Source of the DNA: an uncultured bacterium
GTDB taxonomy: Bacteria > Schekmanbacteria > GWA2-38-11 > J061
DNA length: 64,000 nt
Reading direction: 5' to 3'
NCBI GenBank assembly: GCA_964549305.1
Contig: CAZJVM010000001.1
Coordinates: forward strand, 32,001 to 96,000
Both the position numbers and the translations under genes were made by a program. Below are positions 1 to 64,000 of this stretch, one piece after another (position 1 is the stretch's first letter; the number at the start of each line of letters is the position of its first letter). Under the pieces are notes generated by a model, which made no database searches, was not told where the DNA came from, and saw only the letters and a list, made by a program, of their open reading frames with translations.

Positions 1-486
1 ATGAAATCCGACGGCACCGAAGAGATGCAGGTGACGCACACACCGGTTTGGCAGGAAGGCGGAGCTTTTTATATGCCCGATTCGGAGACTATACTTTATC
101 GTGCGTGGAAGAAGGAATATGATTCACAAAGAAGAAAACCGATGACAATTTTCACTATAAAGCACGACGGAACGGGCCATAAACAGATAACTCACGATGA
201 CGAAACCAATTGGGCGCCTTATCCCCATCCGGACGGAGTGCATTTCGCTTTTGTAAAGGTTTTACCTCCTTCGGATCCCGCGATTCCTATGCCAAATTTT
301 GAAATCTATATGATGAATCTTGAAACAGGGAAGCAGACAAGGATGACCTATGACGATGGATTCGACGGTTTCCCCTCAATTTCTCCAGACGGTAAAACAC
401 TGATGTTTTCATCGAGCAGGGCAGCGACTTCAACTGAAAGAGCTCTGAAACTTTTCCTTATGGATATAAGCAATTTCAAGGACTGA
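1..486 (+). CDS. TolB-like/PD40 beta-propeller protein (5' end probably outside the window)
   Basis: Repeated P-x-x-x-PDG blades (APYPHPDG, FPSISPDGK) and 'IYMMNLETGKQTRMT' segments. Confidence 0.75.
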   Translation: MKSDGTEEMQVTHTPVWQEGGAFYMPDSETILYRAWKKEYDSQRRKPMTIFTIKHDGTGHKQITHDDETNWAPYPHPDGVHFAFVKVLPPSDPAIPMPNFEIYMMNLETGKQTRMTYDDGFDGFPSISPDGKTLMFSSSRAATSTERALKLFLMDISNFKD

Positions 487-510
487 TTTCAGTTCAAGAA
501 AACGACGTAT

Positions 511-547
511 AAAAAAATAGGGGACATAGCTGTCCCCCATTTTTTTT
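511..547. terminator. Bidirectional intrinsic terminator between convergent genes
   Basis: A-tract, stem GGGGACA-TAGC-TGTCCCC, then T-tract; lies between the convergent stops at 486 and 560. Confidence 0.8.
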
Positions 548-559
548 GGTGACAATAGG

Positions 560-1537
560 TTACGTAAGGCACTTCAATATTTCCTCTACAAGGGGTTTAC
601 TCCCCACATAGAGGGCAGTGCGTTGATGATGTTTTTCCGGTACTATATCGAGAATAGGCATGCCGTTTTCATCGATTGCCGTACCACCTGCCTCTCTGCA
701 CATAAATGAAACTACTGATGCCTCGTACATTAATCTGAGTTTTCCCTGCGGTCTGTTTTTTTCAGGATTGAGATGATTGACGATGGCGGGATACATAAAC
801 ATTCCGCCGTTTCCAAGCAAGCGGTGAAAGTCTCCCGCTAAAGCGCCAAGATAACGAAAAGCGTATTTCTTTTCATTCTCGCTAATCCAATTTTGAACGG
901 ACTCTTTAAATGTATAACGGTTTGCCGCGTTAAAGGAAAGTTCCCATTTCTTTCTGTCATCAGGAAGAAATACGCGTACCGGTTTTACAAATGTCATTGT
1001 TTCGTCAATATGAAAACGCCAGCACCCCGCATCCCTGAGGGCAATGGTAAATGTTCCAGTCGGTATTACGAACATTCCAGAAGCGATATAGTCATTTCCC
1101 GCTCTCAGATGACCGTCTTCAGCGCCTTCAAGATTGCGTTTTGCTATTCCGAACATAAATCCCACGGGCAGCATATGTGATACATTCGATGAACCGTCCA
1201 GTGGGTCGAAATAAATAAAGTACCTTCCGCTTCCCGTATCCATCGGGATGATGTTCTCCGCTTCTTCGCTGACCGCGTGAATGACTCTTTTGGATGATTT
1301 GAGATAGTGGATTACTATTTCGTGGGCAATCTGGTCCATTCTGAGTACATTTTCACCTTGAACGTTTATTGTGCCCGCACCGCCGAGATTTCCCCTCAGC
1401 GCGCCTGTTACATAGTAGTGCTGAATATGTTTTGCCGCGCTTAAGATGGCATCCATAAGAATGAGAAAGTGATATGTGCGATTGTATTTTTCCTGATGGT
1501 GGTAAAGAAAATTCATAAATGTTTGTTCGAATTCCAT
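560..1537 (-). CDS. fbp: Fructose-1,6-bisphosphatase class I
   Basis: Motifs NVQGE, SEE, FDPLDGSSN, RYLGALAGDFHRLL, GKLRLMYEA. Confidence 0.92.
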   Translation of the reverse strand: MEFEQTFMNFLYHHQEKYNRTYHFLILMDAILSAAKHIQHYYVTGALRGNLGGAGTINVQGENVLRMDQIAHEIVIHYLKSSKRVIHAVSEEAENIIPMDTGSGRYFIYFDPLDGSSNVSHMLPVGFMFGIAKRNLEGAEDGHLRAGNDYIASGMFVIPTGTFTIALRDAGCWRFHIDETMTFVKPVRVFLPDDRKKWELSFNAANRYTFKESVQNWISENEKKYAFRYLGALAGDFHRLLGNGGMFMYPAIVNHLNPEKNRPQGKLRLMYEASVVSFMCREAGGTAIDENGMPILDIVPEKHHQRTALYVGSKPLVEEILKCLT

Positions 1538-1793
1538 CGCGTCTCTCCCCTCAATTTAGATTTTCTCGGATTGTTTTGAATGAATAATATTAACAATTAA
1601 AAAAAAATTATAATCGGAAAATCCGGATAAAAATACAGTAATAATTGCCTTTTTGTAAAACAACGCCTATCAAAAATCAACCTGTTAAATGATTTTGCCG
1701 CCACATACGTTTCCGATTTAAATTGACATAATTACTTGATGAAATTTAAAGGCGGTTCTGTTAGAATACAGCTAATTAATTAACGGGGTATAT

Positions 1794-2903
1794 ATGCGCA
1801 TTATAGACAGGTATGTAGTAAGAGAATTTCTAAAGTATCTTGCCACGACACTTTTCGCGTTCGTTGCAATCTATTTCATAATAGACATTTTCGAAAGAGT
1901 GGACGATATAATAGAGCACAGCGTGCCATTATCCGTTGCTCTCAAGTATTATGTCTATAAATTTCCATATATGTGTTTCAATGTTTTTCCCTTTACGCTC
2001 TTGTTTGCGTCTCTTCTGACTGTGCGTCAGTTTGTGGCAAATAATGAAGTTGTCGCCATAACGGCAAGCGCAATAAGTCCATACCGTTTTCTCTTTCCCA
2101 TTGTAATAATAGGTGTTGTTTTTGCCGTTTTCATCTTTGCCGTAAACGAGATGATACTACCCTATACGAACGAAAAGTATGAAGAATACGGCTATACCAT
2201 AAGAGGTAAAATGGACCCCGCATACCGTCCCTCAAATGATAAAGTGCAGGAGAGATGGTACAGGGGAGACAAGAATACCTTTTATAATATGGATATTCTT
2301 ATCAAATCCACTCAGGAGGTGCAGAAACTTACCATTTATAAGGTTGGTGAAAATTTTGAGCTGAAAGAAAGAATCGATGCCGACAGAGCAAGATACAGAA
2401 ATGACAAATGGATTTTCAAGAACGGTATTTCGCGAAAATTCAGAAAGGATAACTGGGTCGTGAAGGATGAGTTTGAAAAGGAAGCAAAGGAAATTCCCCA
2501 AAAGTTCGAAGATTTTCTTAAGACGGAAAAAGACCCGGAATCTATGTCGTATCTGGAGCTTAAAAGATATCTCGAAAGAATCAAAAAGGGCGGTATAGCG
2601 CCCAATCAGTCAATAAAGTATCTTGTGGATTTATACAGCAAGTTTTCAATTCCGGCATCCGCGGCGGTTATGACCCTTCTCGGCATTCCTTTTGCCATAA
2701 GAAGCAGGCGTTTCAGGGGGGCAATGTCGGGTATCGCTTTAAGCATAGGAATAGGGTTTTCCTACTGGATAATCTTCTATCTTTTCGTCTCTCTCGGACA
2801 CGGGGGAAAACTTCCCGCCATACTTGCCGCATTCGGTCCCGTTTTTATTTTTTTGGGACTGGGGTTCTATATGTTTTCAGACCTTAACCGCAGAATTATC
2901 TGA
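1794..2903 (+). CDS. lptG: LPS export ABC transporter permease LptG (LptF/LptG family)
   Basis: N-terminal MRIIDRYV, 3 TM + periplasmic domain + 3 TM, NEVVA..ASAIS coupling helix, C-terminal LPAILAAFGP. Confidence 0.82.
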   Translation: MRIIDRYVVREFLKYLATTLFAFVAIYFIIDIFERVDDIIEHSVPLSVALKYYVYKFPYMCFNVFPFTLLFASLLTVRQFVANNEVVAITASAISPYRFLFPIVIIGVVFAVFIFAVNEMILPYTNEKYEEYGYTIRGKMDPAYRPSNDKVQERWYRGDKNTFYNMDILIKSTQEVQKLTIYKVGENFELKERIDADRARYRNDKWIFKNGISRKFRKDNWVVKDEFEKEAKEIPQKFEDFLKTEKDPESMSYLELKRYLERIKKGGIAPNQSIKYLVDLYSKFSIPASAAVMTLLGIPFAIRSRRFRGAMSGIALSIGIGFSYWIIFYLFVSLGHGGKLPAILAAFGPVFIFLGLGFYMFSDLNRRII

Positions 2904-2904
2904 C

Positions 2905-3414
2905 CTATATGTAATCCTTTATCAGGTTTACATAGTTTTTCGCTCCCTGAAGAATTGCCTTTATTTCGTCGTCAGACAGTTTCCTTTTAGCTTTTGCGGG
3001 TATTCCCACAAGGAGTGTGCCCGGTTCGATTCTGCTATGTTCCGGCACTACTGCGCCTGCGCCTATTATGCACCCCTCTGCTATGTGGGCATCGTCGAGG
3101 ATTATGGCGCCCATTCCGATTAAACAATTGTTTCCTATTTTGCACCCGTGCAAAATGGCACCGTGTCCCACTGTCACATTGTCTCCCACAATCAGAGGAT
3201 ATGTGTCGGTAGTTACGTGAAGAAGGCATCCATCCTGAATATTGGTCATATCACCGATTTTTATGTAATTTACATCTCCGCGCGCTACGGTTTTATACCA
3301 GATGCTCGATTTTTTCCCGACGGTAACATCGCCGATTATGTCGGCGCTTTCGGCAATGAAAGCCGATGAATCTATCGAAGGTTTTATATCCTTATAGGAA
3401 AGAATCATATTCAT
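2905..3414 (-). CDS. Gamma-carbonic anhydrase family (YrdA-like) hexapeptide-repeat protein
   Basis: RGDVNYIKIG, NIQDGCLLH, TVGHGAILHGC with His ligands. Confidence 0.9.
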   Translation of the reverse strand: MNMILSYKDIKPSIDSSAFIAESADIIGDVTVGKKSSIWYKTVARGDVNYIKIGDMTNIQDGCLLHVTTDTYPLIVGDNVTVGHGAILHGCKIGNNCLIGMGAIILDDAHIAEGCIIGAGAVVPEHSRIEPGTLLVGIPAKAKRKLSDDEIKAILQGAKNYVNLIKDYI

Positions 3415-3572
3415 TTCTCCTCTGTCATTTTACGGAATCATTGAATTATAATAATTGCATAATAGACGTCAGTTTTTATCACGGTATTGCAAATTTACGA
3501 AGATATTTTTTTGACGCCGACGCCTGATTAAGGATATGAAATTAAATCTCTGTTGTCTTTAATGAGGGAATT

Positions 3573-4487
3573 TTGCTAATTTACGGTATGACAAATGTTA
3601 TGAAATATATATCCGACTATATGGAATTCCTCGATGTTGAAAAAGGGCTTTCCGCAAATACCATTGCTTCCTACAAAAACGACCTTAACGGGTTTGTATT
3701 GTCGATAGAAAAAAAGAGAAGGAATAATGTCAGAGCGATCACTTCGTCGGATATAAGATTATATATAGCATCCCTGAGAGAAAGGGAACTTGCCGTTACG
3801 TCGATTACGAGAAAGGTTGTATCTTTAAGGAACTTTTTTAAATATCTCGTCAAGGAGAAGGCAATCGACAATGACCCGGCATCTAAAATAGAAAATCCCA
3901 GACCCTGGAGAAAACTTCCGGATGTACTCAGTATTGAAGAGGTTGAATCGATATTGGCAATTCCCGATGAAAGCTCAATTCTGGGGTTGAGAGACAGAGC
4001 AATACTGGAACTTCTTTATTCCTGTGGACTGAGAGTTTCCGAACTTACTTTTCTGCTCGTAAACGATATAGACCTTGAATCCGGTCTTTTGAAAGCTACG
4101 GGGAAGGGGAATAAAGAGCGTCTTGTACCCGTTGGCGAAGAGGCACTTGAAATGGTTTCGAAATATCTTTCAACTGCGAGACATTCTCTTCAAAAAAATG
4201 ATATAACATCCAGAAAAATATTTTTAAACAGGTCGGGCAGAGGTCTTACAAGGCAGGCAGTATGGAAACTGTTGAAAAAGTACTGCCTTTTAGCCGACGT
4301 AAGGAAAAAAGTTACTCCTCACACCTTAAGACATTCCTTTGCGACGCATATGATAGAAAGAGGCGCTGATTTGCGTTCCGTGCAGATGCTTCTGGGACAT
4401 TCCGATATATCCACGACCCAGATATACACACATATATCACTGACTAGAATGAAGGAAGTTTACAAGAAGTTTCATCCAAGATCCTGA
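3573..4487 (+). CDS. xerD: Site-specific tyrosine recombinase XerD (start may be ATG 3588 or 3600)
   Basis: EKGLSANT, RDRAILELLYSCGLRVSEL, GKGNKERLVP, HTLRHSFATH, VQMLLGHSDISTTQIYTH, FHPR C-terminus. Confidence 0.9.
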   Translation: MLIYGMTNVMKYISDYMEFLDVEKGLSANTIASYKNDLNGFVLSIEKKRRNNVRAITSSDIRLYIASLRERELAVTSITRKVVSLRNFFKYLVKEKAIDNDPASKIENPRPWRKLPDVLSIEEVESILAIPDESSILGLRDRAILELLYSCGLRVSELTFLLVNDIDLESGLLKATGKGNKERLVPVGEEALEMVSKYLSTARHSLQKNDITSRKIFLNRSGRGLTRQAVWKLLKKYCLLADVRKKVTPHTLRHSFATHMIERGADLRSVQMLLGHSDISTTQIYTHISLTRMKEVYKKFHPRS

Positions 4488-4496
4488 AGAGCACAG

Positions 4497-5702
4497 ATGA
4501 AGAAAAATTTATTAAAAAAAATAAGAAGATATATTGTTTACGTTGCTGTCCTAATCTTCAGGTGTGCAGTTTCTCCTTTATCCTTCGGAGCAAAAAGCGG
4601 GTTGGGCGCGATTTTAGGATTCCTTTCATATTTGTTTCTTAAAAAGTCGCGAAATATCGCCATGAATAATGTGAGAAGGGCATTCCCCGGAATTGATGGG
4701 AGAAAAGCGGAAAGCATTGTAAGGGAGTCCTTTAAAAATATGGGAAGAAACATCCTTGAAGCGATTCATTTGGAGGGGATGTCTCCGGCGGAAGTAAAAA
4801 ATATGACGGAATATGAGGGGCTTGAAAAAATTAATGAAGCGATGAAAGAAGGGAAAGGAGTAATCGTAATAACGGGACACATCGGGAACTGGGAATTTTT
4901 TCAATCTGCTATGTCGTCTCTCGGATATTCCTCGACAGTGTTAGCGCAAAGATATTCAAATCCCTATATAGACAAGATGATAACAAAAATCAGAAATGCT
5001 TCAGGCACAAAGGTAATTATTAGAAGAAGGGGAAAGGAAAGGGAGTTGATGAAGGGAGTCTTAAGCGCGTTATCAGAAGGCGATGCCCTTGGGATTCTTA
5101 TGGACCATTACACGAAGAAAGGCGGGATTGCGGTGCCTTTCCTTAAGGGGGAAACAAGCGCGCCGGCAGGTCCCGCGCTTTTTGCCATGCGTACAGGCGC
5201 ACCGGTAATATTCGGATATGCAATGAGGATGAGAGAAGGTAAGTTTAAAGTTAAATTCACGAACCCCCTTAAAATTGTAAAAGGAAAAAACCGCGATGTG
5301 GCACTCGCCGTCAACACCTCGAAGTTTATTCAGGCAATTGAAGAGGAGATACTTAACTATCCGCGCCAATGGGCATGGATGCATAAATTTGCGAGAAAGC
5401 ACAGAAAAAGCGTAAAGCGTGTTGATTACGGGAAATTGCCTAAAGTGGTAATATACTCAAAAAAGGAGTGTTGCCTTTGTGACGAAGCAAAAGATATTAT
5501 TAAGGAAATATCCCGTAGATTTCCTTTGAACGTTGAAGAGGTGAATATTTCAGATGATGAAGAAAAAATGGAAAAATACGGAAGAGAAGTCCCCGTTGTT
5601 TTTATAGAAGGGAAAAAATTATTTAAATTAAAGGTTGAGAAGAATCGTTTCCAGGATAGAATTGCCGAGTGCCTTTATAATTTGAATTCCGAAAATGCCT
5701 AA
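4497..5702 (+). CDS. Lipid A late acyltransferase (LpxL/HtrB family) fused to a C-terminal glutaredoxin-like (DUF836-type) domain
   Basis: GHIGNWE and PRQWAWMHKF acyltransferase motifs; C-terminal YSKKECCLCDEAK...YGREVPVVFIEG thioredoxin-fold signature. Confidence 0.8.
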   Translation: MKKNLLKKIRRYIVYVAVLIFRCAVSPLSFGAKSGLGAILGFLSYLFLKKSRNIAMNNVRRAFPGIDGRKAESIVRESFKNMGRNILEAIHLEGMSPAEVKNMTEYEGLEKINEAMKEGKGVIVITGHIGNWEFFQSAMSSLGYSSTVLAQRYSNPYIDKMITKIRNASGTKVIIRRRGKERELMKGVLSALSEGDALGILMDHYTKKGGIAVPFLKGETSAPAGPALFAMRTGAPVIFGYAMRMREGKFKVKFTNPLKIVKGKNRDVALAVNTSKFIQAIEEEILNYPRQWAWMHKFARKHRKSVKRVDYGKLPKVVIYSKKECCLCDEAKDIIKEISRRFPLNVEEVNISDDEEKMEKYGREVPVVFIEGKKLFKLKVEKNRFQDRIAECLYNLNSENA

Positions 5703-6429
5703 TTACAAATTAAAGATACAATATGACGGGACCGTTTATGCCGGATGGCAGATTCAACCCCATGAAATGACTATCGAAAAAGTGATTGCCGATGTCATTG
5801 AAGAAATATTTCACGAGAAGATAAAGCTCATAGGGGCATCCCGAACCGATGCAGGAGTCCATTCAAGGGGGCAAACCGCGAATTTTCACATTTCAAAAGA
5901 GATTGATTTATTTACACTGAAGAAAGGTGTCAACGCGCTTCTTCCCGATGACATATCAATACAAAGCGCGGAAAGGGTTGATGATAATTTTCACGCACGA
6001 TTCAGCTCGAAAGGTAAGATATATAAATACTATATTTGGAACAGAGATTATAAAACTCCTTTTTATTCACTATACTCGTGGCATATTTTAAAGCGCCTCG
6101 ATATGGAGGCGATGAAAGCGGCATCTCGTTTTTTAAAAGGTGAGAAAGATTTTTCGTCTTTCAAGGCGTCAGGTTGCGATGCTAAATCTCCCGTAAGGCG
6201 GATAGATTCTTTTGACATCAGGAGTGAAGATGGTTTTGTCGTGTGTACCATAGAAGGAAGCGGTTTTTTAAAACAGATGGTAAGAAATATCGTGGGTACA
6301 TTGGTTGAAATCGGTACAGGAAGGATGACTCCCGTGGATATGGTGCACATTCTCGAAGTCCGCGACAGAAAAGCAGCAGGTCCCACTGCCCCTGGACGGG
6401 GACTGGTGCTTGTCAAGGTAAAGTATTAG
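5695..6429 (+). CDS. truA: tRNA pseudouridine(38-40) synthase
   Basis: YDGTVYAGWQ, ASRTDAGVH, FHARFS, FLKQMVRNIVG, TAPGRGLVL. Confidence 0.96.
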   Translation: MPNYKLKIQYDGTVYAGWQIQPHEMTIEKVIADVIEEIFHEKIKLIGASRTDAGVHSRGQTANFHISKEIDLFTLKKGVNALLPDDISIQSAERVDDNFHARFSSKGKIYKYYIWNRDYKTPFYSLYSWHILKRLDMEAMKAASRFLKGEKDFSSFKASGCDAKSPVRRIDSFDIRSEDGFVVCTIEGSGFLKQMVRNIVGTLVEIGTGRMTPVDMVHILEVRDRKAAGPTAPGRGLVLVKVKY

Positions 6430-6558
6430 TATGCACTGTCTGTAAAAGGAAAAACTTTTTCCGAAGGGAAATGCACATATAAAACGGTATGGAAATACAA
6501 TTCCAAAAAATATTATGGACAACGCCTGTCTTCTTTAGTATATATGAAAACTTGACTA

Positions 6559-6630
6559 AGGCACGTAGCTCAGCGGGAGAGCGCTGCCCTGACGCGGCAG
6601 AGGTCAGGGGTTCGAAACCCCTCGTGCCTA
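6559..6630 (+). tRNA. tRNA-Val(GAC), CCA not encoded
   Basis: Acceptor AGGCACG/CGTGCCT, D arm GCTC/GAGC, anticodon stem CTGCC/GGCAG with loop CT-GAC-GC, T arm AGGGG-TTCGAAA-CCCCT, discriminator A. Confidence 0.95.
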
Positions 6631-6684
6631 AGATGCGAGTTATTTCGGGGGGACTATGGGAGATATTAAAACGGTAGTTAATGT

Positions 6685-8607
6685 ATGAGCGAAATTGAAA
6701 TTTCTTTTGTTGACGGTGAGACACTGAAAGTTCCCTCAGGCAAGACTGTAGAAGAAATCCTTTCACAGAATAAATCCCCACTAAGGAAAAATGCCGTTGC
6801 CTGCAAGTTGGACGGTAATCTTTATGATTTGTCTTGCGTGCCCGGGAACGGCTCTGTCATAGATGTTATAGTTTCTGAGTCGGAAGAGGGAACCGAGATT
6901 TTGCGTCATAGCACATCGCACATTATGGCGCAGGCGGTGACAGAATTATTTCCCGGAACGAAAGTAGCTATAGGTCCGGCAATCGATAAAGGCTTTTACT
7001 ATGATTTTGAACGCGAGGAAAGTTTTACGCCTGAAGACCTCAAAAAAATAGAAAAGAGGATGAAAAAAATAGTCTCCTCAAACTCTTCCTTTTCAAGAAA
7101 GGTTATATCGAGGGAGGACGCTATCAGACTTTTCAGCGATAAGGGTGAAAAATATAAAGTGGAACTTCTCGAGGCATTGGAGGATGAAGAGGTTACAATG
7201 TATGAGCAGGGCACTTTTACCGACCTTTGCAGGGGACCTCATATCCCCAATACATCCAAAGTAAGGCACTTCAAGCTTCTCAATACGGCAGGTGCCTATT
7301 GGAGAGGTGATGAAAAGAACCCTATGCTTCAAAGAATTTACGGCACTGTATTCCCTACAAAAGAAGGTCTTGAGGGATACATCACATTTCTCGAGGAAGC
7401 AAAGAAGCGCGATCACAGGAAATTGGGAAAAGACCTTGAACTTTTCACAATCAGCGACGAAATCGGGGCGGGCCTGGTAATATATCTTCCAAAGGGTGCG
7501 CTTTTGAGAACTCTTCTCGAGGATTTTGAAAAAAAGGAACATCTCAGGAGAGGATATGACATTGTAATCGGTCCGCAAATTCTTAAAAAAGACGTTTGGG
7601 TAAAATCCGGACATTTCGACAACTACCGGGAAATGATGTATTTTACAAAAGTGGATGAGCAGGAATACGGTATCAAGCCGATGAACTGCATTTCACATAT
7701 GTTTGTATACAAGTCAAAGCTGAGAAGCTACAGAGATTTGCCAATGCGTCTTTTTGAGCTTGGCACTGTGCATCGGCACGAACGCTCGGGGGTCCTTCAC
7801 GGTCTTATGCGCGTAAGGGGATTTACACAGGATGACGCCCATATACTTTGCATGCCGGAACAGCTTCAGGATGAAATACTATCCATAATTGATTTTGTGG
7901 ATTATGTAATGAATATATTCGGTTTTGAATATGAAATAGAATTGAGTACGAGGCCTGAAAAATCAATAGGTTCAGACGAAGCATGGGATAGGGCTACACA
8001 GGCTCTCGAAGGCGCGTTAAAATCAAGAAATCTTCCCTATGATATCAACGAGGGCGACGGTGCCTTTTACGGGCCTAAAATAGACATAAAACTGAAGGAT
8101 GCCATAGGAAGGTCCTGGCAGTGCGCGACTATACAATGTGATTTTACCCTTCCCGAGCGATTCGACCTCACTTATGTTGACAGCGATGGTCAGCAAAAAC
8201 GTCCGGCGATGCTTCACAGGGTGATTTTGGGAGCAATGGAGAGGTTTATGGGCGTTCTCATAGAACATTTTGCTGGAGCTTTTCCCACATGGCTTTCACC
8301 GGTACAGGTAATAGTAATGACTATTACCGAGGCAGTTGACGGTTATGCCCGAAAAATTGAAGAATCTCTTAAATCTCAGGGAATAAGATGTAAGCTCGAT
8401 GTAAGAAACGAAAAAATATCTTATAAAATCAGGGAAGCTCAGCTTGCAAAGGTGCCTTATATGCTGATTATAGGCAAAAAGGAGATGGGAGATAATTTAG
8501 TTTCACTGAGATTGAGGGGAGGAAGTACGCCCGGTTCGATGACCGTTGAAGACTTTCTCAAAAAAATAAATGACGATATAAACAATAAAATGTTAAAACC
8601 CCTATGA
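6685..8607 (+). CDS. thrS: Threonyl-tRNA synthetase
   Basis: TGS domain, [34 protein letters not shown]. Confidence 0.98.
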
Positions 8608-8620
8608 GGAGGTGAATGTT

Positions 8621-9175
8621 ATAAAAAAGTTTGATCGCCGAATTCCAAAAAGAAAACAGTCAAATATAAATGAAATGATAACAGCTAAGGAAGTCAGGCT
8701 TATTTCTTCAACTGGCGAACAGGTGGGAGTTATTTCCACAGAAGAAGCGAGAAAAATGGCTGAAGAGGACGGACTTGACCTTGTTGAAGTTTCTTCCAAT
8801 TCCAGTCCTCCCGTATGCAAAATTATCGATTACGGGAAACATTCCTTTCAGCAGAAAAAAAAGCAACAGGAAGCGAAAAAGAAACAGAAAGTAATTCAAG
8901 TCAAAGAAATCAAGTTTAAGTTAAAAACGGAAAAGCATGATATCGATTTTAAGGAAAAACATCTTGAAAGATTCTTAAATGACGGAAATAAAGCAAAAGT
9001 GAGACTAATGCTCTACGGGAGGGAAATGACATTGGTTGGCAGAGCGATTGACATGCTTAACCGCATTGCGCAAGACCTCAGTGAAATAGCCGTTGTTGAC
9101 CAACCGCCCAAGCAGGAAGGAAGAAATGTCATAATGATTCTTGCTCCCTTAAGCGCGTCCAAGAAAAAGAGCTGA
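8621..9175 (+). CDS. infC: Translation initiation factor IF-3, probable ATA start (ORF track uses GTG 8612)
   Basis: [41 protein letters not shown] at 8607-8614 overlaps the GTG and is properly spaced to in-frame ATA 8621. Confidence 0.95.
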
Positions 9176-9239
9176 ATTTGTTCTTGACTTTTTCACTGAA
9201 ATACATCATAAAGCCAATTTTTATTGGAGAAGAATTACA

Positions 9240-9437
9240 ATGCCCAAGATTAAAACAAATAGATCGGCAGCTAAAAGATTTAAGATAACCGGCTCCGGTA
9301 AGGTTAAGAGGAACAAAGCATTTAAAAGCCATCAGCTTAGTTGCAAGACGACAAAACAGAAAAGAAACCTTAGAAAGAGCAGTATTGTTTCAAAATCTGA
9401 TGCAAAAAAAATTAAAATGCAGTTGCCCTACAGTTAA
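9240..9437 (+). CDS. rpmI: 50S ribosomal protein L35
   Basis: [21 protein letters not shown]; infC-rpmI-rplT synteny. Confidence 0.97.
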
Positions 9438-9451
9438 GGGAGAATGAGGAA

Positions 9452-9808
9452 ATGCCAAGAGCAAAAGGTGGTTTTAAAACCAGACGCAGAAGAAACAGGT
9501 TGCTGAAGCAAACTAAAGGATACTGGAATACAAAAAGCAGTTCCTACCACGTTGCGGCAGAACAGTTGTTAAGAAGTCTTCAGTTTTCATACAGGGACAG
9601 AAAAAGGAAAAAGCGTGATTTTAGAAGTCTTTGGATAATAAGAATCAATGCTGCAGCACGACAAAACGGCACTACCTATGGCAGGCTTATTTGCGGACTT
9701 AAAAAAGCGAACATTGACATAAACAGAAAGATGCTTGCACATATAGCCGCGACCGATCCTGAAAGTTTCAGCAAAATCGCAGAAACTGCAAAAGCTTCGT
9801 TTCAATAA
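9452..9808 (+). CDS. rplT: 50S ribosomal protein L20
   Basis: YRDRKRKKRDFRSLWIIRINAAAR, INRKMLA. Confidence 0.97.
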   Translation: MPRAKGGFKTRRRRNRLLKQTKGYWNTKSSSYHVAAEQLLRSLQFSYRDRKRKKRDFRSLWIIRINAAARQNGTTYGRLICGLKKANIDINRKMLAHIAATDPESFSKIAETAKASFQ

Positions 9809-9893
9809 GAGCTAAGAAACATTGTTTTTTTATCTTTCCTTTTGATACGATATGTATTGTCTTTCCATTAAAATCTTTTCAGGTGTATAATAG

Positions 9894-10925
9894 ATGAAAG
9901 ATAAGCTGACGCACATTCGCAATGATTTTACAAAGTCCTTAAAGTCCGCTAAAAATCAAGAAGACCTCGAATCTCTGCGTGTAAAGTATCTGGGGAGAAA
10001 GGGAGTCCTTACGGATGTTCTTAAATCCCTGAAAGAGCTTTCAGTTGATGAGAAAAAAACCATAGGCAAGCTCGCAAATGAATTAAAAAACTCCTTTGCG
10101 GGATTAATCAGTGAGAAGCAGTCTTCTATTAAAAAGATGCAATCGGGAGAAAAGGGAAACACATTATCGATTGACATCACACTTCCCGGAAGGTCTTTCC
10201 CAAAAGGGTCTTTACATCCCATAACAATTATAATGGGAGAAATTATAGATGTTTTTTCCACAATGGGATTTGAAATAGAAGACGGACCGGAGATAGAGGA
10301 GGATTACTACAACTTTGAAGCGCTGAATATCCCCCCTGACCATCCTGCCCGGGATATGCAGGACACATTTTATATAAGCGATGATGTCCTTTTGAGAACA
10401 CATACTTCTCCCGTGCAAGTCAGGACATATCTCAAAAAACAGCCGCCTATAAAGATATTGGCACCGGGTAAAGTGTTCAGGCGCGATGCCGACATTTCGC
10501 ACACTCCTATGTTTCATCAGATTGAAGGCTTTTATGTTGACGAGGGGGTTTCCTTTGCTGATTTGAAAGGTACCCTCGAAATATTCATTCATAAACTTTT
10601 CGGAAAAAACGCGAACATAAGGTTTCGTCCAAGTTTTTTTCCGTTCACGGAACCGAGTGCGGAGGTAGATGTGGAATGCGTTATTTGCGGAGGCAAGGGT
10701 TGCAGGGTTTGCAAGAATTCCGGTTGGATTGAAATAATGGGTTGCGGAATGGTTCATCCCAATGTTTTCGAAGCGGTTAAATACGATGCCGAAAAATATA
10801 CGGGCTTTGCCTTCGGAATGGGAATCGAGCGAATCGCAATGATTAAGTTCGGCATCGATGATATTCGGCTCTTTTATGAAAATGATATCCGTTTCCTTAA
10901 ACAGTTCAGGGCAGAAGCAAAATGA
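9894..10925 (+). CDS. pheS: Phenylalanyl-tRNA synthetase alpha subunit
   Basis: HPARDMQDTF, LRTHTSPVQ, FPFTEPSAE, GFAFGMGIER. Confidence 0.98.
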   Translation: MKDKLTHIRNDFTKSLKSAKNQEDLESLRVKYLGRKGVLTDVLKSLKELSVDEKKTIGKLANELKNSFAGLISEKQSSIKKMQSGEKGNTLSIDITLPGRSFPKGSLHPITIIMGEIIDVFSTMGFEIEDGPEIEEDYYNFEALNIPPDHPARDMQDTFYISDDVLLRTHTSPVQVRTYLKKQPPIKILAPGKVFRRDADISHTPMFHQIEGFYVDEGVSFADLKGTLEIFIHKLFGKNANIRFRPSFFPFTEPSAEVDVECVICGGKGCRVCKNSGWIEIMGCGMVHPNVFEAVKYDAEKYTGFAFGMGIERIAMIKFGIDDIRLFYENDIRFLKQFRAEAK

Positions 10926-13321
10926 AAATATCGTGGAAATGGCTGAAAGAATATATTGATATCCCCTGTTCCCTGAATGAAATAGCCGACAGGCTTACAA
11001 TGTCGGGGCTTGAAGTTGAGGATATCATCCTTTTTCGCGACAACATTCCCCGGGAAGTGGTGACCGCGCAGATTACATCCTTAAAGAAACACCCCGATTC
11101 GGATAATCTTCAGATAGTTGAAGTCAATATCGGTTCAGAAACGGTTGCTGTTGTTTCAGGCGCGCCCGGACTTGAAAAAGGAAAGCGAGTCGCATTTGCT
11201 CCCCATGGTGTAAAACTGCCGGCGGGAAAAGTGGAAAAAAGAAAGATAAGGGGCATTGTTTCGTCGGGACTTCTATGCTGTGATGCGGACTTTGATTTGA
11301 CTGAGCAATCAGAAGGCATTATTTACTTTCCCGAGGACTGTGAAATAGGCGAATATGCCGGTAAATATATCGAAACAGAGGAAGCGGTCATAGAATTGGG
11401 AGTTACGCCCAACAGACCGGACTGTTTGAATGTAATGGGAATCGCAAGGGAAGTCTCTGCGCTTACCGGGAACGGAATAAAACAGCAAAAATCGAAATTC
11501 AACGAAATTAAAACTCCTTCATCGCATCTCATATCGCTGGTTATAGACGCGCCGGATCTTTGTCCCGCATATACCGCAAGAGTGATAGAAGATGTGGAGA
11601 TTAAGACATCTCCCGTATGGATTCAGAAACGCCTCAGGGCATCGGGAATACGCGCTATCAATAATGTAGTGGATATAACTAATTATGTTCTGATTGAAAC
11701 GGGACATCCCCTGCACGCATTTGATTACGACCTTATAGAAGGAAAAAAGATTATTGTACGAAAGGCTCGTAAAGGTGAGAAAATAACTACTCTTGATTCC
11801 GAAGAAAGAACACTTACCGATGATATGCTTCTGATTGCTGATGAAAAAAACGGGATAGCCGTTGCCGGTGTTATGGGGGGGAAGGATTCGGAAGTTACGG
11901 AAAAGACAACAAAACTCGTTATCGAAAGCGCTTACTTCACTGCAGCGGGAATCAGGAAGACATCAAAAAAACTCGGACTCAGCACGGAAGCGTCATACAG
12001 GTTCGAGAGGGGAAGCGATCCGGGTATTCTTTTCTATGCTTCCGACAGGGTTTCCGCTCTTGTTTCTCAGATTGCAAACGGAAAAGTTTGCAAGGGTATG
12101 GTGAGTGAATCGTTTTTAAGGAATCAACCGCCGCTGATCCCCTTGAGAAAGAATGTTATGAAAAAGGTTCTTGGAACTGAAATTTCCATGGAGAAAGCTG
12201 CAAACATATGTGAAAACCTCGGCATGACAATAAAATCAAGGGATGAGGAAGGGGTAAGCATAAATCCTCCGTCGTACAGGGGCGATATTAAAAAAGAGAT
12301 TGACCTTATTGAAGAAGTGGCAAGGATATCGGGATATGAAAATATTCCCCTGAAGTATCCGGTTTCTCAGGCAGGTGGTAACGGAAATTTTCCCGGCAGA
12401 TTAAAAACTATAAGCAATATGAGATCGGAACTGGTCCGCATAGGTTTCAGTGAAGTAATTAATTACAGTTTTGTAGACTCCAGGGTACTGGCAAAAATAT
12501 CAGATAAGACGCCAAATGCTGTTTCGATTTGTAATCCTTTATCGGAAGAGCAGGATATAATGAGAACTTCTCTTATACAGGGGATTCTCAACTCTCTTTC
12601 CTTTAACGTTAAAAGATATTTGCCTGATTTAAAGATATTTGAAATCGGAAGGGTATATCTGCCGGTAAAAGACAAATTTACGGCAGATGAGCGTGTGTTT
12701 CTTACAGGGCTTGTAAGCGGAAATATATCCCATCCGAGTTGGTATGAGAAAGAGAGAAAATCGGATTTTTTTGATATAAAAGGAGTGCTCGAGTCGCTTT
12801 GCGACGTTTCCGGATTGAAACTCAACTTAAAGTCCATATCGGTAGAGAAAGTGTTTCTCGATTCCTCTGAGTCCGCCGACATTTTTATAAATGATAAAAA
12901 ATGCGGATATGTGGGGAAAATATCTGACATCATAGTGGATGATTTTGAACTTAAAACACCTGTTTATGTATTTGAAATCGATATTGATTCCATAGATTTC
13001 AAAAAAACTGTTGTAACGTCATTTAAACGGCTTTCAAAAATTCCACCGTCATACAGAGACCTTGCCATAATAGTAAATGACAGTTTCAGTGCAGAGGAAA
13101 TACTTAATTGTGTGAAAAAATCATCAGGAGAAATTCTCGAAGATGTGGTGCTTTTTGACATTTACAAGGGAAAACCGGTGCGAACGGGGTTTAAAAGCGT
13201 TGCCTTGTCTCTTACTTTCAGAGGTATTGAATCCACTCTTACCGATGAAGAGATTAATACCGTAACGGGTAGTATACTCGAATCCCTTAAAAAAGAGCTT
13301 TCCGCTGAAATAAGAAACTGA
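10922..13321 (+). CDS. pheT: Phenylalanyl-tRNA synthetase beta subunit
   Basis: TPNRPDCL, INNVVDITNY, YRFERG, DLIEEVARI, C-terminal FDX-ACB domain; ATGA-like coupling to pheS. Confidence 0.97.
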   Translation: MKISWKWLKEYIDIPCSLNEIADRLTMSGLEVEDIILFRDNIPREVVTAQITSLKKHPDSDNLQIVEVNIGSETVAVVSGAPGLEKGKRVAFAPHGVKLPAGKVEKRKIRGIVSSGLLCCDADFDLTEQSEGIIYFPEDCEIGEYAGKYIETEEAVIELGVTPNRPDCLNVMGIAREVSALTGNGIKQQKSKFNEIKTPSSHLISLVIDAPDLCPAYTARVIEDVEIKTSPVWIQKRLRASGIRAINNVVDITNYVLIETGHPLHAFDYDLIEGKKIIVRKARKGEKITTLDSEERTLTDDMLLIADEKNGIAVAGVMGGKDSEVTEKTTKLVIESAYFTAAGIRKTSKKLGLSTEASYRFERGSDPGILFYASDRVSALVSQIANGKVCKGMVSESFLRNQPPLIPLRKNVMKKVLGTEISMEKAANICENLGMTIKSRDEEGVSINPPSYRGDIKKEIDLIEEVARISGYENIPLKYPVSQAGGNGNFPGRLKTISNMRSELVRIGFSEVINYSFVDSRVLAKISDKTPNAVSICNPLSEEQDIMRTSLIQGILNSLSFNVKRYLPDLKIFEIGRVYLPVKDKFTADERVFLTGLVSGNISHPSWYEKERKSDFFDIKGVLESLCDVSGLKLNLKSISVEKVFLDSSESADIFINDKKCGYVGKISDIIVDDFELKTPVYVFEIDIDSIDFKKTVVTSFKRLSKIPPSYRDLAIIVNDSFSAEEILNCVKKSSGEILEDVVLFDIYKGKPVRTGFKSVALSLTFRGIESTLTDEEINTVTGSILESLKKELSAEIRN

Positions 13322-13462
13322 AAGGGTTATATCCCGGTAAACACTCTCTTTTTTTATCAATCGCCTGCAATTACTATTCTTGACTTTTATTGCTTCTTGG
13401 CTAATATTTGAGTTGTCCTACAGATATATTATATAATCTTTAACAGGGGGAGTATTCTTAAA

Positions 13463-13729
13463 ATGCAGCAGATTGAATTATTGGAAGAAAAAATACGAAA
13501 GATGATTGATGTCATTAAAGGTTTCAGGGAAGAAAACGGCAAACTTTCTGCGCAAATTGAAGAGTTTAAGAGCAAAATTTCCGATTTTGAAAAAGAATTA
13601 TCTGACAAAAACGGAATTAAAGAAAAATATTCCGAGCTTTTGAAAGAAAAAGAAAATTTACAGAGTGAAAAGGATATGGTAAAATCTTCTGTGGAAAAAC
13701 TGATTCAGGATATAGAAAGCATTGTTTAA
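13463..13729 (+). CDS. Coiled-coil cell division protein, ZapB-like
   Basis: 88-aa all coiled-coil (LEEKIRKMI...REEN) immediately upstream of zapA; SD GGGGAG. Confidence 0.7.
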   Translation: MQQIELLEEKIRKMIDVIKGFREENGKLSAQIEEFKSKISDFEKELSDKNGIKEKYSELLKEKENLQSEKDMVKSSVEKLIQDIESIV

Positions 13730-13745
13730 TTAACTTTCTAAGTTT

Positions 13746-14060
13746 ATGAATAAAGCTAATAGGGCTAAAAAAGAAACAAAAGTTGATATTTTCGGAAAAA
13801 CCTATAACCTTGTGTTTGACGGTGACGAAAACCATTTTAATGAAGTGACCACTTACCTTAACGAAAAGATGGAGGAAATTCACAACAGTACAAGAATGGT
13901 TGATTCAATTAAAGTAGCTGTATTGGCGGCATTGAAAATAACCGATGAGTTGTTAACTTTAAAAAAAGAAATGGACAGTGTGGTTAATCTTGACAATGAG
14001 AAAACAGAGATGTTGATAAATCTCATTGACAGCAATATAGAAGAAGTAAGAAATGCTTAA
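13746..14060 (+). CDS. zapA: Cell division protein ZapA
   Basis: VDIFGKTYNL...YLNEKMEEI...KVAVLAALKITDEL pattern; zapA-ssrS-ygfA-rny synteny. Confidence 0.88.
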   Translation: MNKANRAKKETKVDIFGKTYNLVFDGDENHFNEVTTYLNEKMEEIHNSTRMVDSIKVAVLAALKITDELLTLKKEMDSVVNLDNEKTEMLINLIDSNIEEVRNA

Positions 14061-14375
14061 AAGTCGCATGGTGGGAAATTTAAAATGGGAATTATTTAAA
14101 TTTCCTATGGGGAAAAGAAAGAGAAAAAGAGTTTTTGAATAAAAGGTGAATGAATTACAAAATGAAAAAAAGTTTTAAAAATATATGGTTGTCGGTTTTG
14201 AAACAATATACACGGATTATAAAATCCGATTTGTTCACCTTGAATAAGTCATACGATTGCGAAGAATTTGCTTTCTAACAGTCATATGAATAACTGATTA
14301 TTTTCTTTTTCTAACTTAGTTTAGGCACTTATACGGTGTCCGGTTTCCCACCTGCATTACTTCCGAGAAGGTTAA
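14061..14375 (+). ncRNA. ssrS: 6S RNA (ssrS) candidate, boundaries uncertain
   Basis: Non-coding gap between zapA and ygfA, the usual 6S position; long-range complements GGTGGGAAA (14070-78)/TTTCCCACC (14344-52) and AAGGTGAATGAAT (14143-55)/ATTTGTTCACCTT (14229-41). Confidence 0.5.
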
Positions 14376-14377
14376 TT

Positions 14378-14971
14378 TTGAACAAAAAAAGCGTCAGGAA
14401 AAAAATGCAGGCATTGAGGAAAAAACTGAATGTAGAAAGAGCTAAGACATATTCTGATATTGCCTGTAATAAACTTCTTTCATTTGCCCCTCTTTTAAGA
14501 TCCGGCACGGTTTCCTGCTATTCCTCAAAACCTGAAGAATTACAGACAGACAAGCTCATTATCCGCCTTGTTGAAATAGGCAAAAAAGTTGCATTGCCTA
14601 AGGTTGACCAAAAAAATAATAAAATGGACTTTTATTATATAAATTCTCCTGAAAAAGACCTGGAGACCGGTTTTATGGGAATAATGGAACCTAAAACGGG
14701 TTTGAAAAAGGTAGAAGATGTTACCGAAATTGATTTTACAATCATTCCCGCGCTTTCAGTTGATGTTGAAGGAAATCGAATCGGTTTCGGAGGCGGTTTT
14801 TTTGACAGATATTTTAAAAGCCGGGAGAAAAGAAATATATTGTGCGGATTGGTTTTCGATTTTCAAATTTTAGAATGTATCCCGTATGATTCCCGAGATG
14901 TAAAACTTGATTTTGTTATTTCTGAAAAAAGAATCATCTCTTGCGGGAAAGAAATAAGCAGAGTTCATTAA
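14378..14971 (+). CDS. ygfA: 5-formyltetrahydrofolate cyclo-ligase (TTG start; ORF track 14336)
   Basis: [37 protein letters not shown]. Confidence 0.92.
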
Positions 14972-14991
14972 ACATAAAAGGAGGAATTTCG

Positions 14992-16563
14992 TTGGATAAT
15001 ATTAACATATATATTTTTTTAGTCATAGGTATTGTAGCAGGTGCTATCGTTACATACCTTCTGACTTATACAAACAGAAAGAAAGCGGCGCAAGATATAG
15101 AATCAACAAAGAAGGAAGCGGACAGGATAATTAGAGATTCAAAGAAGGAAGCGGAAACATTTACTAAAGAAAGCCGTATCGAGGCGAAAGAAACAATTCT
15201 GAAAGCAAGGACTGATTTTGAAAAGGATACAAAAGAACAGAAAAAAGAACTTCAGCAACTGGAAAAACGTCTTGCGCAGAAAGAAGAAAATATAGACAGA
15301 AAAATTGATTTTCTTTCCAAGAAAGATCTCGACATACAGAATAAAGAAAAAGAGATGTCACAGAAAAACGATGACCTGAGAAAGTCGGAAGAGCACCTGA
15401 ATGAACTAACATTCGAGTGCAAGAGACGCCTTGAAAAAATTTCCGGAATGAGCGGCGATGAAGCTAAAAAGATATTGATAGACAGCATCAGAGAAGAGGC
15501 AGATCACGAAGCGATGAAGTTTATCAGAAAAATCGAAGAAGGGGCAAAGGATACAGCACTGAGAAAAGCGCGTGAGATAGTCGCCACGGCAATCCAGAAA
15601 ACGGCGTCAGATTATGTTGCGGAAACAACTGTGTCGGTTGTAGATCTGCCTTCAGATGAAATGAAAGGCAGAATAATAGGAAGAGAAGGCAGAAATATTC
15701 GTGCTTTTGAAATAGCGACCGGTGTAGACCTTATCATTGACGATACTCCGGAAGCGGTTATTCTTTCAGCGCACGATCCCGTAAAGAGGGAAATCGCGAA
15801 ACGCACTCTTGAAAAACTTATAAGCGACGGAAGAATTCACCCCGGGAAGATAGAAGAAGTATTGAATAAAATGGCGACTGAAGTTGAAGAGGATATCAGA
15901 GAGGAAGGAAATCAGTGCTGTCTTCTTCTTGGAATTCACGGGCTTCATTCCGAACTCGTTAAACATTTAGGTCGTCTTAAATTTCGCACGAGCTATGCTC
16001 AAAATGTTCTCGAACACTCAAAGGAAGTGGCTTATTTGTGTTCGATTATGGCATCTGAACTCGGTGTTGACCCCGTGCTGGCTAAAAGGGCCGGACTTCT
16101 TCACGATATCGGAAAGGCAGTCGACCATCAGGTTGAAGGTTCTCATGCGGTTATTGGCGCCGATATAGCGCAGAAATTCGGCGAAAAACCAAATGTGGTA
16201 AACGCTATCAAAGCTCATCACGAAGAAGAAAGCCCCCTTAGCGTAGAAGCGGTTTTACTTCAGGCGGGAGACGCGCTTTCAGCGGCAAGACCCGGGGCGA
16301 GAAGAGAAATGCTTGAATCCTACATCAAGCGTCTGGAAAAGCTCGAACAGCTTGCCGATTCATTTAACGGAGTTGATAAATCCTTCGCGATTCAGGCAGG
16401 AAGAGAGATTCGGATTATCGTGAATAACGATGATTTGTCAGATGACCAGACATATTCTCTTGCAAGGGATATTGCCAAAAAAATTGAAAAGGAGCTTTCA
16501 TATCCGGGGCAGATTAAAGTAACTGCCATAAGGGAAACGAGAGCCGTTGAATACGCAAAATAA
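14992..16563 (+). CDS. rny: Ribonuclease Y (TTG start after AGGAGG; ORF track 14941)
   Basis: N-terminal TM, coiled coil, KH ([13 protein letters not shown]), HD (LLHDIGK), [14 protein letters not shown] end. Confidence 0.97.
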
Positions 16564-16592
16564 TTGAATACGCCTGCGCGGGGAAGATGATT

Positions 16593-17399
16593 TTAATCGT
16601 TCAGACCGGTAATCTTTTCTTCAATATCTGTCAACGCCCTTGAAAGGTTGTTGAGCGTTCTTCTCGCGTCCAGTATCTTGTCTTCAAGGTCTGCAATTGA
16701 CTTTGTAATATATTTGTTGTTGCTGTTTCCATTGCCGTTACCGTTTGCGGGAATGACTTTTGTAGATTTGTTTGCAGTCGTCTCATAGGCTCGACTTTTG
16801 TTTACAATCGGTTTTTTCGACAATTGAACCTGTTCGATTGTTTTTTTGGAGATACATTTCAAGGTTTCAAATACGCCTTCTCCCCTGATTGCCGAAGACG
16901 CGAATGAATCAAGTCCCATAGGGTTTATAATCGCATTCAGCTCATCGATTGACGAAATTTCCTCGAGGTCTCTCTTGTTGTATTGAAAAACTATGGGGAT
17001 GCTGTCTATGCTCAGTCCGCTTTCCTGTAAATTGATTTTCAGGTCTTCAAAACTTTCAAGGTTTGCCTCAACCTGATCCTTCTGAGAGTCTGCGACAAAT
17101 ACAACGGCATCAACGCCTTTAAGGACAAGCTTTCTCGTAGAAGTCAACTGTACCTGACCGGGAGTTGTGTAAAGTTGAATTTTTATGTTCATCCCTCTGA
17201 TTTTTCCAAGATTCATCGGCAGCAAATCAAAGAAAAGGGTGCGGTCGGTTTCAGTGCGCATCGATAAGAGTTTTCCTCTCGTCTCGGGGTCGCTTTTGTT
17301 GTAAATAAATTCGAGATTGGTGGTTTTTCCGCCCCTCGCGGGACCGTAGTACACGATTTTTATTATTGCTTCATCTAAAGCAACATTGAATATAGCCAT
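16593..17399 (-). CDS. MglA-family small GTPase with C-terminal extension
   Basis: KIVYYGPARGGKTTNL, TETDRTLFFD, YTTPGQV, VVFVADSQ, QYNKRDL, GEGVFETLK. Confidence 0.88.
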   Translation of the reverse strand: MAIFNVALDEAIIKIVYYGPARGGKTTNLEFIYNKSDPETRGKLLSMRTETDRTLFFDLLPMNLGKIRGMNIKIQLYTTPGQVQLTSTRKLVLKGVDAVVFVADSQKDQVEANLESFEDLKINLQESGLSIDSIPIVFQYNKRDLEEISSIDELNAIINPMGLDSFASSAIRGEGVFETLKCISKKTIEQVQLSKKPIVNKSRAYETTANKSTKVIPANGNGNGNSNNKYITKSIADLEDKILDARRTLNNLSRALTDIEEKITGLND

Positions 17400-17735
17400 A
17401 CTCGTAAATGGGAAAAGTGTTATATATCAGTTGGTTATATTTTGATTTCGGATTCTCTTATTTTGCCTGTTAAGTAGATAATTCTATCGGACAAAATTTG
17501 AAAAATAAGAAACATTTTTTAAAAAAACACTTGTTTTGGAATTCATTTTTACGCTTTGGGAAAATCCTCGTCGAATTACCGCAACGCTTTTTCAAATATA
17601 TCGGCAATGGGAGAAAAATAAGAAAAAATTCAGGGAGAATCTTGTATTTCGTGAAGAAGAATTACACTGTGGAAACGATATTAATACTGCAGGTTTCCTA
17701 TTAAAGAAACGGTGTAACAGCGATATTGAAAAACA

Positions 17736-17762
17736 TTGACAAATAGTGATTATTTGTATAAT
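17736..17762 (+). promoter_or_regulatory. Sigma70-like promoter of truB-rpsO-pnp with an overlapping inverted repeat
   Basis: TTGACA (17736-41), 15 nt, TATAAT (17757-62); ACAAATA-N5-TATTTGT palindrome at 17739-17757. Confidence 0.5.
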
Positions 17763-17777
17763 TATACTCTCCTTTAA

Positions 17778-18773
17778 ATGAAAGTATTAGCATATACCCA
17801 TTTCACTGAAGCTGATTCGGCGGAAGATGATTTAAGAAGACATCATATGGATGGTGCAATAACCCTTTTTAAACCTTCGGGCATCACATCCTTTAAGGCG
17901 ACGGAACAGGTTAAACGGATTACAGGGGTAAAGAAATGCGGTCATGGCGGGACTCTTGACCCTGTAGCGGAAGGAGTGCTTCCCATATTCCTCGGAAAAG
18001 CCACAAAAGTCATTCCCTTTATAAAAAATAATGACAAAGCTTATTCCGCGACCATTAAACTCGGAGTTGAAACGGATACGATGGACTGCGAAGGGAAGGT
18101 TGTTTCGGAAAACCCGGCAATAGTGCCTTCCTTTGATGAAGTGGAAAAGGCGGTTTCCTGTTTTGAGGGAGAGATTAGCCAGAGACCTCCCATCTATTCA
18201 GCGCTGAGATACAAGGGGAAACGACTATACGAGTATGCAAGGAAGAATATAGAGATCGAGGTAAAGAAACGCAAAGTAATTATTGATAAGATTGAAATAG
18301 TGTTCTATAAGTATCCTCTTTTAAAAATTAATGTTTACTGTTCTTCCGGCACATATATAAGAAGCCTTGCCCACGATATCGGGGAAGTGCTTGGATGCGG
18401 AGGACACATAGTCGGGTTGCTGAGAACGAAAAGCGGTGATTTCCATATAAAGGAAGCCGTAAATATTGATTCCCTGAAGTCAGAATCGTCGCGAAAGGCG
18501 CTGAAAAGCCATATAAAGGGAATCGATGAGATACTCGCAGGATACGGAGAAGTGAAAGTTTCAGATGAAGTGAAACAAAAGGTACTCTGCGGTTCGCCTG
18601 TCGAAATGGATGATGTAACTGCAATCGGAGACTGCATTGCCGTCACAAGATTGTTGAAAGTTAAGGATTCGGACAATAACCTTTTGGCTATTGCCGAGAT
18701 TGTTTCAGTTAAAGCCGACACTACCGGTTCTGAAAAGAATTTAATTTTAAAAATGAAAAGAGTATTTAATTGA
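17778..18773 (+). CDS. truB: tRNA pseudouridine(55) synthase (start may be ATG 17847)
   Basis: KPSGITS, GHGGTLDP, PPIYSA, CSSGTYIRSL. Confidence 0.96.
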   Translation: MKVLAYTHFTEADSAEDDLRRHHMDGAITLFKPSGITSFKATEQVKRITGVKKCGHGGTLDPVAEGVLPIFLGKATKVIPFIKNNDKAYSATIKLGVETDTMDCEGKVVSENPAIVPSFDEVEKAVSCFEGEISQRPPIYSALRYKGKRLYEYARKNIEIEVKKRKVIIDKIEIVFYKYPLLKINVYCSSGTYIRSLAHDIGEVLGCGGHIVGLLRTKSGDFHIKEAVNIDSLKSESSRKALKSHIKGIDEILAGYGEVKVSDEVKQKVLCGSPVEMDDVTAIGDCIAVTRLLKVKDSDNNLLAIAEIVSVKADTTGSEKNLILKMKRVFN

Positions 18774-18786
18774 AGGAGGTTGAATA

Positions 18787-19056
18787 GTGGTATTGACAAA
18801 AGAAAAAAAGGCGGAAGTGAAGGACAAATTCAAACTTCACGAAAAGGATACGGGTTCTCCTGAAGTGCAGATTGCGCTTCTTACCGAGAGGATTATATAC
18901 CTCACGGAACATTTCAGAACCCACAAGAAAGACCATCATTCCAGGCGCGGACTTCTCAAGCTCGTAAGCAGAAGAAGAAAGCTTCTCGAATATTTGAAGA
19001 GGCGCAACTATGAAGGATATACGACGATTATTCGCGAACTTGGTTTGAGAAGGTAA
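18787..19056 (+). CDS. rpsO: 30S ribosomal protein S15
   Basis: [35 protein letters not shown] start. Confidence 0.98.
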
Positions 19057-19085
19057 CCTGAGACATTACAAAGGAACAAAATTAA

Positions 19086-21173
19086 ATGGTAAAGAAGCAG
19101 ATTGATTTAGGGGGCAGCACTTTTTCCATAGAGACAGGAAAAGTCGCAAAACAGGCAAACGGTTCGGTGGTTGTTTCTCAGGGTGACGTTGTTGTCCTTG
19201 TTACTGCCGTAAACTCAAAGAAGGACAGAGAGGGAATTGATTTTCTTCCCTTTATGGTTGAATACAGAGAAAAGACATATGCAGCAGGAAAGATTCCCGG
19301 TGGTTTTTTCAAAAGGGAAGGAAGACCCAGTGAAAAGGAAATTTTGACATCACGTATAATTGACCGCCCTTTAAGGCCTTTGTTTCCCGACGGTTACCAC
19401 AAGGATATTCAGGTAATCGCCAATGTACTTTCCACTGATAAGGAATATGATACTGATATAGCGGCGATGAACGGCGCGTCCGCGGCGCTTCTTATATCGG
19501 ATATTCCCTTCAGCACACCGGTGGGTGCAGTAAGGGTCGGGCTTATCGATGGTGAGATGGTAATCAATCCAAAATTCAGCGAACTTGAAAACAGCGACAT
19601 TGATATAGTTATCGCAGGCACGAGAGATGCCGTGCTAATGGTTGAAGGCGAAAGCAGGGAAGTATCGGAAGAGCAGATGCGTGACGCGATCTTCTTCGGT
19701 CACGAGAATCTCATAAAGATGATAGAAATTCAGGAAGAACTTCAGAAGGAAGCGGGAAAGAAGAAGCAGGAAGTGTCAGTGCCTGAAGTGTCGGAGATTT
19801 ACACTGCGCTCAAGGAAAAAGCGGCAGGCAAGCTCGCCGAAGCAATTGCAATAAAGGAAAAGATGGCGCGTCAGGATGCTGTTGAAAAAGTCTTCGCCGA
19901 GGCGTTAGAGGAAATTGCCCCTGATGAGGAAAAGACAGGTGAATTTAAAAGTGCCTTCGAAAAGATAGAGAAGGAATGCGTCAGAAATATGATACTTGAG
20001 AAATCAGTAAGGGCTGACGGCAGGGGCTTAGAGGATATAAGGCCTATTACCTGCGAAGTATCGGTGCTTCCGAGGCCTCACGGTTCGGCGCTTTTTACGA
20101 GAGGCGAAACGCAATCGCTCAGCGTGGTTACTTTGGGTTCGGGAGACGACGAGCAGAGAATTGACGCTCTCGAAGGCGAATTCAAAAAATCCTTTATGCT
20201 TCACTATAATTTTCCTCCTTTTTCAGTGGGCGAGACCAGTAACCGTCTTGCAACGGGAAGAAGGGAAATAGGACACGGAAATCTTGCAGAAAGGGCGTTG
20301 AAAGCGGTAATGCCTGATTCCGAAGAATATCCATACACGGTGAGAGTAGTTTCGGAGATACTTGAATCGAACGGCTCATCTTCAATGGCGACTGTTTGCG
20401 CGGGTTCTCTTGCTCTGATGGATGCCGGCGTTCCCACAAAAAGCCCTGTTGCGGGAATTGCAATGGGACTTGTTAAGGCAGACGACAATGTTGCCATATT
20501 ATCGGATATTCTCGGGCTTGAAGACCATTGCGGAGATATGGATTTCAAAGTTGCCGGAACGCAGAAAGGTATTACGGCTTTTCAGATGGATGTGAAGATA
20601 TCGGGAGTTACCAAAGATATTGTTCAGAATGCGCTTACTCAGGCACACAAAGGAAGAATGCACATTCTCGGAATAATGAACTCTGCTCTTTCGGAACCAA
20701 AAGCAGAGATGTCGCAGTATGCTCCAAGGATAATAACCATCCATATCAATCCTTCAAAAATAGGCGAGGTTATCGGACCGGGCGGAAAGAATATCAGAGG
20801 CATTATAGAAACTACGGGTGCTAAAATAGATATAGATGACAGCGGAAGAGTCAATGTCTCAGCAGTGGAATCTGCCGCGGCAGACAAGGCGGTTGAGATA
20901 ATCAAAGCTATGACGGAAGAGCCTGAAGTGGGAAAGATTTATAACGGAAAAGTTAAAAAAATAATGGACTTCGGAGCTTTTGTTGAAATTATCCCCGGCA
21001 CGGAAGGGCTTGTGCATATCTCAGAGCTTTGCGAAGAGCGTGTCAAAGCCGTGCGGGATATTTTGAATGAGGGAGACGAGGTTCCTGTCAAGCTTATAGA
21101 TATAGACAGGGAAAAAAGACTCAGACTTAGCCGTAAGGAAGCTCTCCGCGCAATTGAAAAAGAAAAAAAATGA
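19086..21173 (+). CDS. pnp: Polyribonucleotide nucleotidyltransferase
   Basis: GKIPGGFFKREGRP, RREIGHG, SNGSSSMA, GDMDFKVAG, KH and S1 domains. Confidence 0.98.
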   Translation: MVKKQIDLGGSTFSIETGKVAKQANGSVVVSQGDVVVLVTAVNSKKDREGIDFLPFMVEYREKTYAAGKIPGGFFKREGRPSEKEILTSRIIDRPLRPLFPDGYHKDIQVIANVLSTDKEYDTDIAAMNGASAALLISDIPFSTPVGAVRVGLIDGEMVINPKFSELENSDIDIVIAGTRDAVLMVEGESREVSEEQMRDAIFFGHENLIKMIEIQEELQKEAGKKKQEVSVPEVSEIYTALKEKAAGKLAEAIAIKEKMARQDAVEKVFAEALEEIAPDEEKTGEFKSAFEKIEKECVRNMILEKSVRADGRGLEDIRPITCEVSVLPRPHGSALFTRGETQSLSVVTLGSGDDEQRIDALEGEFKKSFMLHYNFPPFSVGETSNRLATGRREIGHGNLAERALKAVMPDSEEYPYTVRVVSEILESNGSSSMATVCAGSLALMDAGVPTKSPVAGIAMGLVKADDNVAILSDILGLEDHCGDMDFKVAGTQKGITAFQMDVKISGVTKDIVQNALTQAHKGRMHILGIMNSALSEPKAEMSQYAPRIITIHINPSKIGEVIGPGGKNIRGIIETTGAKIDIDDSGRVNVSAVESAAADKAVEIIKAMTEEPEVGKIYNGKVKKIMDFGAFVEIIPGTEGLVHISELCEERVKAVRDILNEGDEVPVKLIDIDREKRLRLSRKEALRAIEKEKK

Positions 21174-21186
21174 TCTCCGCCATGAA

Positions 21187-22452
21187 ATGTTTTTGAAAAA
21201 ATCCCTTTCCGGGGGAGCGACTCTTGTAGCCGAATATGTTCCGCACGTAAGGTCAGTGTCAGTGGGCGTGTGGATTAATTTTGGTTCAAGGGACGAACCG
21301 CGGGAATTCAACGGAGTTTCTCATTTTATAGAGCATCTGCTTTTCAAGGGCACAGGTAGGCGCACGGCAAAGGATATTGCCACTGTCATCGACAGAATAG
21401 GCGGATACTGCGATGCCTTTACGAGCAGGGAATATACCTGTGTTTATATTCAGGCAATGGATTCCCAGCTTGAAACCATTTTTGACCTTCTTTCGGATAT
21501 TGTCATTCATTCCTCATTCGACCCAGTGGAGTTCAAAAGGGAAAAGGATGTTATATTCGAAGAGATCAGAATGACTGCCGACATTCCTGACGATGAACTT
21601 TTTGACATTTTTTTCAGTTCAATTTACAAAAATCATCCTTTGGGAAATCCCATTCAGGGCACTATGAGTTCAGTTAGAAAAATGGATGACGTCAACATAA
21701 GAAAAATTTTCAGGAAATATTATACGCCTTCGCTGATGACCCTTTCGGTTGCGGGGAATTTCGATAAAAAAAATCTTAATGAATTGTCGGAAAAATATTT
21801 TGGATTTGACGGCAAAAAGCCACGCCGAAATCCTCTGAAAAGGCAAACGCCAGTTTTTTCATCTGAGAACATTTTAAAAAACAGAAAGCTCGAACAAGCG
21901 CATCTATGCGTAGCGTTTCCGGGAATAAAGCAGAAAAGCAAATACAGGTATGCCAAATATCTTCTCAACCTCATATTGGGCGGAACTATAAGTTCGAGAT
22001 TGTTTCAGAAGGTGCGGGAAGAAAGAGGTCTCGCGTACAATATTTACTCCTATTATTTTTCCTTTGAAGACACGGGCATTACGGGAATATATGCCGCGTC
22101 AAATGCTTCCAACATCTCTGAAATAATAAAACTGTCCATTGCCGAATGCGAGAATATAGTGGCAAAGGGCGTCGGGGAAGAGGAGTTGTCAATTGCCAAG
22201 GAAAACCTCAAGGGGAATTATATGCTTTCCCTTGAAAGTATGAACAGCAGAATGATTAAGCTTGCAAAGCAGGAGATGTTTTTCGGGAAATTTTACGGAC
22301 TAGACAATATTCTGAACGAAATCGACTCCGTTACCTCTGAAGATTTGCAGAAATTGATGAAACTGATGTATAAGGCGGAAAAACTTTCCGCAGTGGTACT
22401 CGGACCCGTAGCAGGGGTGCTTAAAAAGAAGGATTTGATGATAAGCCGTTAA
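21187..22452 (+). CDS. M16 family zinc peptidase (ORF track start 21154)
   Basis: Inverted zinc motif HFIEHLLFKGT, SRLFQKVREERGLAY; typical position after pnp. Confidence 0.92.
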   Translation: MFLKKSLSGGATLVAEYVPHVRSVSVGVWINFGSRDEPREFNGVSHFIEHLLFKGTGRRTAKDIATVIDRIGGYCDAFTSREYTCVYIQAMDSQLETIFDLLSDIVIHSSFDPVEFKREKDVIFEEIRMTADIPDDELFDIFFSSIYKNHPLGNPIQGTMSSVRKMDDVNIRKIFRKYYTPSLMTLSVAGNFDKKNLNELSEKYFGFDGKKPRRNPLKRQTPVFSSENILKNRKLEQAHLCVAFPGIKQKSKYRYAKYLLNLILGGTISSRLFQKVREERGLAYNIYSYYFSFEDTGITGIYAASNASNISEIIKLSIAECENIVAKGVGEEELSIAKENLKGNYMLSLESMNSRMIKLAKQEMFFGKFYGLDNILNEIDSVTSEDLQKLMKLMYKAEKLSAVVLGPVAGVLKKKDLMISR

Positions 22453-22473
22453 AAGATATTAAGGAGAAATAAG

Positions 22474-23766
22474 GTGATTCCAAGATATTCAAGACCTGAA
22501 ATGGCGAAGATATGGACAGAAGAGAACAAGTTCAGAAAATTTCTCGATGTGGAAATTATGGTCTGCGAAGCACTTTGCAAAAAGGGGGAGATTCCGGAAG
22601 CATCTTTGAAGGTTATTAAAAAGAAGGCGGCATTTGATGTAACCCGCATCGAGGAAATTGAGAAAGTAACGAAACACGATGTCATCGCGTTTCTCACCAA
22701 TGTAGCTGAAAATGTGGGAAAGGATTCACGCTTCATTCATATGGGATTGACTTCGTCGGATATTCTCGACACGGGTCTTTCACTTCAGATTAAGGAAGCT
22801 TCCGATATAATAATCAGGGATATAAAGGAAGTGATGAAGTCTATCAAGAAACTTGCCCTGAAACATAAGAGAAGCATTATGGCAGGGCGCTCTCACGGAA
22901 TGCACGCGGAACCTGTTACATTCGGACTTAAGATGGCGGTTTGGTACGATGAGATGAAAAGAAACCTGAAACGGGTGAAGCAGGCCAGGGAGGTTATATC
23001 CTATGGAAAGATATCAGGCGCTGTGGGGACATTCGCTAACATAAGTCCCGATGTGGAGAAATATGTATGCAAGGGACTTGGGCTGAAAAACGCTCCTGCC
23101 TCGACGCAGATTCTTCAGAGAGACCGTCACGCGGAGTTTCTCACCGCGCTTGCGCTTACGGCATCGTCGCTCGAAAAGTTTGCCGTTGAAATAAGGCATC
23201 TTCAGAGGACTGAAGTTGCCGAAGCGGAAGAGTTTTTTTCCAAGGGACAGAAGGGTTCTTCGGCAATGCCTCACAAGAGAAATCCGATAACCTGTGAAAG
23301 AATAACCGGACTTGCCCGCCTCATAAGGGGTAACGCGATGGCGGCAATGGAGAATGTAGCGCTCTGGCACGAAAGAGATATCAGCCATTCGTCTGTTGAG
23401 CGCATCATAATGCCTGACAGCACAATACTCCTCGATTATATGCTCGATAAGATGGCAAAGCTTCTTGCGAACCTTGTGGTTAAGCCGGAAAATATGAAGA
23501 AAAATCTCGAGCTTAACGGCGGAGTTATTTTCTCGCAGGCGGTTCTTCTGCGTCTTGTGGACTGCGGTATAACCAGAGAAGCGGCATATGAAATTGTTCA
23601 GAGAAACGCGATGAAAGCCCTCAAAAGTTCCTCTGATTTTAAAAGCTGTCTTCTTTCTGATAATGAGATGTTGAAGCATCTCCCGGCTTCTGATATACGG
23701 AAAATCTTTGATTACAAATATCACACCAAAAACATAGATAAAATTTTCAGGCGCGTGTTTAAATAG
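22474..23766 (+). CDS. purB: Adenylosuccinate lyase
   Basis: MIPRYSRPEM, HDVIAF, GSSAMPHKRNP, WHERDISHSS. Confidence 0.98.
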   Translation: MIPRYSRPEMAKIWTEENKFRKFLDVEIMVCEALCKKGEIPEASLKVIKKKAAFDVTRIEEIEKVTKHDVIAFLTNVAENVGKDSRFIHMGLTSSDILDTGLSLQIKEASDIIIRDIKEVMKSIKKLALKHKRSIMAGRSHGMHAEPVTFGLKMAVWYDEMKRNLKRVKQAREVISYGKISGAVGTFANISPDVEKYVCKGLGLKNAPASTQILQRDRHAEFLTALALTASSLEKFAVEIRHLQRTEVAEAEEFFSKGQKGSSAMPHKRNPITCERITGLARLIRGNAMAAMENVALWHERDISHSSVERIIMPDSTILLDYMLDKMAKLLANLVVKPENMKKNLELNGGVIFSQAVLLRLVDCGITREAAYEIVQRNAMKALKSSSDFKSCLLSDNEMLKHLPASDIRKIFDYKYHTKNIDKIFRRVFK

Positions 23767-23793
23767 TCTGCCGCTTTAACAGGGAAACGGAAA

Positions 23794-24036
23794 ATGAAAA
23801 AAGTAAAAGTTTTTGTAAAATTAAAGGAAGGTGTCCTTGACCCTCAGGGGAAAGCCGTAAAAAACTCTCTCGCATCGCTGGGATTTAATTCGGTGACAGA
23901 TGTTCGAGTAGGAAAGTATATTGAACTAAATATAGACGAAGATGACAGCGGGAGTGTGAAGGAAGAAGTTGACAAGATGTGTAAAAAACTTCTCGCAAAT
24001 CCCGTAATAGAAACCTTTGAAGTCAAGATTGACTGA
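23794..24036 (+). CDS. purS: FGAM synthase subunit PurS
   Basis: [21 protein letters not shown]. Confidence 0.96.
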
Positions 24037-24037
24037 T

Positions 24038-24952
24038 ATGAATACCTCTAAAGAATTGTCGACTGGCGATGTAGTGCTTGAAACAAATCTTCCCGGCCTT
24101 AATCTTGTAAGACAGGGCAAGGTGCGCGATATTTACGACCTTGACGACAAACTTCTCATTGTGGCGACGGACAGGTTATCGGCATTCGATGTCATAATGG
24201 CGGAGGGGATTCCATACAAGGGAAAGGTACTTACTCAGATTTCAAAATTCTGGTTCAGACAGATAGGAGATATCGTTCCGAATCATATAATAAGTTTTGA
24301 CACTGCCGACTTTCCGAGGGAATGCGCTGAATACAGCCATATACTTGAAGGAAGAAGCATGCTCGTGGAAAAAACCGAGGTTGTGCCTGTTGAGTGTGTC
24401 GTGCGGGGATATCTTTCAGGTTCGGCATACGAGGAATATTTAAAAACCGGAGGAGTGGTCTCGGGGATAAACCTCGGCAAGGGACTTCTTGAATCATCAA
24501 AACTCGAAAGGCCTATTTTTACTCCTTCCACAAAAGCCGAAAGCGGACACGACGAGAATATCACATTCGAAGAGATGGAAAAAAATGTTGGCAGTGAATT
24601 GTCCCGCTCGCTGAGAAAATACAGTATTTCCGTATATGAGAGAGCAAGGTCTGTTGCAGACAAAAAGGGAATAATAGTTGCCGATACTAAGTTTGAATTC
24701 GGACGGAAAAACGGCGAAATAATTCTCATAGACGAGGTGCTGACACCGGATTCTTCCAGATTCTGGCCCAAAGACGAATATTCTCCGGGGCGTCCGCAGA
24801 GCAGTTTTGACAAACAGTTTGTCAGGGATTATCTAAAAAGCACCGGTTGGGACAAGACACCCCCTCCGCCCGCATTGCCCGATGATATCATTATCAAGAC
24901 CAGCAATAAATATCTTGACGCTCTTCAAAAACTCACAGGCGTAACAAATTAA
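24038..24952 (+). CDS. purC: SAICAR synthetase (ORF track start 24017)
   Basis: [41 protein letters not shown]. Confidence 0.97.
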
Positions 24953-24967
24953 TGAGGTTTTCTTTCA

Positions 24968-25663
24968 ATGAAATTTGGAATTGTAGTTTTCCCCGGTTCT
25001 AATTGCGACAGAGACTGTTTCAGGGTGGTAAAAGATGTGCTTAAGGAAGAAGCAATCTATATATGGCACAAGGACAAGGATTTGTCGGGAGTTGACTGTA
25101 TAATCCTTCCCGGAGGTTTTTCATACGGCGATTATTTGCGCACCGGTTCCATTGCAAGCTATTCGCCCGTAATGGAGAATGTCGTGAAATTTGCCTCCAA
25201 CGGAGGGTATATTATCGGCATTTGCAACGGATTTCAGATTTTGCTCGAATCGGGACTGCTTCCCGGCGCAATGATAAAGAACAAGTCATTGAAGTTTATC
25301 TGCAGAAATGTGAATATCAAAGTGGAAAACACAGGCACTCCCTTTACCCTTAAATACAATTCGGGCGATGTTCTCACGATACCGATTGCGCATTCCGACG
25401 GAAATTACTTCGCTGAGGAAGACACGCTTAAAAATCTTGAAGAAAACGGACAGATAGTTTTCAAATATTGTTCTTCCGAAGGATCGGTTTCTGAAGATTT
25501 TAACCCGAACGGGTCACGCAATAATATCGCGGGAATATGCAGTGAAAATGGCAGGGTGCTCGGTATGATGCCTCACCCCGAAAGAGTTTCCGAAAGCATT
25601 CTCGGAAGCGACGACGGAGTCGGAATCTTTAAATCAATAACAGAAAGCGTTTTGAAAAAATGA
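24968..25663 (+). CDS. purQ: FGAM synthase glutaminase subunit
   Basis: [32 protein letters not shown]. Confidence 0.97.
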
Positions 25664-27891
25664 AAGAACCTGAAATAACCGATGAGCTTATAGAAAGTCA
25701 CGGGCTTTCAAAGGAAGACTATTCAAGAATATGTGAAATACTTGGAAGAAAACCCGGTTATACGGAGCTTGGAATATTTTCCGTAATGTGGAGTGAGCAT
25801 TGCAGTTATAAAAGCTCAAAGCCCTATCTCAGAAACTTTCCCACTCAGGCGCCTTGGGTTGTTCAGGGACCGGGAGAAAATGCGGGAATAATAGACATAG
25901 GTGACGGACTGGTTGCCGTATTTAAAATTGAAAGCCATAATCATCCTTCCTTTATAGAGCCATATCAGGGTGCCGCAACGGGAGTAGGAGGAATTTTAAG
26001 AGATATTTTCACAATGGGCGCCAGACCGGTGGCTAATCTCAATTCCCTGCGCTTCGGAAATGTAAATAACCCAAGAACAAAATATATAATAGAGGAAGTC
26101 GTGGCGGGAATTGCCGGATACGGCAATTGCATGGGAATACCAACTGTTGGAGGAGAGGTCTATTTTGATGATTGTTACGACAGCAATCCGCTCGTGAATG
26201 CTTTTACTCTTGGCATAGCGAAGAAGGACAATATTTTTTACGGTGTAGCAACGGGAGTCGGTAATCCCGTAATCTACATTGGTTCAAAAACAGGGCGCGA
26301 TGGAATACACGGTGCCACGATGGCATCGGAGGAGTTTGACGAGGGTTCTGAAGAGAGAAGACCTACGGTGCAGGTGGGTGACCCCTTTACTGAAAAACTT
26401 CTTCTCGAAGCGTGCCTTGAATTAATGTCGAAGAATTGCATTCTCGGTATACAGGATATGGGTGCAGCGGGATTGACCTGCTCTACGGCGGAAATGGCGG
26501 CGCGCGCGGATACAGGGATAGAGATTGAGCTGAACAAAGTGCCTTTGAGAGAAGAGGGAATGATTCCCTATGAAATAATGCTTTCCGAATCACAGGAGAG
26601 AATGCTTCTTGTGACGGACAAGGGTAGGGAAGGCGAAGTGCTCGAAGTACTCAAAAAATGGGACCTCGATGCGGCAGTTATCGGCGAAGTTACGGATACA
26701 GGGAAATTTACCGTAAAGCAAAACGGAAAAGTCGTTTCCGATATCCCCGTAAAATCACTGACCGATGACATTTCCTCGGGAAAAAGAGATGTTGAAAGAC
26801 CGAAATGGATAGACGAGATGGAGTTGAAAGAGACGGAATATACCTTGAATCCGTCAGACGCGGAGAGGGTATTTGAAGAGATAATTCTATCACCGGATAT
26901 TTTGAGCAGGGAATGGATTTATGACCAATATGACCATATGGTTGGAATAAATACAGTCGAGCTTCCGGGTTCGGATTCCGCAGTCATTCGTGTTGAAGAA
27001 TCAGGCAAAGGGCTTGCAATCGCTCTTGACGGTAACGGCAGGTATTGCTTTATGAATCCCTATGAGGGGGGGAAATCATCAGTCGCGGAATGTGCGAGAA
27101 ATATATCCTGCACGGGTGCGCAACCTCTTGCCATCACAAATTGCCTTAATTTCGGAAACCCCGAAAGATCCGATGTGATGTGGCAGTTTTCAGAAGCAGT
27201 GCGCGGAATCATAGACGCCTGCAACAAGCTGAATACTCCTGTTACAGGCGGGAATGTGAGTTTTTACAATGAAACCATAGGCAAGGGAGTTTATCCCACT
27301 CCCGTTATAGGCATGGTTGGGGTTATAGACAATACTGAGAACAGATGCACTCAGGGTTTCAAAAACGAAGGAGATATTATTTTCCTTTTAGGTGAGAACC
27401 AAAGGGAAATGGGCGGAAGTCTCTATCAGAAATTTATTTGCAATGAAACGGCAGGTAAACTTCCTGTATGCAATCTTGATAAAGAAGTATCTCTTCATAA
27501 CGTCTTAAGAGAGGCAATTTCGTCAAAGTTGATAAATGCCGCGCACGATTGTTCTGACGGAGGGTTGGCGACAACGCTTGCCGAAATGTGTTTTGCTTCT
27601 AAAAAAGGTCTTGGCGCGGAAATTAATATTGCGGAAGATATTCCACCCATTGCCGTACTTTTCGGCGAGGCGCAGTCGCGCGCCGTTGTGACCTGCCATG
27701 AAAATAATATGGAACAGCTCAAGGAATTGCTAAGTAAATTCCCGGTTAAAACGACAATAATCGGAAAGGTAGCGCGGGATGATTTAAAAATCAGAGTCTC
27801 ATCTAAAGGAACTGATATCTCAATTGAAAAAAATGTTTCGAAACTCAGGGACAAATGGAAAGGCGGAGTTAAGAATCTTGTGGCAAAGTGA
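25660..27891 (+). CDS. purL: FGAM synthase subunit PurL
   Basis: [39 protein letters not shown]. Confidence 0.97.
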
Positions 27892-29287
27892 CAATAAAAA
27901 AGATGTCTTTCAGGAAAATTGCGGAGTATTCGGGATCTATAATCATTCCGAAGCGGCAAACCTCACATACCTTGGACTTTACGCGCTTCAGCACCGCGGT
28001 CAGGAAGGCGCCGGAATCTGCACATTCGACGAAACGGGACTTCATCATTCAAAGGCGCGTGGACTTGTCGCCGAAATATTTACGGCTGAAAAATTGAGAC
28101 GCCTCAGAGGCAATAAAGCGATAGGGCACAACCGCTACTCCACAACTGGACAGAGCAAGCTTAAAAACGTTCAGCCCTTTTACGCTAATTATTCATTCGG
28201 CAGCATAGCGATAGGGCACAACGGTAATATAGTAAACGCAAAATTGCTGCGGGAAAAACTTCAGGACAAAGGCGCTATCTTTCTTTCTTCAACTGACACC
28301 GAGGTTATCATTCATCTGATTGCGCAGTCATCGCAAAACAATATAATCGACCGTATCATAGATTCTTTAAATCAGGTTACGGGAGCATATTCCCTCGTTA
28401 TACTTACAAAAAACGAACTTATCGGTGTAAGAGATCCGCGTGGTTTCAGGCCTCTCGTAACCGGTGTCGTTGACGGCGCTCCTGTGCTTGCTTCGGAAAC
28501 ATGCGCGCTTGATTTGATAGGCGCGCAGGATGTAAGGGAAGTGGAAGCAGGAGAGATGATTATTATCAATGACGAGGGTGTTCGCAGTATAAAGCCCTTT
28601 GAAAAGCTTAAAAGCTCGTTGTGCATATTCGAATTTATCTATTTTGCCAGACCCGACAGCAAAATCTTCGGTCGAAGCGTCTATGATGTGCGAAAAGAAT
28701 TCGGACGCCAGCTTGCCAGGGTAAATAAAGTGGCTGCGGATGTGGTAATTCCGGTGCCGGATTCCGGCGTAGTAGCGGCACTCGGTTATTCCGAGGAATC
28801 GGGAATCCCTTTTGATACGGGGTTGATACGCAATCACTATGTGGGAAGAACATTTATTGAACCTAAACAGGCAATAAGGCATTTCGGTGTCAAAATAAAA
28901 TTAAATCCCGTGGAAAGTGTTATAAGGGGAAAGAGAGTTGTAATAATCGATGACAGCATCGTGCGCGGAACGACGAGTAAAAAAATTGTCAAGATGATAC
29001 GTGACGCGGGAGCAAAGGAAGTGCATATGCGCATAAGTTCGCCTCCAACGGAATATCCCTGTTTTTACGGAATCGATACACCTACGAGGGGAGAATTAAT
29101 CGCGTCCTTTAATGATATTGACCATATCAGGGATTTTATAAAAGCCGACTCACTTTCATATCTCGATATGAATGCCATGCAGAATACCGTACAAGATAAC
29201 GGCGGACAATTCTGCAAGGCGTGTTTTACGGGAAAATATCCCGTTGAGCCGGTTAACGGTGAGAACAATCAGCTGAGACTGCTTTAA
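27878..29287 (+). CDS. purF: Amidophosphoribosyltransferase (probable TTG start with short propeptide; ORF track 27824)
   Basis: [27 protein letters not shown]-terminal CKACFTG. Confidence 0.97.
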
Positions 29288-29297
29288 CCTTCTTCAA

Positions 29298-30131
29298 CTA
29301 CGAATGCATTTTTCTTGAATACTCCGAGCAAAACTCCGCCCCGATAATGATGATTGCGCAGGATATGTAAATCCATCCCATAGTTGCAATCAAGGTCGCG
29401 ACCGGTCCGAAAAGAAGCTGATAGTCGGTGAAATAGGTTGTTACGAAGACTATATAGCAGTAAAGAAAAAATACCCAGATTACAGTTGTGATTATGGTAG
29501 TTGTCAGTATTTCCCGGAATGTGACAAAGGTGTTCGGAAGAAATTTATAGAAAGAAAGAAAAAGAAGAAAAGCTGTTGTGGAAGTAAGTATGATATTGGT
29601 CACATCCTGCATTGGAATAATCTTGTAAAGATTGTCTGGCAGAAGAGGAAGCTTGCTTATAAATAGAAGTAGCGAAGTTGAAGAAATCGAGACAAGCATT
29701 ATCACCCCTGTAATAAACATAAGCACCACGGAAAGAAACTTTTTCCGGATGAAATGCCTTTCTGATTTCACTTTCCACGCTTTATTTACCGCTTCCTCAA
29801 GGGCAGTAAAAAAATAAACCGCCGGCCAGATTAAAATTACGAGTCCGATGATTCCGAGCTTTTGTTTTAATTCCACTGTGTAATCTATGGTTTTAATTAT
29901 AGATGGCTTTATTGTGGGAAAAACGTCCTGAAAGAAATTCTGGGCATTATTTTTGATTTCCGGTGAATCGATGATAAACCCCAGTACGGAAAAGAAGATA
30001 AGGATTAAGGGGAAAAGTGAAAAAAAAGCGTAAAATGCAAGCGCTGCCGCCCTTGTCGCTCCTTCATTTTCTATGGTGTTTTTTATTGCAGTTCTATAGA
30101 TGGATAGAATATTTAAAATCTTTTTGAGCAT
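29298..30131 (-). CDS. YihY/BrkB family membrane protein (ORF track start 30194)
   Basis: AAALAFYAFFSLFP, AVNKAW, WIYISCAIIIIGAE. Confidence 0.85.
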   Translation of the reverse strand: MLKKILNILSIYRTAIKNTIENEGATRAAALAFYAFFSLFPLILIFFSVLGFIIDSPEIKNNAQNFFQDVFPTIKPSIIKTIDYTVELKQKLGIIGLVILIWPAVYFFTALEEAVNKAWKVKSERHFIRKKFLSVVLMFITGVIMLVSISSTSLLLFISKLPLLPDNLYKIIPMQDVTNIILTSTTAFLLFLSFYKFLPNTFVTFREILTTTIITTVIWVFFLYCYIVFVTTYFTDYQLLFGPVATLIATMGWIYISCAIIIIGAEFCSEYSRKMHS

Positions 30132-30557
30132 AATAAAATAGATTATGAAATAAAAATAAAAACCGGTTTCTGAAACTGTAAAAGCATATATCAAAAAGAA
30201 TGAAGTTTATGGCAACAGAGTATAATGACTGAAAGTGCAAGTTGTCAATAATCATAAAAATAAAAACCGGGCAAACAATTTGTAGCTTATAAAAGCATCA
30301 GAGGGTGTCAGGAAGAAAGCATATTCTATATCAATCATTTGTTGCTCACAGCGACGATAAATGGTTTGTAAATACAGCAGGTTAGCTATCATTGCTATGT
30401 CCTTTAAATGATTGTTTGCTATGCTATCTAATTGATTTATCAATAAATAAATTGTTTTTTCGCGGTAAAAAAAATATTTTATTGGATATGAGATTAAAGG
30501 TTTTTAAGGAAAGTGGCGACAATATATGGTATAAATGCTGCTAATGGGGGAGGTGGC

Positions 30558-31004
30558 ATGAAAAAAATATCGCTTAAAAAATCTGAAGACGCGTTTACAC
30601 TTGTAGAAATTCTTGTTGCCATAGTAATCCTTTCTGTAGGACTTCTCTCAATAGCAAGTTTGGTTACAACTGTTATCAGGGGTAACGCAAAGAGCAGGCG
30701 AATGACTACGGCAATAACTCTTGCGCAAACGAAAATAGAAGAGTTGAAAAATCTGGATTATGACGATAGCAAACTCGAAGATTCAAATACGGGCAACAAT
30801 TCAAGCCTTACAAGCACATCATCCACTGACCACAGCGAAGCGGATATAGACGCGGAAGGGGGAACAGGGGGAATTTATACGAGAATATGGAATGTTGCCG
30901 ATGACACTCCTTCAACGAATATGAAAACTATTACGGTTATCATAAAGTGGGAAGAAAAGGGCAAGGAAAGAAAGACTGCGTTTACAACTATAATATCGGA
31001 ATGA
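30558..31004 (+). CDS. Type IV minor pilin, PilV-like
   Basis: Class III signal peptide A|FTLVEILVAIVILSVGLL, AITLAQTKIEELK; SD GGAGG before ATG 30558. Confidence 0.85.
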   Translation: MKKISLKKSEDAFTLVEILVAIVILSVGLLSIASLVTTVIRGNAKSRRMTTAITLAQTKIEELKNLDYDDSKLEDSNTGNNSSLTSTSSTDHSEADIDAEGGTGGIYTRIWNVADDTPSTNMKTITVIIKWEEKGKERKTAFTTIISE

Positions 31005-31013
31005 GGATGAAAA

Positions 31014-31919
31014 GTGCGCGTGAAAAATAACAGGAATGGATTTACGCTTATAGAGTTGATGGTGTCGATACTTCTCGCATCTATACTTATGGTTACATTT
31101 TATACTCTTCTTACCAGTCAGCAGAGAACATACAACAGTCAGGATTTGATTGTTGAAATGCAGCAAAATGTGAGGACGGCAATGGATACTTTGACGAGGG
31201 AATTCAGGTCAATCGGATACGGAGTGCCTACTGCCGACACCCCTTCGGAAATTGCCGTTATAAGCAGCGCGACGGAAAACACCATAACCTTTCTCGTTGA
31301 CCTTGATAATGTGAAGGCGACACTTACTGCCGACTACACGGCAGGAAATACTACTCTTTCCGTTGACACGGTGTCGGAGACATCTTCCGACAGTTATTAT
31401 GGCAATTTTTCCGCAGGTGATACAATATATATAACTGACGGAAGCAAGTGGGAAGCCACTGACGTGTCATCTACTTCCCAGGGGAGTTTGGGTATCGGGG
31501 CTTTAACCAATGATTTTTCCCAGGGGTCGGTGCTTCACGTAATCAACACAATTACGTATGCCCAGAATCCATCCGACCACAAACATTCGACTGATGCGCC
31601 AACCATTAAATTGACGCGGTCTGTTGACGGAAGCACGGCACAACCGGTAGTCGATGACATTGATTATCTTGAATTCAAATACTATGATGATTCGGACAGT
31701 CAGGTCGGTTCAGCGACTCCATACAAGAGTGTAAGTTTATCTTCCGGTGATGTAGGCGACGTAAGGAAAATAAAAGTTCTTTTTATCGCGCGAACATCGA
31801 GAGAAGATCCAAGCTACTCGAGTTCCGGGGTCTATAACTGCGGCGACAAATACAGCGACCAATATCACAGATTAACACTGGAATCGGAAATAAAATTAAG
31901 AAATGCAGGATTGGAATGA
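31014..31919 (+). CDS. Type IV minor pilin, PilW-like
   Basis: G|FTLIELMV, MQQNVRTAMDTLTREFRSIGYG, C-terminal IKLRN. Confidence 0.85.
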   Translation: MRVKNNRNGFTLIELMVSILLASILMVTFYTLLTSQQRTYNSQDLIVEMQQNVRTAMDTLTREFRSIGYGVPTADTPSEIAVISSATENTITFLVDLDNVKATLTADYTAGNTTLSVDTVSETSSDSYYGNFSAGDTIYITDGSKWEATDVSSTSQGSLGIGALTNDFSQGSVLHVINTITYAQNPSDHKHSTDAPTIKLTRSVDGSTAQPVVDDIDYLEFKYYDDSDSQVGSATPYKSVSLSSGDVGDVRKIKVLFIARTSREDPSYSSSGVYNCGDKYSDQYHRLTLESEIKLRNAGLE

Positions 31920-31920
31920 T

Positions 31921-32982
31921 ATGAAAAATAACAAAATGTTAAGCAATGAGTCGGGATTTGTCCTTGCACTTGCAATGTTTCTTCTTGCTATTCTCACTGT
32001 GATCGGTCTCGGCGCGATTTTGATTACATCGACAGAGCTTAAGATATCGGGGAATCTCAGAACTGCTACCGATGCCCTGTATGTGGCAGAGGGAGGTATG
32101 GAAATTACTGAAGGAAAATTGAAGGCAAACGCAGTGAGCAATTTTGCAGGAACAAGCGGGACAACAAGCAATACGCAGATTTATGTCGTAGGAAAATCAC
32201 CTAAAAACACCATTAAAAATCCTTTAAACTGGGTTGACACAAGCTGGTATATAGATTCGGATATGACCACGCCCCTGTCCGAGGGCAATGCGGAAACCGT
32301 GACTGCTCTTTATAACAAATATACTATTGGTTCCGGGGAAGCCAATATTACACTGCCAAGACCTCAGTGGTTGTGGGTAAATCCCACGATTGTGGCGTTC
32401 AGAAACGTCAGGTCCACATTCTCGGGAACAAATGCCAAAAAAGTGGAAGCGGATATTGAAATAAGATTTGAAAATAATCTCCTTTCCTTTCAGGTGTTCA
32501 AAGACCCTTCTGACGGTGTATCCGATGTTGACAATATTTCCAACAACAATGTTATAATAGGAGGTACAGGTTATGATTTTGGAATCGATCCTGCATTAAG
32601 CAAGATTACGGGAATTTGCACGAACGATAACAGTACGAAAGCTATTATAATTTATAGGGATGGGGACAACAATTTAGCGACTTCAGACTGGACAATAGTC
32701 GGAGAACCGGAGATTAACACGACTAACAGTACATTTTGCCTCAGCAATGCGAGAGGTTACAGATATACAGCTTTGGGTGGTGCCGGGTCAAAAGAACCGG
32801 TAGCGGTTTTAAGCGCAAGCGAATATATTCCCGATACTACGGGCGCGCCTGTTTTGTCAATCAGTAACGGGGAAATTTACAAGGTTGAACTTGTCGATAT
32901 ATCTATGCTTTCACGAAGTGCCGGAAATCCGGCGGGTTCATCGGCAGGAAGCTGGGTGTCGAATACTTATAATCAATGGTAA
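31921..32982 (+). CDS. Type IV minor pilin, PilX-like
   Basis: NESG|FVLALAM lacking Glu5, TELKISGN, ALYVAEGG (PilX N-terminal pattern). Confidence 0.82.
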   Translation: MKNNKMLSNESGFVLALAMFLLAILTVIGLGAILITSTELKISGNLRTATDALYVAEGGMEITEGKLKANAVSNFAGTSGTTSNTQIYVVGKSPKNTIKNPLNWVDTSWYIDSDMTTPLSEGNAETVTALYNKYTIGSGEANITLPRPQWLWVNPTIVAFRNVRSTFSGTNAKKVEADIEIRFENNLLSFQVFKDPSDGVSDVDNISNNNVIIGGTGYDFGIDPALSKITGICTNDNSTKAIIIYRDGDNNLATSDWTIVGEPEINTTNSTFCLSNARGYRYTALGGAGSKEPVAVLSASEYIPDTTGAPVLSISNGEIYKVELVDISMLSRSAGNPAGSSAGSWVSNTYNQW

Positions 32983-33006
32983 ACAAAAATATTAAAGGAG
33001 AATAAA

Positions 33007-33204
33007 ATGTTTAAAAATCTGATTTGGGTTTTAATGACTTTTCTGGCATTAGCGGTTGTAATAACCTTTTCAACAGTGACAACGCGTGCCGATTCTGATA
33101 CAAATTCAGCGAGTAATATGAATGCTCCGGTAAACGGCGCGCAGGGGACAGGCACCAATGCCGAGCCGAACTCGACAATAAAAAACTGGCACGAAGTAAA
33201 TTAA
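33007..33204 (+). CDS. Secreted microprotein 1 with C-terminal TIKNWHEV motif
   Basis: SD AAGGAG; Sec-type signal peptide (…TRA|D); paralogous to the next ORF. Confidence 0.8.
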   Translation: MFKNLIWVLMTFLALAVVITFSTVTTRADSDTNSASNMNAPVNGAQGTGTNAEPNSTIKNWHEVN

Positions 33205-33247
33205 TGATGTATTTGTATAAATAAGATATATAAGAACGGAGGTTAAA

Positions 33248-33430
33248 ATGGCAAAAATAGTTAAAATGGTTTTGATATTACTCGTGTCAGGATTGATGAG
33301 CGCAACATTTACATTTGCAGTTACCACAAATTCAGACAGCAACTCAAACGCGAATGTTAATGGAGGAGGCGGACAGACTCAGCCATTTACGCCTTCTACT
33401 ACAATAAAGAACTGGCACGAAGTCAAATAA
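33248..33430 (+). CDS. Secreted microprotein 2 with C-terminal TIKNWHEV motif
   Basis: SD GGAGG; signal peptide (…TFA|V); last 30 nt 27/30 identical to microprotein 1. Confidence 0.8.
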   Translation: MAKIVKMVLILLVSGLMSATFTFAVTTNSDSNSNANVNGGGGQTQPFTPSTTIKNWHEVK

Positions 33431-33533
33431 TTCAAATATTCCTGCATACATATAAGTAAATTTTACGTTGCGGACTGTCACTATAGTTGATTATCCCAAC
33501 CGTTCACTTATTGTTCAGGCAGAGAGTCTAATA

Positions 33534-34454
33534 TTGAAGAAATTCCTTTTTCTTTTATTTCTTGTCATAGTCACGGCATTTTCAGGGTGTCACCGCATAA
33601 GCGATAATGAGCTTAGTGACGTGGAGTCCGCAATAGAGTCAAAAGATTACAATCGTGCTTTGACAACTCTTTCACAACTCGCGGAAAAATATAAGGGAGA
33701 TGCAATTGTCCATTATCTTTCGGGATACTGCTTTTTAAAAAAAGAAGACAACGAAGCGGCACTCAAAGCATTCAAAAGGACTTTTGATATAAGAAAAAAT
33801 TACTCCGCAATGGTAGGTGATGTTGATGTGGCGAATTTTCTCGCCGGAAACAGTTTGTCGGCGGAAAACCCTTTCTTCAAGGGAGCGATGAGAGAACTCG
33901 ATACGATTATAAGCAAAAACAGCGGGGGCGAAACGGAAGAAAGAATTCGCTATCACAAGGCATCGCTTCTTCTTTTAAAAGACAAATATGATAAAGCAAT
34001 CGATGAACTTGAAAAGATAATTGAAAATAAAGTAGTGTCTCCTTATGATGCAAAAGCATATTTGAAAATTGGAGAAATCACCGCTCAATATTTACAAAAT
34101 GAAGATAAGGGACTTAGTATTATCAGCGCGCTTATTGACAAATATCCCAATGACAGGGAAACTTTGGCAGAGTCAATGATTTGGATTGCAGAATATAAGA
34201 TTAAACGCGCGAATATGCTTAAAAAGAGGATCGAATCCCTCGAAGATTTTATCGAGTCATGGAAAGGGATAAAAGGGTTTCAGGAGGATATCAAAGAGGC
34301 AGTTGTGCAGATAGGGTCCGATAGTAAAAGCAGAAACAAATGTATTGCTGAAGCAAAGGAATATATTGATAAAATCAACAGGGAATATGCGGGAAGCAAT
34401 TTTGCCGAAAGGACAAAAATGCTTTTAAGTGGCCTAAATGCAGTTAACCGGTAA
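33534..34454 (+). CDS. TPR-repeat lipoprotein (ORF track start 33468)
   Basis: TTG-start KKFLFLLFLVIVTAFSG|C lipobox; TPR-like helices (HYLSGYCFL..ALKAFKR, KAYLKIG). Confidence 0.72.
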   Translation: MKKFLFLLFLVIVTAFSGCHRISDNELSDVESAIESKDYNRALTTLSQLAEKYKGDAIVHYLSGYCFLKKEDNEAALKAFKRTFDIRKNYSAMVGDVDVANFLAGNSLSAENPFFKGAMRELDTIISKNSGGETEERIRYHKASLLLLKDKYDKAIDELEKIIENKVVSPYDAKAYLKIGEITAQYLQNEDKGLSIISALIDKYPNDRETLAESMIWIAEYKIKRANMLKKRIESLEDFIESWKGIKGFQEDIKEAVVQIGSDSKSRNKCIAEAKEYIDKINREYAGSNFAERTKMLLSGLNAVNR

Positions 34455-35955
34455 AGGGTTCACTGTGAAAGATGCAAATCTGAAAACAAAAATCACAAAA
34501 TACCTCCTTGTGGCAATGACACTTCTTTTTCTTTTCTTTCTCCTGTTCAACATTCAGTATTCATATGAGGGGATAGTAGGTTACGACGGTTATTACCACA
34601 TTAAAATAGCAAAAAATATGGGAGAGAAAGGAGTTCTATCTCCCGATGCGTCGCTGATGTATCTTCCGGGAGGTGAGCAATTTGTTGACCATCACTACCT
34701 CTATCACATACTGCTTATACCATTCACCTTTTCCAATCTCATTGACGGTGCCAAGAATTCGGCTATATTTTTTGATATGCTTCTGCTGATGGTTTTATCG
34801 TATATTTTGATAAAGCTTGATGTTAAAAATCCATATCTCTGGATTCTTGTACTCTTCTCTTTGTCTGAAACGTTTATCTTCAGGTTGTCTCTTCCGCGCG
34901 CAACTATACCTTCGCTAATAATCCTCATTTTAGCCTGGTATTTTATGATAAAGGAAAAATATATTCCTCTGGCAGGATTATCCTTACTTTTCCCGAGTTT
35001 CTACGGAGGATATACGGCGATTTTTATACCTCTCTCTGCTGTCATATGTTCTGTATATATAAGGAATAAACGATTTAATTACAAAGTGGTTATTGCTGTT
35101 ATATCAGGTGTTACATTAGGTAATATAATTAATCCTTTTTTTCCCGACAACCTGAAATTTATCTATCTTCAGACTACTTCTGCGGGACTTTTCAGAGTGG
35201 CAAGAGGTGGTTCGGAGTGGATGTCATTTGCGCCGGAAGAATTTATAAGGACGCAGTTTGCTTTTATCTTTCTTTTTTTGGTTACGCTTTATATTGCGGC
35301 AATTGACGACAAAAAGATGAATAAGGAGGCATTGTCCCTTTTCTTTATCTCCCTTCCTTTGATTGCAATCAGTTTTTTCTGGCGAAGATTTATAGAATTG
35401 TCGGTGCCCTTTTCATTGCTCTTTTCGGCAACGGTTTTCAGAGATTGCACTTTGGATAATATTACGGGATTTAGTAAGGGGGGTAAAAAAATATCGTCTG
35501 CTCTCGTGATATTCCTCACGGTCTTTTTCAGCGCGGGGAGTTATTATACGGCAAAATCGGCAACCGAGGAGATTAAATCGGATTTTCGTTCTCCCGGAAG
35601 GTACAGTCAGGGAGCAAAATGGATTTACGAAAATGCTCCGGGAATACCTGTGTATCTTACCGATTGGGATGACTATCCGGAACTCTATTTTTATAATTCC
35701 TTTAATAGGTATCTTATAGGTCTTGACCCCGCGTTTCTCTATATTTATGATAAAGAAATGTATAAAATATGGATAGAAATTAATGCCGGAAAATATAAGG
35801 GCGATTTAAAGAAGGCGTTTACTGAAGTATTTAAAACCCCGCTAATATTTACTGACAATACTCACGGTGATTTTGTAAGATATAGTTCCGGATATGATTG
35901 GATTAAATTGCGATACAGCGATTCCTATTGTAAAATATACAGCATTATTCCCTGA
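34438..35955 (+). CDS. Polytopic GT-C-fold glycosyltransferase, STT3-like motifs
   Basis: About 11 TMs, DGYYH after TM1, soluble C-terminal domain with TDWDDYP. Confidence 0.55.
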   Translation: MQLTGKGFTVKDANLKTKITKYLLVAMTLLFLFFLLFNIQYSYEGIVGYDGYYHIKIAKNMGEKGVLSPDASLMYLPGGEQFVDHHYLYHILLIPFTFSNLIDGAKNSAIFFDMLLLMVLSYILIKLDVKNPYLWILVLFSLSETFIFRLSLPRATIPSLIILILAWYFMIKEKYIPLAGLSLLFPSFYGGYTAIFIPLSAVICSVYIRNKRFNYKVVIAVISGVTLGNIINPFFPDNLKFIYLQTTSAGLFRVARGGSEWMSFAPEEFIRTQFAFIFLFLVTLYIAAIDDKKMNKEALSLFFISLPLIAISFFWRRFIELSVPFSLLFSATVFRDCTLDNITGFSKGGKKISSALVIFLTVFFSAGSYYTAKSATEEIKSDFRSPGRYSQGAKWIYENAPGIPVYLTDWDDYPELYFYNSFNRYLIGLDPAFLYIYDKEMYKIWIEINAGKYKGDLKKAFTEVFKTPLIFTDNTHGDFVRYSSGYDWIKLRYSDSYCKIYSIIP

Positions 35956-35979
35956 CTATGCCGTTACGGAGGAAATGAA

Positions 35980-36720
35980 ATGAGAAAGTGTCTTCTTTTA
36001 ATTCTTGTGTTTGTATTTATAAGCACTCTTCCCGCATTTGCCATTTATAAATGGACCGATTCAAATGGTGTCGTGCATTTTACGGATTATCCTCCCAAAA
36101 ACAGCGACAAAGAATACGAAGACGTGGATTTTAACAAAAACCTTTCTGATATGAACGATTCCTTCGGAGACGGACTCATAGGCAAAGGATGGATTCGTTT
36201 TAATATTGACAACTCCGATATTCTCGATGAATCAGGGGATTCGCTAACGATTAACGCTCCCGGGGACAGCGACATATGGTATGACAGGTTTGATGCTCCG
36301 GTTCTTTTCAAAAAAATCAAGAAGGCAGACAAGAATTTTACGGTGGAAGTTAAGCTTCATTTTGAGACAAACGGTTCAGACAAGGGAGGGGTTGTCATCT
36401 GGACTGATAAAAGCGGCAAGGGAGATGTGGTACTTATCTGTAAATCAAAGGATGAGGATATCAATTTCAGAAGAATAATCGGTTCCGATTCGCAGAAGGG
36501 GACCGAACCTACCTACGACAAGGAAAACGTGATATTCAGGTTAAGCAGGGAAGAGGATAGAATCAAAGGGTCATACAGCGAGGACGGAGGCGACTGGACT
36601 GACCTTGGCGAAGTCGACTTCCCGATGGAAGGTCCTCTCAATATAGGTATTTTCGGTTGTTCGTGGAAATCCAATCCAGCGAAGATAATATTCGATTACT
36701 TTTCAGTGAGTGAGCAATAG
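35980..36720 (+). CDS. Secreted protein: DUF4124 plus concanavalin-like (DUF1349-type) domain
   Basis: Signal peptide AFA|IYKWTDSNGVVHFTDYPP; SDIW..FDAP, YSEDGGDWT, IGIFGCS, FDYF. Confidence 0.7.
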   Translation: MRKCLLLILVFVFISTLPAFAIYKWTDSNGVVHFTDYPPKNSDKEYEDVDFNKNLSDMNDSFGDGLIGKGWIRFNIDNSDILDESGDSLTINAPGDSDIWYDRFDAPVLFKKIKKADKNFTVEVKLHFETNGSDKGGVVIWTDKSGKGDVVLICKSKDEDINFRRIIGSDSQKGTEPTYDKENVIFRLSREEDRIKGSYSEDGGDWTDLGEVDFPMEGPLNIGIFGCSWKSNPAKIIFDYFSVSEQ

Positions 36721-36727
36721 AAAAGAA

Positions 36728-38716
36728 TCATTGCTCGTTTTGAACCTTTTTCGCAATTACAGCAAAAAATGGTTTTTGACTCTCATTACTTTCATACATA
36801 CCTTCCGCTATATGATATCCTTTTCCGAGGACAACTGTTGTTTTAATATACTTCTTTTTCTTCGATAAACTTTTTGAAATTATTCTGCCGTCAACGGAAA
36901 GAGTGAAATTCCCCCTGGAAAAAATATAGAGGCGATAAGCGCCTTTTTCAGTTGTACGAATAATCGAATTGAACGTTGCCTGAGAAAAATCACCGATGCT
37001 TGCAATTAGCGGGAATATATTATTTCCAGTTTTCTCTTTTTCCGCGAAGGGGTTAAAAGATATTACAGTATTCTTCCAAATATCTTTTTGCTTACCGAAG
37101 AGGATAAAATCATTTTCCGTTGATTTGTCCAGACTTTTATAAATAGACAGAAGAGGGACACCGTTATGATTATTTGAAAAAACCGGTATCATCTGCTCCG
37201 TATAAAATTCCTCTTCTTCCCCAAGGAGACCTTCTCTGTGGTTTATTATAATGTAATCATAATCGTCTTCATCGTAAATCACATCATTTGAAAGAATACC
37301 GTAATCGTAATAGTAATCAAAAAGTATGGTGTTGAATAAAGCCCTGCCTGCTATTTTTTTACTGCGCAGATTATTGTTGATGAATCCGAGGGTATTTTTG
37401 TTAAAGGCGTCACCCCAATATGTTGTTTCCATCCCGATTTTTTTCGCGCCTTTCAAACCTCCCGCGTAAATATTGAAGTATGAAAGCTCGTAAGGGTGAA
37501 TGCCGTAAAGAGATATGGCGGACGAGAGTATAAGGAGGGAGGAAAGTATATAGGCGCCTGCCGCGGATTTCCCGCGAAAGCAGAGCATTTTTATTTTCAT
37601 AAAACCGAATCCCGAAAGAATTGCGAGAAAGGGAAATGCGGGAAGAAAAAGTCTCTCTCCGTCATATGAAGGAGCGATACCCGATGAAACAACAATTAAG
37701 GGGATAAGCGCGTTGATTAGAATAAATATGGCATATTTCTCATTTGAAATGTTTACTGATTTGGCGAAAACTTCTTTCAGGCGATTGAAAAGATTTATTG
37801 CGATTGCAGTAACTGAAATTACAATGAGCAATATATATGGCGCGGGAATGGTAAAGAATGACAATAAAAAAGGATAGTGCCAGGGAAGAGCGTTTGAATT
37901 GAATTTTTTGCCGAGGTAATATGTCCGTACCACAAAGTCTTCTGTGTGAGTTGACATTCCGGAAATAAATTCTGTGAAGTGCGATGTAAAATCCACCCAA
38001 AGCCAGGGATTTGTAAAGTAAAAAACCGCTATTGCCCCCATTGTCCCGAAGGTTAAAATGGAAAATTTTTTTTTGTCGGGAAAAAGAATAAGCCATAAAA
38101 AAATCGCAACCGGAATCAGTGCCGATTGTGCTTTTGTGCAAAAAGAAAGCCCGAGAGAAAGAGCAAAGAGATATTTATAGATTGGCTTTTCGTCACATTT
38201 CAGAAAGAAAAAAACTGTTAAGGTCCACATAAAAGTTACAGGTATGTCGAGAGCGAAGATATGTCCGTGACCGAACATTCGCGGCATAAACAGAAGTCCC
38301 AGTGACGCTGTGAAAGCTGATATATAATCGGTAAATCGAAGTGTAATGAGAAATACAAGGGCGCAGATTATGGAAAACATTATCTCAGGAGAAATTCTCA
38401 GCGCTTTGATTTCACCGGCAATATTTCCGAAAAAAATGAGTGATAAGGCGTGCATCATCCTTCCGAAAGGCGGATGATAATGAAAATGTCCGCCGAAATA
38501 TTTTTCTATGCTCTCTTTACTTCTGAATGTTGTGAAATCCCCCCTGATGATATCCTTTGCCGTCATAGACATCCATTGGGCAAAGGAATGGGCGGCGGAA
38601 TCGTTTATCCACGCTTCATCGCAGGTTATGCCTATATCGCTTGTCGTTGAATAGAGGAGAAGAAAAGCGAATAAGGCAATAAACACAGCGACAAGTATAT
38701 TTTTATTTCTGTTCAA
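36728..38716 (-). CDS. ArnT/PMT-like GT-C glycosyltransferase with C-terminal PA14-like beta domain
   Basis: GITCDE, HPPFGR, multi-TM core, HPYELSYFN...GMETTYWG; tail FTLSVDG..LGKGYHI. Confidence 0.7.
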   Translation of the reverse strand: MNRNKNILVAVFIALFAFLLLYSTTSDIGITCDEAWINDSAAHSFAQWMSMTAKDIIRGDFTTFRSKESIEKYFGGHFHYHPPFGRMMHALSLIFFGNIAGEIKALRISPEIMFSIICALVFLITLRFTDYISAFTASLGLLFMPRMFGHGHIFALDIPVTFMWTLTVFFFLKCDEKPIYKYLFALSLGLSFCTKAQSALIPVAIFLWLILFPDKKKFSILTFGTMGAIAVFYFTNPWLWVDFTSHFTEFISGMSTHTEDFVVRTYYLGKKFNSNALPWHYPFLLSFFTIPAPYILLIVISVTAIAINLFNRLKEVFAKSVNISNEKYAIFILINALIPLIVVSSGIAPSYDGERLFLPAFPFLAILSGFGFMKIKMLCFRGKSAAGAYILSSLLILSSAISLYGIHPYELSYFNIYAGGLKGAKKIGMETTYWGDAFNKNTLGFINNNLRSKKIAGRALFNTILFDYYYDYGILSNDVIYDEDDYDYIIINHREGLLGEEEEFYTEQMIPVFSNNHNGVPLLSIYKSLDKSTENDFILFGKQKDIWKNTVISFNPFAEKEKTGNNIFPLIASIGDFSQATFNSIIRTTEKGAYRLYIFSRGNFTLSVDGRIISKSLSKKKKYIKTTVVLGKGYHIAEGMYESNESQKPFFAVIAKKVQNEQ

Positions 38717-38832
38717 AACTTTCCTAATGCAAAGAGAGGAAATTGAATATCTGTAATCTCTCTTGTTTTATGGATTGCTCGTAATATGTTATAATATCAC
38801 TTAGGAAAAGGACAATAAAGATTAAGAATGTT

Positions 38833-39531
38833 ATGGATTATAAAAATATCAGACACAGGAATCTGTTAAAACCTTATATCCTTTTTAGCGCTATGTATGC
38901 GGCGCTTTTGCTCTCCTATCTTTTGAGTGACTCATATTTTCATCATATAGGCAATTCAATTACGGCAGACGAGAATCCAATCAATCTCTTTACCGCGATT
39001 AATCTTTTTTGCGCATCAGTGGTATCTTTTACGGTTTTACTTGCCCATATCAAAAGGGGTGGCAGGAGTATTTCTTTTTTTGTGTTGTGGTTTATCATAT
39101 CGTCGGGGCTTTTTTTTGCCGCCTGTGACGAGCAGTTTGAGATACACGAGGCGATAGGAAAACAGCTCGAGATTGCAATAAACGGTACTTCCGCGGAATT
39201 ACTGTTTTACAGAATATTTGACGAAGGCGAGCAACCGGTGATGATTTCATATTTCGCGGGAGGACTCGTAATGGCAGTTTTTTTTATTAAAAAAATGATT
39301 TCTTCCCAAAGGACTGCTGCCTTTTTTATATGTGCCCTCGCTTTGCAGGGACTTGCAGCATTGTGTGACAGTTTCAATGTGGTAACTGCGGTGTCAGGAG
39401 CATATTCGCAACAGATTAATTATACCGGATACATCGAAGAGATAAGCGAATTTACTTCCGCATTGCTCTTCTGTCTTGCTATGATTTCCGAGTTTATGTG
39501 GTTGAGGATAAAACCTTCAAAGAGAAAATAA
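38833..39531 (+). CDS. Hypothetical multi-TM membrane protein (DExxxxHE motif)
   Basis: About 6 TMs, ACDEQFEIHE, IEEISEF. Confidence 0.6.
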   Translation: MDYKNIRHRNLLKPYILFSAMYAALLLSYLLSDSYFHHIGNSITADENPINLFTAINLFCASVVSFTVLLAHIKRGGRSISFFVLWFIISSGLFFAACDEQFEIHEAIGKQLEIAINGTSAELLFYRIFDEGEQPVMISYFAGGLVMAVFFIKKMISSQRTAAFFICALALQGLAALCDSFNVVTAVSGAYSQQINYTGYIEEISEFTSALLFCLAMISEFMWLRIKPSKRK

Positions 39532-39544
39532 AGACACATCCGGG

Positions 39545-41128
39545 ATGTTTCATTTGAAAAAATATTTAATTCTGCTTTTAATGGCAGTGATAATTCTTGT
39601 TTCTCTGGCATTTCCAAACAGGGATTACAGTTACGATTCAATCGAATATGCCATCGAAGCAAATAATCAGGCACCTTCAATCCATCCTCATCATCTTCTC
39701 TTTTATCCCACAATAAAAGCTGTCAGTTTTTTATTCACATCTTTCGGCGGAGATGAACTGTTTGGAATGATGCCGGTACAGTTTATGAATATAATTCTTT
39801 TCCCATTTGCCGTCCTGTTTTTTTATCTAATAATCCTTAATATCTCAAACAACATAGGGCACTCGATTATTACTTCCATGATTTTTGGTTTTTCAGGCGG
39901 TATATGGACACTTTCTCTTGATAATGAGGTACATACACTGCCTCTTTTATTTTTACTGCTTTCCATTTACCTCTTTATTTCGAAGTCATCCGTCATCCTT
40001 GCTGCAATGGTTTTCGCATTATCAATCCTTTATCATCAGTCTTATATTCTTGCATTGCCGTCTATTGCCTATCTTGTATATTCATTCTTGCCGGAGAAAA
40101 GAATATTCAGGGCATTTCTGTTTTCAATAACCTCTGTTTTTTTAACGGCAGGCGCTTATATCACCGCGGCAATTATAGAGGGAAGGACAAGTCCCGGTGA
40201 AATAATAAAATGGATGCTCTTTTACACTGAATCAGGTAAATGGGGTTCACTTTCACTTTCTAATTTCTTTTATTCCGGCGCAGGCATCTTTCAGCTGTTT
40301 TTCGCGCCGAGACTCATGCGCTTGATTATTTTCGGGGAAAAAATACACGGCACAGAATATCTCTATTTATTTCTTGAAGTTATAGGCGCAGTGCTTATAG
40401 CAGTAATCTATTTTATTCTGTTTAAGAGAAGTCTTAAGGATAATTTTCCGAAAAACAAGCTTCTGAATTTTTCTATAATCTTTATCATTCCATTTTCGGC
40501 GTTTGCTTTTTTCTGGGAACCTCAGAATGTTGAATTCTGGATACCTGTTTTTATTCCTTTACTGCTTATGATTCCATTATTCGCTTCATCCGGAGGAAGG
40601 AACTTCGGGAAAGATTCACCGTCAGGAAATGATGCAGGTATAAAAATTATCCCTCTCCTTTGCGCGCTGTTATTCATAATAATGTTCACTCATAATCTCT
40701 TTTCTGCTGTTATCCCAGCATCGAATATTCAGAACAATGAAACATATCTTTTTGCAGAGAAGATTTCTGAGTATATTTCAGATGGCGACCTGCTCATTCA
40801 TAATAAGAAAAGGCCAGTGTCATATCTGAAGTATTTTTTTAAAAAGGAACCAGACTATACTTCATTCGCGGAGTTTCCTCTTTCTAAATGGAAAAACCCG
40901 GATGAAATAAAAGAAAATATTAGAGAGCAAATTGATAACCATATTGAAAATCATAAAAAGGTGGTAATAACATCATCTGAGACAAACCCTCCTGAATATG
41001 ACCCCGCACTTACGCGGGTAATCAATGGGAAAGATAGAAGCGAGTTCTATAAAAAAATTATTACTCAAGAGAAAAAGCAAATTAAGCTTTATTGGAAAGA
41101 TATGAAGTTGTTAATTATTCAGAAATGA
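39545..41128 (+). CDS. GT-C-like polytopic membrane protein
   Basis: YDSIEYA, HPHHLL, NEVH, LYHQ motifs, about 11 TMs plus soluble C-terminus. Confidence 0.55.
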   Translation: MFHLKKYLILLLMAVIILVSLAFPNRDYSYDSIEYAIEANNQAPSIHPHHLLFYPTIKAVSFLFTSFGGDELFGMMPVQFMNIILFPFAVLFFYLIILNISNNIGHSIITSMIFGFSGGIWTLSLDNEVHTLPLLFLLLSIYLFISKSSVILAAMVFALSILYHQSYILALPSIAYLVYSFLPEKRIFRAFLFSITSVFLTAGAYITAAIIEGRTSPGEIIKWMLFYTESGKWGSLSLSNFFYSGAGIFQLFFAPRLMRLIIFGEKIHGTEYLYLFLEVIGAVLIAVIYFILFKRSLKDNFPKNKLLNFSIIFIIPFSAFAFFWEPQNVEFWIPVFIPLLLMIPLFASSGGRNFGKDSPSGNDAGIKIIPLLCALLFIIMFTHNLFSAVIPASNIQNNETYLFAEKISEYISDGDLLIHNKKRPVSYLKYFFKKEPDYTSFAEFPLSKWKNPDEIKENIREQIDNHIENHKKVVITSSETNPPEYDPALTRVINGKDRSEFYKKIITQEKKQIKLYWKDMKLLIIQK

Positions 41129-41130
41129 AA

Positions 41131-42429
41131 TTATGAAAACACTTTTTCGTAACCTTCCTTTAGTATGTAGATATTACCAGCAAGTCTACCGACAAGTAGG
41201 GCAAATGCCGCGCCTGATGCAGAATATTCAGGCACTAAATAAACGGAGAAAATAAAAAGAATTACAACAGTTATCATATTCTGTCTGAACACGACTTTTG
41301 AATCTCCAAGTGAGAAGAGAGCAAAGACAACAGGTTTGCATATAATCTCTACGATAAGACTGATATAGAGAATTATGAAGGGATAAGTTGCCGGCAGGTA
41401 GTCTTCGCCGAAAAAGAGGGATATAATTTTACCGGAGAAGGGAAGAATAAAGAGAGTAGGTGTGAGTATGAGTGAAATAATGGCGATACTTTTTATTGTG
41501 AATTTGCGCAATTCTTTTCTATCGTTCAGAGACGACGCTTTCGGAAGAAGAAGAGTGGAAAGAGTTGTGGATATCAATATTAGCGCTTCCGAAAGCCTGT
41601 CAGCGGCATAATAATATCCGAGACTTACGGCAGATGTAAGTTTTATAAGGATGAAGTGATTGAGCTTTAATCTCATAGCTTCCGTCACATTGGCGAGGTA
41701 AATCCATTTGCCGAAACTGAATAGCTCTTTGCCTGAATTCCATAAATCCTTTGATTGAGAAGAGTACCGCCTGTAGCAGGCAATCATTCCGAAAAATGCG
41801 GAAATCAGTGGAATGAAAAAGAGGTAAACGGCAATTGCCGCGGGAAGAGTAAGAAGGTCGTACGCCTCAAATGCCAGCACGAGGACAAGAGTTAAAATCG
41901 CGGAACCTCCTCTCAGGATGGAGTATATGAAGAACGATTGCTCCATCCTAAGCACTGACACTACAACGTCATAAATCATGATACCGGGAATTGAGCAGAA
42001 CCCGAGAAGAATTGCCGTATCCAAAGATTGATTGTTGAAAAAAAGATTTGCTACAGGTCGTGCAACAAAAATACCGGCCAAAAGGATTATCACGCTCAAT
42101 ATGAGCTTTATCAACAGATTGGCGCGGACAATGGAAATCATTTTTTCAATGTTTGAGGATGTTCTCTGTTTTGCGCCTTCAGTTATCGTTGCCGTGTCGA
42201 AACCGAATTCGAATAACTCATTCACGATTTCGGTAAATGATACTATAAGGGCGAATATACCCAACTCTTTGGCGCCGAGACTTCTTGAAAAAATAATAAA
42301 TGTGGCAAATCCTGCTCCTAGTTTTACCGCGTTTGAAGTGAGAAGAAGGGTGCTTTCCTTCGCTATTCTTTTCCCGCTGAAACTTTCATTTTCTAACATT
42401 TCAATGGTTTTATCCTGTGAGGCGGTCAT
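41131..42429 (-). CDS. Wzx/MOP-family oligosaccharide flippase
   Basis: 12+ TMs, RSLGAKELG, EFG, LGYYYAA, LFFGEDYLPA, LVPEYSASGAAFA. Confidence 0.85.
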   Translation of the reverse strand: MTASQDKTIEMLENESFSGKRIAKESTLLLTSNAVKLGAGFATFIIFSRSLGAKELGIFALIVSFTEIVNELFEFGFDTATITEGAKQRTSSNIEKMISIVRANLLIKLILSVIILLAGIFVARPVANLFFNNQSLDTAILLGFCSIPGIMIYDVVVSVLRMEQSFFIYSILRGGSAILTLVLVLAFEAYDLLTLPAAIAVYLFFIPLISAFFGMIACYRRYSSQSKDLWNSGKELFSFGKWIYLANVTEAMRLKLNHFILIKLTSAVSLGYYYAADRLSEALILISTTLSTLLLPKASSLNDRKELRKFTIKSIAIISLILTPTLFILPFSGKIISLFFGEDYLPATYPFIILYISLIVEIICKPVVFALFSLGDSKVVFRQNMITVVILFIFSVYLVPEYSASGAAFALLVGRLAGNIYILKEGYEKVFS

Positions 42430-43495
42430 AAATTTTGGTTAGAGCATCGGAACGGTTTAAAAACATCCTAAGCTTGACATATGTAAAATACTTTAAAAGG
42501 GAAAGAAATCTTTTGTTTTTTATGGTGAGAATATAGAGATTTTCAGAATAGTTGGCAAAATTGCTTTTATAAGGTTCGTCTCCTTTTAAAAAATTGTATT
42601 TTTTAACTCCTTCCGCGGAGAGTTTCTCTATGAGTTTTGCAGTAAGAAGAAGACCCGGCGACGCGCGATGGTATTCCTCATTGAATGATGTGTTGTATTC
42701 CCAAACTTCATCACGCAAAGAAAAGCATATTTTATAAGCTATGGGAATTTCACCGAATGACAGAAAGGCAATAAAAATATCCTTCTTTATGACGGATTTA
42801 ATTAATGATGTAAAAAAATCAATATGGTTTTGGTTTTTAAAATAAGGCGATTTTCTTCCCGATAAATTTATGGACACAGCGTCGGTAAGAATTTTCTCAT
42901 TTAAATCGTCTCCTCTATATATTGAAAGTGATACATCTCCGTATTCAGAAGCGATTTTTTCACGCCTTCTGAGGTTTGAGCGAAATTTTGGAGTTAGTTC
43001 GTTCAGATATATATTCCATCCCTCGTGAAATTCCGCGACGGGGCATTTAGAGTAGGGAATAATGTCGGCAGTTATTTTTCCTGTTCTTTGGTTTCGAATG
43101 AAATAATTGCAAAGGAGTGAATCTTCCCTGACGGTTTTAATGAATGCAAAATTCCATTCAGATGAGTTTTTTGAAAGATATGAGCATAGAGCGTCAAGAA
43201 AGGAATTATTGTCGCCATTGACTGAGATAATGTCGATGAAATCACTTTCCGGAAAGCCCGCAGGATAAATTATGCCTGAATCCAACGCGCAGGGAAATAT
43301 ATGAGTTAGATTTCCCTTTGTTTGCCCCGTTACGATAAAAGGCGAAAGACTGCCTTTGCAGTGATTAAACCAGTTGTATACCCATTCATAGGAAAGGAAA
43401 ATGTTTTTAACGCCGGTTTCGGAAAAAAAAGATTTCCACCGTGCTTCAAGTTTTTGTACGTCTTCAAGGGAATCGATGATTTCTATATCAATCAT
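42410..43495 (-). CDS. GNAT-family acyltransferase, CelD/BcsL-like
   Basis: FLSYEW, FRSNLRR, YHRASPGLLL, YNFLKGDEPYK. Confidence 0.8.
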   Translation of the reverse strand: MIDIEIIDSLEDVQKLEARWKSFFSETGVKNIFLSYEWVYNWFNHCKGSLSPFIVTGQTKGNLTHIFPCALDSGIIYPAGFPESDFIDIISVNGDNNSFLDALCSYLSKNSSEWNFAFIKTVREDSLLCNYFIRNQRTGKITADIIPYSKCPVAEFHEGWNIYLNELTPKFRSNLRRREKIASEYGDVSLSIYRGDDLNEKILTDAVSINLSGRKSPYFKNQNHIDFFTSLIKSVIKKDIFIAFLSFGEIPIAYKICFSLRDEVWEYNTSFNEEYHRASPGLLLTAKLIEKLSAEGVKKYNFLKGDEPYKSNFANYSENLYILTIKNKRFLSLLKYFTYVKLRMFLNRSDALTKIYDRLTG

Positions 43496-43740
43496 AATTT
43501 AATGAATAGAATGTTTCTAAATAAATAATTCTATCACAGTAGTTGAGATAAAAAAATGTTTGCCTTTTTTACGGTAATATTTATTACTTTCCGATAGTTG
43601 ATTTTGATAAAAGAAATCCTGAGAGTCAGAAAGCAATATTTGATAAGTATTTAAAAAATGACTTTAATTTCGTACAGCGTTAATGTTAACTTTAAAAAAT
43701 TCTTAGAGTACCAAACAATGATTTATATGAGGAATAATGT

Positions 43741-44043
43741 ATGTCTGAATTAAAGACAAGAAGCTTTGCGAAGGCAATCAGTTGGAGAATTATTGCGTCT
43801 CTGATAACTACGGGACTTGTTTATATTGTTACGGGAAAAATGGCTCTCGCTTTCAGCGTGGGAGCAATAGATGTTGTTGTAAAACTTCTTGCCTATTATA
43901 TTCACGAAAGACTCTGGATGGTGATACCTCTGGGGAAAGTACTGCATCCTCTCGAGGATATTAAAATTTCCAAAGAAATCGATGAAGAGGACAAGGAAAT
44001 TATACGCAGCAAACTCAAGGAACTTGGATATATAGATGATTGA
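43741..44043 (+). CDS. DUF2061 membrane protein with C-terminal LKELGY tail
   Basis: RSFAKAISWRIIAS…YYIHERLW signature; tail EEDKEIIRSKLKELGYIDD. Confidence 0.8.
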   Translation: MSELKTRSFAKAISWRIIASLITTGLVYIVTGKMALAFSVGAIDVVVKLLAYYIHERLWMVIPLGKVLHPLEDIKISKEIDEEDKEIIRSKLKELGYIDD

Positions 44044-44071
44044 AAAATCTTATTTAGCGAAAGGGAATTGT

Positions 44072-44374
44072 ATGAAAATCAATATGCTAACGGCAGTTAT
44101 TCTTCTTATTTCTCTGTCACTTATGTTTTCGGGATGCGTTTTCCTCAATATACAGACTCCCCTTGACAAGAATTATGATGAAACGGACCTTGGCACCAAA
44201 ACAGGCAGGGCGGAAGCGACTATGATAATGGGATTAGTTGCATGGGGTGATGCCGGCACGAAAGCGGCTGCAGATAACGGCGGCATAAAGATAATAAAAC
44301 ACGCAGACAGAGAGTTGTTCGTAGTATGCTTCGGGCTTTACACGAAGATTACCACGGTGGTCTATGGTGATTAA
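44072..44374 (+). CDS. TRL-like family lipoprotein (ORF track start 44036)
   Basis: Lipobox FSG|C; GLVAWGDAG…AAADNGGIKIIKHAD…TTVVYGD. Confidence 0.75.
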   Translation: MKINMLTAVILLISLSLMFSGCVFLNIQTPLDKNYDETDLGTKTGRAEATMIMGLVAWGDAGTKAAADNGGIKIIKHADRELFVVCFGLYTKITTVVYGD

Positions 44375-44702
44375 AAATACTATGTCAATTCTTCTTTTTA
44401 TCACTCTGATATTCATTCAGGGGTGCGGACTTCTCTATTCGAATGTCGTCATGCCCCAAAGCGTTGATTTCGACAATACTGTGGTCAGTGAAAAATCCTG
44501 TGAATTGAAGTCATATGGCGTAAGAATCCCAATATTCCTGACGGGGGGAAGGTTTAGAATCAGCGCTAAGTGGAGTACCGATGACATCAGAAAAGCGGCT
44601 GAGGAATCGGGCATAAAGAATATAGCATTTACGGAAATGCGCGAATTTTCGCTTTTCTTCGGTTCCTTTTCAAAAAGCACTCTTGTGATTTACGGCAACT
44701 GA
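44364..44702 (+). CDS. Second TRL-like lipoprotein
   Basis: Lipobox IQG|C; KAAEESGIKNI…TLVIYGN matches the preceding gene. Confidence 0.65.
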   Translation: MVIKNTMSILLFITLIFIQGCGLLYSNVVMPQSVDFDNTVVSEKSCELKSYGVRIPIFLTGGRFRISAKWSTDDIRKAAEESGIKNIAFTEMREFSLFFGSFSKSTLVIYGN

Positions 44703-44735
44703 TTTTGTGCCGAAATTTTTCTCCGGTGACTGAAA

Positions 44736-45164
44736 TTGAAAATCGAAATAACTTCCCGCCTGTATATCTACGAATATGAGTTGGAGGAGAAATTCGTAAG
44801 AGCATCTGGCCCGGGAGGGCAGAAAGTCAATAAAACATCTTCGGCAGTCCACCTTTTCTTTAAGATCAGTGAGAATTCCACACTTCCCGCATATGTTAAA
44901 AAAAACCTTCTCGAAATGAGTGGCAAAAAAGTGAGCAGTGACGGCGTGCTTACAATCAAAGCAATGCGCTATAAATCTCTTGATAAAAACAGAGATGACG
45001 CGTTGGAAAGACTAAAAAAAATCATAAGAGATGCCGCACGAAAACAAAAAGTCAGAAAAGAAACAAAGCCGTCAAAACAATCAAGGGAAAAAAGGATGAA
45101 AGAGAAGAAAATGAAATCTGAATTAAAGAAACTGAGGCAGAAGAAGATGCCGGAAGAAATATAG
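44736..45164 (+). CDS. arfB: Alternative ribosome rescue factor ArfB (YaeJ)
   Basis: RASGPGGQKVNKTSSAV; basic C-terminal tail RKETKPSKQSREKR. Confidence 0.92.
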   Translation: MKIEITSRLYIYEYELEEKFVRASGPGGQKVNKTSSAVHLFFKISENSTLPAYVKKNLLEMSGKKVSSDGVLTIKAMRYKSLDKNRDDALERLKKIIRDAARKQKVRKETKPSKQSREKRMKEKKMKSELKKLRQKKMPEEI

Positions 45165-45197
45165 AATAGACCATACTCAGACACCTTACCGGATTGT

Positions 45198-45446
45198 TTA
45201 ATACATAAAATCGATTGCCGCCTCTACGCCTTTTTCGTAGACTGCCCGAAAATACAAGGCGACTGCCGAAATCAACGAAAGCCCGCTAAAATGCGCGGTA
45301 AAAGCCAGCAGGAAAATTTCGCTTTTCGGAATTAAGAAAACAGAAAGAAACGATATGACAAATATCGTGAATATTATCTTGCTCCAGAATAGCTTAATTT
45401 CCCAATATTTTTTAAAACTCTCTGTCTCGGGGTTTTCAACTTTCAT
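45198..45446 (-). CDS. Small hypothetical membrane protein
   Basis: 82 aa, two hydrophobic segments, fills the gap co-directional with the upstream epimerase. Confidence 0.45.
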   Translation of the reverse strand: MKVENPETESFKKYWEIKLFWSKIIFTIFVISFLSVFLIPKSEIFLLAFTAHFSGLSLISAVALYFRAVYEKGVEAAIDFMY

Positions 45447-45537
45447 TTATTTCTCAGCTTTTCAACGTGATTATGTTAGAGCCCTAAAAAGTAAATATTT
45501 TGGGTTTTGTCAAGATATTTATCGAAGAAATCTGCCT

Positions 45538-46464
45538 TTATTGAGACAATATTTCAGAAATAATATCTTTTGTTCCGTACTTGGGTTTGCCGAGAGTATT
45601 AACTGTTTTTGATACATCCCTGAAGAAATCGTAACCGAGGAGTTTTACGAAAAGCGGGGGAATAGGGGATAGACCAAGTTTCCAGAGGAGTCCCACCAGA
45701 AAAAGTACCGGTTTTTCGGGAAGGTTAATAGGAGATGCTTTTTTACCTCCCATCTCTGCGGCATATGAATAAATTTCCGTAAGTGACATACGGTCTTCGG
45801 CGCCGATGTCAAAGATTCCGTTTTTGCCTATCGCATTGTAGCACCAGTCGATTACGTCATCCACGTGGACAAGTTGAATGGGTGGGTTTTTGCCTCTGAG
45901 TTTCATAAATCTGCCGTTTTTTGATGTGCTTTTTATCATATCACCCATACCGGGACCTCCACCCCTGAAGCAAACAATGGCGAATCTCATTATTGCCACA
46001 TTGAGTCCTTCCTTCTCTGCCGCGTTGAGAAACATATCTTCCGCTTCAACCTTATCCCTTGCGTAAGAGTCATCTGCGGGATTCAGATAATTTCTCTCTC
46101 TGTCGTAAATCCCCCCTTTTCCGTTTAGGTCGCCGTAAACTCTTTCACTGCTTGCAAATACAATGTCCTTGATTCCGCACTTTAGGGCCGAGTTAATGAT
46201 GTTTTTTGACCCGTTTATATCAATATCCCTTCTGAGAGCGGGTTCCATTTTGGGGTTTGTACAGAATGCCATATGGATGATTGAATCTACATTTTTCTCT
46301 TTCATCAGCTTTTCAACAGCAGTGTCGCGAACATCCATTTTTATAATACCGGGGAGGGCGTCGGTTTCCTTATAGTCGATTCCTGTAAATTCGATATTTC
46401 GTTCAGTAAAAATCTGTGCCATTCTCATTCCTATAAAACCGCCTATACCGGTTATAAGTATCAT
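45538..46464 (-). CDS. NAD-dependent epimerase/dehydratase (extended SDR)
   Basis: ITGIGGFIG, ASSERVYG, YARDK, QLVHVDDV. Confidence 0.85.
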   Translation of the reverse strand: MILITGIGGFIGMRMAQIFTERNIEFTGIDYKETDALPGIIKMDVRDTAVEKLMKEKNVDSIIHMAFCTNPKMEPALRRDIDINGSKNIINSALKCGIKDIVFASSERVYGDLNGKGGIYDRERNYLNPADDSYARDKVEAEDMFLNAAEKEGLNVAIMRFAIVCFRGGGPGMGDMIKSTSKNGRFMKLRGKNPPIQLVHVDDVIDWCYNAIGKNGIFDIGAEDRMSLTEIYSYAAEMGGKKASPINLPEKPVLFLVGLLWKLGLSPIPPLFVKLLGYDFFRDVSKTVNTLGKPKYGTKDIISEILSQ

Positions 46465-46485
46465 TCGTTATCTCCTTTTGAATAT

Positions 46486-47526
46486 TTACGAGGACAAAAA
46501 GTCTATATTCCCGGAAAACTTGAGCATCAGTGTTTCAATGTTGTCAAAATCGTTTACAACTATTCGTTTAAGCATGAGCGTGTTGTCATTGGGCGAGTTT
46601 ATTCCAAAAACAGTTGAACAGCAAATATTATAGTCAAGTTCATTTAATATTTCTTTGTTCACGTATTTGAAATATTTTTTACCTCCGAAAGGCATAGCAA
46701 AGGAAGTAACTTCATTGCCCGATACTTTTTCGAGAATGTTTTTTGAAATTTTTAATTCCTTTGAAATGTCATTTGCGGAAATCAGGGAAAAATCACAGTG
46801 CGAATGACTATGGGAGGCAATTTCGAAAAGGGGAATCGCCATACTCTTGACATCCTCTTTCGAGAGATAATAGTCATTGACATATTCTGCAACGAAATCT
46901 TTTCCGGAAAGCTTTTGGAAAATCTTTTTGCGCGCGGCATCAGGAATTGAAAGTATATGATTTGCAATGTCCTTTGGATTCCACTCTTTTCGGAAAGGTA
47001 TCATTTTGCTCTCTGAAAGACAGGATATGGCTTTCTCAACCAAATTATCATCTGTGAGAAGCGCTTCGGTTTTGACAAAATCGGGAATGATACTTCTTTC
47101 AAGGATTCCGGTAGTAATGAAAAAAGTTGCAGGTATATCCTTACTGGCGAGATAGGGGATTGCCGTATCCCTGAGGTTTTTATAACCATCATCGAATGTT
47201 ATTGCGGCAAGAGGTCTTGCGCTTTTATTGGGGGTACTTCCCCTTATGGCATCGGCGACAGTTTTTAAGGGAACGATTTTAAAATATTTTCTAATTAGAT
47301 TGATTTGCTCTTTAAATGATTTCTGAGTAATATTTGTAGAAAAAGCAGTATATTCGGCACTGTTGCTGTTCTCTTCACATATTCCGTGATAAGCGAGTAT
47401 GAGAAATGAATCGAAGGGCAGTTTCCTTAGGGAGTTTTCGAGGAATCCGCGTTGAAAATATCCTTTCAGTAATTTTCCCGTAAATTCAGTAATTCTTTTT
47501 TCGTTATTTCTCAGAAATTTGCGCAT
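46486..47526 (-). CDS. Polysaccharide deacetylase (CE4/NodB)
   Basis: LAYHG, ITFDDGY, PATFFI, ASHSHSH, FAMPFG. Confidence 0.88.
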   Translation of the reverse strand: MRKFLRNNEKRITEFTGKLLKGYFQRGFLENSLRKLPFDSFLILAYHGICEENSNSAEYTAFSTNITQKSFKEQINLIRKYFKIVPLKTVADAIRGSTPNKSARPLAAITFDDGYKNLRDTAIPYLASKDIPATFFITTGILERSIIPDFVKTEALLTDDNLVEKAISCLSESKMIPFRKEWNPKDIANHILSIPDAARKKIFQKLSGKDFVAEYVNDYYLSKEDVKSMAIPLFEIASHSHSHCDFSLISANDISKELKISKNILEKVSGNEVTSFAMPFGGKKYFKYVNKEILNELDYNICCSTVFGINSPNDNTLMLKRIVVNDFDNIETLMLKFSGNIDFLSS

Positions 47527-47532
47527 TTCAGG

Positions 47533-48444
47533 TTAATAATAAATCCTTCCCCATAGTAACTTGATTTTTTTGACGGTTTCTTTTGAAAGAGTCTTATTGC
47601 TTTTAAGAGATTCCGACACATTTCTTATTCCGTCAAACAATCCGTTTATAAAAAAGATAAAAGACCGGTTTTTGACGCTTTCAATAAAAACAAATATCGT
47701 CCAGAGGAAACTGTGACAAAACGCGTACCTAAGGGGAAGATATTTGAAGACAAGAGTTATACGGTTTCTGATGAGATAATATGACCGCTGTTTCTCTCTC
47801 TCTTCGTTTTCGGAAAGGTAGTGGTTGATTGTAACTGATGGAGAAAAGATTATCTTCATGTTTTTTTCCATCATCATAAAGGAGTAATCCAATTCCTCAC
47901 ATCCGAAGAAATATTCTTCAGGAAGAAAGCCGATTATTTCGAATACCTCACGTCTGAATGCGCTTGCACCTCCGAAAAAATAAGAACATTCGCGCTCCCT
48001 TTTCACTGCTTTCCCTCTGCGGAAGGGATATCCCCCGTGATCATAATCTGTATTGGAGTCATTCAAACTACAGTTTGATATTGCGAAGGTGAATGCGCTT
48101 ACATCGGGATATCTGTCAAATAATTCCGCGATATCACTGAGAGCGTTGTCTGAGGAAAAATCCGCATCATCGTCTATGAAAACAACATATTCACCGCTTG
48201 CCTTCGATATTCCGAGATTTCTTCCTCCTGCAACTCCCCTGTTGGTGTCGCTGCGCACTACGGATGTTTCACGTAAGTCTTCAATCGGCAGATGTCCGTC
48301 TATGCCGTTTTTAACGAGGACGATTTCAATATTTGTATATGTCTGCTTTTGCAGATTTTCGGCGAGATTAGTTATTTCCGTCATCCTTTTTAAAGATGAA
48401 ACGCTTACTATAATAGAGATAAGAGGTGGTTGGGAACTATTCAT
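47533..48444 (-). CDS. Glycosyltransferase family 2
   Basis: NRGVAGGRNLG, FIDDD, GCEELD. Confidence 0.9.
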   Translation of the reverse strand: MNSSQPPLISIIVSVSSLKRMTEITNLAENLQKQTYTNIEIVLVKNGIDGHLPIEDLRETSVVRSDTNRGVAGGRNLGISKASGEYVVFIDDDADFSSDNALSDIAELFDRYPDVSAFTFAISNCSLNDSNTDYDHGGYPFRRGKAVKRERECSYFFGGASAFRREVFEIIGFLPEEYFFGCEELDYSFMMMEKNMKIIFSPSVTINHYLSENEEREKQRSYYLIRNRITLVFKYLPLRYAFCHSFLWTIFVFIESVKNRSFIFFINGLFDGIRNVSESLKSNKTLSKETVKKIKLLWGRIYY

Positions 48445-48647
48445 ATTTTTATGTTTTTAAAAGAATTATTTTATTTCTTCATTTTAAAAAAATAAATTAA
48501 CAATTGAAAAGGAATTTTGATAAATACCTTCGGACAATCTTATTTTCTGAATATGTTTGGTTATCATTAATAATTACGTTATCATCAAAACATACTTGTG
48601 CTACACTAAACATTTTACAGATGACGATCTAATTGAATTGAAGAGAT

Positions 48648-50558
48648 TTGACCGATATGGAAGATCCAAATATATTTACTGTCTATTTTGAAACAGTAAG
48701 GGCATTGGTTACCGGAATGGTATTCCTTTATCTGTTGTGGGTTGACAGAAAGGATGATTTCAGGGAATGGGACGGATGGTTATATCTGTTAAACGGTTTT
48801 TTCTTTCTTACATTTGCCACAGCCATTGACATAACCGACAATTATCAGTCACTGGAAAAATACATCATTATAGGTCCGACACTTGCAGAGTCATTTCTTG
48901 AGAAAATATTAGGATATCTTTTGGGAACCGTGCTTCTTGCTGTTGGTTTCTTCAAGTTTATGCCGGTTATTTCCAACCTCAAAAGAGAAACAAGCGCGAG
49001 GGAAAAAGCGGAAGAATTTGCCCAAAGCGTACTTAGCAGTGTGGATGAAGGATTTATCGTTATTGACCGGCAATACAGAATACTTTCCGCAAACGATTCT
49101 TTTTTGGAACGGGTCAATATGAAATCAGAAGATGTGATGGGAAAAAGGTGTTACGAAATATCGCATCATATTCAAAGACCCTGTTATGAGGAAGGAGAGG
49201 AGTGCGCGGTAAAAAATACATTTAATACCGGGAAACCTCACACAGCGATTCATCAGCATTTTCAAAATGACGGAAGGACTTTTTACGTGGAGATAAAGTC
49301 TTATCCCCTAAAAGTGGAAAACGGAGAGGTGAAGTCTGTAATCGAGGTTTTAAACGACATTACAGATAAAAAAAATCTCGAGGAGCAATTGCTCCACGCT
49401 CAAAAACTTGAAGCAGTGGGACAGATTTCCGGAGGTATTGCTCACGATTTCAATAATTTTTTAACAGCAATTATTGGATATGCAAAAGCGATTAAAACGA
49501 AGGGGAAAACCGCCGGGCAGATTGACAGATACGCAGACAATATTATTTTAGCGTCGAAGAAAGGCGCATCTCTTACAAGAAGTCTTCTTATATTCAGCAG
49601 GAAGGGAATTATTGAAACGGCACCCGTATCTCTGAATGATATTGTTTCTGAAATGACTGAACTTTTCAAGGTTGTCGTGAGCAAAAAGATAAAACTCGAG
49701 ATAGAATTGCATAATGAGGAAATTATGATAATGGCCGACAAGGGACAGATTGAGCAGGTTGTGATGAATCTCGTGACAAACGCAAATGACGCTATGTCTG
49801 AGGGAGGAAAACTCACAATAAAGACTGCCTTTGTAAAACTCGGCGAGGAGTTCATTAAGGCACATAATCTTGAACATTCTGACAGATTTGGGCTTCTCAC
49901 AGTAAAAGACGAAGGCGAGGGTATAGATGAAGAAAGAAAATCAAAAATATTCGAGCCATTTTACACAACAAAACCTGTTGGCAAAGGGACGGGATTGGGA
50001 CTTTCAATGGTCTATGGAATTGTCAAACAGCATAAGGGATATATTAATGTGGAGAGTAAATTGAATCAGGGGACAAAATTTTATGTATATTTTCCTGAAA
50101 CGGAACTGAAACCGGATTTACCGGAATCTATCTCTGATAACTCCATAAGCGGAAACGGAGAAACAATTCTTTTAGCTGAGGATGACGAGCATATCAGGCG
50201 ACTTATGCGTAACTGCCTGTGCGAATTTGGTTATGATGTCATCGACGCACCTGACGGAAACAGAGCGGTGAGCCTGTTTATTCAGAGAAAAGATGATATA
50301 AATCTTGTCATAGTCGATTATATGATGCCCGGAAAAACAGGCAATAAGGTTTGCAGTGAAATTAAAGCGATGAAGAATGATATCAACATTCTTCTGATAA
50401 GCGGTTATGCCGCCGATGTGATTGACGGACTCAAGGATGATATAGGCGATGCAAATATAATGTATAAGCCTGTTTTTCCTGAAAAACTGCTTGCAAAGGT
50501 AAAACAGATTTTGAAGAAAAAGAGGGATACTTCCCCGGTAAGTGAAACCTTCAATTAA
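48648..50558 (+). CDS. Hybrid sensor histidine kinase (TM sensor, PAS, HisKA, HATPase, receiver)
   Basis: AQKLEAVGQISGGIAHDFNN, FEPFYTTKPVGKGTGLGL, ILLAEDD…DYMMP. Confidence 0.93.
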   Translation: MTDMEDPNIFTVYFETVRALVTGMVFLYLLWVDRKDDFREWDGWLYLLNGFFFLTFATAIDITDNYQSLEKYIIIGPTLAESFLEKILGYLLGTVLLAVGFFKFMPVISNLKRETSAREKAEEFAQSVLSSVDEGFIVIDRQYRILSANDSFLERVNMKSEDVMGKRCYEISHHIQRPCYEEGEECAVKNTFNTGKPHTAIHQHFQNDGRTFYVEIKSYPLKVENGEVKSVIEVLNDITDKKNLEEQLLHAQKLEAVGQISGGIAHDFNNFLTAIIGYAKAIKTKGKTAGQIDRYADNIILASKKGASLTRSLLIFSRKGIIETAPVSLNDIVSEMTELFKVVVSKKIKLEIELHNEEIMIMADKGQIEQVVMNLVTNANDAMSEGGKLTIKTAFVKLGEEFIKAHNLEHSDRFGLLTVKDEGEGIDEERKSKIFEPFYTTKPVGKGTGLGLSMVYGIVKQHKGYINVESKLNQGTKFYVYFPETELKPDLPESISDNSISGNGETILLAEDDEHIRRLMRNCLCEFGYDVIDAPDGNRAVSLFIQRKDDINLVIVDYMMPGKTGNKVCSEIKAMKNDINILLISGYAADVIDGLKDDIGDANIMYKPVFPEKLLAKVKQILKKKRDTSPVSETFN

Positions 50559-50559
50559 A

Positions 50560-51954
50560 TTACTTGTCCTGCGTCAAAGTCTGAGCATATTTTTTCGGAA
50601 GTCTGACTACCTCAAAAAGAGTGGCGATAAGTTCTTTGTTCTTTCCTGCCCTGTTTGGATTGTAAAACTCCCAGACAATTTCCCCGGAAGAAGTGATTTC
50701 AAAGGCACGACCGCTGTTAGATTCCGTAATGAGTGTATTGCCGTTTAAAAGGCGTTGATTCGTTCCGCAATATTCACTGTAAAAAGGTTGTCCTATATCT
50801 TCCCCGTAACTCCATTTTATCTGAAGGGAAAATGGGTCAAATTCTATGATTTGTGAAAAGTCTTTTTTGCTCATATTGTCAAAAAGAAGAATATTGCCGT
50901 TATCGAGAAGTGTCGCTTCGTGTTGTCTGTGCCATTGTCCCGTAAGCGCCCACACAACTTTTTCCGCCTTGATGTCTATTACGGCGATTATGTCGGTATT
51001 GCGCATAGATATGAGGACATTGCCATTGTGAAATACGGAGTTTTCCCTCTCGATACCTGTATTAATGTATTGAATAGAATTTGTGTGAAACAAGTCGCCG
51101 AATAGAGGCAGAGAATTAAGGAAGGGCGAAAATGAAGAATTTTCGAATGCCTCTAAAATAGATATTCTCTTTATTTCTTTTCCGTCGGGATTCAATATTA
51201 TAATATATTCGTCGAGCACATTTCGAGTCCTGTTGATTCTCTCTATATTTTTTTCCTTTCTTCCAAGAAGGTATATGTTGCCCTTTTCGTCTATATCAAG
51301 ATCATGATGAGCGCCGCAATTTAATTTCCATAAAAGCTTCGAGTTCTTATCAATCCTGATGATTCCGTACCCTTCGTATATGGCGAGCAGGTCGCCGTTT
51401 TCAAAGAGATGTATCCTTCTCCAGTAATCGAGGTCACTTTTGCTTTGCACTTCCAGTTTGGTATAGGTTGCGCCGGGAAATGCCTTGTCAAAATCGTAGT
51501 GCCATCGGTGGATGACATTGCCATCCATATCAATCATAAACGCTTCGGGGGAATGTCCTGAATTGTACAGGTTGACGCCGTCAAACGCCTCTTTCTTGTC
51601 ATAGACAGTCACATTTATTCTGCTATCGGCTTTCTTGTATCCGCTTAAATATCCGATGCTTTTCAGATTGTCGAGCGCTTCTCTCTCTTTTTTAGATGTG
51701 CCGCTTTCTTCGCCCGGCGAAGTATCCGCCTTTTGCCACCAACCGCCAAGTCCGTATTCGTCGTTAATCTTTTCTCTCGGAGGAATATAGGGTTTGTAGT
51801 TTTTCTTTTTGGGGGTTTCAAAGACTCTCATAAGGAGAGAATAGGGGAACACTTTGTTTTTATAACAGATAAATCCGGCAAAAAATGATGCTGATAACGC
51901 GATAACTGCAAGAAGCACAGCGATTAGTTTTCCTGTTTTAAGCGATGACGCCAT
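50560..51954 (-). CDS. Arylsulfotransferase (ASST) family protein, membrane-anchored
   Basis: N-terminal TM; beta-propeller with AHHDL, DLFHTNS, QHEA..LDNGNILLFDN, RLLNGNTLITE. Confidence 0.8.
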   Translation of the reverse strand: MASSLKTGKLIAVLLAVIALSASFFAGFICYKNKVFPYSLLMRVFETPKKKNYKPYIPPREKINDEYGLGGWWQKADTSPGEESGTSKKEREALDNLKSIGYLSGYKKADSRINVTVYDKKEAFDGVNLYNSGHSPEAFMIDMDGNVIHRWHYDFDKAFPGATYTKLEVQSKSDLDYWRRIHLFENGDLLAIYEGYGIIRIDKNSKLLWKLNCGAHHDLDIDEKGNIYLLGRKEKNIERINRTRNVLDEYIIILNPDGKEIKRISILEAFENSSFSPFLNSLPLFGDLFHTNSIQYINTGIERENSVFHNGNVLISMRNTDIIAVIDIKAEKVVWALTGQWHRQHEATLLDNGNILLFDNMSKKDFSQIIEFDPFSLQIKWSYGEDIGQPFYSEYCGTNQRLLNGNTLITESNSGRAFEITSSGEIVWEFYNPNRAGKNKELIATLFEVVRLPKKYAQTLTQDK

Positions 51955-51972
51955 TATTAATTATAATTCCCG

Positions 51973-53601
51973 TTAAAGTTGAAATTCAGCTTCTGTAAAA
52001 TTACTTTTTACTTTATCCCACTTTATTTTTGAAGAGTCTTTTCGAAAAAATATCTGAATATCTTTGAAGTTATAAATTTTGTAGTCATCCTTTATAAAAG
52101 GATATGCTTCCTCACGTTTTCTCCATAATTGCGCAATTGCGTCAGGTTTCAACTTTCCTATGGAATAGGAATAGTCCCACTTGATATGCCCCGGATAGAA
52201 GAATGTGTATTTATTTTCTTTTACCGCCTGCCTCATCCTGATTCTTGATATTACATTGTCGTTTTTGCCGAGTATGTCAATGGCGTATCTTTGCGTAAAA
52301 TATGGCATCGCGCCTGCCCTTACAAAGGCGATTCTCGCGTCATCGGTTGTCGATTCCTTTAAAAGGAGAGATAACCCGATAGTGCGGGCATACTCTTCCG
52401 TATGAAGGGGTTTTTCAAGAAGAGTCCATTTCCTGAGAGCGTCGAAATTATTTATTCTGTTGAATTGTATCAGACAGATTGCGCAAATAAGAGTGAATAC
52501 TGCCAGTGAGAGAAGTTTCGGATACTTTTTTCCCCTGCCGAGAACAGAAAACAATTTATCGGTGATTTGGTAAAGGGCATATGAAAAAAGTATGAAGAAA
52601 AGGGGCATTACGATTGAGATATATCTGTTTGACCCTCCCCACCACTCCCAGGCATCACCACCGACGTAAACACTGTAGAGAATTTGGACTATAAAGAGAT
52701 AAAGAAGGAGAAATACCGCCTTGCTTCTGTTGAAGATGAGTGCGGCAAAAGGAAGAAGGAATAAAACCCATCCCATCCTCGATGCAAACTGCACCATCAT
52801 GAGAAATCCCCTTGAAATGCGAAGAAATACCGGATATCCGGTCATTTTGAGATAATAGGTATTGGGCAGGATGTCTCCGTAATAAAAATATCTGAAAAGC
52901 GTTTGTGATAAGAGACACAGTAAGACGACAATAATACCGCCAAGCAGAGTCTCTTTCCTTTTTTTCTTTTCAGTAAATGAAATAAATAAAATGGCCGCAA
53001 AATAGGGAACAACCATATCTATTCTCACGAAAGTGCCTATTGCCCCTATTATATGAAGGGGAAGTATGGAAGAGGCATTATTCAGTTGCCTGATTGCCGA
53101 CAGAGCAAGCAGTGATGTAATTAGAATGAGCACACTGACTTCCATTCCCTGAAGAGACCAATTGTTTATTGGAAGATAAAAAGCCGTGAATATGAGTGGC
53201 GCGAAAGGTGTTGCACTGTCTTCATCAGTGAAAGAAAGAGACAATTTCCGGATGATAAAGAGTGAAATAATTATAAATATAGCGCCGCTGATTTGTATTG
53301 GCAGACTAATCCTGGAAAGACCTATGGGAAGAAGATTAAACAGGGACATATAGATTACCCACAGAGGGTTTGTGTATCCTTCCACTCTCTCTCCACCGGG
53401 ATTCCAGACAAGACCTTCTCCATTGGCAAAATTTTGCGCGTATCGCATCGATATCATCGCGTCGTCAAAAAGACAGAAATATCTTTTCCCATTTATGATG
53501 TTGCTGCTGTTAAAAATAAAAAGGAAAGCATAAATGACGTATATGATTACTATTGCCACTAAAACTATTTGTGTCAGCGTGTTTTTATTGTTCATTTTCA
53601 A
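51973..53601 (-). CDS. GT-C-fold membrane glycosyltransferase (AftB-like DDAxIS family)
   Basis: DDAMISMRYAQN…GLVWNPGGERVEGYTNPLW, GME, PNTYYLK, GGDAW. Confidence 0.7.
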   Translation of the reverse strand: MKMNNKNTLTQIVLVAIVIIYVIYAFLFIFNSSNIINGKRYFCLFDDAMISMRYAQNFANGEGLVWNPGGERVEGYTNPLWVIYMSLFNLLPIGLSRISLPIQISGAIFIIISLFIIRKLSLSFTDEDSATPFAPLIFTAFYLPINNWSLQGMEVSVLILITSLLALSAIRQLNNASSILPLHIIGAIGTFVRIDMVVPYFAAILFISFTEKKKRKETLLGGIIVVLLCLLSQTLFRYFYYGDILPNTYYLKMTGYPVFLRISRGFLMMVQFASRMGWVLFLLPFAALIFNRSKAVFLLLYLFIVQILYSVYVGGDAWEWWGGSNRYISIVMPLFFILFSYALYQITDKLFSVLGRGKKYPKLLSLAVFTLICAICLIQFNRINNFDALRKWTLLEKPLHTEEYARTIGLSLLLKESTTDDARIAFVRAGAMPYFTQRYAIDILGKNDNVISRIRMRQAVKENKYTFFYPGHIKWDYSYSIGKLKPDAIAQLWRKREEAYPFIKDDYKIYNFKDIQIFFRKDSSKIKWDKVKSNFTEAEFQL

Positions 53602-53649
53602 TTATTCGGAAGAGAAAATTAAAAATATACAACGACAATTATACTTATG

Positions 53650-55035
53650 CTACTGCAGATATCCCAGGGATTTTAAGGACTCGACATCTTTTTTTGAAGG
53701 AGTAAGCTTGTTGGCGCCTTTTGACAAACCCCTTTCCCCCTGTTCTCTGATGGGAGATTTTTCAAGATAAGATTTGAGCTGTTTATAAGTTTCAGTTTTT
53801 TCTGTGCTGATATTGGATTTTTCACTTTTGTCGGACGAAATGTCGTATAACTCCCAGACCTCATTTGCAATGTCATAGATTAGTTTTTCTTTTCCAAGAA
53901 GAACACCGTTTTTAATTGAAAATTTTTGTTTTGCCCGTAAGTTTTTTTCCTCATTTAATGCAAAGGTAATCTGAAAAAAAACCGGGTTGTCCTTTACGAT
54001 TTCATTTTCTCCTTTTATCTTGCCTGACAACGATTTTCCGTTGAATACAGATTTGTCGTAACCGATATCCAGCAATTCGAGAATAGTGGGAACAATATCC
54101 GCTACTGAGACATTGCCTTTGATTTTTTTCGGCGTATATTCGTTTCCGGGGATATGAATCAGAAGGGGAACATGTACTAATTCTTCATAGAGATGGACAG
54201 TATGTCCCAACCAACCGTGCTCGTTGAATTCCTCACCGTGGTCTGCGGTTATCACTATAATGCTTTTATCAAAAAGATTTTCGTCTTTGAGATATTGTAT
54301 GAGAATACCTATGTTTTTGTCCGTAAAGCTGATTTCCTCATCATATAAATTTTTGAGGAAGGAAAGGTCTTCGTTGCTCATATTGTCCTTCCGGGAGCGA
54401 AGGTCCCATATGTCATCTCCCGCCTTTAACTCGCCCTCATATCCGGTGCTGTAATCAAAATCTTCATGATGCTCATAGGCATAGTGAGGGTCGAAATAAT
54501 GCAGCATCAGGAAAAAATCGTTTTTCTTGTTATTGTCAATCCATTTGACCGCGTTGCCTGTAACTTTATCTGATGATACTGTAGATTCATCACCCACGTT
54601 ATCTTCATTGTAGTAATCAAATCCCTGCGCATACCCTAACTTTGATTCAAGAAGTTTATGGCTTATGACAGCTCCCGTTTTATATCCTTCATCGCGCAAA
54701 AGCTCTGCCAATGTAATGTTGTCGGGGGAAAGAATGTCAAAAAGGTCACAGACATTATGGTAATAGGGGAGAAGTCCTGTGATTATAGACGCCACAGCCG
54801 GTTGAGTCCACGGTGCGGTCGTATAGGCATTCAGGAATTGAATTCCCCCTTTTGCGATTGAATCGATTGCGGGAGATGTATTCCTTTCGTAATCGTAACA
54901 GCTTAAATGGTCGGCGCGAAGGGTGTCTACAATTATTAATATGACATTGGGCTTTTCCGGCACATTCCCGCCATTACAGGAAAGGGTTAAAAGAAGGATA
55001 AATATGAAAAGGAATTTTATTTTCAAGTTCTTCAT
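53650..55035 (-). CDS. Sulfatase-like (alkaline phosphatase superfamily) lipoprotein
   Basis: Lipobox TLS|C; VDTLRADH, PWTQPAV, HYFDPH, ADHGE; ends LKSLGYLQ. Confidence 0.85.
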   Translation of the reverse strand: MKNLKIKFLFIFILLLTLSCNGGNVPEKPNVILIIVDTLRADHLSCYDYERNTSPAIDSIAKGGIQFLNAYTTAPWTQPAVASIITGLLPYYHNVCDLFDILSPDNITLAELLRDEGYKTGAVISHKLLESKLGYAQGFDYYNEDNVGDESTVSSDKVTGNAVKWIDNNKKNDFFLMLHYFDPHYAYEHHEDFDYSTGYEGELKAGDDIWDLRSRKDNMSNEDLSFLKNLYDEEISFTDKNIGILIQYLKDENLFDKSIIVITADHGEEFNEHGWLGHTVHLYEELVHVPLLIHIPGNEYTPKKIKGNVSVADIVPTILELLDIGYDKSVFNGKSLSGKIKGENEIVKDNPVFFQITFALNEEKNLRAKQKFSIKNGVLLGKEKLIYDIANEVWELYDISSDKSEKSNISTEKTETYKQLKSYLEKSPIREQGERGLSKGANKLTPSKKDVESLKSLGYLQ

Positions 55036-55214
55036 CTTTCGGGAAAATTACGGTTAAAAAGCGCCTGCCGCAATAAAATTATAAATCCTAATCGGGATTA
55101 TTTACAACATCTTTTTAAGATACCTGCTAAAGTCAAAGAGTCTTGGCAACTCAAGGAGATGAAATCGTCTTAAAAGGTAATGCTTCTGAGGAAAAGATAT
55201 TGATGAATTTTGTT

Positions 55215-56024
55215 TTATTCGGGATTGAATCCGCAAAATTCTTCGTAATCGATGAGCTTGTCTATTTTTTTCTCCTCTCCGCAAAGAGGGCATTTCGGGT
55301 CTTTTCTGATTTTTACTTCCCTGAAGTCCATTGAAAGGGCATCATACATTAACAGCCGTCCGACCAAAGACTCGCCGATATTCAAAATAAGCTTGATTGT
55401 CTCGATTGCCTGTATAACGCCGATTATTCCCGGCAACACTCCCAACACGCCTGCTTCCTGACAACTTGGCACCGCGCCCGGCGGCGGAGGTTCAGGGTAA
55501 AGACAGCGATAGCAGGGACCGTCATTGGGTTTGAATATTGTCGCCTGTCCCTCAAACCTGAAAATGCTTCCGTGAACATTCGGTATATTTTTAAAATAAC
55601 AGGCGTCATTGATTAAATACCTGGTGGGGAAATTGTCGGTGCCGTCCAAAACGACATCAAATCCGTCGATAATATCGAGTATGTTAGATGACGAAAGTCT
55701 CTCTTTGAATGGGATTACCTTTACGTCGCCGTTAAGGTCTTTTATGGTTTTTTCCGCAGAATCAACCTTATGTTTTCCTAATTCTGCAGTTGAATGTATA
55801 ATTTGCCTCTGAAGGTTGCTCAATTCCACCACATCTGAGTCGATGATTCCTATTGTTCCGATTCCTGCCGCGGCGAGGTAGTATATGGACGGTGAACCGA
55901 GACCGCCGGCTCCTACGACAAGGACCTTTGATTCGAGCATCTTCTGCTGGCCTTTGCCTCCGACTTCAGGCAATATTATATGCCTGCTGTACCTTTCTAT
56001 TTGTTCTTCAGAAAAATCCGCCAT
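55215..56024 (-). CDS. MoeB/ThiF-family sulfur-carrier adenylyltransferase
   Basis: ERYSRH, GAGGLG, SNLQRQ, TDNF, CYRC, SCQEAGVLG, CPLC; no rhodanese domain. Confidence 0.92.
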   Translation of the reverse strand: MADFSEEQIERYSRHIILPEVGGKGQQKMLESKVLVVGAGGLGSPSIYYLAAAGIGTIGIIDSDVVELSNLQRQIIHSTAELGKHKVDSAEKTIKDLNGDVKVIPFKERLSSSNILDIIDGFDVVLDGTDNFPTRYLINDACYFKNIPNVHGSIFRFEGQATIFKPNDGPCYRCLYPEPPPPGAVPSCQEAGVLGVLPGIIGVIQAIETIKLILNIGESLVGRLLMYDALSMDFREVKIRKDPKCPLCGEEKKIDKLIDYEEFCGFNPE

Positions 56025-56407
56025 TTAAAATACCTCTTTAATGAATTATCCGCCCTTTTTCTTTAAAAGAAAAGCTTTAAAAACACAGAGTCTCCTGTTT
56101 GTCAAGACAGCATTATGGTCTTTGAGCGGGCAAAGAGGGTAAATAAACAGACAACAAGCATTAATAAAATAATAATAACATTATAAAACAAAGACATAAA
56201 TGTTATTTATTAATGTTGCGAATTATGCAAGATTTTCAGTCAGTATGCTTTGAAGTCAGTGAAAAAATGCGTAAAAACAGGGCTTGATTTTTTTTAATCG
56301 CTTATCATATTGTATAATTTGGACTTTTTTGAATGACCTCAGGAGAGGGCAAAAATAGTATTGACAGAGTCTTTGCTAAGATATAAATAGTTTATACTGA
56401 TTTTAAG

Positions 56408-56665
56408 ATGACAGGGAAGGATATTAAAAAAATGGATGTAACTGCTACTATAGATATTACGAAGGACACTTGTCCGATAACTTTCGTAAAGACGAAATTA
56501 AAGCTTGAGACACTCAGTTCCGGAGATATTCTCGAGGTATTACTCAGAGAGGGAGAACCTGTGAAGAATGTTCCGAGAAGTGTTAAAGACGAGGGTCATA
56601 AGGTTTTATCGCTTGAACCTCAAAACGGCGGTGACGTTTACCGTCTTGTGATAGAGAAGAAGTAA
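56408..56665 (+). CDS. TusA/SirA-family sulfur carrier
   Basis: IDITKDTCPITFVKTKLKL, NVPRS, GHKVL. Confidence 0.88.
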   Translation: MTGKDIKKMDVTATIDITKDTCPITFVKTKLKLETLSSGDILEVLLREGEPVKNVPRSVKDEGHKVLSLEPQNGGDVYRLVIEKK

Positions 56666-56723
56666 CTGTCACATTTTTTAAAATCAATTACATTGGCTAT
56701 TCTCTCTCACCCGAGAGATTGGT

Positions 56724-56759
56724 AGGGGGCTTAAAGGACTTCGCAGCTTTAAGCCCCTT
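56724..56759 (+). terminator. Stem-loop downstream of the tusA-like gene, probable terminator
   Basis: GGGGCTTAAAG-N10-CTTTAAGCCCC followed by a T-rich run. Confidence 0.6.
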
Positions 56760-56943
56760 CCTTGTTTCTGCTTTGCCTTTGTATCGCGCCTACCTTTTGG
56801 AAAATAAATATCATCAGTTTTATCAATAACATATTTTCTTTAAACACTTTTTTATAAATAATATTGTTAAAAGTAATCTCTTTGCTATAATCAAAAAAAA
56901 TTGCTAATCAAAAAAATACAGTTTAATTGTCAAAAAAGGAGAA

Positions 56944-57495
56944 ATGATGGCGCGTATAAATATTCCAAAGGTTTCTGCACCTGAAAAGGCGATGTTTGAC
57001 AGAAAAGGGATAAACATTAAAACGGATTTAAGCTTAGATAATGTGGAGAAGGAGATAATAGACTACATCTCATCGAATAACGTTCTTCATCTTGCTACTT
57101 GCAAAGACAATAATCCGCGCTCCACACCTCTTGAATACCACAGCGAAGGAATGAATATTTATATTATCTCTGAAGGAGGAGGCAAGTTTGCGAATTTAAG
57201 GGAAAACCCGAAGGTTTCCCTTTCTATTGCATCGATTTATAAGCCACTGGAAGATTTTTTCAGTGCCAGAGGCGCCCAAATATGGGGTGAAGCGCAGGTC
57301 TGCACAAAAGAAACTAATCCCGAACTTTTTGAAGAAGGTATCAGGGTTATAAATCCTCTTGAAGTTTTAAAACAGCTTGGCATCACACAACTTCCGGAAA
57401 GTTTTAATTATAAATTGATTAAAATCATTCCCGAAAAGATTGCATATAACTATTTAAGAGGCGGTTACAGAATGGTAACCTGGTACAGAGACTAA
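56944..57495 (+). CDS. Pyridoxamine 5'-phosphate oxidase-like FMN-binding protein
   Basis: LATCKDNNPRSTP, KFANLRENPKVSL, GAQIWG. Confidence 0.8.
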   Translation: MMARINIPKVSAPEKAMFDRKGINIKTDLSLDNVEKEIIDYISSNNVLHLATCKDNNPRSTPLEYHSEGMNIYIISEGGGKFANLRENPKVSLSIASIYKPLEDFFSARGAQIWGEAQVCTKETNPELFEEGIRVINPLEVLKQLGITQLPESFNYKLIKIIPEKIAYNYLRGGYRMVTWYRD

Positions 57496-57498
57496 AAA

Positions 57499-58524
57499 AT
57501 GAAAACGAAATTCAATATTTGCTTATTTGTTTTGCTTTTTGTCCTGTTTTGTATTTTTTCTTCAGGCGCTAAAGCGAAAAAGAAAACGCTGCTGATTAAA
57601 AGTTCATCGTCAAATGTCAAGGTCGGCGGCAATCAGCAATTTAAAGCGAAGGTAAAACCTCCGGGGAAAACATTCAGTAAAGTCGAATGGAGCATCAGCG
57701 GGATATCAGGAATAGACAACGGTATAATCGATAACACAGGCGTTTATACTGCGCCGTCGTCAATTACTTATACAGGAGTTATAACTAATTCCGACGGCAC
57801 AAAAGAAGCAAAAGCTATTGATGTCAAAATTAAAGCCAAAAGCCTGAAATCAGGGGTTAAAAATGCAAGGAAGACAATTACAGTATACACACCTCCCGCA
57901 GTGATTGGTTTGGCTATAAATCCCTCAAAATTCGATATAGTTGTGGGGAAGAAAAAGAAACTTTCATTGAAGGTCAAGAAGAAGGGTAAGGGCGCCACAT
58001 CTGATGTAACGTGGCATCTCTTTGTTGACGGAAGCGAAGTGACTGACGGAAGCGCGGGAAAAATCAAAAAAACAGGAGGCAAGATTTTCTATAAAGCGCC
58101 TTCAAAGAAAAAAGATATAACGGTGTTTATAGTTGCAAGAAGTGAATTTGACCCAACAAAAATATCTTCAGCAAAAGCGGTTGTAACCAAGAAAAAGCCG
58201 AAACTTGTTATTTCCGGTATTTCTCCTGTGATAGATTTCGGCACGGTTCAAATCGGAGAAGATGTTACCGGAAGGGAAAGAACATTCTCAATAACAACAT
58301 CTACGGATGAAGGTGTTGAATGGCAGGTCAGTAATCTTCCCAGTTGGTTGACTCTGGAACCTTTGCGCGATAAAACTCCTTCGACAGTAGTTTTGCGAAT
58401 TTCCAGCACTACGAGTCTTAAACCGGGACCCAATCGGGGTACAGTTGTTTTTAAAAGCCAAAAGGGCGGATATAAAAAGGTAAAACTGAGGGCTTTTATC
58501 AATGCAACAGAGCCTTCCGCATAA
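57499..58524 (+). CDS. Secreted Lys-rich Ig-like repeat protein with BACON-like C-terminal domain
   Basis: Signal peptide AKA|K; QQFKA…VEWS…GIIDNTGVYTAP repeated as VTW…YKAP; WQV..LPSWLTL. Confidence 0.6.
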   Translation: MKTKFNICLFVLLFVLFCIFSSGAKAKKKTLLIKSSSSNVKVGGNQQFKAKVKPPGKTFSKVEWSISGISGIDNGIIDNTGVYTAPSSITYTGVITNSDGTKEAKAIDVKIKAKSLKSGVKNARKTITVYTPPAVIGLAINPSKFDIVVGKKKKLSLKVKKKGKGATSDVTWHLFVDGSEVTDGSAGKIKKTGGKIFYKAPSKKKDITVFIVARSEFDPTKISSAKAVVTKKKPKLVISGISPVIDFGTVQIGEDVTGRERTFSITTSTDEGVEWQVSNLPSWLTLEPLRDKTPSTVVLRISSTTSLKPGPNRGTVVFKSQKGGYKKVKLRAFINATEPSA

Positions 58525-58545
58525 TGGAAGGAGTCTTCAAGATTG

Positions 58546-59553
58546 CTATTCTTTTGATTTATCCGATTTGTGATTAAAAAATTCAGCAATAGTGCCCAAA
58601 AGGCGGTAAAACCTTAGGTTGTAAAAAAATCTTTTTTCGGCGTTGATAGAAAAAACAAGCCAGAAAGCCGGTTTTATGAATTTTTTGAACATCCATCTCG
58701 GTATTCCCCAGTAGCGCGCATATTCCTGTCTGTCGTAGTAACTGTGTTTCATTTTTGTAAATGACGCGCCTGACTTGAAATACCATTGCTTGATATATGC
58801 CTTTGATGAACGTGATTCAGGTACGAAGTGAGATACAATCGCTTTCGGGTAATAAAGAGCTTTTTCTCCCTCTGCAAGCATCCGCCAGATGAATTCGGTG
58901 TCTTCGTGAAGTCCTCCCGTTTTCAATGACGCGCCTGATACCCCCAAATCGATGCGAAAATTTCCGTATTTTTCAAAAGCGCTTCTTCTCAGCATCATGC
59001 AGGCGCCCATGGGGTTTTTTTGTGTTCGAACAGGATAGGGTTTTACTTCTTCTCCATAATCGTGGGAGGGAAAAACCGCCTGAATAATCGCGTAACTTCC
59101 CTCAAAAACAGCCCAGAGAGGCTTCTTTTTTTCCCATATAGGTATAACTTTGCCTCCCATAGCGATAAATTCCGGATATTCATGAACGAGTTTTTTTACC
59201 ATCGTCAACCATTGCTTATCCACGATTACGTCATCGTCTATGAAAGCGAGAATTTGTCCTCTCGCATTTTTAACGGATGTGTTTCTCGCAAAGGATAATC
59301 CCTGTTGAGTTTCCCGTATATATCGTACCTGAATCTTTTTGCTGTCGAGATATTTTTTGCAAACATCGGGAGTTTCATCAGTTGAATTATTGTCAACAAG
59401 AAGAAATTCACAGTCGGGAAAACTGCCTTCCTGAGAGAAAAAAGACTCGAGGAATTTTTTAAAGCTTTCCGCCCTGTTATAAGTGCATACTATTACACTT
59501 ACCGAAATACTGTCGTCGGAAGATTTATTGCCGTTAGATGTCTGCATCGTCAC
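58546..59553 (-). CDS. Glycosyltransferase family 2
   Basis: SVIVCTYNR, VDNNSTD, GLSFARN, FIDDD, HEDTE. Confidence 0.92.
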   Translation of the reverse strand: MTMQTSNGNKSSDDSISVSVIVCTYNRAESFKKFLESFFSQEGSFPDCEFLLVDNNSTDETPDVCKKYLDSKKIQVRYIRETQQGLSFARNTSVKNARGQILAFIDDDVIVDKQWLTMVKKLVHEYPEFIAMGGKVIPIWEKKKPLWAVFEGSYAIIQAVFPSHDYGEEVKPYPVRTQKNPMGACMMLRRSAFEKYGNFRIDLGVSGASLKTGGLHEDTEFIWRMLAEGEKALYYPKAIVSHFVPESRSSKAYIKQWYFKSGASFTKMKHSYYDRQEYARYWGIPRWMFKKFIKPAFWLVFSINAEKRFFYNLRFYRLLGTIAEFFNHKSDKSKE

Positions 59554-60349
59554 CGGGAGAGCTGAAAAGTTTGGGAGGTCTCACTATTTTAGTGCTGAAA
59601 TCAATAGTTTTGAAGACTGTCAGAAAAGCCCACAATGCCAATCCGGCTTTAAGCCCCAAAACAGGAGCCGAAAATATGGGAAATACGAGAAAAACCAAAG
59701 TATCTATTTCCACCGAAGAGTATCTTGCAAGCAGTCTGTGCCTGAATGCGAACATACCGATAGCGTTTCTCAATCCCTTGGGTTTCTTGTTGGATTTAAC
59801 AGCTTCTTTTTTTGCGTTGAGTTCCATTTCCCAGTCATACTCGATATTGTATTTTTCCAGTCTTATCCTGTTCGATTTTCCCCATATATTCCAAAGGGCA
59901 AACCAGAAAAAATGGAAGATAATATACACCAGACCCATAATCAGAATGTTGTAATCACCGTTTAAGCGAAACTGTCCGTATGCGATTCCCATTGTAACGA
60001 GAAGCATTCTGCCCTGGTCAAGAAGAAGTTCGAAAAAAGCGCCTCCCGGAGAGCTTTTTCCCGTAAGGCGGGCAAGTTTTCCGTCTATGCAGTCGCACCA
60101 GAAAGCAAGCTCGAAAAGAATTCCGCCTGCGATAAGATATGGCTGGACTCCCTGCAGAAAACAGATAAACGAAGCGATAGAAAGACACATTCCAAAGCCC
60201 GTAAAAAAAGAAGGCGATAGTTTGGTGTAATTTGCTGACAAATAAATCAGAGGTGTTACGAAAGGATCAACTCCGAAAACCGTCCAAAATGCGTCAACAT
60301 CCTTGTATGTCGATTTAACATCTTTATAGGAATATTTTATTTCAGCCAT
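59534..60349 (-). CDS. CDP-alcohol phosphotransferase family protein
   Basis: Signature DCIDGKLAR…S..G..FELLLD. Confidence 0.85.
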   Translation of the reverse strand: MAEIKYSYKDVKSTYKDVDAFWTVFGVDPFVTPLIYLSANYTKLSPSFFTGFGMCLSIASFICFLQGVQPYLIAGGILFELAFWCDCIDGKLARLTGKSSPGGAFFELLLDQGRMLLVTMGIAYGQFRLNGDYNILIMGLVYIIFHFFWFALWNIWGKSNRIRLEKYNIEYDWEMELNAKKEAVKSNKKPKGLRNAIGMFAFRHRLLARYSSVEIDTLVFLVFPIFSAPVLGLKAGLALWAFLTVFKTIDFSTKIVRPPKLFSSPGDDADI

Positions 60350-60350
60350 T

Positions 60351-61802
60351 TTAGTTCATATATCCAAGACTTTTAAGTGCTTCCAAGTCCTTTTGAGTAA
60401 TTTCAGGTTCGGGATTTTTGCTTTCCTTCTTTTCCAGCCATCCTAAAAACTTTCCAAATATGTTATCTTTTTCTTTTTCAATATTTTTAAGAAGAATAGA
60501 TTTTAATTTACTTTCTGTTTTGTCCATTGTGCTGCCCGCGAGATTCCTTTCTTCAGAATAATCTTTCCCTATGTTATATAATTCCTTACTTAAAATTTTG
60601 CCGTATTTATCAAATGAGAGAATGAATTTCCAGTCTTTGTTTCTGATTGCCTTGAAAGAATAAACATTTTTTGGAACGGTTTTTGGTTTGTACTGATTGA
60701 GCACCTCAGGGAAAAGATATTCTCTTGTGTATTTGTTCTTATTGGTCATAAGAGGCAAAAGTGATTCACCGTCGAGTTTGTTTGCCACCTTTATATTGAG
60801 AATGTCGAGAATAGTGGGTGTAATGTCGATAATTGCCACCTGATTCTTGTCATTGACTATGTTTTTTGGAATTTCAGCATCGAGATTAATCGCAAGGGGA
60901 ATCCTGAGGCAGGTATCATAAACTCGCCTTCCGTGCTCAAAATAATCATTATGCTCGCCGAGGCTTTCTCCGTGGTCTGCCGTAAAAATGATGAGATTTT
61001 TTCTTTTTGTGACATTTTTTTCGATTGCAGCAAGGAGTTTTCCCACATTTTCATCCATAAAGGCAATTTCTCCGTCGTAGAAATCGATGTACCGGTTAGC
61101 ATTGTGTATATTTTTGAGACGCTGATATGTGGATATAAGCTCTATGTCTATATTATTCTTTATTTTCGATTTGAACTTTTTATCATAAGGTTTTGGTGGT
61201 GTATAGGGGCCGTGAGGGTCTATAAAGTGAATCCATAGAAAGAATTTTTTTTCGCTGTTGTATCTAATCCATTTAATAGCGGGTTTTACAAGGTTGCTTG
61301 CGCTTCTTTCTCTTAAATTTCTGTTAAGTTCCTTTTCTTCGAGTTTTTCGTCATAGACATCAAACCCCTGATTAAGCCCAAGAAGCTTTGATTTCAGAAC
61401 AACATTACTTATAAATGCAGCAGTTGTATAGCCGTAAGAATGTAGAATTTCAGGCAGTGTTTTTATGTTTTTGCTGAGTTTGTCCTTTGCATTGCGCCTT
61501 ACCTTGTGGTGTGACGGATACAAACCCGTAAGCATAGATGTCATACTCGATGCCGTTTTCGGATAAACGGTGACTGCGTGCTTGAACACAATGGATTTTT
61601 TGAAAAACTCATCGATATTCGGGGTAGTTTCCCTTTCGTATCCGTATGCCGACATATGGTCGGGGCGAAGGGCGTCTATGCTTATAATTATTACATTGTA
61701 ATCATTCGCCGCCTTTTTATTTTCTTTTTTATCGGTACAGGCAAACTGGATAGCTACGAATATAAAAACGAATGCCAATAAGTATATTTTAAAATTCTTC
61801 AC
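60351..61802 (-). CDS. Sulfatase-like lipoprotein (GTG start overlapping the upstream TGA; ORF track 61892)
   Basis: Lipobox QFA|C; IDALRPDH, PKTASSM, HFIDPHGPY, ADHGE; ends LKSLGYMN. Confidence 0.85.
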   Translation of the reverse strand: MKNFKIYLLAFVFIFVAIQFACTDKKENKKAANDYNVIIISIDALRPDHMSAYGYERETTPNIDEFFKKSIVFKHAVTVYPKTASSMTSMLTGLYPSHHKVRRNAKDKLSKNIKTLPEILHSYGYTTAAFISNVVLKSKLLGLNQGFDVYDEKLEEKELNRNLRERSASNLVKPAIKWIRYNSEKKFFLWIHFIDPHGPYTPPKPYDKKFKSKIKNNIDIELISTYQRLKNIHNANRYIDFYDGEIAFMDENVGKLLAAIEKNVTKRKNLIIFTADHGESLGEHNDYFEHGRRVYDTCLRIPLAINLDAEIPKNIVNDKNQVAIIDITPTILDILNIKVANKLDGESLLPLMTNKNKYTREYLFPEVLNQYKPKTVPKNVYSFKAIRNKDWKFILSFDKYGKILSKELYNIGKDYSEERNLAGSTMDKTESKLKSILLKNIEKEKDNIFGKFLGWLEKKESKNPEPEITQKDLEALKSLGYMN

Positions 61803-63943
61803 TGAATATAACCAAGAGACTTTAAAAGTTTTGCGCTTTCGCCGGTCATCGCGCTTTCCTTGATTTTTGTTTCGGGAAATTCTTTTTTCCATGCTTCAAG
61901 GGTTTCAAGAAGTCCTTTTACGATTTCCGTTTTATCATTGTAAAGATTATTCTCTTCAAGGGGGTCCTTCGAAATATCGTAAAGCTCGTTTCCCCGGACA
62001 TCATTTATCCTCAGACACCATTTATCTTTTATTACAGCGTATTCACGTGCATTGAGAAATTTGTATTTTGATGGTGTCTCTTTATCTATGAGTCTTCTTT
62101 GAGAAACAATATAATTCCTGCTAAATTCGCTGTCATCGCTGCCTGTTAAAATATTTTTCAGACTGACTCCATCCGAAGAGAACTGATTTTTCTCATTTAC
62201 GAGTTCAGCGATAGTAGGCGCTATGTCAACCAATCCTACGATGTTGTCAATCTGTCTGCCTGCGGGGATAACACCTTCCCACAGGAAAAACAAAGGTACG
62301 TGCATCTGACTGTAGGTAAGAATTTTTCCGTGGTCAAAAGCATATCCTCTCTGTTCCTGTATTTCTCCGAGAGTTTCTCCGTGGTCTGAAGTTACGATAA
62401 AAAAAGGCCTTTCGAGATTTGCCGGAATTTTGTCGTCAATATAATCAATAAGTTTTGAAACATAAACATCTGTAAATCCGATTTCACCGTCATAAAGGGA
62501 AGTGATGTATTCGATTTCACTTTGAGTATAGCGTTCTTCTCTGAATTTCGCGAAACCGGGAAAGATTTCCTTGTAATATCGGTATCGCCCTTTATATCCC
62601 TCATTGAATTTTGAATTATAGGGCGCGGGAGGCACATATGAACCGTGAGGGTCCCAAAAATGAACCCATAGAAATATATCTTTGTCAAGGTTGCGGTCTA
62701 TCCAAAACTTCGCTCTTTTATAAGTGCCTGTGGCAATGTCATATTTAAACTTCTTGCCTCTCTTTGTCTTGAATTTTGAATTTGGAACACTTTTGTAATC
62801 AAAAGCGGGGAGTCCCATAAAATCCGGATCGAGAAATGCCCTGCTTGTAATTGCCCCTGTAGTATACCCCTGTTTTTTAAACCAACTTTGCAGAAAATCA
62901 ATATCTCCGTTGCTCAGCGGCATACCGTTTTTTAACAGTCCGTGAGTGCGAGGATATACGCCGGAAAGAATTGTTGTGTGACTTGGGTCCGTTGTTGTCA
63001 TCTGTGAGTATGCTCGCAGGAAAACAACGCCTTTATCGGCCTGTTTCTGAAGCAAAGGGGTTGTGTCTTTCTGATAGCCATAAATTCCGAGATGGTCTGC
63101 TCTTGTTGTATCTATGGTAATTAGAATAACCCGCCTGTGGGGTTTTTCCATTTCTTCGGCATATTTATCATTGGAAAGATATTCCGGAAAGATATACAAA
63201 CCGGATAATACCACGGCGACAAGAAGCGGAATTACCGCTTTCGATGGCTTCTTCCGTAAAATGGCTTTTGGAATAAAATAAAACAGAATAAATGAGAAAA
63301 TAACATACGAAATGCAGTCAAACAGCGTTAAAGGCCCGAAATGTTCGGGGGAAAGAAGGTTTAGCGCGCTTTTTGAAGACAAAAGAATACTGATAGCGAT
63401 TGCCCCCGACACATAGAAGGCAAAGCTTATGGGATTTGCGGGGAGACTCTGCTTTAACTTATTTTTTAAAATCGAGATAAAAAATGCCAGTGTAATTGCC
63501 GACAATAAACTTCCAAATCCATAAGATATGATGAGAGTGCCTATCCTTGAAATTCTTTCCATTCCCGTTGCAGGCAATGGTGTGGAAAGAGTTTGTATGA
63601 GTTTAAGCGGTTCGAACAATCCGTCGCAGATACCGAGAATGACACCCCACAATGCAAAGGTAAAAAGCACGAAAAGAAATGGAAAGCTTTTCTCATTGTC
63701 ACTGCGGTCAAAAAAAGACGATACATTTTTCAAAATTCCTTCAAGAGGGGATGACTTTCCGTTGAATAAAGCTTTCACAATAAAAAGAATTAAAAAAATA
63801 TTAATAATTCTCGGCACGGAATTGATATTGAAGCGAACTGACAACAGAGAGAATTTCCATCCTCCCGTAAAATAGACGGCGACTGCCGCAACGGGAAGAA
63901 GGACAATAAATATATTCAAAATCTTTACAAAAATTTTCCGCAT
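61799..63943 (-). CDS. Multi-TM membrane protein with C-terminal sulfatase-like domain (LtaS/EptA-like architecture)
   Basis: About 7 N-terminal TMs; IDTTRADH, TTDPSH, HFWDPH, SDHGE; ends LKSLGYIQ. Confidence 0.85.
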   Translation of the reverse strand: MRKIFVKILNIFIVLLPVAAVAVYFTGGWKFSLLSVRFNINSVPRIINIFLILFIVKALFNGKSSPLEGILKNVSSFFDRSDNEKSFPFLFVLFTFALWGVILGICDGLFEPLKLIQTLSTPLPATGMERISRIGTLIISYGFGSLLSAITLAFFISILKNKLKQSLPANPISFAFYVSGAIAISILLSSKSALNLLSPEHFGPLTLFDCISYVIFSFILFYFIPKAILRKKPSKAVIPLLVAVVLSGLYIFPEYLSNDKYAEEMEKPHRRVILITIDTTRADHLGIYGYQKDTTPLLQKQADKGVVFLRAYSQMTTTDPSHTTILSGVYPRTHGLLKNGMPLSNGDIDFLQSWFKKQGYTTGAITSRAFLDPDFMGLPAFDYKSVPNSKFKTKRGKKFKYDIATGTYKRAKFWIDRNLDKDIFLWVHFWDPHGSYVPPAPYNSKFNEGYKGRYRYYKEIFPGFAKFREERYTQSEIEYITSLYDGEIGFTDVYVSKLIDYIDDKIPANLERPFFIVTSDHGETLGEIQEQRGYAFDHGKILTYSQMHVPLFFLWEGVIPAGRQIDNIVGLVDIAPTIAELVNEKNQFSSDGVSLKNILTGSDDSEFSRNYIVSQRRLIDKETPSKYKFLNAREYAVIKDKWCLRINDVRGNELYDISKDPLEENNLYNDKTEIVKGLLETLEAWKKEFPETKIKESAMTGESAKLLKSLGYIQ

Positions 63944-64000
63944 ATCGTTAATTACTCCGAAGAGGAAAAAAAATATTGAAGGAGTGAATATTCAAGAAAA

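What the first reader, a model, noticed from the sequence alone, without database searches (positions are those of the whole stretch)
33007..33430. Two secreted 'tail-only' PilY1-like microproteins in the pilY1 slot of a minor-pilin operon
Seen: right after pilV-pilW-pilX come two 65- and 60-aa ORFs, each with a strong SD and a Sec-type (not class III) signal peptide. The mature parts are ~36-37 aa, rich in N/S/T/G, and end PNSTIKNWHEVN and PSTTIKNWHEVK. No full-length pilY1 is in the window. Established: in the fimU-pilVWX-pilY1-pilE arrangement (Pseudomonas, Myxococcus) the gene after pilX is the ~1000-aa Sec-exported PilY1/PilC. As I recall, these end in a short W-containing strand (e.g. 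SWRE-like) proposed to dock on PilX/PilK by beta-strand addition. Inference: these microproteins are minimal PilY1 surrogates that supply only the docking strand. They could cap or prime the pilus tip without an adhesin, or compete with adhesins encoded elsewhere. The PilX here ends SWVSNTYNQW, without a terminal W-x-E tail, consistent with needing that strand in trans.
Basis: partly seen in the sequence, partly recalled or inferred. Interest (0 to 1): 0.88.

Follow-up and report, generated by a model that had tools for sequence, protein, structure and literature searches.

The report
Strand-only pilus-tip docking microproteins
Two tiny exported proteins encoded right after the pilus-tip genes pilV-pilW-pilX carry only the short C-terminal peptide that large PilY1/PilC adhesins use to plug into the pilus tip, so they probably complete the tip complex with no adhesin attached.

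Summary
Two ORFs (65 and 60 aa) with strong ribosome-binding sites and Sec-type signal peptides follow pilV-pilW-pilX and end in ...TIKNWHEV(N/K). They are real genes: 4 of 5 Schekmanbacteria genomes and 2 metagenome contigs have them in the same place, and the tail core changes mostly synonymously.

- The tail fits the published PilC/PilY1 tail (Trp, then a basic residue, Glu and a hydrophobic residue). A natural PilY1 fetched here ends ...LLNWREVF.
- No PilY1 domain was found in any of the 5 genomes of the phylum.
- A four-chain model (PilV, PilW, PilX, mature peptide 2) scores ipSAE 0.78 against 0.00 for the best of 3 controls. It pairs peptide residues 47-60 antiparallel with the last PilX sheet strand, against conserved PilW residues, as published for PilY1.
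- At the orthologous locus of a sister genus a PilX-type protein carries the tail in cis (...SAWKEVTS), with no peptide gene.

None of 53 PilX loci in other lineages has such a peptide. Earlier scan reports describe docking tails on giant proteins elsewhere, not tail-only peptides. Verdict: a new variant of a mechanism described in 2026. It still needs biochemistry.

The parts
30513..31004 (+). pilV-like minor pilin (PilI/GspI class). Prepilin site ...EDA|FTLVE, Glu at +5. The real start is probably the internal ATG, Met16.
   Evidence: N_methyl 7e-7; TIGR02523 7.4e-10; alignment.
31014..31919 (+). pilW-like minor pilin (PilJ/GspJ class). Site ...RNG|FTLIE. Residues R65, Y69, G70, R296 and N297 form the predicted groove for the peptide's Trp.
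   Evidence: N_methyl 2.8e-8; PF16074 1.9e-5, 25.1 bits, just under the 26-bit cut-off. G68 and N297 are invariant and R65 and R296 nearly invariant in a 19-sequence PilW alignment. Contacts.
31903..32982 (+). pilX-like apical minor pilin (PilK/GspK class), 359 aa. Site ...ESG|FVLAL, no Glu at +5. It ends ...SWVSNTYNQW, with no W-x-E tail.
   Evidence: PilX_N 6.9e-10; alignment. It is the only PilX_N protein of the genome.
32437..32472 (+). PilX residues 179-190 (KKVEADIEIRFE), the last strand of the pilin sheet and the predicted acceptor edge for the peptide tail.
   Evidence: Strand 179-188 in the AF2 monomer, in one of its better-scored blocks (10-residue block means 82 and 71). Antiparallel pair list 188:50, 187:51, 186:52, 185:53, 183:55/56, 182:57.
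32997..33000 (+). Shine-Dalgarno GGAG of peptide 1, 6 nt before the ATG.
33007..33204 (+). Peptide 1 (65 aa). Sec-type signal peptide residues 1-28 (...TRA|DS); mature 37 aa; tail ...PNSTIKNWHEVN.
33238..33242 (+). Shine-Dalgarno GGAGG of peptide 2, 5 nt before the ATG.
33248..33430 (+). Peptide 2 (60 aa). Signal peptide residues 1-24 (...TFA|VT); mature 36 aa; tail ...PFTPSTTIKNWHEVK. This is the type kept where only one copy exists.
33386..33427 (+). Peptide 2 residues 47-60 (FTPSTTIKNWHEVK), the predicted donor beta-strand and the only part of the peptide in the confident interface.
33468..34454 (+). TPR lipoprotein (lipobox ...FSGC), conserved directly after the peptides in all 6 loci. Possible pilotin or assembly factor; function not tested.
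   Evidence: TPR families; YbgF-like 1e-13; type_IV_pilW TIGR02521 only 0.0027.
34438..35955 (+). 505-aa multi-pass membrane protein, probably a GT-C-fold glycosyltransferase. It follows the TPR gene in all 5 loci that reach far enough (G000-G003 and L087).
   Evidence: No Pfam hit. Nearest named Atlas clusters are PMT_2/STT3 at 0.95, a lead only. AF2 model is weak (pLDDT 55, pTM 0.58). Its Foldseek hits are almost all GT-C enzymes, best E 2e-3, TM about 0.44.

Best explanation
The two genes encode Sec-exported microproteins. After signal-peptide cleavage, about 36 aa remain. These act as stand-alone donors of the C-terminal beta-strand ('Cbeta') that type IV filament tip complexes need.

In the periplasm, the last ~14 residues (FTPSTTIKNWHEVK) would pair antiparallel with the final strand of the PilX pilin sheet (residues 179-190). 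The Trp and its neighbours would sit in a groove made by conserved PilW residues (R65, Y69, G70, R296, N297). This would complete the PilV-PilW-PilX initiation and tip complex, so that fibre assembly is licensed and the tip is capped with no adhesin domain attached. The polar N/S/T/G-rich N-terminal ~22 residues would project from the apex.

The two paralogues are read as alternative caps for the genome's single PilX.

Shown: gene reality, conservation, synteny, the motif match, and the absence of a PilY1 domain from the genomes searched. Predicted: the docking geometry. Inferred: export, cleavage, the licensing function and the role of the N-terminal part.
For: 1. Mechanism in print. The last ~10 aa of PilC/PilY1 complete the PilK/PilX sheet and are cradled by PilJ/PilW. 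The strand is supplied in cis in GspK and CpaL, and a PilK-Cbeta fusion is partially sufficient (PMC13533445).

2. Motif. The published tail is a conserved Trp, then Arg, Glu and hydrophobic residues (PMC13711793); the peptides have W-H-E-V. Natural PilY1 proteins fetched here end ...TLLNWREVF...MSWAEGVTF and ...PLFWRYLP.

3. Complex model. ipSAE was 0.77, 0.78 and 0.78 in 3 runs; the best of 3 controls scored 0.00 (two with unrelated 36-aa partners, one with PilX replaced). The tool's mark was reached by 58 of 80 solved complexes and 2 of 110 mismatched pairs, counts that hold only roughly here. The runs share at least 48% of contacts and the partner pLDDT is 46. The confident interface is peptide 47-60 with PilX 179-190 and helix 59-78, and with PilW 62-73, 96, 99 and 296-301. 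The pair list is antiparallel.

4. PilW contact residues R65, R296 and N297, and G68 between contacts Y69 and G70, are invariant or nearly invariant columns of a 19-sequence PilW alignment.

5. The PilX profile matches no solved chain by sequence, and the PilW profile matches only the N-terminal helix. Recall of a homologous solved complex is therefore unlikely.

6. PF05567 was found in 0 of 5 Schekmanbacteria genomes, but in 3 of the 61 genomes searched overall.

7. Synteny pilX - peptide(s) - TPR holds in 6 of 6 loci.

8. Natural swap. The G003 and G004 loci are positional orthologues: Crp-like 73%, membrane protein 78%, fimU 58%, pilV 81%, pilW 59% identity. G004 has no peptide. Its second PilX_N protein ends ...SAWKEVTS instead.

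9. Survey. 13 of 53 PilX_N proteins elsewhere have W-x-E in the last 12 residues, against 19 of 2563 background ORFs. Short PilX genes are followed by 1000-1700-aa proteins ending MWREISQQ, WWRELK and YWREPF.
Against: Nothing has been measured: there is no evidence of expression, export, cleavage or binding.

- The complex score is a model's own confidence. The job used my own shallow alignments (4, 19, 7 and 9 rows) and 4 chains, unlike the tool's calibration.
- The partner's overall pLDDT is only 46.
- PilX alone folds poorly (AF2 pLDDT 50; residues 190-359 unresolved). So I cannot say where PilX's own conserved C-terminus (...W-x-S-x5-W) goes, or exclude that it can fill the same site in cis.
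- His replaces the usual Arg in the motif.
- The hydrophobic segment is long enough (18-22 aa) that an uncleaved signal anchor is possible.
- The peptide family is confined to one uncultured phylum, and peptide 1 itself was not modelled.
Confidence: 0.65

Rival explanations
1. Same docking, but the N-terminal hydrophobic segment is not cleaved. The product would be a single-pass, N-in/C-out membrane microprotein, a 'mini-pilin' without a head. Its tethered tail would hold or time the PilVWX complex at the inner membrane, or would be extracted together with it.
For: The hydrophobic stretches are 18-22 residues long, by inspection of the and 23 sequences. This is the topology of a pilin's alpha1N helix. 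The complex model used only the mature part and says nothing about cleavage.
Against: Ala at -1 and a small residue at -3 are kept in 10 of 10 aligned members, followed by a polar or acidic mature start. That is typical of signal peptidase I sites. There is no prepilin peptidase motif.
Confidence: 0.1
2. The peptides are pilus-linked but are not strand donors. They could be acceptor substrates or carriers for the co-conserved GT-C-like glycosyltransferase, or cargo or regulators of this filament. The predicted docking would then be a false positive.
For: The TPR lipoprotein and the GT-C-like membrane protein travel with the peptides: 6 and 5 loci respectively. They are absent after the cis-tail PilX of G004. 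The mature N-terminal parts are S/T/N-rich. Structure predictors can place a free strand on any open sheet edge.
Against: The invariant part of the family is the tail, not the S/T-rich part. The tail matches the PilY1 and cis-PilX motif. Controls with unrelated 36-aa partners and with PilX replaced all scored 0.00. Glycosylation and docking are not mutually exclusive.
Confidence: 0.12
3. The peptides are unrelated secreted peptides (a signal, a bacteriocin-like product or an envelope filler) that merely sit in the operon.
For: No family in Pfam or NCBIfam, and nothing significant in PHROGs (best E about 0.05) or the Atlas (best score 0.76). The sequences are small and of low complexity.
Against: Strict linkage to pilX in 6 of 6 loci. 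Only 24-43 nt separate the genes, and no terminator-like site lies between pilX and the GT-C gene. The motif match, the complex model and the cis-tail swap at the orthologous G004 locus all argue against it.
Confidence: 0.08
4. The ORFs are not translated, and the conservation reflects a non-coding element.
For: No RNA or protein data exist for this uncultured lineage.
Against: SD sequences precede all 7 copies. There are 29 synonymous against 6 conservative differences in the tail core. The reading frames are kept over order-level divergence while the spacer DNA varies. No Rfam match.
Confidence: 0.03

Closest known systems
C-terminal beta-strand (Cbeta) of the PilC/PilY1 tip adhesins of type IVa pili (Neisseria, Kingella, Acinetobacter, Pseudomonas, Myxococcus)
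   Same: The gene lies directly after pilX and the product is Sec-exported. The extreme C-terminus has Trp, a basic residue, Glu and a hydrophobic residue. It is predicted to add antiparallel to the last PilX/PilK sheet strand at the PilW/PilJ interface.
   Different: There is no beta-propeller (PF05567) and no N-terminal adhesin domain. The whole mature product is about 36 aa, against roughly 1000-3500 aa. His stands where Arg is usual.
Engineered PilK-Cbeta and PilX-Cbeta fusions and CpaL 'delta-middle' (Ellison et al. 2026, PMC13533445)
   Same: All show that the strand without the adhesin body can support tip-complex function. The peptides would be the natural counterpart.
   Different: The engineered strands are fused in cis to the minor pilin. 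Here the strand is a separate gene product delivered in trans through its own signal peptide.
Cis-strand PilK homologues: GspK/XcpX of type II secretion, cyanobacterial PilX and Thermus ComZ with a beta-solenoid inserted before the last strand
   Same: These are systems without PilY1 in which the terminal strand still completes the sheet. Within this phylum, the second PilX_N proteins of G004 and G003 end ...SAWKEVTS and ...ISWREVQ.
   Different: In those proteins the donor strand belongs to the same polypeptide. The PilX in this window ends without the motif, and the motif lies on the next two genes.
MshQ of the MSHA pilus, and tail-tagged giant proteins of Patescibacteria noted earlier in this scan (e1-1127561, e1-1192955)
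   Same: These are non-PilY1 proteins encoded beside minor pilins that are proposed to dock through a C-terminal strand.
   Different: They are large cargo-bearing proteins. Here there is no cargo.

Membership tests
PilC/PilY1 family (Pfam PF05567, T4P_PilY1) | C-terminal beta-propeller domain | tested here: not met
   No Pfam family matched either peptide at E up to 0.1. The mature length of 36-37 aa cannot hold a propeller.
PilC/PilY1 family (Pfam PF05567, T4P_PilY1) | Extreme C-terminal tail: Trp, then a charged residue or two, then a hydrophobic residue (W-R-E-hydrophobic) | tested here: met
   W-H-E-V/I in 8 of 10 members, W-H-E-L in one and W-H-E then stop in one. The motif wording comes from PMC13711793. 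The natural PilY1 of G044 ends ...NWREVF.
PilC/PilY1 family (Pfam PF05567, T4P_PilY1) | Encoded after pilX in a minor-pilin operon and exported by Sec | tested here: met
   Position holds in 6 of 6 loci. The signal peptide was judged by inspection only.
Trans Cbeta strand donors of type IV filament tip complexes (functional class of PMC13533445) | [quoted passage not shown] | tested here: met
   Met in prediction only: ipSAE 0.78 against 0.00 for the best control. Peptide 47-60 contacts PilX 179-190 and PilW 65-70 and 296-297.
Trans Cbeta strand donors of type IV filament tip complexes (functional class of PMC13533445) | The cognate PilK/PilX lacks its own terminal strand | tested here: inconclusive
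   The PilX tail has no W-x-E motif. However, residues 190-359 are unresolved in the AF2 model, and the complex coordinates cannot be inspected.
Trans Cbeta strand donors of type IV filament tip complexes (functional class of PMC13533445) | The strand is required for piliation and found at the pilus tip | not testable with these tools
   This needs genetics, proteomics or microscopy.
Type IV (pseudo)pilins | Class III signal peptide: G/A then F/M-x-x-x-E, cleaved by the prepilin peptidase (PF07963) | tested here: not met
   N_methyl matched PilV and PilW but neither peptide. The sequences contain no such motif.

The most novel reading that the evidence does not exclude
The strand donor has been uncoupled from any adhesin, so that a diffusible periplasmic microprotein acts as the licence for pilus assembly. 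The cell could then switch piliation, or choose the tip type through two paralogues, simply by making a 36-aa peptide. The peptide's S/T/N-rich N-terminal whisker, projecting from the apex, would be glycosylated by the co-conserved GT-C-like enzyme. The adhesin would in effect be replaced by a glycopeptide tip.
Probability: 0.15. Interest if true: 0.85.

Novelty: new variant of a known kind. Interest (0 to 1): 0.72.

Why it matters
[quoted passage not shown] It listed two natural solutions: the strand in cis on the apical pilin, or in trans on a large adhesin.

These peptides would be a third natural solution: the strand in trans with nothing attached. If confirmed, they show that the licensing and adhesion functions of PilY1 can be separated in nature. 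They also give a minimal two- to four-component system (soluble PilX with or without PilV/PilW, plus a synthesisable peptide) for structural and kinetic study of beta-strand addition. And they suggest that other systems 'lacking PilY1' should be searched for overlooked small ORFs after pilX.

The swap between a cis tail (G004) and a separate peptide (G003) at orthologous loci also shows how easily the strand moves between polypeptides.

Tried and rejected
- **Sequence searches with the peptides.** They found only the family itself: 2 proteins and 3 of 1.84 billion representatives. Pfam, NCBIfam and PHROGs gave nothing meaningful, and the Atlas best score was 0.76.
- **The search for related loci with PilX in genome contigs.** It returned 2 loci, matched only over the N-terminal helix. 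They were not used.
- **PilX alone in AF2.** pLDDT 50, residues 190-359 unresolved. The VIA wide search with that model returned only long-helix look-alikes, Z 6.4 or less. This is uninformative and says nothing about the fold.
- **blastp of PilX against the 53 survey proteins.** Only the N-terminal helix aligns. So there is no sequence evidence on whether the peptide arose by splitting a cis-tail PilX or by shrinking a PilY1.
- **Other possible donors in the genome.** Of 19 ORFs of 150 aa or more with W-x-E in the last 12 residues, two have signal peptides.
  - The 159-aa one (...KFWEEVI) is a Met/His-rich protein beside a 1042-aa protein that I read by eye as a CusA-type RND pump. It was rejected as a coincidence.
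  - The 184-aa DUF4124 protein (...DWWRENFF) was left open.
- **RiPP precursor idea.** Considered and dropped by inspection: the N-terminus looks like a signal peptide rather than a leader, and I saw no maturase-like gene among the neighbours.
- **Sequencing or frameshift artefact of PilX.** Rejected: each peptide has its own SD, start codon and signal peptide in 4 genomes.
- **Literature.** Searches, and the passages read, turned up no stand-alone strand-donor peptide. Supplementary alignments (for example Fig. S1 of PMC13711793) could not be seen.

Full report
**What is there**

On the + strand the window carries, with gaps of 9 to 43 nt or small overlaps between successive genes:
- a PilV-like pilin (30513-31004);
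- a PilW-like pilin (31014-31919);
- a PilX-like pilin (31903-32982);
- two small ORFs (33007-33204, 65 aa; 33248-33430, 60 aa);
- a TPR lipoprotein (33468-34454);
- a 505-aa multi-pass membrane protein (34438-35955).

The family assignments rest on the following matches:
- PilV: N_methyl 7e-7 and TIGR02523 7.4e-10.
- PilW: N_methyl 2.8e-8, and PF16074 1.9e-5 at 25.1 bits, just under its 26-bit cut-off.
- PilX: PilX_N 6.9e-10.

PilV and PilW keep Glu at +5. PilX does not, as expected of the apical PilK/GspK class (criterion from PMC13533445). No terminator-like site lies between pilX and the membrane-protein gene.

**The small ORFs are genes**

- Both have a GGAG or GGAGG 5-6 nt before the ATG, as do all 7 copies in four genomes.
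- The two are 45% identical overall, and the last eight residues before the final one (TIKNWHEV) are identical.
- The N-termini look like Sec signal peptides, with Ala at -1 in all 10 aligned members and no prepilin motif. This is by inspection only.
- In the tail core [IV]KNWHE, pairwise codon differences are 29 synonymous against 6 non-synonymous, the latter all I/V.
- No Rfam family matches the region.

**Distribution**

The family is tiny. Searches gave 2 proteins among 5.8 billion clusters and 3 among 1.84 billion representatives. One of these is annotated by NCBI as from a Candidatus Schekmanbacteria MAG.

With a family profile, 4 of the 5 genomes of the phylum have it:
- two tandem copies in G000, G001 and G002;
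- one copy in G003;
- none in G004, which is 70% complete.

Two metagenome contigs add one single-copy and one double-copy locus. In all 6 loci the order is pilX, peptide(s), TPR lipoprotein. The 505-aa membrane protein follows in the 5 loci that extend far enough.

**Comparison with PilY1 tails**

The last ~10 residues of PilC/PilY1 complete the small beta-sheet of PilK/PilX and are cradled by a groove in PilJ/PilW. GspK and CpaL supply the strand in cis. Fusing the last 12 residues to PilK or PilX partly replaces the adhesin (PMC13533445; Results and Discussion read).

The Kingella paper describes the tail as a conserved Trp, followed in many members by Arg, Glu and hydrophobic residues (PMC13711793, passages only; its alignment figure and supplement were not seen). 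The peptides read N-W-H-E-V.

PilY1 proteins that I fetched from three unrelated genomes end ...TLLNWREVF...PMSWAEGVTF and ...PLFWRYLP. In the window's own genome only 3 of 7644 ORFs of 50 aa or more end W[RKH]E[IVLFM] plus 0-3 residues, and two of the three are the peptides.

**No PilY1**

PF05567 finds nothing in the window's genome, which is 100% complete. It finds nothing in any of the 5 genomes of the phylum either, while it does find 3 PilY1s among the 61 genomes searched. The tool's 14 control genomes gave no hit over the cut-off, so they say nothing about sensitivity. The genome has one PilX_N protein, five PilB/GspE-like and two PilT-like ATPases, and two secretins.

**Docking model**

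I sent one four-chain job with my own alignments: mature PilV 28-163, PilW 10-301, PilX 19-359 and peptide 2 residues 25-60. The results were:
- ipSAE 0.77, 0.78 and 0.78 in 3 runs.
- The best of 3 controls scored 0.00 (two with unrelated 36-aa partners, one with PilX replaced).
- The tool's mark was reached by 58 of 80 solved complexes and 2 of 110 mismatched pairs. These counts hold only roughly for this job.
- The runs agree in at least 48% of contacts, and the partner pLDDT is 46.

The confident interface is peptide 47-60 against three surfaces:
- PilX 179-190;
- the PilX helix 59-78;
- PilW 62-73, 96, 99 and 296-301.

The lowest-error pairs run antiparallel: PilX 188, 187, 186, 185, 183 and 182 with peptide 50, 51, 52, 53, 55/56 and 57. 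Trp56 touches PilW R65, Y69, R296 and N297, and PilX M66 and V181.

Two further points fit the published arrangement:
- PilX 179-188 is the last of four sheet strands in the AF2 monomer, in one of its better-scored blocks.
- PilW G68 and N297 are invariant, and R65 and R296 nearly invariant, in a 19-sequence alignment reaching 22% identity.

The PilX profile matches no solved chain by sequence, and the PilW profile matches only the pilin helix. A pass from memory of a homologous complex is therefore unlikely, although T2SS GspIJK structures show the same topology in cis.

**Comparative support**

The G003 and G004 loci are positional orthologues:

| Gene | Identity G003 vs G004 |
|---|---|
| Crp-like | 73% |
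| membrane protein | 78% |
| fimU | 58% |
| pilV | 81% |
| pilW | 59% |

In G004, pilW is followed by two PilX_N-type reading frames, partly withheld and read as X. The second, of about 395 aa, ends ...SSYKISAWKEVTS. It is followed by no peptide, TPR or GT-C gene. So at the same locus the tail is either in cis on a PilX-type protein or on a separate microprotein.

**Survey of other lineages**

PilX_N was found in 49 of 301 genomes, at 61 places. I analysed 53 places. I left out the 4 peptide-type loci themselves and 4 further copies on contigs already fetched (3 on G237:C53, 1 on G298:C78).

- 13 of 53 PilX_N proteins have W-x-E in the last 12 residues (for example ...SWREVNIH...SWKEL...SWREIN...DWREF, and G003's second PilX ...ISWREVQ). 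The background is 19 of 2563 ORFs of 150 aa or more.
- Several short PilX genes are followed by 1000-1700-aa proteins ending ...MWREISQQ, ...WWRELK and ...YWREPF.
- None of 3632 small ORFs (30-150 aa) in these loci ends with the strict tail.

The stand-alone form was therefore seen only in this phylum.

**What remains open**

- All functional statements are inference.
- PilX residues 190-359 could not be modelled, so a competing cis role for its conserved C-terminus is not excluded.
- Peptide 1 was not modelled.
- Cleavage of the signal peptide is inferred.
- No RNA data exist (see Tried and rejected).
- Whether the peptide descends from a shrunken PilY1 or from a split cis-tail PilX cannot be told.

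**Surroundings**

The 505-aa protein has no Pfam hit. Its nearest named Atlas clusters carry PMT_2/STT3, at 0.95, a lead only. A weak AF2 model (pLDDT 55, pTM 0.58) hits almost only GT-C glycosyltransferases in the PDB: STT3, DPY19, ALG12, ArnT, AglB, PglB and Emb/Aft, with best E 2e-3 and TM about 0.44.

A GT-C enzyme acting on pilins has a precedent that I only recall (TfpW of Pseudomonas); it was not checked here. Glycosylation of the peptides' S/T/N-rich part or of the pilins is therefore a lead, not a finding.

**Novelty**

Two literature searches and the texts read describe only cis strands or large trans donors. Earlier reports of this scan describe docking tails on giant proteins of Patescibacteria (not checked here), not tail-only peptides. 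I file the finding as a new variant of a known kind. It works like the PilY1 tail, but it is not a member of the PilY1 family, because it has no propeller.

Noticed in passing
window 34438-35955 (with 33468-34454): A 505-aa membrane protein without any Pfam family, conserved after the peptides together with a TPR lipoprotein, looks like a GT-C-fold glycosyltransferase (Atlas lead; weak AF2 model whose PDB hits are nearly all GT-C enzymes). It has an invariant D-H-H in the first loop region. It may glycosylate the pilins or the S/T/N-rich peptides.
   Followed up: partly
L029 (G004:C135:11000-23972), about 6202-9204: The sister genus has two PilX_N-type proteins after pilW at the orthologous locus, interrupted by withheld N stretches. 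The second looks beta-solenoid-like by eye and ends ...SAWKEVTS. There is no peptide, TPR or GT-C gene after it.
   Followed up: partly
own genome C5:54444-55058 (outside the window): An orphan FimU/GspH-like pilin (204 aa) sits alone after a chemotaxis cluster, next to a gene that looks by eye like a methyltransferase (ogt-like). In G004 a similar gene ends the fimU-pilVWX operon, and in G003 fimU heads the peptide-type operon. So the G000 lineage seems to have separated fimU from pilVWX.
   Followed up: no
L011 (G003:C8:41000-53000), 8021-8386: A small gene that looks by eye like a GIY-YIG nuclease (121 aa) is inserted between pilV and pilW of G003.
   Followed up: no
L085 (own genome C100) 2322-2876: A Sec-type 184-aa DUF4124 protein ends ...PYDWWRENFF, loosely like a docking tail. 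The operon in the window also ends with a DUF4124/DUF1349 protein (35980-36720). No link was tested.
   Followed up: partly
L033 (G237:C53) and L076 (G132:C38): Some genomes carry tandem arrays of PilX_N proteins (four on one contig in G237). Only some copies end in a W-x-E tail (for example ...SSWREEF, ...ISWEEEPAVWE), which suggests interchangeable apical pilins.
   Followed up: no
window 36728-38716 (- strand): A second large multi-pass membrane protein (662 aa) that looks by eye like an ArnT/PMT-type glycosyltransferase lies convergent to the operon. It was not analysed.
   Followed up: no
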